Under the pieces are notes generated by a model. The model made no database searches. It was not told where the DNA came from and saw only the letters and a list, made by a program, of their open reading frames with translations. Positions 1 through 64,000 of a DNA stretch of 64,000 nucleotides are shown piece by piece. Made by a program: the position numbers and the translations under genes. The stretch's first letter is position 1. Each line of letters begins with the position of its first letter. Source of the stretch: Eledone cirrhosa (taxonomy: Eukaryota); NCBI GenBank assembly GCA_964016885.1, contig OZ024740.1:248000001-248064000 (forward strand), written 5' to 3'.

Positions 1-109
1 CCAGAAAACAATAGGCTGGATCATGTCTGGAATGGCTCTGATCATACGTCAAATCAATCATGACTGATCCGGGGCTAAACAGTAACAACAAAAAAAAATG
101 AAGTCTTAC

Positions 110-265
110 CTTCATCATGAGACGTTGATAAGCTGGTTTCTTGTCATCAAGGCTGTAAGGGAATCCATAATCAGTGAAAAACACCACTGAGACACCAATA
201 AGAGAGATTACAGATAAAATGCCAACAATTTTTTTCAGATCACTGCTGACTATCCATATATTAGC
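110..265 (-). CDS. ERMP1: ERMP1-like exon (last in window): ANIWIVSSDLKKIVGILSVISLIGVSVVFFTDYGFPYSLDDKKPAYQRLMMK
   Basis: ttcag acceptor and gtaaga donor, 156 nt, phase 0-0. TM segment then FPYS...P..QR, matching the ERMP1 'FFPYSSNPANPKPKRVFLQH' region as recalled. Not in the ORF track. Confidence 0.85.
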
Positions 266-639
266 CTGAAAAAAAAAGAAATAATTATTCAGTAGTAACA
301 ACAGCAACAATGTATGTATGCATGGACACATACTCCTGGTGGAGTCATAGAGGCACTGCACTAACATACAACATTTCTTGTGCACTTTAACCTGGAAGAG
401 CCCATCCCCCTCCAGGTTTGAAAACACCCAATTTTTCCAGAGAGAGGGGTGGGGGAATTGACCCAGTATTGGACTGGTATTTTTTTGTATCAACCTTGAC
501 CGGATGAAAGGCAAAGTTAACTTCAGCAAAATTTGAACTCAGAATGCAGAGCTGGAATGAATACCGCAAAGCATTCTATCTGACATTCTAACAACACAAC
601 AACAACAATAATGATGATGATAATAACGATGATAATAAT

Positions 640-3600
640 AATAATAATAATAATGCTTTCTTTATTAACCACAAGGGTTTACATAAAGTAGACATTAAGG
701 ACAGTACAGGACAATACAGGACGGTACAAATGGGCATTTCTGCGTGTAAAAAAAACAGAGGATGTAATAAAAATAACAATGAAAAATTCCACAATAGGAG
801 GAAGACTTCCGAGGGACATTTGTGGAGAAAGCCCATTAAAAGGCCACAGTGACCCTGACCACCAGGGCAAGTGCCCTCTCCCAGTTTTCCACCTTTAATT
901 TACAGACACATACTCAGAGTAGGCCCATTCACTCGGGCCATTCTTGCCTCTCTCACCCATCTTTCAACAAAATGCTGGGAAGAGAGCAGTTCCCTCTCTA
1001 CCCTGATTTTCCTTTTCAAATGAAATTTGAAAAAGTTAATCAGAAGAGGTAAGTGCTCGTCTTCAGCCCTTTCAAACGTGTCCACCATACTATCTCTTTC
1101 GCCATGGCTACCAGAGAGATAAAAACTGCCTGCCCTTCCCGGCTAAAGGAAGAAGGCGGGGCAATCCTCACGATGGACTCAGCAGATGGCCGGATCCGTC
1201 CTACACGCGACAGCAGGTGTTCGACATAAACCGGTTTTGTCGCCCTGCACGCATCTAAGACATGCCCGGCTGACAGCACATCCATGCCTGTATAGTTTAT
1301 CCCGAACTGTCAAAGCTCCTCGGTAGCACAGCCAGGCCAGGGATTTCTGGAAGTTGTCCATAGGCCCCCGGCCCGAAAGTTCTTCCGAAGAGATTGGCTA
1401 GTTGATTTTCATCTAGAGTTTCCCCAAGTACGTCATCGTTCTTCCCCTCCACTAATCCTCTATAGAAAGCCAAGGTGGGGTTTCCACCGATCACATTGCC
1501 CGACTGGTTGAGGGCCGTGAGCGCCTGAAGACATTCCAGTCTCCAAGCGCTCCCTCTCGGTCTTCGCTTGACCCAGGACTGCAGCTCCGTCAAGGAGACG
1601 AGCTGGGAAAAGACGCGTCTAGCAAACGGCAACCACACCTGATCACCGTCGAGGAAGAGGTGGAGATGTCGTAGCCTGAGCACGTGTCTGCGCGTCACCA
1701 GCCACGGCATGCCCAGCCCTCCAAGTAGTGGGTGTTGACAGCAGATGGACACCCTGATCATCGTCACCTCGTCCCAGTTTTTGTCCGTCTGGAGGTCCGG
1801 ACCAAACAAGACCCCTAGCAATTTAACCGGTCCGTCCGTCCAGTGCCTGACGACGCTGTTGAACGGCATGGACCTGCCTCTCCAGGTGCCGAGCTGCAGG
1901 CCCACTAACCTTTTCTGGTTGATCATTGCTCCTGTCACCGCTTCGTATTCTCTTAGTGTAGTGCCGATCACCTCGATGTGTTTGCCGTTCGACACCACTA
2001 CGGTGACATCGTCCACATATGCTGACACGGATCTTCCGCATCCTAGTTCACGCAGGACCCCGCCTCAACAGCTCCAGTTTTTGCAGTAATGGCTCGAGAG
2101 TCAATACGTACAAGAGGGACATCCTTAGCGGACAGAGCGCATGATGTTGAACGGTTCCGAAAGGTGACCGTTCACTCTCACTACAGAGCAGATGTCGCTG
2201 TGCATGGCAGCAATCGAGCCTCTGAAGACGGGCCCAAAGCCAGCCGCCCTCAGGACTGCTGCAAGATAACGATAGTCGACCCTATTGAAGGCTTTCGACT
2301 GATCTAAATTGATCAAGGACCCACCCGTGCCAGGTTCCCTAACTACCCTCTCCACGATGCATCGCATGAGGTGGAGGTTGTCATCGATGGATCTGTTTGG
2401 AATGGCGCATGTCTGCGCCTCTCCCACCAGACCACCACCGACAAGCGCCAACCTCTTTGCTAGCACCTTCGTCAAAATCTTGAACTCTGTGTTTAGCACA
2501 GTTATGGGCCTGAAATTATCTATGTTATCCCCCTTGTTTGGATCCTTTCTCAGCAGCGTCACCGCTCCTCGGCTCACAGAGCTGGGTATTCTCCTGTTCT
2601 GCTGCCCGTTGCAGTAGATGTCCGCCAAGAGGTTGCCGAACAAGTCTGGCATCTGTACGTAAAGTTCATAGGGCAGATCATCCAAACCAGGCGATTTACC
2701 CCTTGTGCAGCCAGTCATTGCCTCCCGTACTTCAGCTGCTGTTATCAGCTTTTCGTAACACTCCGCCTCCGAGAGCCACAGCAGTCCGTCGAGGTAGACA
2801 CTAAAGTCCATCCCTCGATCCAGCCCGCCGCTGCCTCTGAACAGCTGAGCGAAGTGTCACTGAAAGGCTTCACACATTTGCCTGGGATCAAGTAGCATGC
2901 GCCTGTCGTGGTCCACCAAAGACCGGATCGTGGCTTTGTTGCCACGTCGCGCCTCCGCCACTTGGGCCCATTGAACGGCTTTCGTCCCCTCGTGTCTGAG
3001 AGCACGCCCCCTAGCTCTGACAATGCAGCCTTCGTGCTTTGCATTGAAGAATTGGTCAAGGGCCAATTTCGCGGCAAGTATGTCGGTCGCAATGCCTTTG
3101 CTAAGCGCTTCGTCTAATTTTCTAACTAATTCTCCCTCTGCTCTACTTTTCCCTATTGCTAAAGCCTTGCTAAACCTAATGGACTCTATTCTAATCGCTT
3201 TTTTCAGAGCAAACCACCATTTGTTGTTGACGATGGCCCCTGTCAACGCCCGCTTAACTAGTTCGCTAATCCGGTCTCTGTAGGCCTTGCGTGCTGTCTA
3301 TGAAGCCGATCTAAGTCAACCACACAGATCATGAATTTGTGGTCCGTGTAGCTGACTATCTTGAATTGTGGGCAGCCTATGCTAGACCTATCTATTTCCC
3401 TACAAAATACTCTATCTAGATATGATCTGGATGACCCGATGCAGTTTGTCCAAGTCCACATTGGCACATTCAGGAAATCCAATCGGTACCTGTCCAACAG
3501 TTGAAAAGCCTGAGTAGGTTTGTGAGGCTTTTACACCCTCCTTCCCTATCCGCTAATCCCACACAATCCCAGTGTGCATCTAAGATCCCGTTCCAGTCTC

Positions 3601-5812
3601 CCACTAACACTAGAGAGCGGGACGTCCCAAGAAAGGTCTCCAAAAGCTGGAAGAATTCAGGCAATGCTGCTCCCATTGGGGCATAGGCGGCCACTAGCCT
3701 GAAAGCTTGTCCTTCTCCGCTGGTCACGTCCAGTATCACCAGCTTACCCTCTGTAGGAAGGGGGTGGGTGATCCATGCCTACGACCATTGGTGGGTTTCT
3801 CCACGAGAATATCCGTGAATATTCTTTTGGTGATGTTCCCTCGGTAGTCTCCAATTGATGTGGGGAACATTTTTTTTAAATGTTATGTAATTTTTTTGTG
3901 TAATTTCTATTATTTTTATGTGTGTAGGGGTGCAATTTTGGTGGTTTGTACGTAGTTTGTTTCTATGATGTTGGTGTGGTGTTGAATGTAATTTAAAAAC
4001 TTTGTGTTGTCTGTGTCTATGGCTGTGTATTGTGTCTGCTGATTGGGTGTTGGTGTTTTCTGTGTTTGCTGTCGTGTTGTTGAAGGCGACGATGGGGTAG
4101 ATGCTAAGGGTGGCGGTGGTGGTGGTGGTGGTGGTGGCGGTTGTGGTAGCGGTGGTGAAGGTGTGGGTGGTTTTGGGGACGTGGCTGTTGATGGTGGTGG
4201 AGGAGGTGGGGTAGTTTTCATTTTCTTTTTTTTTTAGTGTTCTTTCTTCCTCTTTTTTTTGGGGGGGGGGGAGAGTTCTTCCTTTTTTTTTTGTTGGAAT
4301 AGTTCTTCGGAATAGCTCTTGGAATAGTTCTTTGGAATAGCTCTTCAGCCTCATCGCACTCCTTGTCCGATTTGGCTATATCAGGAAGGGGTATGCTTTC
4401 CATTGGTTCCGTGGGTGGTGGATGGAAGAGATGGAGATTCTGTTGTTGGGGATGGTGATTTCTCTTCTGCCACTGTGGTCTTTGTTTGTTTTTCTGCTTC
4501 AGTTGCAGGGCACGGCGTGGGGAGAAGGGGGTGAGTGCATGCCTGTTTTGATAAGTTTGGGGCAGAATGCCTTAAGGTGCATCATGTCACCGCATCCATG
4601 ACACCTTGGGCGCCTACCTTCGACAGTCACGGGTAGATGGCTGTCGTCGTCCAGGTCTATTACATCGGAGATGGCTTCAATGCTCTCATGGTTTGCTTGG
4701 ATGATTAGCTCCATCCCCAACCCTGTCCAATTTTCCCGTCTTATTCGTATGACGTTGAGTATGGCTGTTGAATCTTCAATGTCAGCGAGGACGGCTGCCA
4801 TTAACCACACCATCTCCACTGAGGGTGGAACCTGGCCCACTCGAACCCTCACGACTCTCTGGCCGCAGTATGTGGGCATCATTGTGATTTCGTCACTGTG
4901 GAGTGGTGTAATGGAGTGTGCTCTGGCTTCCTCTGGTGTAGCGAAGAGCACATCCACAGTGCCATATCTCGATCCCCGGGCTATATATATTTTCTGTGCC
5001 CTGACGGTACCCATAGCTCTTTGGAACTGTGACTCCGTTGCCCATTCAACTCGCCTGGATTTTGATCCAATCGTGTGATAACTGACCGAACACAAAAGTT
5101 TGTTTCTTATTATCTCAGCTGGGCGGGTGAGACTTACCCTGTGTCCGGTCTTTTTAACCGAGACCTTTGCTTGTTTTATCTTTTTGTTAGTGATTTGCTC
5201 AAAATTGTTGGTCGCTTTCGCGAAAGATGTGTTTGTTTTTATTTGTGTTGACTCGTCACTAGTTTTGTCTTTGTTGCCGTCGTTGGTGTTTTTGTTTGTT
5301 TTTTTTCCTGTGTTGCTGCTGTTATAGTTGTTGTTCTTTGGGTTCTTTATGGCTGTTATTGTTGTTATTGGGGTGATGGTGGTGGTGTTTGATTTTTGTA
5401 ATGCAGGGTAATTTTCGTTGTAATTTCCACTACTGTTACTACAGTTCCAGTGGTTGCTGCTGCTGTTGTCACTACCACTGTCGCTGTCACTGCTGCTGCT
5501 GTTTCTCTTGTTTTTTTTCTTTGTCTTGTGATTGGGTGGAACTGGCTGTTCCACCCTCCGAACAACTCGGTGTTCCTCCCTGTGGACAATTTTTTTGTCC
5601 GCCATGTTTTTTTTTAAAACAAAAATTGGGGGTTATGGTTGTAAATAAAAGCAGATTTAGCCCTCAAGGGCACGAGATACAGTTAAAAAAACCACCTCCT
5701 TTGACAGAGGGGTTCTTTAATTACACACCGATGTAAAAATGATTATATAGAACTTTCGATAATTCCTAAAAATTCAACTAACTTACTCCGCCGTAGTTAC
5801 CGCTGTCTTGTA
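640..5812 (-). mobile_element. Near full-length L1/Tx1-clade LINE, defective (ORF1 + APE-RT ORF2, frameshifts and internal deletions)
   Basis: APE motifs (LVGDWNGILD, SYLDRVF, TDHK), RT motifs (KSPGLDDLPYE, FRPITVLNTEFKIL, LDQSKAFNRV, AYVDDVT), C-terminal cysteine motif; (ATT)n at both ends. Confidence 0.92.
4499..5605 (-). CDS. Tx1 ORF1p (N/S/T-rich N-terminus, CCHC knuckle CHGCGDMMHLKAFC); probably continues after frameshifts into Pro-rich 3779-4403
   Basis: 368-aa ORF upstream of the APE; CX2CX4HX4C knuckle. Confidence 0.8.
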   Translation of the reverse strand: MADKKIVHREEHRVVRRVEQPVPPNHKTKKKNKRNSSSSDSDSGSDNSSSNHWNCSNSSGNYNENYPALQKSNTTTITPITTITAIKNPKNNNYNSSNTGKKTNKNTNDGNKDKTSDESTQIKTNTSFAKATNNFEQITNKKIKQAKVSVKKTGHRVSLTRPAEIIRNKLLCSVSYHTIGSKSRRVEWATESQFQRAMGTVRAQKIYIARGSRYGTVDVLFATPEEARAHSITPLHSDEITMMPTYCGQRVVRVRVGQVPPSVEMVWLMAAVLADIEDSTAILNVIRIRRENWTGLGMELIIQANHESIEAISDVIDLDDDSHLPVTVEGRRPRCHGCGDMMHLKAFCPKLIKTGMHSPPSPHAVPCN

Positions 5813-5852
5813 ATACTAATAACAAATAATAATAATAATAATAATAATAATA

Positions 5853-6030
5853 ATTGTTTCTACTTTAGGCACAAGACCAGAAATTACCCAGTGCATTACT
5901 GGTACTTTATTTTATTGACCCCGTAAGGATGAAAGGCAAAGTCAACCTCGGCGGGATTTGAACTCAGATCGTAAAGGGACGTAACTATGCTGGAAAGCAT
6001 GGCGTCCGACCCTCTACCGATACTGCCAAT
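5853..6030 (-). mobile_element. tRNA-derived SINE, (ATT)n-tailed family
   Basis: A-box-like TTGGCAGTATCGGTAG, B-box GAGTTCAAATCC, core GACTTTGCCTTTCATCCTTACGGGGTC, tail GTAGAAACAATTATT. Nearly identical to other copies. Confidence 0.88.
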
Positions 6031-6528
6031 TAATAATGATTTATTTATTGGCCACAAGGGCTGACAACAAGAAAAACATTACAGACAGCACAGGATGGTA
6101 CGATGTGGCTTTTGTGCATGTAAAGATTTTTATTATTTATATAAGAAAAGAAAAAAAAGACATAGAAACATATATATATAAACAATAAAAATGAAAATTG
6201 AAACAATGAAAAATTCCCCAATAGGGGGGAAACCTCCGAGGGTTACTCGTGGCGAAAACCACACAAAAGACCACGGCCACCATGACCACCGGGGCAAGCG
6301 CCCTCTCTCAATTTTTTCCCATTCCTCAAACTACAGACGTATATTCAGAGCGGTCCCGTTCACTCGGACCATTCTCGCTACATTCACCCACCTTTCAACA
6401 AACGTGCTAGAAGACTGCACTTGCCTCTCCACCCTGATTTTCCTCTTCAAGTAAAACTTGAAAAAGTTAATCAGGGATTTGCCGAAGAGGAAAGTGTCTG
6501 TCTTTAACCCATTCAACCTTGTCCACCA
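6031..6528 (-). mobile_element. 5'-truncated Tx1 LINE 3' end
   Basis: ORF2 C-terminus (LINFFKFYLKRKIRVER..FVERWV) and a 3' UTR homologous to 650-1090. Confidence 0.85.
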
Positions 6529-6544
6529 ATAATAATAATAATAG

Positions 6545-7290
6545 TTTTAACATAGGCCAAGGCCAGAAAATTAGTGGGAAGGAAAGTCGATTATAACAGT
6601 CCCATACTTGACTGGTACTATATTTTATCAACTCTCAAAGAATGGACAGTAAAGTTGACATTGGCAAGATTTGAACTCAGAAAGATAAAGAGCCAAAATA
6701 AATACCATGTGACATTTTGTCTGACACTCTAGCAATTCTGCCAATCTACCACAATAATTAATAATGTCTAACATAGGCACCAGTCCAGAAATTTGAGGGA
6801 GAGGGGAACAATTGATTATATACAATGCACCTCCGGAAATGAGACTCAGAACCTTTTGATTGTTAGCCAAAAACTCTAACCACTAAGCCACATGCCTTCA
6901 CTTAATGCTGATGCAAGTAGTAGGTAATATATTTTTTAAAAGGTGTAATTAGGTGCTCTGCCCAAGAACAAACAAAATGCAAGCATTAGAATTTAAATTC
7001 AGAACACAGAAGTTCATATATTAGCTACTTGGCCATTATACTAGGTGGTGAAATGGCAGAAGCATTAAGGCATCAAGTGAATGCATTCCACTGTTTATTC
7101 CATCTCCTTGCATACTGAGTTCAAATTCCACCAAGATCAACTTTGCATTTCATCCTTCTGGGGTTGATAAATAAAGTATGAATCTAGACCTGTGAACTAG
7201 CAGAATCATTGGAGTATAAGATAGGATGCCTTGTGGTATTTGTTCCGTCTATTTACATTCTGAGTACAAATCTTGCTATGGCCTACTTGT
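6545..7290. mobile_element. Cluster of degenerate tRNA-SINE copies, both strands (others at 330-590, 10190-10380, 29255-29450, 29740-29880, 32380-32500, 33075-33275)
   Basis: Recurring GAGTTCAAAT / TTTCATCC / GTACCAG motifs. Confidence 0.65.
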
Positions 7291-7491
7291 GTGATAGACT
7301 TTATCTGTCACCTAGTTTAACACCACCACTTGATCCTGACCTCTGTTAAATCCAGGCCAGGTGTCCAATTTGAGGATACTTTCCTCCCTCCATTATATCA
7401 CTCTAAGAGGCCTTGAAAAGGACCATGGGCGTTGTACTTCCCTTCTTGACTAATGAACAGAAATAATATACCTGCCAATATTTAGAAAAGG

Positions 7492-7522
<31 letters not shown>

Positions 7523-7582
7523 ATAAGGATCAATGATGAAAAGAAGGTAGATATGTTTTGTTATGAGAAAAGGGGAACTTAC

Positions 7583-7773
7583 ACTGAATCCAGAGATAAC
7601 AATGATGGGGAGAGCGATCATGACGCCAACAGCAACATCAGGAAGTATAAAGGAGCCAACACGACCCATGATGGGAAGAAAGAACTGTAGTGATAGATGA
7701 GACATGTAGAGTGTCAGGAGAGTGGGCAGTGTGAGTGCTATGAAGTGACCAATCAACAGATGTAGTATACGAC
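7583..7773 (-). CDS. ERMP1: ERMP1-like exon: GRILHLLIG...FFLPIMGRVGSFILPDVAVGVMIALPIIVISGFS
   Basis: tttcag/gtaagt, 191 nt, phase 1-0. PIMGRxG...PD motif corresponds to ERMP1 'PILGRSGSEIPPD'. Confidence 0.92.
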
Positions 7774-8239
7774 CTGAAAGATGCATAAATAGTCTGGTCA
7801 ATGTAAGATACCTGAGGGCAATGATAAACAGAAATAACATATAACACATTAGCAACAGTAGCTACTCTTAGATAGGTTTCCTATTACCTAAAATATATAC
7901 AATAACATGAATTCATTATATTTATAATAAATTGTTTTAAGAAAATGCTGACAACCTTCAATAGGTCAAAGGATGTTGATTTACTCAGAATTGTTACATC
8001 CATCAACCCAGAAGTTAATTCAAGTTGAGTTTTATAAAAGTATGCAAAAATAAACAAATATAATAGAAAATTAAATAAATGTTTACACTTACATTTCCTT
8101 GAAAAACATCCTTTTTGTTAAAAAAAATATTTAACTAATTTGCATAATTACTCTAAATGAATAATTTTTCTAAATAATAACACATCCTAAGATCCCACCC
8201 CATCACCCACCTCCCTAGATCTACCTCCCCAATCCCCAT

Positions 8240-8505
8240 CCAGCCAACACTGTAAAGTAGTTTTTTTGGTGCCTTGACAAAAAGCGCCCAGCCCACACTG
8301 TAAAGTGGTCATGCAGGTGTCACAGCAAAAAACACCCAGTACTCACTGTAGATGCGGTTGGCATTAGGAAGGGCATCCAGTCGTAGAAGCCAAGCCAGAA
8401 TCAGTTCTGTATGAGCAAGACACAGTCACCTGATCTGACTTGTCTCACAACGGGACAACTCATTTGCTAGCGTGGAAAAATGGATGTTAAACGGTGATGA
8501 TGATG
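8240..8505 (+). mobile_element. RTE 3' UTR fragment with (GAT)n tail
   Basis: CACTGTAAAGTGG repeat unit, AGGAAGGGCATCCAG, GCTAGCGTGGAAAA...GTTAAACGGTGATGATG. Confidence 0.8.
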
Positions 8506-8931
8506 TATAACTTTAACCTTTTCCAATAACTATTGCAGTGCCTGGAGAGGGGTTTTATTCTGTCGGGAGCTAAAAACAACAAATTTCAGAAAAAGTCACA
8601 CATAACCTATGGCATTCATAAAAAGATGTGTTCATATACAAAGATGTGGCCTAAAACTTGGTACATACGGACATTCATTGACTTTTATATATTAAGATTA
8701 TACAATAATAGATAGGTGGCTTAGTTAAAGTTGGAATTTGTCTCAGAGGCTGATCAGGCTGGAGATTATCCCAGATTCATGCAGTGTTAAGTAGGTCTGC
8801 TGAACCAGACACGAATCCATTGCAAAGTTAACCCCAGCTGCTATTGATATTTTTTTTAGTTTAGGGAACTGGAGCAATATGAAATTAATTTAGTAAGTAA
8901 TTTAGTAAAAAAATAACTTAGAGTGGCTCAC

Positions 8932-9097
8932 CTTTGAGGTGGGATTTGACTAAGTTGAAGATAAATGAGAATAACAACCAGACAGAGATGAGATAGGCTG
9001 AACCAATATTGTAGTAGGTAAGTAAAGACAACAGACTGGACCATATTACATTGTTGGCATCAGAATATAACTGTTCCAAAGTAAAGAGGGTCTCATT
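8932..9097 (-). CDS. ERMP1: ERMP1-like exon: NETLFTLEQLYSDANNVIWSSLLSLLTYYNIGSAYLISVWLLFSFIFNLVKSHLK
   Basis: ttccag/gtgagc, 166 nt, phase 0-1. LTYYNIGSAYLISVW resembles ERMP1 LTYQGLCSAFISAVW. Confidence 0.9.
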
Positions 9098-9943
9098 CTG
9101 GAAGAGAGGCAAAGACAAAAAAGAGAAATATATTTTGATTAATATTACTGGCATCTTAGCAGTGTTTTTTTTATGTTTGAATATAAAGTACAATGTTGAA
9201 TAACAGTGAGAAATGGACATTGAATGCAGAGGATGTGCAAAAGCTAGAGAGAAATGAATCAAGCATCATTTTGTTTGATGTGTAATTAGAGTGCATGAAT
9301 GACAAATTGAGAGAAAAACTATGTATAAGAGCAATTAGATGTAGTGTGCAAGAAGAATGTGCTAATACAGACATGATGTGTATGGAAGAAATCCAGATAC
9401 ACTGATATGAATATATAATGCACTCTTGGCAGTTAGATCGATTAAATAAATTACAGAAGGATTAGCAGTGTTTGTTTTTGACATTATACTATAGGAAAAA
9501 CCTAAAGATTTTAGCAATCACTTCATGTGTAAACTAATTAAGATTAATTAGAGCAACAGCTAAAATCTAAAGGATTATCTTATAGTATGCTATAGAAATA
9601 TGTTTCTTAGCGTCAATTAGAAATTGTCAACTTTAAAAAGACAGATAATGTTTTTGAGGAAGACTGAACGCAACTGGTGTGTGTGTCTAATAAAGCACAC
9701 GTTCACCCCCCTCCTCTATCAAGTGACAATGAACTATTATACCTTTGTGTGTCTCATGTGGAATGACTCACGTACCCGCATGGCTTGCATGCTTTGTCTT
9801 TACTATAACTACTCTGTTTTGTACAAAATAAACAACTTTATGCAGTTGGGCGTCTTGAACAGAGGGCCTAGGATTTAATAGTCCAATTGTCAACAGCAGA
9901 CCCTTTAAAACAATGTTTATTATCATTATTATTATGAAAATGG

Positions 9944-10130
9944 TGGATTGGCAGTATCGGTAGAGGGTCGGACGCCATGCTTTCCAGCATAGTTACGTCC
10001 CTTTACGATCGGAGTTCAAATCCCGCTGAGGTTGACTTTGCCTTTCATCCTTACGTGGTCGATAAAATAAAGTACCAGTAATGCACTGGGTAATTGCTGG
10101 CCTTGTGCCTAAAGTAGAAACAATTATTAT
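9944..10130 (+). mobile_element. tRNA-derived SINE with 19-bp TSD ATTATTATTATGAAAATGG
   Basis: Direct repeat at 9925-9943 and 10123-10141. Confidence 0.9.
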
Positions 10131-10417
10131 TATGAAAATGGGGCTTGGGTACATTATGATTACAATTACGCCAGTACATGATGAGTACTTTCTTTCATTA
10201 AGCTTGGAGGATGAAAGGTAGAGTTGATTTAAAATCACACAGAGGTTAATTTTGCACTTCATCCTTCTGAGTCAATAATATAAAGTACTAGTCAAGTACT
10301 GATGTTGATTTAACCAGCCATATCCCTCTCCCATCTCCTACCCCAAAATATTTATGATGTTGTACAACTGTTAGAAATTATTATGAATAATGGTAATAAT
10401 AATATAATAATAATAAT

Positions 10418-10600
10418 AATTGTTTCTACGTTTGGCACAAGGCCAGCAATTACCCAGTGCATTACTGGTACTTTATTTTATCGACCCCGTAAGGATGAAA
10501 GGCAAAGTTAACTTCGGCTGGATTTGAACTCAGAATGGCAAGGGCCGTAACTCTATGCATCAAAGAATGGCATCCGACCCTCTAGCGATACTGCCAATCC
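10418..10600 (-). mobile_element. tRNA-derived SINE directly downstream of a Tx1 tail
   Basis: Family consensus and (ATT)n tail. Confidence 0.88.
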
Positions 10601-12150
10601 ATAATAATAATAATAATGCTTTCTTTATGACCCACAAGGGTTTACACAAAGTAGACATTAAAGACAGAACAGGACAATACAGGACGGTGCAGTTGGGCAT
10701 TTCTGCATGTAAAAAAACAAAAAAACAGAGGATGTAACAAAAAAAGAACAATGAAAGATTCCCCAATAGGGGGGAGACTTCCGAGGGCCATCGTGGAGGA
10801 AGCCCATTAAAAGAGCCACGGTGACCTTTAATTTACAGGCACATACTCAGAGTAGGCCCATTCACATGGGCCATTCTTGCCTCTCTCACCCATCTTTCAA
10901 CAAAATGCTGGGTGAGAGCACTTCCCTCTCTATCCTGATTTTCCTTTTCAAATGAAATTTGAAAACGTTAATCAGAGTATCACCGAAGAGGTAAGTGCTC
11001 GTCTTCAGCCCTTTCAGAGGCTTCCACCATACTATCTCTTTCGCCATGGCCACCAGACAGATAAAAACTGCCTGCCCTTCCTGGCTAAAGGAACAGGGCG
11101 GGGCTATACTCATGATGGACTCAGCGACAGCAGGTGTTCGACATAAACCCATAAGTCAGCAATGCTTGGACACTGGGCGAGTGCATGCAGGACGGTTTCG
11201 TCACCCTGCGCGCATCTAGGACATGCCCGGCTGACGGCACTTCCGTGCCTGTAGAGTTTATCCCGAACTGGCAAAGCTCCTCGGTAGGACTGCCAGGCCA
11301 GGGATTTCTGGAAGTTGTTCATGGGCCCCAGCCCGAAAGTTCTTCCGAAGAGATTGGCTAGTTGATTTTCGTTGACGCCTAGAGTTTCCCCAAGTACGTC
11401 GTTGCTCTTTCCCTCCACTAATCCTCTATAGAACGCCAAGGTGGAGTTTCCACCGATCACATTGCCCGACTGGTTGAGGGCCGTGAGCGCCTGAAGACAT
11501 TCCAGTCTCCAAGCGCTCCCTCTCGGTCTTCGCTTGACCGAGGTCTGCAGCTACGTCAAGGAGACGAGCTGAGGAAAGACACGTCTAGCAAACGGCGACC
11601 ACACCTGATCACCGTCGAGGACGATGTGATGTCATAGACTGAGCGCGTGTCTGCGTGATTTGCCCCTTGAGCAGCTTTCCATTGTGTCACATATTTCCTC
11701 GGCTGTTATCGGTTTTTTGCAAACTCCGCCACCCTCGCTGAGAACCGTGGTAGACCATCAAGGTAGGCTCTGAAATCCATCCCCCGGTTCGACCTGCCAG
11801 TACTCCCGATCATTTCAGCGAAGTGTTGTTGAAAGACCTCACACATCTGCTTGCGCCCATCACTAAAGATCAGATTGTGGCTTTGTTGCCACACTACACC
11901 TCTGTCACTTGGGCCTATTGAACGGCTCTTGTCTCCTTGGGTCTAAGATCATGCGCTTTTGTTCTGACAATGCAGACTTTGTGCTTAGCATTGAAGAATT
12001 GCCCCAGGGCCAATCTCGTCGTGAGTACATTGGCTGTAATACCTTTAGTAAGTGCCTCTTTTATTTTTCCACCTAGATCTCCCTCTACTCTAGTTTTCTC
12101 AATTATTTCAGACTTACTAAACCGTATCAATTCTTCTCTAATAGCCCTAT
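10601..12150 (-). mobile_element. Truncated, internally deleted Tx1 LINE, very similar to the 640-5812 copy
   Basis: 10620-11655 closely matches 655-1690; CPRCAQGDETVLHALAQC motif. Confidence 0.88.
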
Positions 12151-12159
12151 TTTCTTACT

Positions 12160-12710
12160 TCTGAATATTTCTTGGTTCAGCTTGCATCTGCACTCTTGGA
12201 TTATGGAATGTGTTAACTTATTTGATATTGCATCAAATATGTTGAGCGATTCTTAAGGAAAAGTATGAAACAATGGAAGACTGGACTGACAGCAAATGGG
12301 AGAGATTTAAGAACAATAGAAATCAAGAGAGGTTTATTCCACATTGTCACCACTGATGTTTGTACTGTGCCTGATACCATTGACAATGATTTTGAGAAAA
12401 GCTAAAGCTGGGTATGAATTCAAAGGTTGCCAGCAAAACATCAATCACTTATTATTAATGGACAACCTCAGCTTTATGGTATGAATGAACCTCAGCTTGG
12501 TTTCTCGTTGATACGGTATATACATTTAGTGCTGACATCAGAATGGTGTTCAGATTAAAAAAGTGTGGTGTATTAATCTTGAACAGAGGCAAAATTAAAA
12601 GAACTTAGGGATATTGGAAGTTGATAAGATAATGCAGGAGGAAATGAAAAAATTTAAGATGGAATACATGCATAAACTTATTTTCAAGTCGAAACCGAAT
12701 GGAGGGTACT
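12160..12710 (+). mobile_element. R4/Dong-like (RLE) non-LTR RT fragment
   Basis: Degenerate RT: IEIKRG, INHLLLMD.L, FRLKKCGVL. Confidence 0.6.
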
Positions 12711-12799
12711 CACAAAATAAGGCGTGTTACCTCAGTTCACTGGTAGTGAACAGCTAACACTGTAATACATCTCCAATGTTAGAAGCTGAGCGAAGAAAC

Positions 12800-15700
12800 A
12801 ACAACAATAACAATAATAATGATTTCTTTAATAACCACAAGGGTTAACATCAAGAAATAATTTTCAGTGCAGGACGAAAACATAGAATGTGTTTGTGCGT
12901 GGATTTTGCTAGTAAACAAATTTAACAATGTTAAAAAGAAAAATAATGATAAAATTAAAACAAAGGGGATTCTTCAATAGGGAAAAGATGTTCGAGGGTT
13001 AATTGTGGAAAAAACCCATAAAACCACGGGTGCTCTGATCTCTAGCGTAAGTGCCCCCTGTTCCAGTTGTTATCCAATCTACAGGCTCACACTCAGTGTG
13101 GGCCCATTCACTTGGGCTATGCTCACCCCTCTCACTCACCTTTCAACAAATTGCTTTGAAGGCAGCACTTCCCTCTCCAACCTGATTTCCCTCTTCAAGT
13201 GAAACCTGAAGAAGTTAATCAGGACTTAGCTGAAGAGGAAAGTGCTAGTTTTCAACCCTTTTAGACATGTCCAGATACAACCCCTTTTGCCATGGCAGAT
13301 AAAAATAGCCTACCCTTCCTGACAAAAATAAGGCAGCAGGGTAATCTTCACATGCGACTGCAGGTGTTTAACATAAACCCACAAGTCAGCAATGCTCAGA
13401 CACTGAATGAGTGTGTGCAGAACGGTTTTGACACCCTACATGCATCTTAGACAGGCTCAGCTGATGGCACTTCCATGCCTAGAGTTTCCCTAAGCATGTT
13501 ATCGATTTCATCCACCACTAACCTTCTATAGAACATCAAGGTGGAGTTTCCACCTATCAGGCTGCCCAATTGGCAGAGGGCTCTGAGAGCCTGAAGACAT
13601 TCCAGTTTCCAAGCCCCCCCCCCCCCCCCCCATGATTTGTATCTTGTGCAGCCAGTCATTGCCTCCCGTATTTCAGCAACTGTTATTGGCTTTTCACAAC
13701 ACTTCACCTTCTGTTGCCAACAGCTGCATGTCAAGATAGGTGGTGAAGTACATCTCGCGATCTGGCCCGCTGCTGCTCATGAACAGTTCGGCAATGTGGT
13801 GCTGAAAAGCCACACACATCTGTTTGTTTACTCTATTGCTAAACCTTATCGATTCTGCTGTAATTGCCCTTGTTGTTGACGATTGCCCCTATCAATGCCA
13901 GCTTAACAAATTCACTAATCTTGTCTCTGCAAGCTTTACACGCTGGGAATGTGGCGTTCACCTTCCAGTAACCGAGTCCTTGCCTATGGAGCCTACCTAG
14001 ATCTACTACACATGTCATAAATTTGTTGTCTATGTATTCGACTATTTTAAATTGTGGACAACCTACGTTATCATTGTCTTCTTCCCTACAGAATACCCTA
14101 TCTAGATATGATCTGGCTGACATGATGTGATCTGGTCATGTCCACATTGGTGCTTCAGGAAATCAAGTCAGTATCTTTCGGACAGTTAGAAGCATCTGAG
14201 CAGGATTGAAAGGCTTTTACACCCTCCTTTCCTATCCAATATTCCCACATAATCCCAGCGTGCATCTAAGGTACCATTCGAGTCGCCTACTAAGACTAAA
14301 AAGCAAGATGTTCCGAGAATGGTTTCCAGGTGTCGGAAGTACACCTGCCCCTGTCGGAGCATAAACAGCTACTAACCTGAAGGCATGCCCTTCACTGCTG
14401 GTCACATCCATCACCACCGACTTACTTTCTGGGTTCAGGAAGATGGTCTATATTGCGAGATCCAGGACTTTCCGGAACAAGGGCTTGGATATGCATACAC
14501 CTCATAGCCGCCAGAAATGGGTACGAAGGTTCATGCGTCTAAAACTCTTGTCTTGCTAATGGCCACCACATCTATATCCAGTGACCTGAGGTCGTTGAGC
14601 AAGTGGCCCTTCTTCCAAGATGACCCAGGCCATGTGCATTCATAATAACTATCTTGAGAGAGGCCATGATCGATTAAGCGGAGGAGAAAGTGGGAAAAGC
14701 CACTTAACTTAGATTTTGAGGAAGGGCGGTTGTTCTATCCTTCCAGTTGTTTGTTGGCTCAAGAGCCAAAATGTCACTGTAGATTCTTTTGGGGAGCATT
14801 CCTCTGAAGTTTCTAAATGAATCTGGAAATTCACATTTTAAATGTGTGTAGCAATCTTTGCGTTATTTTTATAATTTGTATGTTTGTGGGTAATGCTATT
14901 TTTTTTCTTGTTTTACGAAATCTTTTTGTGTAATTGTGGTGTAAGTAATTTTAAAACTTTGTATTGTTTGAGTTTATTGCTTGATGTTTGTATCTTTTTG
15001 TTGTTGCGGATGTGGGTTAGGTTTTATTTGGGATGTTGTTAGAATGTGTAGTAACTGTTGTGCTGCTGATGGTAAGTGGTGTTGGTGATGTAGGTGTTTG
15101 TGGTGGGGATGTAGGTGTAAGTGTTTTTTTCCTTTTGACTTTTAAGATTTTTATGTCTTTTTTGGAGGGCAAAGACAGGGAGTTTTTCTTTTTTTTTTGG
15201 TTCTTTTTGGAGCAGACTGTTTGCCATTCCTCAGCTTTATCAGAATTTAAGTCTGACTGTGTGATGTCAGGGAGTGGCATGTCCTCGATGGGCATTGTTG
15301 TTGTTGCTGATGGTGTTAGTTCTGCTGGTGTTATTGTTAATGGTGTTGCTGTTTTGCTTGATTTTGTTGCTGCTACGAGTGTTGGTTTTGCTGTTTTTCT
15401 TGGTGATGTTATCAGGATTTTGGTAGTTGTTGTTGGTGAGGTTTTTGGTTGTAGGTAGGAGCGAAGGTTTTCTTTTCTTTCCTTTTAGCAGAAAGCTCTC
15501 AGGTGGTTTGTGGAAAGACAAATGTGACATCTGGTTTTCCTCTCTTCCACTAAGACTGGTAGAATTATACCAACTGGAAGATGTATTTGGTTGTAGATGG
15601 CATCTACATTCCTTTGTGTTGTTTGCACAAGGATTTAAACTCCCATTCCTGAACAATTCTCTTTGTTAGTCTGGTAGACCTTGAGGATTTTCGAATTTTT

Positions 15701-16700
15701 CTCATTGCCTACTGTGATTACAGCTATTAGCTGAGGAATGGCTATTTCCGGTGATATTTGTGAAATTTGGATCCTTACTAGTTGCATTCCGCTGTAAAAT
15801 AAGACAAACAGGATCTCAACACTCTGTAGTGGCTTCAGGGAGTGAGATCTTGCCTCTTCCTCTGTTGTAAATCTCACCTCCACTGTGCCAAAATTCTTGC
15901 CTCTTTGTATATAAGTTTTTAAGTTTCATACAGAACCCAAAGCCTTCTGAATTTGAGCCTCTGTGGCTCTCTCTATCTTCCTTGTTTTTTTAATTGTTTT
16001 GACAGGGGTCTTGAGGCTAACAATAAGACCATTCATTTCTACAAGGCTCTTGGCTTCATTTGTATTTCATCTTTAGAAAGGCTTAGTTTCCTGAAAGACA
16101 ACTTGATGGTTCTAGCCAAAGAAGCTTTGGCAATACTATTAACTGGTGTGTTAATTGGTTCGTTTTTGTTGTTGTTGCTCTTATTGTTGTTGATGCTGTT
16201 GTCATTTTCATTGTTATTGTATTTTTTCAATTTTATCGCTGTTATTTTCACTCTTGTTTTCATTTTTATCATTGTTGTTTTCATTGATGTTGCTGTTGGT
16301 ATTGTTGTTATTCTTGTTGGATGTGTTCCAATATTCTTTGTGTGTTTAAAACCCTATTATTTAAAATAATATGGTTTTGTTTTCTTTTTAAATCTGTCTC
16401 CATTATAGAAACACTGTCTTCTTCACTTTTCGTTTCAATTTGTGACAGCAACCCTCTCTTTCTTTATGAGACCTTTTGCTGCATTTTCCATACTCTGTAT
16501 CAGAATCCATATTTATAAATTTTGAAAACATTTTTTAAAACTATGGGGCTGTTGCATCAACACGACTGACCCACTTGTGAGAAACAGGTCAGTTGCTTCA
16601 AGTTTAAAACTTGAACAAAAGGTTAGAGACAGTCAAAATAAACAAAAATAATATAAACTTTATGGCGCTGGTGTGAAACGTGGCTTCAACCTCAATAGTC
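12800..16700 (-). mobile_element. Degenerate full-span Tx1 LINE (ORF1 and ORF2 remnants)
   Basis: SYLDRVFCRE, FRLVAVYAPTG, LPDITQSD, N-rich ORF1; (ATT)n tail. Confidence 0.85.
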
Positions 16701-16705
16701 AAAAA

Positions 16706-19700
16706 GAATAATAATAATGATGAGTTCTTTTTATTTGCTACAAGGGCCAACAAAAGATGAACAATACAAAGAACAGTGGAAGTGGAGGTTTACATTGAAA
16801 TCAAGTAAAATATATAAATAACAGATAACAATGAACAACAAAATTTATAACAATGAACATTCTACAATAGGAGGAAGGGCCACCTAGGGGTCACTTAGGA
16901 TGCTCCAAGAATACCCTAGGAAGATGCCCCTCTCCAAATCAGCCAGCCTATAGGCGCATGCTCAGAGTAGGGCTATTCACACAGGCCATCTTCGCAACAT
17001 TCACCCACCTTTTAACAAATTTAGTGGGGGAGGGGGACTTCCCCTTCTACCCTCACTTTCCTTTCCAAGTGAAACTTGAAAAAGTTGATGACGGATTGGC
17101 CAAAGATGAAAGTGTCTGTCAGTAATGTACCCTGCTAGCACTGCCAAGCGAGGGATTCCTGGAAGTTATCCATATTCCCTGGCTCAAAAGTCCTCCTAAA
17201 CAGACAAGTCAGTTCAATTTCATGGATGCCCAGAGCTTCTCCAAGAGTGCCGTCACGCTTGCCCACCATTAATCCTCAATAGAACTCTAGAGAGGAAGTT
17301 CCACTGACCATAATGCCCAACTGGCAGAGAGCAGTGAGCGCCTGGCAACATTTCAGATGCCTGGCATCCAGTCTCAGTCTTATTGATCCAGGACTGCAGT
17401 TGAGTCAAAAAGACACCTGTCTCACAAACACCTGTTCACCATTTCAGAATATTTGAAGATGCCATAGCCTTAATGCATGTTTGCACATCATCAGCCACAG
17501 CATGCCCAGTCCTCTGTTTAGAAGGTTCTGGCAGCAGATGGAGCTCCTCAAGAAGTTGAAAAGCAGATATTCCAATTTGGTGAGGTGCAAGAGGAGGGAA
17601 GGCACAATGGTCAGGTAGTAATAGATGACAGATGCGATGTACATGTTTGCCACCTCTGCCCAACCTTTCAGGGATAGCTTCCTCTCAGCCTATTTTTGCA
17701 TAAGAGTGGTCATCCTGCTCATTATCTCGTCCCAGTACTTCACTTGTCTGTCTGTCCAGTATCCAATGATGCTGTTGATCGGCATGGATTTGCCTCTCCA
17801 GATGCTGAGCTGCAAACCGACTAACTTTTCCGGGTTCAGTTTTGCTCTCAACAACTTTTCATATTTTTCTAAGAAGGAGCCAACCACTTTGATTTCCAAG
17901 GTGTTCGACACCATCATGGTAATGCAGCTATTCCACATCCTGGTTCGAAAGGGATCCCCTGCAACAGCTTCAGTTTCCACAGTAAAAGCTTGAGAGTCAA
18001 TACATATAGAAGGGATGATCATGCAATCTGAAATGGTTCCAAAAGGTGGCCTTTTACTTTGACCACCGAGCAGATGCCGCTGTGCATTGCAGCAATCCTG
18101 CCTCTGATGATGGGACCGAAGCCAGCTGCCTTGAGAACAGCCTTCATGTATCAATGGTCGACCCTATTGAAAGATTGATCTATATAGCCCCACCAAAGCC
18201 AGGTTTACTCCCTCGACAACAAGTGCCAAGCTCTTCGCTAACACCTTGGCCAAAATCTTAAACTCTGTGTTTAACAGAGTTATGGGCCTGAAATTGTCTA
18301 AAGTATTCTTGTTCTTATCTTTCCTCAGTACTGTTACTATGCCCCAACTCACAGAACTGGGAATACTCCTGTACTACTTCCAATTGTAGTAGACAGCTTC
18401 GATGAGATCGGAGAACAAGCCTGGCATATCTACATAAAACTTGTTGAACAGACAATCCAAACTGGGAGACTTGGTAGTCGTGGTTGTGCAAGTTTTCTTT
18501 TATTTGCTGGTGCTGGTGTTGTTGTGGATGTGTCTGTATTTTCTGTTGTGTATGTGTGATGTTAGAGGTTTTTTTCCTTTTTCTTGTGTTTGCATTTTAG
18601 TTTCTTGGTTCTTTGCAGTTGTCCCTCATTTTCGCTATGAGAAGATGGGGTCTTTGTGTCTGTTTCAGATGTTGGTGGATGTGTTTGTGTTTGTGTGGAT
18701 GTTTATGTGTGTATTTGATTTGTTGTTTGGGGAAGGGAGTGGGAGAGCTTTTGTCACCTTTTGTCACCTTCTGTCACCTTTTGTCACCTTCTCCTTGGGT
18801 GGTGGAATATGAGTTTGTATTTGTTGTTGTTGGCAGTGGTTTAGCTGCTGCTGATGCAAGTCTTGTTGATTTGGTTCTAGTTGCCAGTGATGGAGTTGTT
18901 AGTGCTGTGTTTTTCTAAGACACTGGTGTTGGCAACAATGGGGTTCTGCAGCCTCTTACAACTTTTAGCTGAGGACAAAAGGCTTGCAGATAAGTGGATT
19001 CCAACATGTTGGTCCAACATGCAGGAAACCACCGAATGCTTGATAGTAAGGGCCTCAGTTTTAAAAAGCACCAAGATGCTCCCAACTTCCTTGGTTCTTG
19101 TTATATGCTCAATATCCTTTCAGATGCTCTTTAATGCTGCCCCTGCTTTGCAAGAGTACACTCCAATGCATCTGTATTTGTGCGTTCTTTCTGTCACTGC
19201 CAACACCTCTGCTGGAACGTTTAGGTTGGCCCAGGTTATTTTCTCTAGCTATGATTTTAGCTGCCTGAACTAAATGAGCTTTCTTATCAGAAATGTCCAT
19301 TGTGTACAGAGTTTGTGCTTTTTCAGATGTGGCTGCAAAATAAATCTTGTTGTTGTTATTGTTGTTCACGTTGCTACTGGCGTTGTTAACGTTATGTTTG
19401 CTGGTATTTTTCTTTTCACTGTGGCTATTGTTGTTAGTGATGTCATTGTTGTTGGAGCTGGTGGTGTGATTTGTTTTGCTGCTGTTGTCACTGTTGCCAT
19501 TGCTTCTGCTGTTTTCCATTTCTTTGTTGCTGTTGGTGTTGTCATTCTTGTCACTGTTCTTCTGTGATATCTCCATGTTTGAGTTTGACAATGAAAATAA
19601 ATAAAAGTCTGCTGGCAGACAATTGCAATAGGAGTGTCTTTTAACATAAAACACTGTATCTGCACGAAGCAGAATGACTTAACTGAACTTTTATTAAGTT

Positions 19701-19720
19701 TAAAAAATAATAATTAGCCT
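16706..19720 (-). mobile_element. Older Tx1 LINE, head-to-tail with the previous copy
   Basis: NFRPITLLNTEFKILAKVLAK, KLVGLQL; N-rich ORF1 remnant 19109-19654; (ATT)n tail at ~16706. Confidence 0.78.
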
Positions 19721-19949
19721 GAACAACATCACGGATGCCGACAATGAAACTCCCACAAGATGTGAAATAAATCAGACACCATCAATGAAACAATAGTAAA
19801 TATAGCCAGAAAACAAAGAAGAACCAAGAAACCCTACCAAAAATATATCTTATTTATGGACTGTCCCTATCATATAAACATCTTTGTTAACACTTGAACC
19901 ATGTGCAAAAATGCAACAAGTTTTAAAACAACCACAACACGAGGAGTTT

Positions 19950-20910
19950 TCAACCAAAACAAAAACGAAAGGAAGGAAAAAACAATCAAACATCAGAAAA
20001 AGGAATACTGACACATGTAAGTAACATAAAAGTTACTGATTGTATAACAGGTGCTTATATTGTAAATGTAGTGAAATATGTATACAAAGAGATCATATAG
20101 ATATACGAATGTTTGTTCTTTGAAGAAAAAAATTGTATGAAGGCTGATGTGTGCATAAACACACAATTTAGAAGAACAAAGACAAATATACAACAAAAAT
20201 GATAACATTCTAAATGATGGGCTGGGCTTTACTCCTCAAGTGCCCCCAATAAAATCAAAAAGACACAAATGGGCACATAAAGAATATGCTTCGATTCTAC
20301 ACACATTTTACAGCAGTACTACACCCTAAAAATGAAAACACAACACACTTATAAAATTTTTGGAAAAATATAACACACACTCTAATTTAAAATTTGACCC
20401 CAACAAACTAGAAAATTTAAGGAGATACATATTAAAAACAAAAAAAAAATCAGACATGGAAATAGAGCACCTAAAAGAACAAATACACAATGAAAACATA
20501 AATAACAAAAACAAAACAACTAACGTAAATATATTGAGAATTTAAAACATGAAAACAAAATACCAACATACTCAAACCAGATAAAGTAAACAAAACAATA
20601 AACGCAACACCAAAAGACGTACAGATTCAGGACGACACAAGCAAAAATACAAATGAAAAGAATTATAAAGAGAAAGACCACAACAGGATAAATCTAGAAA
20701 TAATCCAGGAACTCCAAACAATAGAAGACCTCCTTATGGAACAAAGAATACACCTCCCAAAGATAAAAAGTAATAATAAAATAACAAAAATTATTAAAAA
20801 ACGCAAAAAATGATAAACTTAATAAGCACGAATAAAAACATTACTACCACAAAGCTAAATAATATAATATATGCAACAGCCACTGCTGTTATGAAAGAAA
20901 GTGGGTACAC
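19950..20910 (+). mobile_element. Probable N-terminal remnant of an R4/Dong-like non-LTR element
   Basis: A-rich degenerate coding sequence (LNNIIYATATAVMKESG); related C-terminal parts occur downstream. Confidence 0.45.
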
Positions 20911-20919
20911 CAATAGGTC

Positions 20920-23860
20920 TATATGGGGTTAGGGAGCTGGAAGTGCAGGGGAAGCCTTGCCAGAAGTGAGGAGCCAGTAACGTCACATTGGAAGTGCAGG
21001 TTCGGTCTCTCTCTTGGTCCATGTGCTACAGCCAAGTGTGGATTATTTGTGATGACTAGTGTAAATGAGTGCGAGTTTTGCTATGTTCTCTGATCAGACA
21101 CAAAACAGGTGAACATCGCACAGGGAGATTCAATCAGGACATGAGTGGAGATGCAAAGGTAGGTCACTTCGTTTCTGATGACAAGCTATTTTGACAGCGC
21201 TTTTTTTTTTAAATTTATTTTCTCTAACTAACAGAAGATATGGCGACAAAGATAAGAATCAGTAGTAATGCAATTAAAGCCTTCAGCAGTGAGAGAGATG
21301 TTATTGCCTGGATTAGGAAGATAAAATTGGTCACTGCATTACAAGGGAACGAAAATGTGGAAAGCCTCTTGGTGCTGCACCTTAATGGGTAACACACTGA
21401 CATTGTACCTCGAAATGGACCAAGCAGACCAACTGAATGTAGAGAAGATTGAGCAGCACCTCAAGGAGGCATTCACTGAGGGATCGTATGCTGCTTTCAC
21501 CAAACTAGGAAAAGTAAGGTGGATAGGAGAGCAGGTGGACGTGTTTCCAGAGGTTGGCTACACTAGCTAAATTTGCAGGAGAAAACTCAGAAAGGAATGT
21601 GCGGCTGACATTCATGAATGGTTTCCTTGATGAAATTTCGGTGAGGATCCAACTGTCTGGCAACAACAAAATGTTATTGAGTGAGCTGATCACACAGGCC
21701 TGCATGGTAACACGAGGTGTAGAGTGGAATGTTGTGGCATTAGCAGCGTCAGAAGCCTATAGCATTCGACAACGAACAAGAGAAGAGCCCCCATGAAAAG
21801 TCGATTAGTGCTTTAGGTGTCAGGGTCCACACAGGGCAAGGGACTACAAGAAGCTGAAGCCTAAAATGATATGCTACCGATGTAAACGGCCAGGCAACAT
21901 TGCCAACAACTGCAATCAGAGAAACAGTCAAAGGGAAGTTACAGTGTTGGTAGCTACCCATGGAAGCAAGTAGAGACACTCCTGCAGTTGCTGCCCATAG
22001 GGTAGGTTGGGGGAGGAGCTGTCAAGAGCCCTTGTGGACACAAGCTACACAACAACCTTAGTGACCTCTAAAGTGGTTTAAAAGTGGAGCAGGATGAGTA
22101 GTATAAGAGCAGTCGATGGCAGAGAGATTAGATGCAGAAGTAGCAGTGAGGTGGAGATAGTGGTACAAGGAATAAAAATAAAGCTGCAACTGATCGTGAT
22201 CAACCATGTGGTGGATGGAATTGATGTAGTAGTAGGAATGGATGCGATTGGCCACTTAGTGGGCGTTACAGTGAGTGAGTATGGGGTAGCATGGGAATAC
22301 TATGCGCTGTGAGTGTGCAACAGAGGAACAGGGAGAGCCAATAAAGAAAAATATGCTGTTCAAATCATTCAAGATAAGGATTTATGGGCTGTGTGTGAAG
22401 GTCAGCAGAGGATAGTTAAGTGGTACTGGAAAGGAGAGCCTCTGACATTGAAGAACAGAGTGAGCTGCTATCAGCATACCCTGAAAGGGGATACTAGGAG
22501 TGTGAAGTGCAAAGACAGATCGAGGAAGGCATATTAATCCCTTGAAAGAGGAGATAAAGAACAGGGCAGTAGTGTAGCCAATAAAGAACACGGTCAGGCT
22601 GGTGCTGAACTTTCATGAACTGAATTAACACGTGTCATGCTACACAGGCAGCAAGGTTACAGATGTCTGTAGAGAAATCTTGTGAGAGTGGAGACAAATT
22701 GTTGATTCAAAGTTGGCATATCTGCAGCTACATGTAGCTGAGAAACTGGCAGTATCAGCTGGTTACAGGCTGGGGTTCGGGTTGAATTTGGCACCAAAGA
22801 TCAAGGCCATTCTGGGAAAAATGAAGATGGCCACCAATTCCTACATTGACGATATCTTGATAGATGAGACTGTGGTATCGGCAACAGAGGTCTCAAGCCA
22901 CCTAAAAAGGGTCGGGTTAACTGCAAAACTGCAGATGGAAGGAGGAGCTGCCCTGAAACTCGGGCTGCGAAGAGATAAGACAGGCACATTGATATTTCAG
23001 AGGGGAAATGAAGTCCCAGATCTGGGCACCGGCATGGATAGATGAAAACTTTTCTCAATGTGTGGGATATTGGTGGACCACTATCCAATTGCAGGGTGGC
23101 TCCGAACAGCATGCAGCTATGCGGGGAAAGCTGGGGAGACAGGGTAGGAGAGAAGATGGTGACCATGATGCAGGAGATCAGAGTGGGTAAAAGCAGAGAA
23201 CCCAGTAAGAGGAAGCTGGTATGTATCCAAATTGGAGAACCAGACCATATAGTGTGACACCAGGAACATAAAGCTAGGAGTCATTTTGTAAATAAGGGAT
23301 ATCAAGGACAAGGACCCAGCCTGGCTTAGAAAGAAGGACTGCAACCACATCAAAGTGGCCAAATTGGATGGCGACTTTGAAGGGAGTGAATTTCACTCTG
23401 AGATGGGGGCTGCACACTATAGAAATTCATACTGATTTAGCTACTGTACTTGGATGAGTGAGATCAGTGCTTACCAGTGAACAAACAGGGCGGCAGAGAT
23501 GCTAATAAAGTGCCACCTGGGAAATCTAGGAGAGCTGGCTGCTGAGTTTGGCCTGAAATTGAGTGTGATCTTTTTACCCTCAGAAAGAAATAAGGTGGAC
23601 ATCCTAAACAGGGTGATGAAAGCCTCACAGGAAGCCCCTGAGGATTCAGAAAAGGGGATAGCTGTTGTGTGTCGGCTGAGTGACTCGGAGTTGAGGTGGT
23701 TGTATACTATGCATCATATGGGAGTGGATAGGACCCTGCTCCTAGCCAGGAAAGTCAACTCCGACATTACCAGACAGAATGTCTAGAAAGTGGTCAGGAG
23801 TTGCAACAGATGTTAGTCTATCGACCCCTGCCCGAGGCACCAAGACGTGCACAAGATGGG
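20920..23860 (+). mobile_element. Degenerate Ty3/Gypsy LTR retrotransposon (gag-PR-RT-RH-partial IN), 3' part lost
   Basis: Gag knuckle (CYRCK), protease ALVDT, RT YIDDIL, integrase HHMGVDRTL..C..C. Confidence 0.82.
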
Positions 23861-24009
23861 TAAGTAAGCTACAGTTTTAATATTCTTATTACGAAGTCAG
23901 CAGATGGTCTGCCAGAACACACTTAATTTTCTGATCTGGAGTCAGAATCCAGCTTAACCCCAAAGTCTTCCCATGTCTTAAACTTGGATGCCTTTACTGT
24001 ATCTATGAA

Positions 24010-24280
24010 AGTGTATAGCCTGGTGGTAAGGGTGTTGGACTTATGACCATAATGTTGTGGGTTCAATTCCTGAACTGGGTTGTGTGTTGTGTTCTTGGGC
24101 AAAACACTTCATTTCAGGTTGCTCCAGCATACTCAACTGAAAATGAATACCAGCAATAGCTGGGAGTTTAACCCTGCGATGGACTGGCGTTCTGTACAGG
24201 GAGGAGTATTGTACTCTCAGTCGTTTAATGTCATGGAAACAGAGGTTTCCAATTGTTCGGATGGCATTTTTTAGCTCTTG
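24010..24280 (+). mobile_element. tRNA-derived SINE, second family
   Basis: TAGCCTGGTGGTAAG A box, GGTTCAATTCC B box, TTCTTGGGCAAAACACTT core, CCCTGCGATGGACTGGCG. Confidence 0.72.
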
Positions 24281-24289
24281 ATTGAACTA

Positions 24290-25652
24290 AGATCAGCAAA
24301 TAAAGCATTCTGGCAGACCATCTGCCAACTTCGTAATAAGAAGCCCTCCTCCACACCTGCTGTCAAGAATATGTCTGGTGTTCTCCTCTCTTCAAAGAGG
24401 TGCATCCTTGGGAGTGGTGACTAATCTCTTAGAGGCTAAGGTTAAAGAGCTCAAATGTGGCAAGGCCCTGGGGAAGATGAAATCTGGCCAGAGATGTTAA
24501 AAGCCTTAAATAGAGAAGGTATTCACAAGCTGACTTGTGTGTGCTAGGTGGCCTGGATCTCTGGAAAGGCATCTAAGCAATGGCAATCAGGAGTGATAAT
24601 TCTAATTTTCAAAAAGGGAAACCAGAGAGATTGTTCTAATTACGGAGTGATCTCCTTGTTAAGCCTCCTAGGCAAAGTCTATGCTAAATGTCTGGCAAAG
24701 AGATGCAGGAAGATTGAAGAGTTCAAGCTAGCTGATGAACAGTGTGGTTTTAACACCAGAGGCAGCACAGAGGACCAAATATTCACACTGCAGCAGGTCT
24801 TCGAGAAATCGTGGGAATATTGCTAAGAAGTATATTCTTGTTTTGACGGCCTTGAAAAGGCAAATGACCGCATTCCTCGGGACCTACTGTGGAAGGTTCT
24901 GCAGAAGTATGGTACCGCTGCCCTGATGTCTCGATACGAATGCCCGAGTATTTGTGTTTGGATAAATGGTGCTAAATCCAAACCATTCAATGTGGGAGTC
25001 GGACTCCACCAAGGGTACGTACTGTCACCTCTCCTGTTCATTATTTACATGAACAGAATTGACATGCAGAGCCAGGTTGGAAGTGATATCATGACTGGTG
25101 GGTGCAAAATCAGTTGGCTGGATTTGCAGATGACATGGTATTAACTCAAGAGAATGTGATCTCTGACTTGCATTTGATAGGTTTGATGCCGAGATCTGCA
25201 TGGCTGGAATGAAAATCAGAGCTGTGAAAACTGAGACATTCGTCCACTAAAGGAAGCCTGCACAATGCACTCTACATGTCAATGGAGTTTCACTGAAGCA
25301 GGTAGAGATGTTCAAGAATATAGGGGCTGTGTTCACGAGTGATGGAAGGAAGGAGGCTGAATTAAGTGCAGGAGCTGGTACAGTAATGCGCTGACTTCAG
25401 CATTCAGTAATCAGAAGAGAGGTAGGTGTAAAAGCCAAACTCACTTTCTTCAATTCAGTATTCGTGCCAACCTTTACCTATGGCCATAAATCTTGAGTAG
25501 AAGAAAACGATCGCGAATACAAGCGGCCAAAATGGGGTTCCTCCAAAGGGTCTTCGGAGTAATGTTACTCGATAGAGTGCGTAGCTCGAAGATCATAGAG
25601 TTGCTCCAGGTAAAGCCACTACTTCTCTGAACTGAGAGATCACAGTTCTGGG
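24290..25652 (+). mobile_element. RTE-clade LINE fragment (family 2, RT region)
   Basis: FKKGNQRDCSNYGVISLLS, GLHQGYVLSPLLFIIYM. Confidence 0.85.
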
Positions 25653-25699
25653 AGAAGAAAAAGAAGGAGGAGGAGGAGCAAAAGAAGAAGAAGAAAGAT

Positions 25700-26640
25700 T
25701 ATACCAACCACGAACACACGGAAAAGGGGGCTCTATGCAACTAGTAAACTAACTAGTTGGACAACACAATTATCTAATAAAGAACAAATGAAAGTTAATA
25801 GAAATAGCTACAAAACAAAAAAAACTGTTCTCGGTCTTCAAAGAGGCCAACAAATTCAAAGCAGAAATCAGATTAACAGATAACTGTGAGGAAAATGAAA
25901 ACAAACCTCCAGACTGCCATGTTAAAATGATGGCAAGAAAAACCCTTACATGGGCAATACCTGAAAAGGATGTAGACAAGCCAAATACATAAAACTGGCA
26001 ACAAAGTACTGGACTAAAAGCCGAGACGGAAGGATTTCTAGTTGCAACACAAGATCCCCCCACCCCCACCCTCCCACACACACACACACACACCAGAAAA
26101 CACCAGAAGTACATAATGAAGCAGAACATAGTAAGTAAGTGCAGAATATGTGGAGGTGGGTGAGAAACAATTAACCACATTATATCTGGCTGTCCAGTCT
26201 TAACCAAAAAGAAATATATCCACAGACATGATAGATTTGGGATTTACATACACAGTAAGTTATGCAAACACTATGAAATACCAACAGAAAAGGTGTCAGG
26301 GAATGACAAAGCAACCATACTCTGGGATATACTGATACAAACAAACAGGGAGATCAAAGCCAACCATCTGGATATTATAGTCAAAGGCCACAAAGAAAAA
26401 AATGCCTTCAATCCCCACAGACAATATATCTACTAAAGAATTGGAGAAATTATCCAAATATAGAGATCTAGAGATAGAAATAACCCGAATGTAAATGATG
26501 AAAACAGAAACAATTCCTATAATAATAAGTACTCTGGGAATGGTAAAAAAAAACACACACAAATATATACAGCTTACAAAAAATAGCACTACTAGGTACT
26601 GCACACATATTACGAAAAGTACTCTCAATACAATAGAAAC
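25700..26640 (+). mobile_element. R4/Dong-like element C-terminus (CCHC + restriction-like endonuclease)
   Basis: CRICGG..ETINHIISGCPVL, HRHD, ILWDI.IQT.REIKAN..DII. Confidence 0.8.
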
Positions 26641-26929
26641 AACACCACCAAAATCCACATTGCACATACATAAGGTGTACAGAACTGTGCTCGGTAATGC
26701 AGTAGCAACACATAATAAAAATAGGACTAATAACTTTATTTTTTGTATAGCAAGTGGTTGCTAAGTGAAGTATTAATTGGCCTTAAATCACTCCCTGATC
26801 TCATGGGCTCAATATATCATGCAGAATTCTGACAGTGCTTGTGATAGAAATCTGGGCACTGCCTATGAAGTTGGGGCTCTCAAGGCTTTAGATGAAAGAC
26901 ATAAAGCAATTAGAGACCGTGCTTAGCAT

Positions 26930-28895
26930 CCCAAACCTCTAATATTTTGCATAGCTCTAATACCCCTTACAATTGAACTTAACAGAACAAATTACAATTA
27001 GAAAATTGTCGACAGAAAAATATGCCATCTAACTTATGTGGATGACCTAAAACTTCTTCTTCTTCTTCGTCCACTTATTACTGAGGGGGTCGTGGGGGAA
27101 GAGTCCTCAAACACTCCTTCCAGTGGGTCCTGTCAGAAGCAACCATCTCCAACTGATCTGACTGGATCCCCAACAAGATCAGCCAAGCTCATGAATGCTA
27201 TCCATGAGCTGGATCTCTTGTAAAATCTTTCCAGCGATTCTTTCCTGAGATAAACACTCTAAACAAGGAGTCCGAACAGGTTCTTCCTTGATGAAGTCAC
27301 TGCAGCGTTAAATGTAGTCAAGACTGAGTCATATATCCTGATGGGAGATTTCAATGCACTTGTTGGCACTGACTACTTGACATGGAAAGGAGTGATTGGA
27401 AGGAATGGTGAACCCAATCTAAATACGAATGGAGAAGCCTTGCTGGACTTCTGTTCTAGCAATAGACTCTCTATTATGAACACCTTCCAGCACAGAGACA
27501 TCCATAAATATTACATGGTATAAGGGGAATCAATGACAGAGATCAATAATTGATTTTGTTATTGTCTATGATCTCTTAGATTCTGTGATGTATGTTCATG
27601 TTAAGAGAGGAGCTGAGCTGTCAACTGATCACAATCTAGTTATCTGTAACTTGAGACTACCTAAAGCCCACAAAACTGACGAGTTCAGGGTAATGGACAC
27701 GATAAAGTGGGAAACATTGTTGGATAAGGAAGTCAGGTATGCAGATACTATTGCATCCAAATTCAGAGAATTCCCTGAGCAAACTGAGGACATTGAGACA
27801 GAGTGGAGATTGTTCAGCTCAGCAGTTTCTGCTTCAGTTGTAAAACGCTGTGGGTAAAATAAGCTTGGTGTGGCGCCGCATGGCAGGAGACCCCTTGGTT
27901 CAATCAAGGGGTCAAAAATACCATCTGAGCAAAGAAGGACTTTACAAAGCTTGGCTTGGAAATAAGTCCTGCTTCTTGCACTTGCATTACAAGCAGGCAC
28001 AAAAAATCACAGCAGAGAGAGTAAAGGCGTCCAAAGTTAAGATATGGGAGGACTTAGAGAGTAAGCTGGAATCTGACTTCAGATCAGCAAATAAAGTGTT
28101 CTGGCAGACTATCTGCCAATTTCATAATAAGAAGTTTGAGCTTGATAAGTGTGCCAAGTGTTCAAGAAAAGGAAGTTGATAAACTCAAATTTAGTCGAAC
28201 TGCATGTTGAAACAGTTACAAAAGAACTTGAGCAGGAACAAACTTATAAAGCATGAAAAAGAAGGAACGAATGTTATAAGAGAGTACAAGCAGTTCTGAA
28301 ATCTGAGCTAAATGCACATAACAAGGTGTTAGCCATAAATTCCTTAGCAGTTCTAGTTGTTAGTTATAGCTTCAATGTGTTGAACTGGAATATCGGTGAA
28401 ATAAAGAGAATTGACACAAAAATTCATAAGTTGTTAACTTGTAATAAGATGCACTACCCAGAACTCAAAGAGGTAGAAGTTTGACCCAGTTTGAACTGTC
28501 TTACAAAACCATCACAATTCAACTGCCAAATATCTTGGAGCAACAAACAACTGGATGCTGAAACTCATTGAAAAATATGAGAAAAGTAAGAAGCTTCATT
28601 TGATCTTGAAGGAGAGCAAAAAATTTGCTACTGATCTTATGATTAATATCTAGACTAGACAGATCGAGGGAACTGTGGCAACAGTTGTTGCAAAGTAAGT
28701 AAAATTAATGGCTAAGAAAAAAGGTGGGAGCAGAAACCACTGCATGGCAAATATGTGGTCCATAAGCAAACAAGCTGATGTTGGCCAGAAGCACACCTAT
28801 AAGTGACTATGTAGCTCATGGATAAAGGTAGAGAGTGAAGGCTTCATCTTAATTGTTCCAGATCAAAGTTTATTAATTCAGAACTATCAAGCAAG
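26930..28895 (+). mobile_element. R4/Dong-like RT fragment interrupted at 27055-28135 by RTE family 2 pieces (3' end on minus with (AAG)n tail, APE region on plus)
   Basis: YVDDLKL at 27035 resumes as FELDKCAK at ~28135; the insert has GDFNALVG and STDHNLV. Confidence 0.75.
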
Positions 28896-29985
28896 AAGAG
28901 CCTGTTCAGATTGTCCTTGTCAACGCCCATAGCCAATCGCAGGCCATTGTTGCTTACACCTTCCACTAACCCTCTCTGCAAGTGTTGTTTTCTGATCACT
29001 TATCGAGTTGTTAAATTGATAAAGTACCATGAGCTCCTGGCAGCATTCTAGATGCCAATAATGATAATAATTTCTTAAGTTGGCAGAAAGCCCCAATTTT
29101 CTTAAGGTAGAGATTAAAGCTGGCAAAAACTGGTTTCAGTGTATTACCAATGCTCATTTTATTAAGGCTCTGAGTGAGATAAAAAGCAAAATTCATTCTA
29201 GCAAGAGGAGGAGGAAGAGGTAGTGATATTGGTGGTGGTGGAGGTGGTGGTTTCTAACATAGGCACAAAGCCAGAAAATTGGGACAAAGTGATTAATCTA
29301 ATCCCAGTATTAGACTAGTACTTTCTTTTATCTACTGCAGAAGGATGAAAAGCCTAGTTGACTTTGGTCAGTGGAATTTGCAATCAGATTGGAACAAATG
29401 GCACAAGATGCTTTGTTCGATGCTCTGCCGATTTCACTAGTCTACTGCTCAATGATAATAATAGAAACCCTGAATTTATTTAAACAGTCAGTCATTAATT
29501 CTGAAATTCTAACACCCATATTTAAAATTATTAGTAGAACAATACATGAGTACCCCACCACCATCAACAACAACAATAACACACAGTTACATGGATACTG
29601 ATCACTAATCCCCAAACTTCTAAGATCATAAAGGTGCCAGTGGGCATTTTAAACCTTGCAACATTGATTCTTCTTCAGATTTAATCACAGTTGATTTCTT
29701 CCAGAGAGCAAAAGAAAGCAAGAGAGAAGAACTGACCCTATAGAGGACTGGCACTTATTTATCAACCCCAAAAGGATCGAAGGTAAAGTTGGTCTTGACA
29801 GGAATTGAACTGAGAGCACAAAGAGTTCAAAGAAACAAATACTGCAAATCATTCTATCTGATGCCCTAACAATTCTAACAATTTGTCAACTTACATGGAT
29901 ACAATGACATAAAAATATACAACAACAACAAATAAAACAAAAAATAAATAACTACATAAGAAGGTAGTAAAATAATGTTACTTAC

Positions 29986-30212
29986 TTTGTAGAAGTGCTT
30001 CAAACAAAGCAATACTAACAATGCCATTGTTAGGGCTGGGATGATAAACACCCAGATAATGTTGCTAGAATGGTTATACCAAGACATGGAATGTTCAAAC
30101 CTGACCAGCACCAAAGCAATTACCAATATAGTTGCCACTATAGACACCCACATGACAAATAATGTCAAAACTGCACCAAACAGCTTTGACAAAGACTTCC
30201 ATGATGATTTAC
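29986..30212 (-). CDS. ERMP1: ERMP1-like exon: GKSSWKSLSKLFG...SMSWYNHSSNIIWVFIIPALTMALLVLLCLKHFYK
   Basis: ttgtag/gtaagt, 227 nt, phase 1-0. SMSWYNH resembles ERMP1 SLSWYNH; TM helices. Confidence 0.92.
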
Positions 30213-30359
30213 CTACAAAATAAAAAATAAATAAAAACAGAAAAAAGAAGATTGCTTAAAATAATTACAAAGTAGGTTAGAACATCATCAACAGCATCAT
30301 CATCACCACTATCTTACATGTTTTCCATGCTGTAGGATACCTACAAATGCTATTACAAA

Positions 30360-31820
30360 AGGTTGCCGAAAGAGGAAAATGCAGGGGGCAGTGAAGGCCT
30401 ACCCCAATTAGCCCCAATTGAGAGAGTAGCCATCAAAATTGACAGTAGAGTGGTAGATAAAATAATTAAGGATATGAAGATAGGGAAGACAGCTGACCAA
30501 GAAATAATAGCTAAGATGATTAAAATATTCAGTGGAGTAGGACAGAGGCTAATCACTCGCATAGTCAATCAGGAAGAACAGGAAGATGTTATATCCAATG
30601 ACTGGCATAGAAGCATGATTGTCAACAGCTACAAGGTACAAAAGAAGCAATTACAGAGACATGAAACTGTTGAACCAGGCTGTTATCCTCTTAGCATTCA
30701 TTAACTTGAAACAGGCCTTTGATAGAATCCCAAGATCTGTATTTTGGTAATTGCTGAGGACGTTAGGGATAGATGAGTGGCTTGTGAGGGCTGTACAAGG
30801 CATATACAGAGATGCTGTCAATAAGGTGAGAGTTAGAAATGAATTCAGAATACAGGTAGAGCTGTTCTCGGCCTCCTCTTCTATATTATAAACCTCCCAG
30901 CTGAAACAGAAGAATTCATGACTGATTGTCTGTAAGAACTCCAGTATGCTGATAATCTAGCTCTTGTAGCTAAATCTGTAGAAGAATTAGAAAAGTTCCA
31001 GATATAGAAGGAAAATCTGGAATCAAAATGTCTTAAAGTAAACCAAGCAAAAACTAAATTTTTAGTTAGTACCAGAGAGGCAAGGACTCTGCTACCATCA
31101 AGAAAATGGTCATGCTCAATATGCAGAAAAGGAGAAGGCAAAGAATGACATATGGTGTACCCAATGTGTATAATGGTTGCACAAGAGGTGTCGTAAGATC
31201 ATAGGTAGGCTGACAGAGCAGGTTGACTTCATATGTGACAGATGCACAAGTATAGTCAACAGTAAAGTTCCTCATGAAATTATTTCCTCAAATGCTCAGA
31301 AGGTTCACTAGAAGTAATAGGTAGCTTTTGTTATCTGAATGACCTCATTAAAAGTAGAGATGGATGTACCAAATTGTTGTGACCAGAGTGAGAACTGGAT
31401 GAAAGAAGTTTAAGGAGTTGTTACCTTTGCTGGCAACAAAAAGCTTTTCTATCTGAGTGAAAAGCAGATTGTATGACGCTTTCATTCAAAATACAGATTT
31501 GTGATGGTCAGGAAGAAATGCAGTGTGCATGTTTTGCTGGATGTGTAATGTTAGAGTGCATGAATGACGGAGCTCAAGTGAACTGAGAGAAAAGCTGAAT
31601 ATAAGAGGAATCATATGTAATGTGCAAGAAAGATGGTTGTACTGGTACAGACTGTATAAAGAAATGCTGAGAGCTTGAAGTGGATGAAATCTGTGGAAGA
31701 GGGAAACCAAGAATGACATGAAACAAAGTGGTGAAGACTAACCTCAAGAAACTATACCTTACAAAGGAGATAAGACAGGATTGCAATGATTAGCAACTCA
31801 CTATGCTGGAAAAGATCTAT
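30360..31820 (+). mobile_element. Old degenerate RTE LINE (family 1)
   Basis: IKDMKIGK, LGIDEWLVRAVQG, WSCSICRKG. Confidence 0.78.
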
Positions 31821-32013
31821 TCACCAGTAAAAGCACAGTGACATGAACACCAAATTAAAAGTGGCAATGATAGAGGCTAGGACTTACTCATAACCCTCTC
31901 CTCTATGACCCTGCTATGATACCTACTACAACATGCTGACTGAATAACAGAGGACAGAGGGCATCTGATTAGCCCATATCCAACTCCTTCACCATATCCC
32001 ATTACTTACCATT

Positions 32014-32198
32014 TGGATTGGCAGTATCAGTAGAGGGACGGACGTGCCATGCTTTCCAGCATAGTTACGTCCCTTTACGATCTGAGTTCAAATCCCGCCG
32101 AGGTTGACTTTGCCTTTCATCCTTACGGGGTCGATAAAATAAAGTACCAGTAATGCACTGGGTATTTGCTGGCCTTGTGCCTAAAGTAGAAACAATTA
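32014..32198 (+). mobile_element. tRNA-derived SINE
   Basis: Family consensus. Confidence 0.88.
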
Positions 32199-32502
32199 TC
32201 TCTATAACACCCATTATCACTACCACAAACTCTCTCTGCAACAAAATGGATTCTGCTAAAGGCATCCAAGAATCAAGTGGTGGTACTAAATTGGGCATTA
32301 GATTAAGTAGGCCAGTGCAGGACATGATATCAGAAATCAACGAGTCAGAACAATTATCACCAGTCCACTTCTCTAAACTGGTCCTTCACTTATGGACCAC
32401 AGAAGGATGAAAAGCAAAGTTGACCTCGATAGGATTTGAACTCAAAATACAAGGAGCCTGAATAAGAACCACAAGGCATTTTGTCTTATGTTTTAAGAAC
32501 TA

Positions 32503-32922
32503 TACTGATACACAGATATACAATAATGTTAAGCCAAATAAGCTTTTGTTGCCATTATATCAAAATAACATTATTTTCTTTTAAAATAAAGTACCAGTAA
32601 TGCACTGGGTAATTGCTGGCCTTGTGCCTAAAGTAGAAACAATACTGATACACAGATATACAATAATGTTAAGCCAAATAAGCTTTTGTTGACATTATAT
32701 CAAAATAACATTATTTTCTTTTAAAATAAAGTACCAGTAATGCACTGGGTAATTGCTGGCCTTGTGCCTAAAGTAGAAACAATACTGATACACAGATATA
32801 CAATAATGTTAAGCCAAATAAGCTTTTGTTGCCATTATATCAAAATAACATTATTTTCTTTTAAAATAAAGTACCAGTAATGCACTGGGTAATTGCTGGC
32901 CTTGTGCCTAAAGTAGAAACAA
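32503..32922 (+). repeat. Three near-perfect 140-bp tandem units, each containing a SINE 3' end
   Basis: TACTGATACACAG starts at 32503, 32643 and 32783. Confidence 0.95.
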
Positions 32923-33633
32923 TTATTTTCTTTTAAAAAGAACCTGTATTTAAATTTATTGTTATAATAATTCTTTAACAAAATGTATTTCTCACAGAGC
33001 CAAAATAATTATCACAAGGCTAATGCACTAACACTCATGCCAATTTGCTGCCAAATAATAGATAAATAAGATAATTGTTTCTAATTTTGCCACAAGGCCA
33101 GCAATTTGAAGGGAAGGAGAAAGTCAATTAAATCGATCCCAGTGCATTACTGATGCTTTATTTTATCAACCCTGGAAGGATAAAAGGCAAAGCTAACCTC
33201 GGTGGGATTTGAACTCAGCATATAGAAAGCCATAACTAAATAGCATTTTGTCCATACTCTGCCAATCCAGCATCCCGTAAGTAAATAAGACAATCAAAGT
33301 GAGTAAGTTTTACAAGGTTCAAATTTAATTACCAAGTTTCTTATGAAATACACTGTATATGAATTAATTAAAGGTGAATTTGGAAAGATTTACTAAAATT
33401 AATAATTACTTTGTTAAGATGATAATTTATAACATAACTTAACAAATGGTTCTCATATCAAAATATGTAGGAACATTTTTATTTAAATAAGAATTCTTTA
33501 AAATGGTTGGGTTTATTTCATAGAACCAGAGACAGTTTTAAGTGTGTTGGTATCAGTTTTAAGTGGATTAAAGGTACACAAGAGCAAGGTGAGTTGGTAT
33601 CAAAAGAGTTAAAGAAAAAAGAAAATATCTCAC

Positions 33634-33852
33634 CTTTAGAATTGTTTCCAAAATGTAGGTGACGTTTAGTAATAAGTAACAAACTACACACGACAATCAC
33701 AATGTTCAAGATGGCTGCTATACGTTTAGGGTATACAAACATATAAAAACCGACAACATCATAGAATACCATGTTGCCATGACGATCGGCCCCTGGATTG
33801 GCCAGTTTTGGGGTAGATGCAATTGTTTCCAACAGATTTTTCAAGTTTTCTC
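33634..33852 (-). CDS. ERMP1: ERMP1-like exon: GENLKNLLETIASTPKLANPGADRHGNMVFYDVVGFYMFVYPKRIAAILN...
   Basis: tcaaag/gtgaga, 219 nt, phase 1-1. RHGNMVFYDVVG resembles ERMP1 RHGNMVFFDVLG. Confidence 0.95.
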
Positions 33853-33959
33853 CTTTGAAAATAACAACAAAGATGTCACTGTAGATTTCAGTTTATATAC
33901 ACATACACACACACATATATATATATATAGTGAAAGATTGAAGAATAACATGGTCAGCT

Positions 33960-34930
33960 GTACAACAAGGGGTTTTATTTCAAGTATTAACAATTGTTTC
34001 ATTGATCAAGTGAGTCTAAAGGCCGCTAATCACTCGAAGTTGCGTCACTCGAAGTGTATGTATAAAGATGTGAGGGTGGAGATAATACTAACATGAAAAG
34101 TAACATTAGATACATACATACATACGTGGTGGTCAAATCTCAGAGGGTAGAGAATAAAAGGTAGTAACAAATGACAGATAAAGACAAAAAATAATAAATT
34201 AAAAATTAAGTAAGAGATACGAGGATGAGATATAAGGGGTAGGGCTAAGGACAGGGAAGGAGGATTTTGATATATGTATGTGTGTGTGGTAAATGTTTAG
34301 CGTGCTGATTGTCTTATCTTAATGGGGTTGATGTGGCTTTAGGGAGAGAGAGTGAAAGAAAGGTTAGGAGATTTATGATGTTGATCTAGTGACCAGTCGG
34401 TCAATTGACAGCTAATAACAGTGGGGTGGTACGTATTCAGTACATTAAAATCCGGGTGGTTTAGCTCGAATTTTGAGTTTGCTGGGTCGAATCATGTTGG
34501 CTTGAAATTTGTGAACTTGGTAGCTGTTTTGTGCCTACAGAAAATTGATCTTTCTATTTTAAAGTTAAGCAGCATCTTATCATACTTTAAAATATAGAAT
34601 AGCTCCATATTGCAAAGTCCGCAGTGGGACATTCCATTGTTGTAGGCCCTTGCTCCCGATAATTTCAACCAGCTAATCCTATATTCCTGGTTTGTGTCCT
34701 TAAGCTGCCAGATTTTATTGGCCAGCGTTGTTGAGTTCTCTAGTCTATGGTTCTTCATAGAGTGTCTGTGAATGTACCATCTTTTTTTTAATTCCCCAGT
34801 CGTGGAACCTATGTAGTGCCATGTTAAGTTGCCCAAATTTATAGTACACAGGTACACCATACTTGAACTAACTATTGAAACATCTTGTTGAGTCAAACAA
34901 AGCCATACGTTAAAACTATCCACAATACAG
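33960..34930 (-). mobile_element. Penelope-like element 3' fragment (GIY-YIG endonuclease plus 3' region)
   Basis: ORF 34492-34923: VYLC..YIGSTTGELKKRWY.H, STTLA..IW, CGLCNME, LLN..E...CRH. Confidence 0.88.
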
Positions 34931-34980
34931 AGTACTCACAACCTATAACTGGATTACCTATAACGATAACTTGTTATCCC

Positions 34981-35019
<39 letters not shown>

Positions 35020-35020
35020 T

Positions 35021-35059
<39 letters not shown>

Positions 35060-35154
35060 GATATATATTGTGTGTGTGAGTGTCCCAAAACTGAAATGAC
35101 TGTAATAACAGTTGATCACTAGAGATAATATTTGAGAAAATCAAGTAAAATACC

Positions 35155-35640
35155 ATCATCATCATCGTTTACCATCTATTTTCCCCTGCTAGCATGGGTT
35201 AGTTGAGTTGTCCCATTGTGAGACAAGTCAGATCAGATGGCTGTGTCTTGCTCATACAGAACTGTTTCTTGTTTGGTTTCTACAGCTGGATGCCCTTCCT
35301 AATACCAATCATATTTACAGTGTGGACTGGGCAGTTTTTGACATGACACCAACACAAACACTTTACTGTGTGGGTCGGGCACTTTTTGTCATGATACTAA
35401 CAGAACCACTTTACAGTGTTGACTGGGCACTTTTTGTCATGGCATCAAAATGTCCACTTTACAGTATGGGCTTGACGTTTTTTGTTGTATCATCAAGGTT
35501 AGGCTGATCGCTTTTTGCCATGTCACCAAGGTTGGGCTGGGTCCTTTTGTAATGTCACCATGGTTTGGCTGGGTGCTTTTTGTCATGTCACCGTGGTTGG
35601 GTTCAGTGCTTCTTCTTTCTTTTGTTACTATCACAACCAT
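35155..35640 (-). mobile_element. RTE 3' UTR fragment with expanded tandem units
   Basis: (CAT)n tail, GGATGCCCTTCCT, about four ~48-bp units and about four shorter ~33-bp units. Confidence 0.8.
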
Positions 35641-35758
35641 TCTACAAGGTGGACTGGGTGCCTCCAATCGGATCACAAACATGACCACTTTACAGGCTGA
35701 ACCAGAACTTTTAGCCATTTCAGCAGCATTGCAGGAAAGGATGTTCAGCTATCCATGG

Positions 35759-35798
<40 letters not shown>

Positions 35799-35802
<4 letters not shown>

Positions 35803-36902
35803 GGTGTTCGGAAAGTAACTGCGCTTTTGTCACCACTATGAAATATGAATCAACCAATCACATCAGAGCCAAAGTTAAATGGGTGGAAACTGTTTAAAAT
35901 AGTTCAGTATATCATCTTTTCTATCTGGCAGTGTGTCATTCATAGTTATTTCAGTAATTAACCCCATGGAGGATAAGAATTTTATGAAACAACATATTCA
36001 CCATTGCTTACTGTATGAGTTTCGAAAAAACAGTTCCACTACAGAAGCAATAAAAAACATTTGTGAAGTGTATCCAGATGCAGTAAAAGCTTGAACATGT
36101 TTGCTATGGTTTAAAAGATTTAAAGATGGCAATTGTACCATATCCGACAAGCCTCGCTCCAGAAAACGACACACTATGAATGACAACCTTTTGAATGAGA
36201 CTATTGTATCAGCTCTACATCATATGTGTCATGTTCAACTATCCACAAACATCTCAAGCAAATTGGGAAAACATGCAAAGAGGGAATTTGGGTTCTACAT
36301 GAGCTTACGCTTGAGAACCGAACACGTTCCAATAGCTGCAGCAGTCTTCTAATCAGGAATAACCACCTACAGCGCATTGTTACAGGTGATGAAAAATGGG
36401 TTTTATATCAGAACAGAAAATGAAAAACAATGGTTATCATGTAATGAAAGACCAGTACCAACACCAAAACCAGAACTCCATCTACAAAAATCCTTGCTCT
36501 GTGTTTGGTGGAACATGAAAGGTATCATCCATTACGAGCTACAGGAACATGGAAGAACCATCAATGCAGATGTCTATTGCCAACAACTTAATCGTGTAAA
36601 TGAAAAATTACATTTACAGTGACCTGCTCTGGTAAACAGAAAAAGTGTTATTCTCCAACATAATGATGCATGTCCACACTGCAAAACAAACCCAAGAAAT
36701 GATAAGATCATTAGGATGGGAAGTTTTTCCACATCCTTCAGAAACAGAGAGGAAGATGAAAACAGCTTTTCAGACTTTTTTTCAGGAAAAGAAATAGGTT
36801 TCTTTAAACGTGGGATCAAAAAGTTGCCTTCCTGTTGAGCTGTAGTTGTTGAAAACAATGGTGATTACATTCTTGATTAAAATTACCTTCAGAACACCCT
36901 AA
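35799..36902 (+). mobile_element. Mariner DNA transposon, defective
   Basis: TIRs TTAGGGTGTTC(G/T)GAA(A/G)GTAA next to a TA run; WVLHEL, IVTGDEKWVLY, LLCVWWNMKGIIHYEL. Confidence 0.92.
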
Positions 36903-36939
36903 CATATGCATATTTATGTATTTGTTCTGCAAGATTCTT

Positions 36940-38105
36940 GATGTGAAATCGTGTGTTGAAACCAATATCGTTATATTTGGGGATGGTCATGCTGCCAATA
37001 CTGCCAATAGAAAGAAACCATATAATTTTCACTTTCGCTTTATATTTATTCTTTGTTATTCATTTGTTTATCAAAAGTTCTTTCAACACATACTACACTT
37101 TATCCACCACATGCAGTTCTCTGGTTATATCCAAAGCGACAGGATCAGGGTGTACAAAGAAGCCATGGCTAAATTCAAAACCATTATGGAGAATGATACG
37201 AATGGTATTTGCCCACTATACAGGAGCAAATCATGGAATAGCAGCTCAAGGTATGACAGACAGTCAAAAATACCAGAGTGTCATGTTGTTGATGCTACTC
37301 CCAGAGGCAAACTAGTGTATCATTTTAGAAGAACCTTAGAAAAAATGAATCTTAGGATTAAAGTAGTAGAAAAGCCAGGAGCTACCATAAAATCACATTT
37401 CAGTAGGATATATCCCTTTCGGAAAAACGCCCAGTATTGATAGAAACTGTATAGTCTGTAAGATGAGCCCACAGATAAACTTTAAAACTAGAAATGTAGT
37501 CGATAGGAATGATGCAGAAATAAGATGACATACATAGGAGAGAGGTTAAAGGAACACGGGTGAGAACTTAAGGGGAAAAGCTCATCAGTATTATACCAAC
37601 ATGGCAAACTAGAACACAAGGGCTCAATAGACAACAGCAATAAAGATCCTATCCACACAGAACTGATGCAACACTTAGACAAATTACGGAGGCCACACAC
37701 ATAATAGAAGATAGTCCTAGACTGAACAGAAAACACAATTGGAATAGTAACTACCTGCAACTTAATGACTGGAGACAGAATAAAAACACAAACAGCAAAC
37801 CAACACACACATAAAACATATGTAGACATGAGAAACACATACACACACAGAGACAAAGATGCTAACACATGCACAGACACAAAACACAAAAAACACACCA
37901 CAAAACGAACAAAAAAAAGATGTAGTAGAAGTTTAAGACCAGAAAAAGAGGAGGCACAAAACAGATTATCATTGAGGAGGTCACAGAATGTGTGATGAAA
38001 GAACTTTGATAAAGAAATGAATAACAAACAATAAAGATACCGTGAAAGTGAAAATTATATGGTGCATGTGATTCATTCTATTGGCAATATTGGCAACATA
38101 CCCAA
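36940..38105 (+). mobile_element. Penelope-like element 3' fragment flanked by inverted ~120-bp repeats
   Basis: PLYRSKSW, DATPRGKL, IKVVEKPG..IK....PF, then YIGE. 36978-37095 is the reverse complement of ~37985-38103. Confidence 0.75.
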
Positions 38106-41100
38106 GTGCAAGAAACTAGATGGAGAGGAGAGTCAGCTAGACTCCTGACAAGCAAAAAATGCTATAAATTTTTTTAGGTGGGAAATGACTATGGCCTGGG
38201 TGGAGCAGGTATTCTATTAGTTAACAATTGGGTAGATAAGACAATCTCTGTGAACAGATTGAACATAAAAATCATTAAACTCAGACTAGTCCTGAATAGA
38301 GCAATAGCTATAATTATATCCACATACACACCCCAATCTGGGTGGTAAGACAAACTCAAGGATAGGGTTTGAGTCCCTAATACACATTACCACTCTAACA
38401 AATGACAATGACTTCCTACTCATTGCAGGGGATTTTAACAGACACGTTGGGAAACACAGTGATGGCTTCTACAGAGATTTTGGAGGCTACGGGTTTGTCA
38501 CAAGAAATGAAGGTTACAGGCTTCTAGAATTCTGCGACGCCAAAGACTTGTCGATATGTAACACAAACATAAAAAATCCCAACAACCACCTGATCACTTA
38601 TAGATCCATGGAGCATACTAGTCAGATAGATTTTATCCTTATCAGAGGATGAGCACAGGAAGTTCCTAAAAAAATAAGCTACTAAGAGCAACAGACGAGA
38701 TCTGGGTGGAGCAAGACTACATGGAGGAGAGTGACTTGGTGGTGGAACAATAAGGTAGATGAGACAATTAAGGCCAAGAGATAGGCATGGAAACAATGGA
38801 AGAAGGGGGAAACAGGGTACACTACATAGAGACCAGGAGGGAAGCTAGACGACAAGTATATTTAGCAAGAAGGGAAGCAGAAGATAAAAAATTCAAGTAT
38901 GTTTCGCAGCATGAGGACCAGAAACAGAAGGTGTTCAGGATTGCGAGGCAGTGCATTAGAGAAAATTGCAATGTCATTAGTGAGAAGTGTGTCCTGGATG
39001 ATAAATATGCACTTGCCCTCACAGGTGCGAGAAGACAGCTGCATGGAAAAGCTATTATGAAAAATTACTGAATAAGGAGGACGCATGGGAGAAAGAGACT
39101 CTACTCCAAACGGACCCCATAGAGGGCCCAGCGGTACAATTCAGCAGCAGTGTAGTAAGGCAATTAAGGATATGAAGACTGGGAAAGCAGCTGTTCCATC
39201 AGGAATAGTTGCTGAGATGCTGAAAGCATCTGGGTCAGTAGGTCACACCATAAGCATACGTTTTGCAAACCAAGTAATACTAGATGGCGTCATACCAAAT
39301 GATTGGCGCAGAAACATCATTGTCAACTGCTACAAGGGTAAAGGAGATGCACTAGATAGAGGAAAATATAGAGGCATCAAACTGATGGACCAGGTAATGA
39401 AAGTAACTGAAAGAGTTATAGCACAGTTGATTAGAGAAAGGGCAAATCTGGATGAGATGCAGTTTGGATTTGTACCAGGCAAAAGCACCACTGATGCGCT
39501 CTTCCTTGTGAGGCAGTTACAGGAAAAGTACCTATCTAAGAGTAAGCCGCTCTACCTGGCATTTGTTGATCTGGAGAAAGCTTTTGACAGCGTACCCAGT
39601 GTCATAATCTGGTGGGCTCTTAGAAAACTAGGAGTAGATGAGTGGCTTGTGAAGGCTGTACAAGCCATGTATAGGGGAGCAGTCAACAAAGTTAGGATCA
39701 ACAATGACTATAACAAGGAATTTAGCATGCAGGCTGGTGTCCACTAAGTCTCTTCTTAGCCTTCTCCTGTTTATTATCGTATTGCAGATATAACAGAGGA
39801 GTTTAAGACGGGCTGCCCATGGGAACTCTTGTATGTGGATGATCTCACATTCCTAGCAGAATATATGGTGGAACTAGAGAAGAAATTCCAAACATGGAAG
39901 CAAGGCCTAGAAACAAGGGGTCTTAAAGTCAACCTGACAAAGACTAAGGTCCTAGTAAGTAGAAGAGAAAACAGAACCCTGATCCCCTTGTGGAAATGGC
40001 CTTGCTCAGTGTGTAGAAAAGGTGTAGATAGAAATTCAATCCTCTGTCCCAAATACAAACTGTAGGTACACAAGAGATGTAGTGGGATCTCAGGAAGTTT
40101 AGCTAAGAATGTAGGTTTATATGTAGCAGTTGCACCGGGACAGTAAGCAGCAAACGACCACAGGAATGAAGCGCTATCAAATTCCAGGAAGGTTCGGTAG
40201 AAGTAGTAGACAGCTTCTGCTACCTCAGTGACCAAATCAGCAGTAGAGGTGGGTGTTCTGAAAGTACAGTAGTCACAGTAAGAACAGGATGGAAAAAGTT
40301 CAGGGAACTACTAACACTGCTAGCTACAAAAGGCTTTTTCTTCAAATTGAAAAGCAGACTGCATGATGCATGCATATGAACAGCAATGTTGCATGGTAGT
40401 GAGGCCTGGGCACACTGTGTGCAGAAGACTTCTGTAGATTGGAAAGAAATGAAGCTTGCATGCTCCGATGGATGTGTAATAGTAATATAGGTGAACGGCA
40501 AAGCATAAACAAACTGAGAGAGAAACTAGGCATAAGAGGAATCAAATGCTGTGTGCAAGAGAGGAGATTACATTGGTGTTGTGGTGAACACCCCTTTGGG
40601 ATTAAAGAAATGGACTCGGCGGTCTGTTATAAATAAGCAACGCATCTCATTGTCAGCAGTTCAGTTGGAGTCTCACTTGAAATTCTCAGGTTATGTAGTC
40701 GGAAGTTACGCCTGAGATAAAATTTTTAGTACCCCTACATCGTAGAAAATATAACCAGTCCAAACGGTTATAAAAGTGATGACAAGGTATTCGAAGCTTG
40801 TGCTGGACTGTGGACTCTTTTTGCATGAAACCAAAGAAAACATAAAATCCTTAGCATGGAGGATTTGTTAGCCCAACAGCAACTCAATTGGAGAATTTGT
40901 GTACAAACCAGACGGTGTTACCTTCGCAGCATATTTCAAAAGATATGAAGAAATCTTCAAGGAAGAATGTCGTGGTTGAAATGACAAAAAGAAAGTATGA
41001 CTACTATTAAGGAAGCGATCCCCTGCCGAACATGAAAAGTATTGTAATTTTATTCTGTCAAAGAAGCCAGGTGAGATTTGTTTCGATGACACAATTGAAA

Positions 41101-42282
41101 TCTTATCGGAAATTTTCAGTGAAAAAAGTTCACTGGTCAATACTCGCTGGCAGTGTTTAAATTTGGTGAAAAAAGATGAAGATTTCATCACCTTTGCTGG
41201 GGTTGTAGATAGAGAATGTGAAATGTTCAAATTAAATGAATTAACCCCAGATATGTTCAAATGTCTAATTTTTGTACAAGAGCTGACTGCTAACAATGAT
41301 GCAGAAATACATTCCCGGATATTAACAAAGTTAGAACAAGACCAAAAATGATCACTGCAAACAGTGGCAGACGAATGCCAGAGGATTGTAAACTTAAGGC
41401 ATGATACAGAAAAAATTGAAGATAGAGATTGTTCATAAATCCATTCGGTTCGACCTAGAATGGATTAGAAAAAAGAAAAACAACAATTGTAAAAACCCAA
41501 TCCATGCTAAGGGTGCAGAGGCTTACATTTTAAAAATGACTGCCCTTACAAAAATTCAAAATGTTATGAGTGTAGAAAAGTTGGACATAAAAGCTTGCAT
41601 TGTAGAGAGAAACAAAAGAGAAAAAGGTCGAACAGTAAAAATTCTGTCAACAAGGTCATATCAACAAAAATCTAAGCGAGGCTCAGAAAAGAAAATTTGC
41701 GCTTGTCAAGTTACAATTGGATAGGAGCAGTGATATCACAATAATTAATGAGGAAACGTGGAGAAAAATTGGGAAGCCCAGGTTAAAAGTAACTTCAAAA
41801 ATCACACGTGATGTCTCAGGAAAAAAGTTGCATTTAAAGGCGAAATGACAAATAATGTGTCATTTCGTGGTAAAACCTTAAAAGCAAAAGTTTTTGTGCT
41901 CAATAACACAACAAATTTATTTGAAACAGACTGAATGGAATCATTTGATTTGTGGAACCTCCCCATAAACTTTTTTTGTGAAAAAGTGAATGCTTTTTTA
42001 CTCCAGCACAAATATGGCATCGGAAATTTAAAAAAAAGAATTACAAAAGGGTTTTCCCGAAGTATTTTTGGAAAAGCTAGGACTTTGCACCAAAACAAAG
42101 GCAAAGTTCCGAGTAAAGGAATATGCTATACTGGTGTTAAAACCAAAATGGAGTGTACCTTTCGCAGTGTTGAAATAAGTTAATGAAGAATCGGATAGAC
42201 TTGAAAAGCTAGGGGTTATTGAAAAAAATTGATTATGCTGAATGGGCATCCCAATAGTTTATGTCAAGGAAAAAAAAAACCC

Positions 42283-42745
42283 TCTCCCATTCAAAGGAGG
42301 TAGATCCCTCATCTGGGACGCCACCTGCTGCGACACATTCTCTGCCTCCAGCTTAGTCACTTCGGCCACAAACCCCTGCATCACAGCCCACCTCACAGAA
42401 GAATGTAAAATAAACAAATACCGGGGTTTGTCCGGCCACTTCCTCTTCACACCGGTCACCGTCGGGACACTCAGGTGTACTTGAACACCATACTGCCGAG
42501 CTCCTCCGCAAAATTGGAACATCGGCGGTCCATCTGAGGTGGCTGTTGCAGCGGGTGTCACTGGCCATCGCCCGCGAGAATGCTTTTGCCGTCTTGTCCG
42601 CAGCGCTTCTGCCGCCTTGCCTTAGGCCCAAATCCCAATCCCCCTTCCCCTTCACATTCTCTTTCTTGTTTCTCTATATTTCTTTATTCTTTCTTTCCTT
42701 TTGTTTCCTTTTTTTTTTTTTACTATTGCCGTTATTATAGTTGTC
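42283..42745 (+). mobile_element. CRE-clade non-LTR 3' fragment (RLE) inside the Gypsy remnant
   Basis: PF.GGRSLIWDATCCDT, E..K..KY, QRVSLAIARENA. Confidence 0.7.
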
Positions 42746-42761
42746 ATTATTATCATCCTTA

Positions 42762-43180
42762 CCTAAGGGCGGTGGATTGGCAGTATCGGTAGAGGGTCGG
42801 ACATCATGCTTTGCAGCAAAGAGTTACAGCCCTTTATGGTCTGAGTTCAAATCCCGCCGAGGTTAACTTTGCCTTTCATCCTTACGAGGTCGATGAAATA
42901 AAGTACCAGTAATGCACTGGGATAATTGCTGGCCTTGTGCCAAAAGTAGAAATAATTATTATCATCCTTATGTAGGGGCGGTGGATTGGCAGTATTGGTA
43001 GAGGGTCGGACCCCATGCTTTGACGCATAGAGTTATGGGCCTTTTCATTCTGAGTTCAAATCCCGCAAGGTTAATTTTGCCTTTCATCCTTACAGGGTCG
43101 ATAAAATAAAGCACCAGTAATGCTCTGGGTAATTGCTGGCCTTGTGCCAAAAAGTAGAAACAATTATTATTATTATTATT
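42762..43180 (+). mobile_element. Two head-to-tail tRNA-SINEs; the first has a 16-bp TSD ATTATTATCATCCTTA
   Basis: Direct repeat at 42746-42761 and 42955-42970. Confidence 0.9.
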
Positions 43181-44639
43181 GTTACTGTAAATACTATCAT
43201 TTTTAAATAAATATGTTTCACAAATTGGCCAGAGATGTGTAAATGTAGAAGACCGGTAACAGTGAATTTTCTACACAAACTTTTTGCAAGGTTTGGTGTC
43301 CCTGACACCAGAGTCTCTGATAACGGTATCCAATTGACTGCAAGTGAATTCAAGAATTTTGCCAAGATGTTCACAATTGACCATATCACTACTCCTCCGT
43401 ATCACCCAAGATTGAACAGACAAGCTGAACGCTTTGTGGACATTAAAAAAACATTAAAAAATCTAACAATGAGGAAGTGGGGGAGATATTGTTACAACAA
43501 TTCCTGGGGGTTTACTGAGTAATGCCAAACCCTCATACTGTTTCAAGCATGTCACCGGCTGAACTGTTGTTTGCCAGAAAAATTAGGTCAGTTTTTGATA
43601 AACTATTTCCGGGACGTAAAATAAAGACCTGGAGAAACACCAATATTACATTCAAATATTTCAAACTTGGTATGGACATGTGATGCATATGAAAGATGGC
43701 AGCTGCATAAAAAGATGCAGAGCGCTCAAAGTCAATGGAAGCCTTGAAGTGGGGAAACACAGGAAAACTTGGAATGAGTTGATAAAAGCTGACCATACCC
43801 AATTGCACCTCTCAAAGGCGATGACACAGGACCAAAATATCTGGTGTTACACAGTGATATAGAAGACCTAACTTCCCATGGGCACAGGCCAAAGCTGAAG
43901 CATATATACACTATACACCACCCCACCTTACTCCAACCTCCTATATATCTCCCATGAGGACAGGCTGAAATGTACATCCAGAGAAGCCCCTCCCCCAGCC
44001 CACACCGTAAAGTGGTCATGTAGATATCACGACAAAAAGGACCCAGTCCAAACTGTAAAGTGGTCATGTAGGTGTCACGACAAAAAGGACCCAGCCCACA
44101 CTGTAAAGTGGTCATGTAGATATCACGACAAAAAACACCCAGTCCAAACTGTAAAGTGGTCATGTAGGTGTCACGACAAAAAGCACCCAATACTGTAAAT
44201 GAGGTTGGCATTACGAAGGGCATACAGCTGTAGAAACCGAGCCAAAATTAGTTCTGTATGAGCAAGACAGGGTCACCTGACCCGGCATTGCTCACAACAG
44301 GACAACTTGTCTAACCCATGCTAGCATAGAAAAACGGATGTTAAACAGTGATGATGATGATGTCTCTCACTCTGTCTATTCCACAGATTCTCTTTCATGA
44401 TACTCTCATCCACTCCACCCATTACCGCCTTTCTTCAACACCTGCTTCACTCCTCTCTAACACATATTAGTTTGTCTCCCCCATTACATGCTCACAATCC
44501 ATGTCTTCTCAACCTTTTCTTTTTCAACCCTATATGGACTCTATAGCAGTTAGTTCCCTTGATTTTCTCATACCCTTTATTTTTTTCATAGACTATTTCT
44601 AGCCTCAACCACTCAAACACTCCCTCCAGTGGCTTCTGT

Positions 44640-45175
44640 GAGAAGCAACCGTCTCCATATGCATCCCTAAGCATGACCGGCCAAGCTCATGGATGTTATC
44701 CAACCATCTTCCTCAGGATCTACTACCGGGTCTTCTACCTGTTGGTTTCACCAGTAAAATCTGTCCAGCGATTCTTTCCTGAGACATTCTAACCACATAT
44801 CTATAGTATCAGACCTGTGATCTCTCATTTCAGAGGAGTAGCGGCTCTACCTGGAGTGACTCTCTGATTTCTGAGCTATGCACTTTATTGAGTAACGTTA
44901 CTTCAAAGAGCCTTTGGGGGAACCCCATTTCAGCCACTTATAATCGTGATCGTATTCTTTCAGTCATTCATGACCATAGGTAAGGGTTGGCATAAAAACT
45001 GATTTAAAGACAGCGAGTTTAGCTTTTACATCTACCTCCTTTCTTTTGATTACTGAATACTGAAGCTGGCGCATTACTCCACCAGCTTTTGCAATTTTTA
45101 CACTTAATTCAGCCTCCTGCCTTCCATCACTTGGATCGCTATTCACATGTAGTGTGCACTGCACAGGCTTCCTTT
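44640..45175 (-). mobile_element. RTE family 2 3' fragment
   Basis: KAKLAVFKSVFMPTLTYGHE; homologous to 25260-25650. Confidence 0.78.
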
Positions 45176-45769
45176 AAATTATTCTCAATTTTAAATACAT
45201 ATTTATTTCCATAAAATACAAAACCAATATCCCTCATAACTCATTTGAACAAATATCTATAACATGATATACCCATCTATTTATTTATTTATTTATTTAT
45301 CTACTTATAAACGAATGAAAAATATTATATTATAAACAAATTTTAAACAATTAATATAAATACACATAATATTAAGATATATATTTACATATAAACATAC
45401 GTAATTGTCCGAATATATTTCCCTCAAATTAACATTATAAGAGTTTTTTTTATTCATCTTCGGTTTTTTCCTTCTTCTCTCTCTCTCACTATTTTGTCCT
45501 TCTTCTCTTCTCTCTTCTTTCTCTCCATAGTCGTTTAAATAAACGGTTGTTTTTCAATTATTTACATATTCACCCATAAGTTTGTAAAATCCATAATACA
45601 TTTCCACTATCCAGAGAATATCCAACTGATAAGGTATGATTTTCCTGGGTATGTCTCTATTTATAAAACAAATTTTGTATTTTATCTGAAGAAAGCGTAC
45701 CAAAGTCTTTTGGTACCCTTGAAATATATATAATAAAATAAATATGGTTTTATAAATATAGTTTCCATT

Positions 45770-46301
45770 TGCCATCACTGACGCTGATAAGAAGGTAGCT
45801 TGGAAGTGTCACTACGAAAGGCTACTAAATGAGGAGAATAATTGGGAGAAAGACAGTCTCCCCCACATCGACCCAATAGAGGGACCAGCAGTGTTAGTAG
45901 AAGGTAGTATAATAAGTAAGGCAATCAAAGATATGAAGACGGGTAAGGCAGCTGGGCCTTCGGAAATAGTTGCTGAGATGCATCTTCAAACTCTCACCAA
46001 CTTTTCTGTAAAGTTATGTGGGTACCACTGTCCAAACTAAAGAGGTTGTGTAGGTGTCACGACAAAAAGCACCCAGTCCACGCTGTAAAGTGGTCGTGTA
46101 GGAGACACGGTAAAAAGGCCCCCAGTCCACACTGTAAATGTGGTTGGTGTTAGGAAGGGCATCCAGCCATAGAAAACCTCCAGATACAGTCCTGTACGAG
46201 CGAGACACAGTCACCCAATCAATCTTGTTTCAAGTGGGTACAATTCCCATCTAACCCATGCTAGTGTGGAAGATAGACGTTAAACAATGATGATGATGAT
46301 G
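45770..46301 (+). mobile_element. Internally deleted RTE family 1 copy with 3' UTR and (GAT)n tail
   Basis: AWKCHYERLLNEEN joined to the 3' UTR repeat. Confidence 0.82.
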
Positions 46302-46358
46302 AATATGCAAATCACTGTATATTCCAGAAAATATCATATATTTTCACTAGCTCTGACA

Positions 46359-46441
46359 GTTGGTAGTTAAACAGTATACAGTACTGATGAAGGATAATAA
46401 CCCAGAAACATTAGTGTTTGCCGTTCTGTTTATATGCCAAC
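46359..46441 (+). ncRNA. Type I hammerhead ribozyme-like fold, copy 1
   Basis: CUGAUGA (46384-46390), short stem II, GAAAC (46405-46409), stem III closing at GUU (46416-46418); stem I pairs GUA/UGC, UAAACAG/CUGUUUA, GUUGGUA/UGCCAAC. Confidence 0.7.
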
Positions 46442-46806
46442 ACAATAGCAAGACTGATGGGGTCATTCTACTGACATGGCTTAAGAGGCTGTTTGCATAA
46501 TTGCAAAATGAATCGAATATCTATATACTACTAAAACTCTATGATTGCTTGCTTGCTTGTCTGTAATGTAATACAGCCAAAAGGGCGCATAATGGGAAAA
46601 TACTTTGAAAAGAGGTTGACCCTGAAATGGGAATACAAATTGAATAAAAGAGGTTTCACATAAATTGGAGCACGGCTTCCCGAGATATGGGGATTTTCCA
46701 GGTAACTTCATAAACACAGAGAGAAAAAGATAGAGAGAAAGAGATAGTGGTTGTGAGAGAGTAGATTGAATGAGAAATAGAGCTGGTGGTGTTGTTGTGT
46801 GTATAT

Positions 46807-49177
46807 TAGGCATATTCCTAAAGTACACTTTTGTTAAAAAAATAAATGAGCATGCCATTTTCAGATGAACTTTTACTAGAAAATACTTGTGAGCATGTTA
46901 AAAAATATTAGAATTTTAAAAAACTCTTGCACAAGGTAGATTCTTTAACATTGATTAACTAATATAGAATTGCATATACAATATACGTGTGTATGTAATA
47001 AAAATATAGTGTGCAATTTAACAATTTATAAAATATAGTATTCTTCTTCAAATTGTTTAATGGATCAACTTTATTGCTTGTTCATCACTTATTTGTCAGT
47101 TTAATCTGTTCATAAAATTCATAAATAGAATAAATTAAAATTTGCGAGGTATATTTATTAATAGATTTTAATATTTATAATTATATTATATTAATATTAT
47201 AAATTTCTGATGTATAAAAATCCAGTTGCTAAAGAGGAAAGTAAAAAGATTTGGGCACAAAATATTTGTCATTTTGAGAAGAGAAAGAAATCTAGGAAAA
47301 CGAAAATTCAAAGTTCATTAATCGAATTATGCAAGCTACCTACTGAGCAACAGATCGTTGATAGATATATCACTCTTGCTGCTGAAGAGAAAAATACCAA
47401 AAATAGAATTAAAATAATTACTGGAGAATGTGAAAGTTTATGGGAAAAGTTCAGCTTTTCAACTATCAACAAACTTTCACTACCTCGAAAAATTGAAAAA
47501 ATAATTTTAAAAAAGGAAAAAGAAGTGAAAAGACCTGGCTCTACGAATTTCAATAATCTGTTTGACATTACAAAAAGATATGGGATATGGTTAGCAGCCG
47601 AAGATTTGTCATTTTATGAAAAGCAAGTTGAGAGTTGTGGAAAGGCTGGGTATACTACAATGAAAATAGACAGTGAAAAGAAATCCATCCTTCTAAGAGA
47701 ATTAAAAACAAAAAATAAGAACTAGATCATGATAAGCCATCCTGCTTATACATTCATCTGGACTCAAATGAAAGTTACAGTGACACCGATACAAATACCA
47801 GCGATTACAAACCTTCAGCTTCACCTTCATCAGAAAAAAACGAAAAAGAGAAAACACAGCTCATGCTGTTAACCTAGTAAGAAATACTAAATTACCTAGT
47901 AAAAAAGCAGCAGCAGTTTGCAACGAATTTAAAAGTGGTTGTATTAAGGTGAGCACCCCGAGTCAGTCGGCAGTGCACAAAGCAGTTATCAGAGGTGAGA
48001 AACTCATGGAAATGTGGAAAAATGAACTCAAAAGGGAAAAATGGAGCCTTCATTTTGATGGAAAACGAATGAGAGACGTAGAATATCAGGTTGTAGTGAT
48101 AAAAAATGATGAGTTACGCCTGAGGCCGATGGCATTAACCAATGGAAAGGCTCTTACTATATTTAATGGATTGAAAGAAGTTATTGACAAATATGAACTG
48201 TGGGAATCTATCGTGATGATAGTCTCCGACACAACTAGTGTCAATACCGGCAAAAAGGCAGGAGTTATTGCCATGCTCAACAGTGAGTTCGCGCATCGCG
48301 GTTACAGCAAGCCATTATATGTTGGATGCCAGCACCACATTTTAGACAGTGCATTGAAAGTTTATTTTGATCAACTATATAGTAGCAAAACAACTTCGCC
48401 ATATATCAATTATTACTTTGTTGAGGCCATTTTAAAGAACTATGACGAACTGAAGCAGAACTTTTCAAATGGAACGATGGAAATTAATGAAACCCTGCCA
48501 CGCTGGAGAAGTGACATGGATTGCCTTCAGCATCTCATGATAGCCGTGCAACATTTCTTTGAAAACGGTGCGTTTCCTAAAATAAATTTTAAGAAATTAC
48601 CTAATTTGCACAATGCTCGTTGGAATAGCTGAGCAATTTATTTGTTGCTTGTGTTTATTTTGATGCCTGATGAACGAGCGAAGCTGCGCGCTGGTGCAAA
48701 ATACATCTGCGGAATGTGGGGGAAAATGTGGTTCGCAAGTCAACTGTATAGAGCTGACAGCAAGCAGAAACTCATTGACCAACTAATTAAGGCCAAGTGT
48801 GAAAAGGCTGCAAACACCGTCAGAAAATTTTGGTCTAATGAAGAATCTCCAATTGTGATGCAACGCTCGAACATTTGCGCTGAGCGAGCTGTAAAAGTTG
48901 TGCAGGACCTTTTGTCATTTTGTAAAAGTAGTAGAACCTTAGAGATTAAATTTGGCTTAACTAAAAATTAAAATAAATTTTTTATTGTCATAATTTATTG
49001 TTTTAGGTATTTATTTTATGGGACTGGTTAATTACCAAAAAATTAAAAATATAATTTAGAATGTGCAAGAATTTTTTTCAAAATTTACAAAAAAACTACT
49101 GTAATTCTTTCTTTATGACAAAAACCTCATTAGAAAATAGCATGCTCATATGGGGCTGTAAAAAAGTCATATGCCTA
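46807..49177 (+). mobile_element. hAT-superfamily DNA transposon (hATm-like), full length, transposase with frameshifts and a stop
   Basis: TIR TAGGCATAT, imperfect subterminal inverted repeats (ATGAGCATGC.ATTTTC), exact 8-bp TSD GTGTATAT; LHFDGK, SDTTSVNTG, CQHHILD, HNARW, N.CAERAVK. Confidence 0.9.
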
Positions 49178-49213
49178 GTGTATATATATATGTGAGTGTG
49201 TGTATGTATATAT

Positions 49214-52200
49214 ATCATCATCATCATCATCATCTTCGTTTAATGTCCATTTTCCACGCTAGCATGGGTTAGACGGGAGTTGTCCCACTTGAGGCAAGGC
49301 TGGTCGGGTGACCGTGTCTCGCTCATATAGGACGATCTGGCAGGTTTTCTACGGCTGGATACCCTTCCTAACACCAACCACATTTACAGCGTGGAACTGG
49401 GAACTTTTTACCGTGTTACCTACACGGCCACATTACAGCGTGGACTGTGTGTTTTTTGTCGTGACACCTACACGATTTCGATCTCATTATCTCGTGCTGT
49501 TGGTGGGAGTGGGAGAATAGGGTAAGGGTAGTGAATTGGGGTGTATATTTGGTTAAGAGGTGCCTACTGACTGTAGGTTTCGCTTTGTACATAGGCAAGG
49601 CGGGTCTTCTGTATTACTGCGTAGCGCCAAAGATCTCGGTCCAGAGACATTGTCTTAGAGAGATGAGTGTAAGGTTGGAATTTATCAGATCATCCCAGGT
49701 TTTTCTGGGTCTACCTACTCCGTAACTACCATCAATTTTGATCGCCCTGCACTTTTTTATGCAGCTGTCGTCTTTCATGCGCATCATGTGACCATACCAA
49801 CGTAGTCTTCTCTCAAGTAAACAGCATCTGATCCCTCTTATTCCTAATTTCTCACTTAGTTCATTTATGCTTTGCCATTCACGTATATTACTATTACACA
49901 TCCAGAGGAGCATGCATGCTTCGTTCCTCTCCAGTCTGCGTAGATCCTCTGCACATAATTCCCATGTCTCACTGCCATGTAGCATTGATGTTCGTATACA
50001 GGTATCATACAATCTGCCTTTCATTTTTAGAGAAACCTTTTGTGGCCAACAGCGGTATAAGCTCTCTGAACTTTTTCCATCCCATTCTGACTCTGTCTAC
50101 TGTACTTTCAGAGCACCCTCCACCACTGCTGATTTTGTCACCCAGGTAACGGAAAGTGTCTACTATTTCTATAGAACCATCTGGGCAATAGAAGGAGCTA
50201 GTATCCTGTGGACACTTGCTACTTATTGCACCTGAGCATTGGCCACATATAAAGTCTACGTTCTTAGATAGTTTACCTGTGATCCCACTACATCTTTTAT
50301 GTACCCATACTTTGCATTTGGGACATAAAATGGAATTTCTGCCCACTCCTTTCCTACACACTGAGCATGGCCATATCTCTTTCTACAAACTAGAACTTTA
50401 GTCTTAGACAAGTTAACTTTAAGGCCTTTTGATTCTAGGCCATGCTTCCATGTTTCGAATTTCTTCTCTAGTTCAACCATTGATTCAGCTATGAGCGTTA
50501 GATCATCTGCGTATAGGAGTTCCCATGGGCAGCCGGTCTTGAACTCCTCTGTTATAGCCTGAAGGGCAATAATAAATAAGAGGGGGCTAAGGACAGAGCC
50601 TTGATGAACGCCAACTTTTACACTAAATTCTTCACAATATTCATTGTTAATTCTAACCTTACTGACTGTTTCATTATACATAGCTTGTATAGCTCTCACA
50701 AGCCATTCATCTACACCTAGTTTTCTAAGAGCCCACTAGATAATGGAGCGGGGGACTCTGTCAAAAGCTTTCTCCAGGTCTACAAAAGCTAAGTAGAGGG
50801 GTTTACTTTTAGCTAGGTACTTCTCTTGTAGTTATCGTACAAGGAAAAGAGCGTCTGTGGTACTTTTACCTGACACAAACCCAAACTGCATTTCGTCTAG
50901 ATCAATTCGCTCTCTGATTAGTTGCGCTATAACTCTTTTTGTGACCTTCATGACCTGGTCAACTAACTTAATGCCTCTATAGTTTCCCCTATCTAGAGCA
51001 TCCCCTTTACCCTTGTAGCAGTTAATGATGATGCTGCTGCTACGCCAGTCTTTCGGTATGACCCCATTCTGTATTACTTGGTTAATTATACTGGTGACCA
51101 TAGTGTGTCCCACCATACCAGATGCCCTCAACATCTCAGCAACTATCTCCGAAGGCCCAACTGCCTTGCTTGTCTTCATATCTTTGATTGCCTAACTTAT
51201 TATACTACCTTTAACTTGCACCGCTGGTCCTTCTATTGGATCGATTTGGAGCAGACTATCTTTTTCCCATTTATTCTCCTCATTTAATAGTCTCTCGTAG
51301 TGACACTTCCAGGCTATCTTCTTATCAGTATCAGTGAGCGCAAGTACACCATTATCATTATGGACACACTTCTCCCCCGACAATATCACGGTTTTCCTTG
51401 ACACATTGTCTAGCAATCCTGAACACCTCACGTTTTTGGTCCTCACATTGTAGAACATGCTTGAACTTTCTATCCTCTGCTACCCTTTTTGCAAGCTAGC
51501 TTCTCTCCTGGCCACTTGATAGTGCTCTCTACTTCCCCCATCCTGCCATACTTTCCAAGCCTGCTTTTTGGCCTTGATTGTCTCTTCCACCTTACTGTTA
51601 CACCACCAAGTTACTCTCCTCCTGCTAATAGGTCTGCTCCAGCCACAGATTTCATCTGTTGCTTTCAGCAGTTCACTTTCAAGAATTGCCACTGTTCCTC
51701 TATATCGCACGTCTCTAATTGCTCTTCCTTATTGTCAAAGGCATCAAGTAATAAGCTTTTAAATTTGTCACTGGCTATGAGGTCCTTCAACTTCCATATT
51801 CTTCTCTTCAAGGTAGGCCTCCTCTGTCGTCGAGTACGTCTATTCTTGACTATGCGGTCACTAACTACTAGGCTATGTTGGGAGGCGCATTCTTCACGGG
51901 GGAGGGATTTAGTGTTTACAACAGACATTTTGTCCCGTCTTCTAGTAAGGATATAATCTATCTGGCTGGCGTGTTCCCCTGATCTATAGGTGATCAAGTG
52001 GTTTTCACATTTTTTGAAGTTTGTGTTACAGATAGTTAGGCTATTTGCGTCACAGAATTCCAGGATTCTGAAGCCCTCCTCATTTCTATTTCCAACCCCA
52101 TAGCCTCCATGGATTCCATCATAGCCATCACTATGTTGTCCAATGTGACCGTTTAGATCGCCAGCAATAATTAAGTAGTCACTGTCGGTTATTTGGGAGG

Positions 52201-52390
52201 TTATTTCTATGGATTAGCATCTCATAGAACCTGTCCTTTATAACATCAGGTAGACCAGAATGGGGTGCATAAGCATATATTATTGTCACAGTAGTTCTAT
52301 TGAGAACTAGTCTTAATTCAATTATTCTGTCATTCACTCTATTTACGTCAATTACCTTATCTACCCATTTTTCAGCTAACATAATTCCTA
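49214..52390 (-). mobile_element. RTE LINE (family 1), 5'-truncated in the APE, relatively young
   Basis: APE (YAYAPHSG, SQIDYIL), RT (HQGSVLSPLLF, LLYADDL), Cys/His finger, 3' UTR, (GAT)n tail. Confidence 0.93.
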
Positions 52391-52406
52391 TATATATATA
52401 TACATA

Positions 52407-53296
52407 CAGGGTGCAGACGATATTTGTTCGCAATTTTCAACTGCTAATTTTATGCAAATTTTTTTTACTTCCATTGTCACTCTTGTCTTCATAAAAACAG
52501 TGACTATATTTCCATTATTTATTTTCAGAATAATTGATTATGAATAATTTTGAACCACCAAATTTGTGGAAGAGACACGGAGTTCTTCTTGGAATCCGCG
52601 CCAGGAGGACAAATAAGACCAGAAGATCAACTCCCAGAAAAACAGGTGGCTCGCCGTCTCATCCAAAGACGTGCCTAGAGTCATGCAGACAGTTTCCAGC
52701 GACAACATTGGTCTTAGGTGTCGTCAGCAGTCAAGGTGACGTCATGCCACCTCACTTCTTCCCTGAGGGCCTCAAGCTGACCACCGATGGCTACATCTGC
52801 GTTCTGAACGAGGTAGTAAAGCCCTGGATTGACCAGGTAGCTGCAGGTAGGCCGTACGTATAGCAGCAAGACTCAGCGCCCTGCCATACCAGCCGAAAGA
52901 CCCAAGCTTGGCTGTCAGAGAACTTCGTCGACCACACTCCACCTGACATCTGGCCTCCCAGCTCGCCTGACTGCAACCCCCTCGACTTCTTTGTGTGGGG
53001 CGCAGTGGAACGAGACACCACCAAATCTAGCTGCAATACGAAAGACGATCTGAAGGCCAGGATCACAAGTGCCTTTAGGGACCTAAGTCGAGGGACAGTG
53101 AAGAAGGCCTGTAGCCGGTTCCGAGGCCGCCTTGAGGCCGTCATCAAAGCCAATGGCGGGTTTATCGAGTGAGATCGAAAGAACAAGACATGAAGACAAA
53201 CTGACCCAAGTTTGATAAATAAATCTTAAAAAATAAAACTACTGTGTTATTTTTTCCTAGACAGCAATCTTGCGAACAAATATTGTCCGCACCCTG
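52407..53296 (+). mobile_element. Tc1/mariner maT (DD37D) transposon, internally deleted
   Basis: TIRs CAGGGTGC(A/G)GAC(G/A)ATATTTGTTCGCAA flanked by TA; QQDSAPCH...WPPSSPDCNPLD gives 37 aa between the last two Asp. Confidence 0.9.
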
Positions 53297-53333
<37 letters not shown>

Positions 53334-53385
53334 ATATATGTGTGTGTGTGTCTATGACCAGTGTATATAGATCACAGACACCCAC

Positions 53386-53418
<33 letters not shown>

Positions 53419-53592
53419 TTTATATATATACATGCACACACGTATATATATATATATGGGCCTTCCAGTTTCATTTCACATTATATACATGTCTGTGTAT
53501 ATTTTAATTATTTAAAAATTATTTTTAAGTGAACATGATTTTTTAAATATATTTTGAAGCGAACGTGACCCAACGAGTCACGGGTGGTCTAG

Positions 53593-54070
53593 TTATTAAA
53601 AAAACTCAGATTTACATTTCTTGTATTCAACCATGTAGAGCAATAAAACTATTTGTTAGTTACTTGACTATGGCAAAGCCAGCCATTAATCGCTTGTATA
53701 CATAAAACTGACTGGCCTATCTGCTAATATGCAGATCTGACTGATCAGGCAGTCTGTTAATATGCAAATCAGGCCGATCAGCCATTGTATATTCCAGAAA
53801 ATATCATATATTTTCACTAGCTCTGACAGTAGGCAGGTAAAGAGTATACAATACTTATGAAGGGTAAAAACCCAGAAACATTAGTGTCTGCAGTTCTGTT
53901 TATATGCCAACATAAGAGTAAGAATGATGGAGTCATTCTACTGACATGACTTAAGAGGCTGTTTGCATAATTGCAAATCAATCAAATATTATTATTAATA
54001 TTCGAAAAACTCAGATTTACATTTCTTGTATTCAGCCAGGTAAAGCAATAAAACTATTTGTTAGTTATTC
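53593..54070 (+). repeat. ~405-bp tandem repeat: one full unit and a partial third; partial first unit at 46302-46519
   Basis: AAAACTCAGATTTACATTTCTTGTATTCA at 53601 and 54006; 53785-53980 matches 46315-46510. Confidence 0.88.
53829..53911 (+). ncRNA. Type I hammerhead ribozyme-like fold, copy 2 (core variant CUUAUGA, GUC triplet)
   Basis: CUUAUGA-A-GGGU-AAAA-ACCC-A-GAAAC-AUUAGU-GUC. Confidence 0.6.
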
Positions 54071-54221
54071 TACTAGAAAGTTTTTATGAAAGGGGAGAAA
54101 ACTTAATGGTGGGGTTTGATTGGCAGTAGAATCATGAGGGAATAATTCTTAGAATTATACAAAATAGAAGGAATAGATAAAAATGTGAATTTAACCAAAT
54201 TTTGTTTATATGTATACTCAC

Positions 54222-54314
54222 CACCTCTTTGAATACAACCAGGCTGAACAAATTCTGTCCGGTCATTCTTGGTATGGTAGACATAACCATTGGTAACATA
54301 TGCTATGTCCAAAC
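54222..54314 (-). CDS. ERMP1: ERMP1-like exon, end of M28 peptidase domain: GLDIAYVTNGYVYHTKNDRTEFVQPGCIQRG
   Basis: tttcag/gtgagt, 93 nt, phase 1-1. Contains the M28 YHTxxD zinc-ligand motif. Confidence 0.95.
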
Positions 54315-55586
54315 CTGAAAGAAAATAACAAAAGACATACACAATAACATATATTTATTTTCAAATGAACTGCAAAGGAGAGCAAATAGTTAAACAAATA
54401 CAACTACAACACTTGAATTCCATACTGCTCATAGTTAATGATTTCTTATATAAAAAGAAGGAGGATGTAAAGTTATGACAATTATGCCACAGTTTTCCCA
54501 AAGAACTCACCACTTCTCATTGCACTTCTAATCAAGCTGCCAGCCATTAAATAATCATTTGACCAGTTAAAAGTAGCAGCTAAATTGCCCTCATATCATA
54601 TATACCTCACCATTTTCTAAAGTAATGGAATGACACATTGGATAATTGTGGTTCTAGATAAACTATGTCTATAAAATGAGATGGTCATAGCTGGAATGGT
54701 TTTGATCATAGGTTTATTTGATCAGGGCTAACGTGGAACTGAACAACTCATAACAAAAATCTCTTTTAGTAGCTAGAAATATTCCTTTATATTTACTCAT
54801 CTGCATTCACTCCAGATTGATATCGCTGTGTGTTTACCTAGTAGGTCCTAAATATACAACTCATTATTTTTAAGAGATTTGAAAAGTTTCTTTATTTTCT
54901 TTTTTAAATAAGAATCCACTCTTAACTTCTATTGTGAATAGATTTTTTTTTAATATGTTCCTATATGACACTTAATTGCCTCTATTTTTTACTTAGCTCT
55001 TTACCTTGGAGGATTAAATAGCTTAGTATAACACGTCTTTAAAATAATTAAACATTTATTTATATACTACGCACACACCCTTCTTTTAAACTTGTTCTCA
55101 ATAAGTATCTTATTTACTATGTCTATTATTTAAATGGATGAGACATAGTTAGGTGGTTAAGAAGTTTGCCTCATAACCACAGTTCTGGGCTCTATTTTAT
55201 GTCATCTCCAATCCTTAGAAAAGGTAAGACAAAGTTCTTGTTTCCTCAAAATTAGTTTAAGTCTGCCTTGAATATATAGGCTCAATACGGCTAGAGCGTG
55301 TCCCAGTTTCATGTGGCATTAAACAACTTTGAACATGACATCTGTCTGTCACAAGGTTAATTCCCAATTTCTGCTGTTTGTGCTGGTACTCTGGCTGTGT
55401 GGATTACAAGGGATTTATTTGGCAAGTGAACTAAATAAATCAATGCAACAACTGATTATTACATTCAAGGAAGAAAAAGAAATTAACAGAATAATAGATT
55501 TCATGTATATTTTCTTAGACATGTATAGGACAGAATATGTTGGTAGTTGAAAATACATTTCTAGTTAATAGAGAGAATAGAAATAT

Positions 55587-55981
55587 GTCTATGCTGTTAT
55601 GCACTCTATGTTGTTATGTACTCTATGTTGTTATGCACTCTATGCTGTTATGCACTCTATGTTGTTATGCACTCTATGTTGTTATGCACTCTATGTTGTT
55701 ATGTACTCTATGTTGTTATGCACTCTATGTTGTTATGCACTCTATGTTGTTATGTACTCTATGTTGTTATGTACTCTATGTTGTTATGTACTCTATGTTG
55801 CTATGTACTCTATGTTGTTATGTACTCTATGTTGTTATGCACTCTATGTTGTTATGTACTCTATGTTGTTATGCACTCTATGTTGTTATGTACTCTATGT
55901 TGTTATGTACTCTATGTTGTTATGTACTCTATGTTGTTATGTACTCTATGTTATGCACTCTATGTTGTTATGCATTCTATG
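55587..55981 (+). repeat. 17-bp minisatellite (TCTATGTTGTTATG[C/T]AC)n, about 23 copies
   Basis: Directly visible; produces spurious repeat ORFs in three frames. Confidence 0.95.
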
Positions 55982-58446
55982 TCTGGCCGTTTGCTTGAGT
56001 GTGTAAGTAGTAGCACATATACATGTGTACATTCAGTGTGTTGAAGCAAAGGGTTTACATCAAGAACAACATTATGACAGCACAGGACGAAAACATAGAA
56101 TGTGTGTATTAGTGTGTGGGTCTTGCGTGTAAACAAATTATAACAATGCTAAAAAATAAAGGAAGAAAACAATAAAATTAAAACAAAGGAGGTTCCTCAA
56201 TAGGAAGGAGACGTTCGAGGGTCACTCATGGAAACCCTGCCCCCTTAAAACCAAGGGTGTCCTGATCTCTAGGGTAAGTGCCCTGTCCCAGTTGTTCTCT
56301 TCCAATCTATATGTTTACACTTAGAGCAGGCCCATTCATTCAGTCCATATTTCCCTCTTTCACCCATCTTTCTACAAATTGCTTTGAAGGCAGCACTTCA
56401 CCTCCTGCTCTGATTTTCGTCTTCAAGTGAAACCTGAAGAAGTTAATCAGGGCTTCGCCAAAGAAGAAAGAGCTCATCTTCAACCCTTTCAAGCATGTCT
56501 ACCATACAGCCTCTTTTGCCATGGCCACAAGACAGATCAAAACAGCCTACCCTTCTTGACTAAAGGAAGGTGGCAGGACAATCTTCACAATGGACTTGGT
56601 TGATAACCAGTTTTCTCCGACATGTGGCAGCAGATGTTCAACATAAGTCAGCAATGCTTGGACAGAGGACGATTGTGTGAGGGACAGTTTCGTCGCACTG
56701 TGCGCATCTTGGACAAGTCCAGCTGACAGCACTTCCATGCCTGTAGAGTTTAGCTTGAACTGGCAAATCTCCTCGGTCGCAAGGCCAGGCCAGGGATTTT
56801 GGGGAATTATTCATGGGCCCTGGACTGAAAGTCATCCTGAAAAGAGTGGCTAGTTGATTTTCGTCAATATCTAGAGTTTCCCCAAGAAAATCAATGCTGT
56901 TATCCACCACTAACCTTCTATAGAATGCCAAGATAGAATTTCCACCAATCATATTGCCTGATTGGCAGAGAGCTGTAAGCACCTGAAGACATTCCAGTTT
57001 CCAAGCGCTCTCCCTCAGTCGCCGCTTGACCCATGACTACAGCTCCATTATGGATACGAGCTGGGGGCACATGCATCTGGTGAACGGCAACCACTCCTGT
57101 TCAACGTTAAGGAAAAGATGGCGATGTCATAGCCTCAGTGCATAGCTGCGCGTCATCAGCCACAGCAGTCCCTGTGCTGCATGCAGCGATTGTTGACAGC
57201 AGGAACAGCTTTCTCTCAGCCCATTTCTGGGTGAGATTGGTCAGTCTGTTTGTTACCTTGTCCCAGTTTCTGTCCATCTGAAAATCAGGACCAAACCAAA
57301 CCCCAAGCAATTTAACCAGTCCATCTGTCTCTGTCCAGCATCCAACAACACTGATGGGTGGGATGGACCTGCCCCTCCATCTGCCGAGTTACAGGCCCAC
57401 CAACTTTTCCTGATTTTGGAGAGGAAGAACAGTATTTCCATCCTTCAGGAGGTTTTGGGGGTGGGATTCAAAAGCCGAAATGTCGACTCTGGGAATTTTG
57501 TTTTTAAATGTGTGTATGTGTTTTGCGTTATTTATATTATTTGTATGTTTCTGGGTATTGCTATTTTTTTTTCTTGTTTTACGAAATCTTTTTGTGTGAT
57601 TGTGGTGTTGTGGTGTAAGTAATTTAAAAGCTTTATATTGTTCGAGTCAATTGTTGTGTAGTGTGTGATGTTTGTATCTTTTTGTTGTTGCAGGGGTGTG
57701 TTAGGTTTTGCTTGGGATGTTGTTAGTCTGTGTGTTGACTGTTGTGGTGTTAATGGTAGTGGAGTTGGCAGTGTAGCTACTTGTGGTGGTGGATATGTAG
57801 ATTTTAATATATTTTTGTTTCTTTCTCCCACTTTATTTTTAGGGCTAAAATGAGGAGTTTTTTTTTTCTTTTTGGGGCAGGATGTTTACCATTCCTTGAC
57901 CTCGTAAGAATTTAAGTCTGACTGTGTGATGTCGGGCAGTGGCATGTCCTCGATGGGTGTTGGTGTTGGTTCTGATAGTGTTGGTCTTGGTGGTACTGGT
58001 GTTGCTGTTTTATTTCATTTTTTTGCTGTTGCTTTTCTTGATTTTGGGTTTTGGTGGTAATTGTTGTTGGTGATGTTTTTGGTGTTGGTAGGAGGGGAGA
58101 GGTTTTTTTACCCTTCCTTTTAGTGAAGTGCAGAAAGCTCTTAAGTGGTTTGTGAAAGACAGATATGACATCTTGCTTTTCTCCCTTCTACACAAACTGG
58201 TAAGATTATACTACCTAGAAGATGTATTTATTCAGGGATGGAGTCTATATTCCTTTCTTCTTGTATTTTAAACTCCCATAATTCTGTCAGACCCTCGAAA
58301 ACAATCTTCTACTTGTATTTAAACTCTGATTACTGTTATATGCTCGTTTAATTATGGCCGAATTTCTAGGATTATATTATAAAATAATCTTCTCGCTACC
58401 GCTCCCAGATCCCCACCTCACTTACCACCATTATTAGTTGGTCCAA

Positions 58447-58638
58447 AGGACGGTAGATTGGCAGTATCAGTAGAGAGTCGGACGCCATGCTTTCCAGCAT
58501 AGTTACGTCCCTTTACGGTCTGAGTTCAAATCCCGCCGAGGTTAACTTTGCCTTTCATCCTTACGGGGTCGATAAAATAAAGTACCAGTAATGTACTGGG
58601 TAATTGCTGGCCTTGTGCCAAAAGTAGAAACAATTATT
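58447..58638 (+). mobile_element. tRNA-SINE with 17-bp TSD ATTATTAGTTGGTCCAA
   Basis: Direct repeat at 58430-58446 and 58633-58649. Confidence 0.9.
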
Positions 58639-58714
58639 AGTTGGTCCAATCATAATTCAGCGGCTTATAATATGTTTCTCTTACCAATCTCTTTCACAAA
58701 ACTACCGCCTCGGC

Positions 58715-59545
58715 TACATGTTACATGGCAGTGAGACATGGGCATTGTGTGCAGAGGATCTGCACAGACTGGAGAGGAACGAAGAATGCATACTCCGCTG
58801 GATGTGTAATAGTAATATGTGAACAGCAAAGCATAAATGAACCAAGTGAGAAATTAGGTATAAGAAGGATCAGATGCTGTTTACTTGAGAGAAGACTACA
58901 TTGGTATGGTCATGTGATGCGCATGACCATACCAATATAAAAATTTTATACATACCTGTATAAAAAATTGCAGGGCGATCAAAATTGACGGAAGTTATGG
59001 AGTAGGCAGACCCAGAAAAACCTGGGACGATTTGATAAATTCCAACCTTACACACTTGCACCTCTCTAAGACAATGTCACTGGACCGAGATCTTTGGCGC
59101 CATGCAGTAATACAGAAAACCCGCCTTGCCTAAGTACAAAGCGAAACCTACAGTCAGTAGGCACCTCTTAATCAAATAAACACCCCCATCCCACTACCCC
59201 AACTCCCCCACCCCACCCCCATCAACACCACCCCTTTCTCTGTAAAGTTATGTTGGTTCCACAACATCCAGTCCTAAACAAATGAGGTCATGTAGGTGTC
59301 ATGACAAAAAAACACACAGTCCACGCTGTAATGTGGCCGTGTAGGTAACACGGTAAAAACCTCCCAGTCCACACTGTAAACGTGGTTGGTGTTAGGAAGG
59401 GCATCCAGCCGTAGAAAACCTGCCAGACAGTCCTATATGAGCAAGACAACCAATTTTGCCTTAAGTGGGACAATTCCCGTTTAAACCCATGCTAGCGAGG
59501 AAGATAGACGTTAAACGATGATGATGATGATGATGATGATGACGA
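58715..59545 (+). mobile_element. RTE family 1 3' fragment, close to the 49214-50000 copy
   Basis: LGIRRIRCCLLERRLHWYGHVMRM, 3' UTR, (GAT)n tail. Confidence 0.87.
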
Positions 59546-59549
59546 CAAC

Positions 59550-62500
59550 GATTTCAACCTCCTACAAAATTTTCTGTGTGGGAAATAAAGACGTGCTAGG
59601 TGAAGTAGGGATTTTGGTAGCAGAAAAATGGGTAAACAAAGTAATTGCAATTGCTGTAAATGACAGAATAATTAAACTTAGACTTGTCCTAAATAGAGCA
59701 CCTTGATTTGGACTGCCAGACATACTAAAAGACATGTTTTATGAGTCCCTAATGCACACAACCTTCCAAATAAATGACAGCAACATCATAGTCTTTGCAG
59801 GTGACTTTAATGGGCTTGTTGGGCAACACTACAAGGGCTTCGAGGGGATCCACAGGGGTTACGGATTTAGCACTAGAAACAAAGGGTTCAGACTCTTGGA
59901 ATTCTGCGATGCAAATGACCTATTTATCTGTAAGATGAACTTCAAAATATGAGACAACCACTTAATCACCTACAGATCAGGTAAGCACGCCAGCCAAATA
60001 GATTTCATTCTTACCTGAAGACGAGACAGAGTGACTGTTGTGAACACAAGTCCCTCCCCAGTGAAGAATGCACCTCCGAACCTAACTTAGTAGTTAGCGA
60101 CCTTATAGCTAGGGCTAAAACCTGGCAACAGGAGACAACCTGGAGGAGAATATGGAAGCTAAGAAAACCTATTGAAAGCGACAGATGAAATCTGTGGTTG
60201 GAGTAGGTCTCTAGGGAGATGGAGAGTGACTTGGTAGTTGAATAGTAAAGTAGACGAGATAATTAAGGCCAAAAAACAGGCCTGGAAGGATTGGCGAAAT
60301 GGAGGTAGCAGAGAAGTCTACCAGAAGTCTAAGAGAGAAGCTAACCAACAAGAATGTATACCTTGCAAGAAGGGAGCAAAAAACAAAAAAATTCAAGCAT
60401 GTTTTGCAGCGTGAGGATCAAAGGCGTGGGGTGTTCAGTATAGCAAGATAGAGTGTCAGGGAAAATTATGATGTCAGTGGGGAGAAGTGAGTCTGATATG
60501 ATTTTGGCAAACTTGCCCTCACTGACACTGAAAAGAGGGTAATATGGAAGTGCCGCTATGAAAGATAATTGAATGAGGAGAATGCATGGGAAGAAAATAG
60601 TTTGCCCTATGTCGACCCAACAGAGGGACTGGCTGTATGAGTCAGCAGTAAGGCAATCAAGGATATGAAGTCAGGCAGGGCAGGTGGCCCCTCAGGGATA
60701 GTTTTCGAGATGCTGAGAGCATCAGGAATGATAGGCCACACCATAGTCTCTTGCATTATAAACCAAGTTATACAAAATGGTGTCATACCCAATGGCTGGT
60801 GCAGCAGCATCATCATAAACTGCCATAAGAGTAAAGGTGATGCTCTAGATAGAGAAAACTATAGAGGCATGAAGTTGGCTGACCAGGTTATGAAGGTCAC
60901 TGAAAGAGCCATAGCTCAGCTCATTAGAGAACGAGTTAACCTAGATGAGATGCAGTTTGGATTTGTACCAGGTAAAAGTACCACAGATGCCCTCTTCCTT
61001 GTAAAACAACTGCAGGAGAAGTACCTAGCTAAGAGTAAACCCCTCTACTTGGCTTTTCTAGACCTGGAGAAAGCTTTTGACATAGTACCCGTTCCATTAT
61101 CTGGTAGGCTCTTAGAAAACTAGGAGTAGCTGAGTGGCTTATGAGGGCAGTACAAGCTATGTATAGAAGAACAGTCAGCAAGGTCAGAATTAACAATAAC
61201 TATAGCAAAGAATTTAGCATGCAGGCTGGTGTCCATCAGGGCTCAGTTCTTAGTCCTCTCCTCTTTATTATCATCCTGCTAGCAATAATGGAGGACTTTA
61301 AGACTGGCTGCCCATGGGAACTCCTGTATGCAGATGACCTAACCCATATAGCCAAATCTATACCTGAATTAGAGATTAAATTCCAAACCTGGAAACATGG
61401 TCTAGAATCAAATGATCTTAAAGTCAACTTGGCAGATACTAAAGTTCTAGTAAGTAGAAAGGAAAACAGGACCCAGATCTTCTCAGGGAAATGGACCTGC
61501 TCAATGTGCAGAAAAAGAGTAGGTATAAATTCCATTCCAATGTCCCAAATGCAAACTATGGGTACAAAAGAGATGTAGCAGGAACTCAGGCAGGCTAACA
61601 AAGAACGTAGGTTTTACATGTGGCTGGTGCACAGAGGCAGTAAGTAGCAAGAATTCTCAGGATACAATCTCCTTCAAATGGGCTCTGTAGAAGTGGTAGA
61701 TAATTTCTGTTACCTGGATGACCAAATCAGCAGTGGATGAGGGTGTTCCGAAAGCACAGTAACCAGTGTGAGATCGGGTTGGAGAAAGTTTAGTGAGCTA
61801 CTATCGCTGCTAACTACAAAAGGTTTTTCCCTCAAAATGAAAGGCAGACTGTATGATGCATGTATGCGAACAACAATGTTGCACAGCAGCGAAACCTGGG
61901 CACAGTGTGCAGAGGACCTGCGAAGATTGGAAAGAAATGAAGCCTCCATGCTTCGATGGATGCGCAATAGCAATATACATGAATGGCAAAGCATAAATGA
62001 ACAGCGAGAGAAATTAGGCGTAAGAGGGATCAGATGCAGTGTGCAGGAGAGGAGATTGCGTTGGTATGGACATGTGATGTGTATGAAGAACGACAGCTGT
62101 ATAAAAAGATGCAGAGCACTCAAAGTTGACAGTAACCACGGAGTGGGCAGGCTAAGGAAGTCTTGGGATGAGGAAATAAGAGCTGACTTTGTACATTTAC
62201 ACCTCACGTAGGCGATGACACAGGACTGTGATATCTGGCACTATGCAGTATTACAGAAGACCCGCCCTCCCATATCCTCAAACTGAGTCATATATCTAGT
62301 AGACACCACCTAACCCTACCATCTCCCCTCCCATACACCTCCCTTGTTGTAATCATCCCACCCCTATACCTACATCCCTAATTCCCCACCCTACTCAAGT
62401 CCCTAACCCACACCATAAAGTAGTCCCCCTGAAGCCACGACAAAAGTGCCCAGCCCACACTATAAAGTGGTCATGTAGGTGTCACGACAAAAGCGCCCAG

Positions 62501-62762
62501 TCCACACTGTCAGGTGGTCATATAGGTGTCACAACAAGAGCGCCCAGTCCACACTGTAAATGTGGTTGTATAGGTGTCATGACAAAAAGCACCCAGCACA
62601 CACTGTAAATGTGGTTGGCGTTAGGAAGGGTATCCAGCAGTAGAAACCAGGCCAAAATCAATTCACAGTTTTCCAACCTGATCTGTCACAAAGGGATAGC
62701 CCGTCCTAGCCATGCTAGCGTGGAAAATGGATGTCAAACGATGACAATGATGATGATGATGA
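59550..62762 (+). mobile_element. RTE family 1 LINE, near full ORF span, defective
   Basis: APE GDFNGLVG, RT ORFs 60665-61578, 3' UTR with tandem units, (GAT)n tail. Confidence 0.92.
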
Positions 62763-63484
62763 TTCCTGACCAATTCTCTTTGTTAGTTTAGTAGACCTCA
62801 AGGATTTTTGAATTTTCCTCAATGCTTACTGTGACTGCAGCTATTAGCCAAGGAATGGCTATTTCCAGCGGTAGTTGCGAAATTTTAATCCTTATTAGTC
62901 TCATTCCGCAGTAGAACGGAATGAGCAGGATCTCATCACTCTGTAAAGGTTTCATGGAGTGACATCTTGCTTCTTCCTCCATAGTAAATCTCACCTCCAC
63001 CATACCAAATGCTCTGCCTTGTTGTATAAAAGTTTTCTGGTTCCATACAGAACCTAAAGCTTTCTGGGTATTAGCCTCTGTGGCTCTCTCTATTTTTTTT
63101 ATTTTCAATCCAATAATACAATACGTTACAGTCCAACGTATTTTGGATCATTTCATGCGGTGTGTTGATGTTCACAATGAAGCCAGTTTTTGGACCAATC
63201 TTCTTGCTTGTTTTACTTCTTCGGAGAAAGTGATTTTCGAAAAAAAAGTTTTTATGGCACTAGCAAAAGATTTGGTAGTGCTAGCATTATTTGTTGATTT
63301 GTTGGTAGATTTGTTGTTGCTGCTGTTATTGTTCATGTTTTCACTTTTATTGCTGTTGTTTTCATTGTTCTTTGTTTTCACTTTTAATGCTGTTGTTTTC
63401 ATTGTTCTTTGTTTTCATTTTTAATGCTGTTGTTTTCATTGTTTTTGTTGTTGTTGATTTTGTTTTTCATGTTGAATTCGCTCT

Positions 63485-63668
63485 CTGGCAGTATCGGTAG
63501 AAGGTCGGACGCCATGCTTTGCAGCATAGAGTTATGCCCCTTTATAGTCTGAGTTCAAACCCCGACATGGTTCACTTTGCCTTTCATCCTTATGGGGTCG
63601 ATAAAATAAAGTACCAGTAATATACTGGGATAATTGCTGGCTTTGTGCCAAAAGTAGAAACAATTATT
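63485..63668 (+). mobile_element. tRNA-SINE inserted in the Tx1 ORF1 remnant
   Basis: Family consensus. Confidence 0.85.
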
Positions 63669-64000
63669 CTTTTGATTGTTCAAAACCATATTATTTAAAA
63701 TAATATGGTTTTGTTTTTCCTTAAAAACTGTCTCCATTATAGAGACGCTGTCTTCATTTTTTCTTTCTGTTTCTGACAACTGTTGAGGCTGTTGTCTGGA
63801 CAATGAAGGAAGATATTCTGCATGAGTGGGAGATTCTGAAAATGCAGGGCTTGATAGACCAGATAAAACTCCAGATAATGCATAAAGTCATGCATTAGCT
63901 AAAAAAGGTCAACCTAGCTAACAAAGCACTAGAGGTAATCAGAGGCGAACACAGAAAACCACTTACACTTGATGACATTAACCAGCTGCTATATGCCACT

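Follow-up and report, generated by a model that had tools for sequence, protein, structure and literature searches.

An inert, hammerhead-bearing repeat inside ERMP1 of Eledone cirrhosa belongs to a dispersed non-coding family with a Penelope-like insertion signature

Results

Locus architecture

We analysed a 64,000-nucleotide stretch of the Eledone cirrhosa genome (GenBank assembly GCA_964016885.1, contig OZ024740.1, positions 248,000,001 to 248,064,000 of the forward strand; hereafter, the window), in which inspection of the letters had pointed to a tandem repeat with type I hammerhead folds. An ERMP1 exon lies on the minus strand at 33635..33853, its identity being 90% with the Octopus sequence and 76% with that of Argonauta, and exons encoding a peptidase M28 domain (PF04389) follow on the same strand 3 kb and 44 kb beyond the window end. 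Because ERMP1 exons on the minus strand are found on both sides, the retrozyme-like element sits inside ERMP1 in antisense orientation, as originally predicted. A motif scan of the minus strand at the locus found no hammerhead core.

The element consists of three pieces, all on the plus strand. Copy 1 (46302..46519) is a 5'-truncated part-unit whose 3' side is cut by a Helitron-like insert, and it is 91% identical to positions 220-429 of the majority unit of the family (see below). Copy 2 (53593..53998) is a full 405-nt unit without an ORF, 84% identical to the majority unit when the gap is included; compared with that unit, which is 438 nt long, it lacks an internal repeat of 33 nt. The third piece (53999..54069) is a 71-nt 3' stub of the next unit and ends at unit position 69, the 'long' 3' end of the family. 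The claimed homology between two segments was confirmed at 90% identity over 208 nt (46313-46520 versus 53783-53989), and a hammerhead core was located in each. Subtracting the insert at 46520-53592 reduces the core spacing from 7470 to 397 nt (7470-7073), exactly the distance that had been calculated for removal of a 7073-bp Helitron. A 77-nt repeat at 53594 and 53999 likewise reproduces the 405-nt spacing given for a third unit, although only the 71-nt stub of that unit is present. In total, the window copy represents ~1.7 units of a dispersed family and not a long array.

The Helitron-like insert (46520..53592, plus strand, 7073 bp) has a 5' TC, a 3' hairpin followed by CTAG (CTRR in general form), an insertion site between A and T and no target-site duplication, all of which are Helitron features. 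A genome search with its 3' end gave 2120 first-look candidates, and the same 5' end was found at most 1.5 kb upstream in 17 of 18 relatives, with most ends ~600 bp apart, which identifies the insert as a non-autonomous Helitron. At this locus it has been swollen by nested insertions. A DNA transposon at 46802..49182 (plus strand) is bounded by terminal inverted repeats of 14 bp and contains a disrupted transposase-like ORF (47195-48971) that has no Pfam match and whose Atlas neighbours are unnamed, with FAM200/ZBED5-like clusters appearing only at 0.8. A broken LINE at 49214..52210 (minus strand), which we take to be RTE-like from its (GAT)n tail, encodes an endonuclease and a reverse transcriptase (RVT_1, E = 4e-16; Exo_endo_phos_2, E = 5e-5). 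Finally, a Tc1/mariner-type remnant at 52405..53298 (plus strand) has terminal inverted repeats in TA (arms 52389-52433/53270-53314) and a DDE_3 match of E = 0.0035, which falls short of the cut-off.

Hammerhead fold 1 (46359..46441, plus strand) has an intact core, with CUGAUGA at 46384-46390, GAAA at 46405-46408 and GUU at 46416-46418, and carries one mismatch in stem I and one in stem II. Fold 2 (53829..53911, plus strand) has the core CUUAUGA at 53854 (G5U) and GUC at 53886-53888; GAAAC-AUUAGU begins at 46405 in copy 1 and at 53875 in copy 2. Cleavage is predicted after 46418 (GUU) and after 53888 (GUC). G5 is a required base of the hammerhead core, so fold 2 is predicted to be inactive and, with the Helitron between the cores, the window locus cannot release a unit-length RNA; it has no complete hammerhead in two consecutive units. 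The proposed check against Rfam did not bear out the motif, with an Rfam 15 scan of the window giving no hammerhead match at E ≤ 1. Matches to other Rfam families in the window were limited to microsatellite-driven miRNA and one chance snoRNA match. Folded as a linear molecule, the window copy has a z-score of -3.2. The copy in the window is inert, a relic within an intron that gives no indication of a host function.

Family size and unit structure

The repeat is not confined to a single locus. Querying the genome with the unit returned 4231 first-look candidates, 40 of them scored. The exact 38-nt core occurs 124 times versus 0 in the control, and a shorter core pattern gave 1397 exact matches versus 4 in the reversed control, a count that spans two families, A and B. 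Among 30 shorter-core loci, 22 belong to family A and 7 to family B by loop sequence, with 1 more that is B-like; a third family, C, has a unit of ~438 nt and 1254 candidates. These numbers, in an octopod host, uphold the prediction of a cephalopod retrozyme-like family. A long-array reading was rejected: head-to-tail pairs of cores at gaps of 385-440 nt number only 8, one of which is from family B and one a 90-nt minisatellite, and copies are mostly dispersed sub-monomers. Of the predicted ~400-nt tandem array, what stands is a unit that closes head to tail.

A detailed set comprised 90 of the 124 exact-core places, a sample itself selected for an intact core, and a majority unit was built from 13 long copies. 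The majority unit is 438 nt long with 38% GC and a longest ATG ORF of 32/35 amino acids, in agreement with the earlier statement that the unit has no ORF and within the size and composition range used for retrozymes (150-450 bp, GC <50%, non-coding). Family A loci have no terminal direct repeats around a unique centre, and their flanks are mostly (TA)n. Aligned lengths range from 116 to 701 nt, with 18 of the 90 copies longer than one unit. Two consecutive complete hammerheads occur at a few loci of the family (L005, L030, L152-L154, L156 and L158) and at two family C loci (L255 and L263), and in most of them one of the two motifs carries a point change. The median identity to the majority unit is 92% (for the 100 of 107 segments with sufficient length), and copies are ~7% diverged. 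Nearest neighbours are 93% identical and reach a maximum of 96.4% when duplicates are excluded, so there has been no young burst within the exact-core sample. Folded as a circle, the majority unit has a free energy of -170 kcal/mol (z = -11.6 from 60 shuffles) with 70% of positions paired, and the minus strand behaves similarly.

Selection on the hammerhead fold

Structure statistics were computed for 142 distinct family A motifs, along with a subset of 35 copies that were not selected on the long core pattern. In this subset CUGAUGA is present in 24/35 copies and GUC in 26/35, which is the consensus that had been put forward. The non-canonical A.A at the base of stem II, also noted at the outset, is found in 35/35 of these less selected copies and in 142/142 motifs overall, where it is mostly fixed by the search pattern. 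Stem I is paired in 84-98% of the 142 motifs per position, and its -4/+4 pair is G-C in 28, U-A in 83 and mixed in 10 (121 of 142 motifs). Across 18 aligned copies, 93.8% of cells are paired versus 30-44% with the partner slid, counts that are inflated by related copies, and covariation within the family reflects a few inherited changes and not many events.

Between families, the six-pair stem I reads ACUGUA/UGCAGU in A, ACAGUC/GAUUGU in B and ACGAUG/CAUCGU in C. Such fully compensatory changes across three sister families indicate that the fold has been selected. All three families have the same loop 1 (UAU opposite U) and loop 2 (UAAUNA) and a palindromic or nearly palindromic helix III; the triplets across A, B and C are GUC, GUU and GUA, and the stem II base is A.A in A and B and U.U in C.

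In family A, the minimum-energy fold pairs the core with the helix III strand and lies 7.4 kcal/mol below the active fold (median, 119 copies), according to an energy model that ignores core and loop-loop contacts. A helix III self-duplex between two copies was computed at -8.8 kcal/mol. Among described hammerheads, axolotl HHR_Amex2 has U.U at the base of helix II and cleaves weakly alone and well as a dimer (PMC7229834), and those of Penelope-like elements (PLEs) commonly have one additional base after A9 (PMC4209133). In Xenopus, 1/9 predicted dimers was reported to cleave (Li 2026, bioRxiv 10.64898/2026.07.22.740005).

Insertion signature

A census of 3' ends was taken over 108 family A loci after duplicates were dropped. 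Two sites dominate, with 48/108 ends at unit positions 20-33 (short) and 25/108 at 58-78 (long); the remaining 35/108 fall outside these bins, and several of them are visibly cut by later insertions. TA runs follow 39/48 of the short ends and 17/25 of the long ends. The 5' ends are scattered, the copies being 5'-truncated, and 26/108 loci have a head-to-head inverted arm. All 10 classifiable inverted pairs combine a short with a long end (7+3, with no pair having two like ends; p ~3e-4 assuming independence), and in all 10 a 42-nt tail is present on one end only. Most of the 16/26 pairs left unclassed are near the short/long pattern, and in two of them (L093 and L176) both arms stop before or at the short site. 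In family C, hand reading of the best hits only gave the short/long combination in 12/15 loci with a 5' inverted piece, the other 3 being unclassifiable.

PLEs are described as 5'-truncated, with partial tandems, an inverted copy at the 5' side, a one-sided tail of 30-40 bp and microsatellite targets, with (TA)n as the target of Hydra-type PLEs (Craig 2021, PMC8557442). The 5' truncation, inverted arm, one-sided tail and TA target of the family match this description and together form a Penelope-like insertion signature. They also bear on whether the unit is a satellite-like DNA repeat, copied at the DNA level by unequal exchange or Helitron carriage, with a hammerhead look-alike that is vestigial or due to chance. 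A Helitron does lie inside the window copy, Rfam gives the motif no score and one locus (L157) shows a local 90-nt tandem amplification. However, the unit was the target of the Helitron insertion and is absent from the Helitron's relatives. The copies are also scattered, show polarity and have fixed 3' ends, and stem changes are compensatory across families. Together these points leave DNA-level copying highly improbable.

A Penelope-like fragment also occurs in the window, as the original prediction had stated in naming such fragments as a possible helper, although it has no sequence in common with the unit. This Hydra-type 3' fragment (33930..34980, minus strand) contains the GIY-YIG end, is TA-flanked and shows features described for Hydra (PMC8557442), namely the CxCX5C linker and the motifs CxxC and CxH, on which its putative assignment to the Hydra clade is based. 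The family of this fragment carries a minimal hammerhead of its own, in which stem II rests on U.U. Since fragment and unit have no common sequence, the fragment marks the kind of helper and is not a shown partner. Hydra-type GIY-YIG ends are abundant in the genome. An autonomous partner with the ribozyme or 3' end of the unit was found at none of 70 loci from three GIY-YIG queries, a set outside which ~50,000 further candidates lie per query, and the unit matches near these 70 loci are separate neighbouring insertions.

It had been raised that all copies might be attached to Penelope ORFs, but 90 loci, 60 of them covered to 4 kb upstream, showed no ORF within the unit or attached to it. If the unit were the pseudo-LTR of an ORF-bearing PLE, and its copies 5'-truncated debris, the PLE insertion signature would be expected, and most PLE copies are indeed 5'-truncated (PMC8557442). 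Against this, copies that reach upstream continue into the 3' part of the previous unit, what the 90 loci share immediately upstream of their 5' ends amounts to inverted arms, a single duplicate pair and a further, unrelated repeat, and PLE protein matches are on the other strand, downstream or non-adjacent. The pseudo-LTR explanation is therefore largely refuted already, and we consider it very unlikely.

Discussion

We propose, with a probability of roughly 0.6, that the window locus holds 1.7 decayed units of a non-coding family of 438-nt hammerhead repeats, likely copied into TA microsatellites by Penelope-like (probably Hydra-type) enzymes and likely from circular RNA produced by predicted self-cleavage and re-ligation. 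Rare two-unit copies would be transcribed and their transcripts would cleave at GUC, probably as dimers formed via the near-palindromic helix III, after which the released monomer would be ligated into a circle. A Penelope GIY-YIG/RT protein would nick (TA)n, priming would take place at a pair of A/U-rich positions within the unit, 140 and 180 nt beyond the cleavage site, and the reverse transcriptase would read across the restored junction, sometimes more than once round the circle. The window locus was split by a later Helitron insertion.

The position of the 3' ends constrains the template. Both lie 140/180 nt past the cleavage site, which suggests that the bond at this site was intact in the template; if so, a doubly cleaved linear monomer could not give these copies. 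Two templates fit, a re-ligated circle and an uncut linear multimer, and longer-than-unit copies are explained equally well by the multimer. The same family and Penelope helper might thus have used a linear, longer-than-unit template from a tandem master, with a hammerhead that trims the 5' end or rarely cleaves and with no circle. Such a template would account for the uncut cleavage site in every classifiable insertion, for several 5' ends that lie immediately beyond the upstream cleavage site (L051, L098 and L119) and for the longest copy, of ~2.4 units (L152), and slower cleavage would be expected from the predicted core trap and A.A. On the other hand, self-pairing of the closed unit is very stable when it is folded as a circle, and the long copies, which are few, mostly pass through the upstream cleavage site, more of them doing so than stopping there. 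The ribozyme is also kept under selection in three families, helix I through compensatory change, and circles have been demonstrated for retrozyme relatives in coral, mussel and axolotl (PMC7229834). These points favour the circle and make the linear template somewhat unlikely in our estimation.

Circular templates would have wider implications, which we offer tentatively and as less than an even bet. Octopod genomes may contain a superfamily of at least three families of ~435-nt ribozyme circles, whose scars, namely priming at two internal positions beyond a restored junction, copies longer than a unit and one-sided tails, would record a Penelope reverse transcriptase copying circular RNA. 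Family A might be distinguished by its A.A-closed stem II and a core-blocking helix, switched on only in dimers, and younger sisters may still make circles.

Non-LTR retrozymes, including one from a mollusc, have been described, with PLEs as the proposed helpers (PMC7229834; bioRxiv 10.64898/2026.07.22.740005), and on sequence grounds the present family is a new octopod member of this known group, with a predicted ribozyme. Unit sizes given for such elements are 350-390 bp in mussel, 330/350 bp in axolotl and 220-240 bp in coral (Cervera & de la Pena 2020, PMC7229834). Like them, the family has a low-GC, ORF-less head-to-tail unit of a few hundred nucleotides, a canonical-size type I hammerhead, a helix III that is short and palindromic, and a circle predicted to be stable, and the U.U at the helix II base of family C is that of axolotl HHR_Amex2 (PMC7229834). 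Unlike them, it occurs mostly as dispersed sub-monomers with very few two-core copies, and families A and B have A.A at the helix II base. The family A core is predicted to be trapped, whereas most metazoan retrozyme circles described leave the core free (PMC7229834). Furthermore, no sequence-matched PLE was found in the 70 loci, compared with 24/57 Xenopus families reported to match known elements, nearly all of them PLEs (Li, Clavereau & Pollet 2026).

Similarities to PLEs of the Hydra clade, which includes Hydra-1_Obim, extend to (TA)n targets, 5' truncation, partial tandems, an inverted 5' arm and a one-end tail (PMC8557442), and the hammerhead resembles those of PLEs in its location near the 3' end and its extra base after A9 (Cervera & de la Pena 2014, PMC4209133). 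In contrast to PLEs, there is no RT or GIY-YIG ORF and the whole element is the repeat. The hammerhead has the full loop 1/loop 2 architecture rather than the minimal form described in PLEs (PMC4209133), and the tail is ~42 nt in family A or ~60 nt in family C versus 30-40 bp in PLEs (PMC8557442). Literature on retrozymes and on cephalopod and non-autonomous cases yielded no octopod retrozyme, with the qualification that the supplements of PMC7229834 and of the Li preprint might list cephalopod examples; for the giant squid genome, 235 Rfam hammerhead-1 hits were counted, without description (PMC6962438).

Prior support for mobilization of animal retrozymes by PLEs came from co-occurrence and, in Xenopus, from likeness to pseudo-LTRs. 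An ORF-less unit that is without a matched PLE, yet shows the complete insertion signature of PLEs across dozens of its copies, provides independent support. Its fixed priming sites turn the choice between circular and linear templates into a countable question, and the sister families supply three natural hammerhead variants for cleavage tests, with A.A or U.U under stem II and GUC, GUU or GUA as the triplet.

Other hammerhead repeats in the genome

Two sister retrozyme families accompany family A, the 438-nt hammerhead repeat of the window: family B, at loci L155, L167, L172, L180, L181 and L186, and family C, at loci L249-L268, with two-core copies at L255 and L263. Both have units of ~434-440 nt with an internal TA/TG-rich tract, and each carries its own hammerhead variants. 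Family A has itself given rise to a 90-nt minisatellite (L157:1479-2094) with six hammerhead cores, each of which is without most of the 3' strand of stem I.

Among Penelope-like elements, a second Hydra-type family (L210-L228) terminates in the motif CUUGAUAAG/GAGAAG...CGAAAC, which resembles a hammerhead whose core is a variant one; this family, too, has two types of 3' end, short and longer. GIY-YIG matches at G000:C2:63447806 and C3:151604703 fall within uninterrupted reading frames, 776 and 861 aa long, which are possibly intact Penelope-like ORFs. Additional, unrelated hammerhead-like motifs were observed at L006:2780, L029, L030:462, L136, L143, L210, L218, L226 and L233. In several of them stem II rests on a U.U or another mismatch; the motifs are probably the ends of other Penelope-like families.

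Genomic context of the window

The ERMP1 region, including the hammerhead element, has an inverted second copy ~1 Mb away (G000:C1, about 249.00-249.07 Mb; L001 and L122) with 99.4-99.5% identity to the window, which is either a recent duplication or an unmerged haplotype. Other repeats in the window include a DNA transposon with 14-bp inverted ends (46802-49182), whose transposase-like ORF matched no Pfam family and had unnamed animal proteins as its closest Atlas clusters, another repeat-derived ORF fragment in an ERMP1 intron (36877-37440) and a 17-bp minisatellite of about 30 copies (55503-56020).
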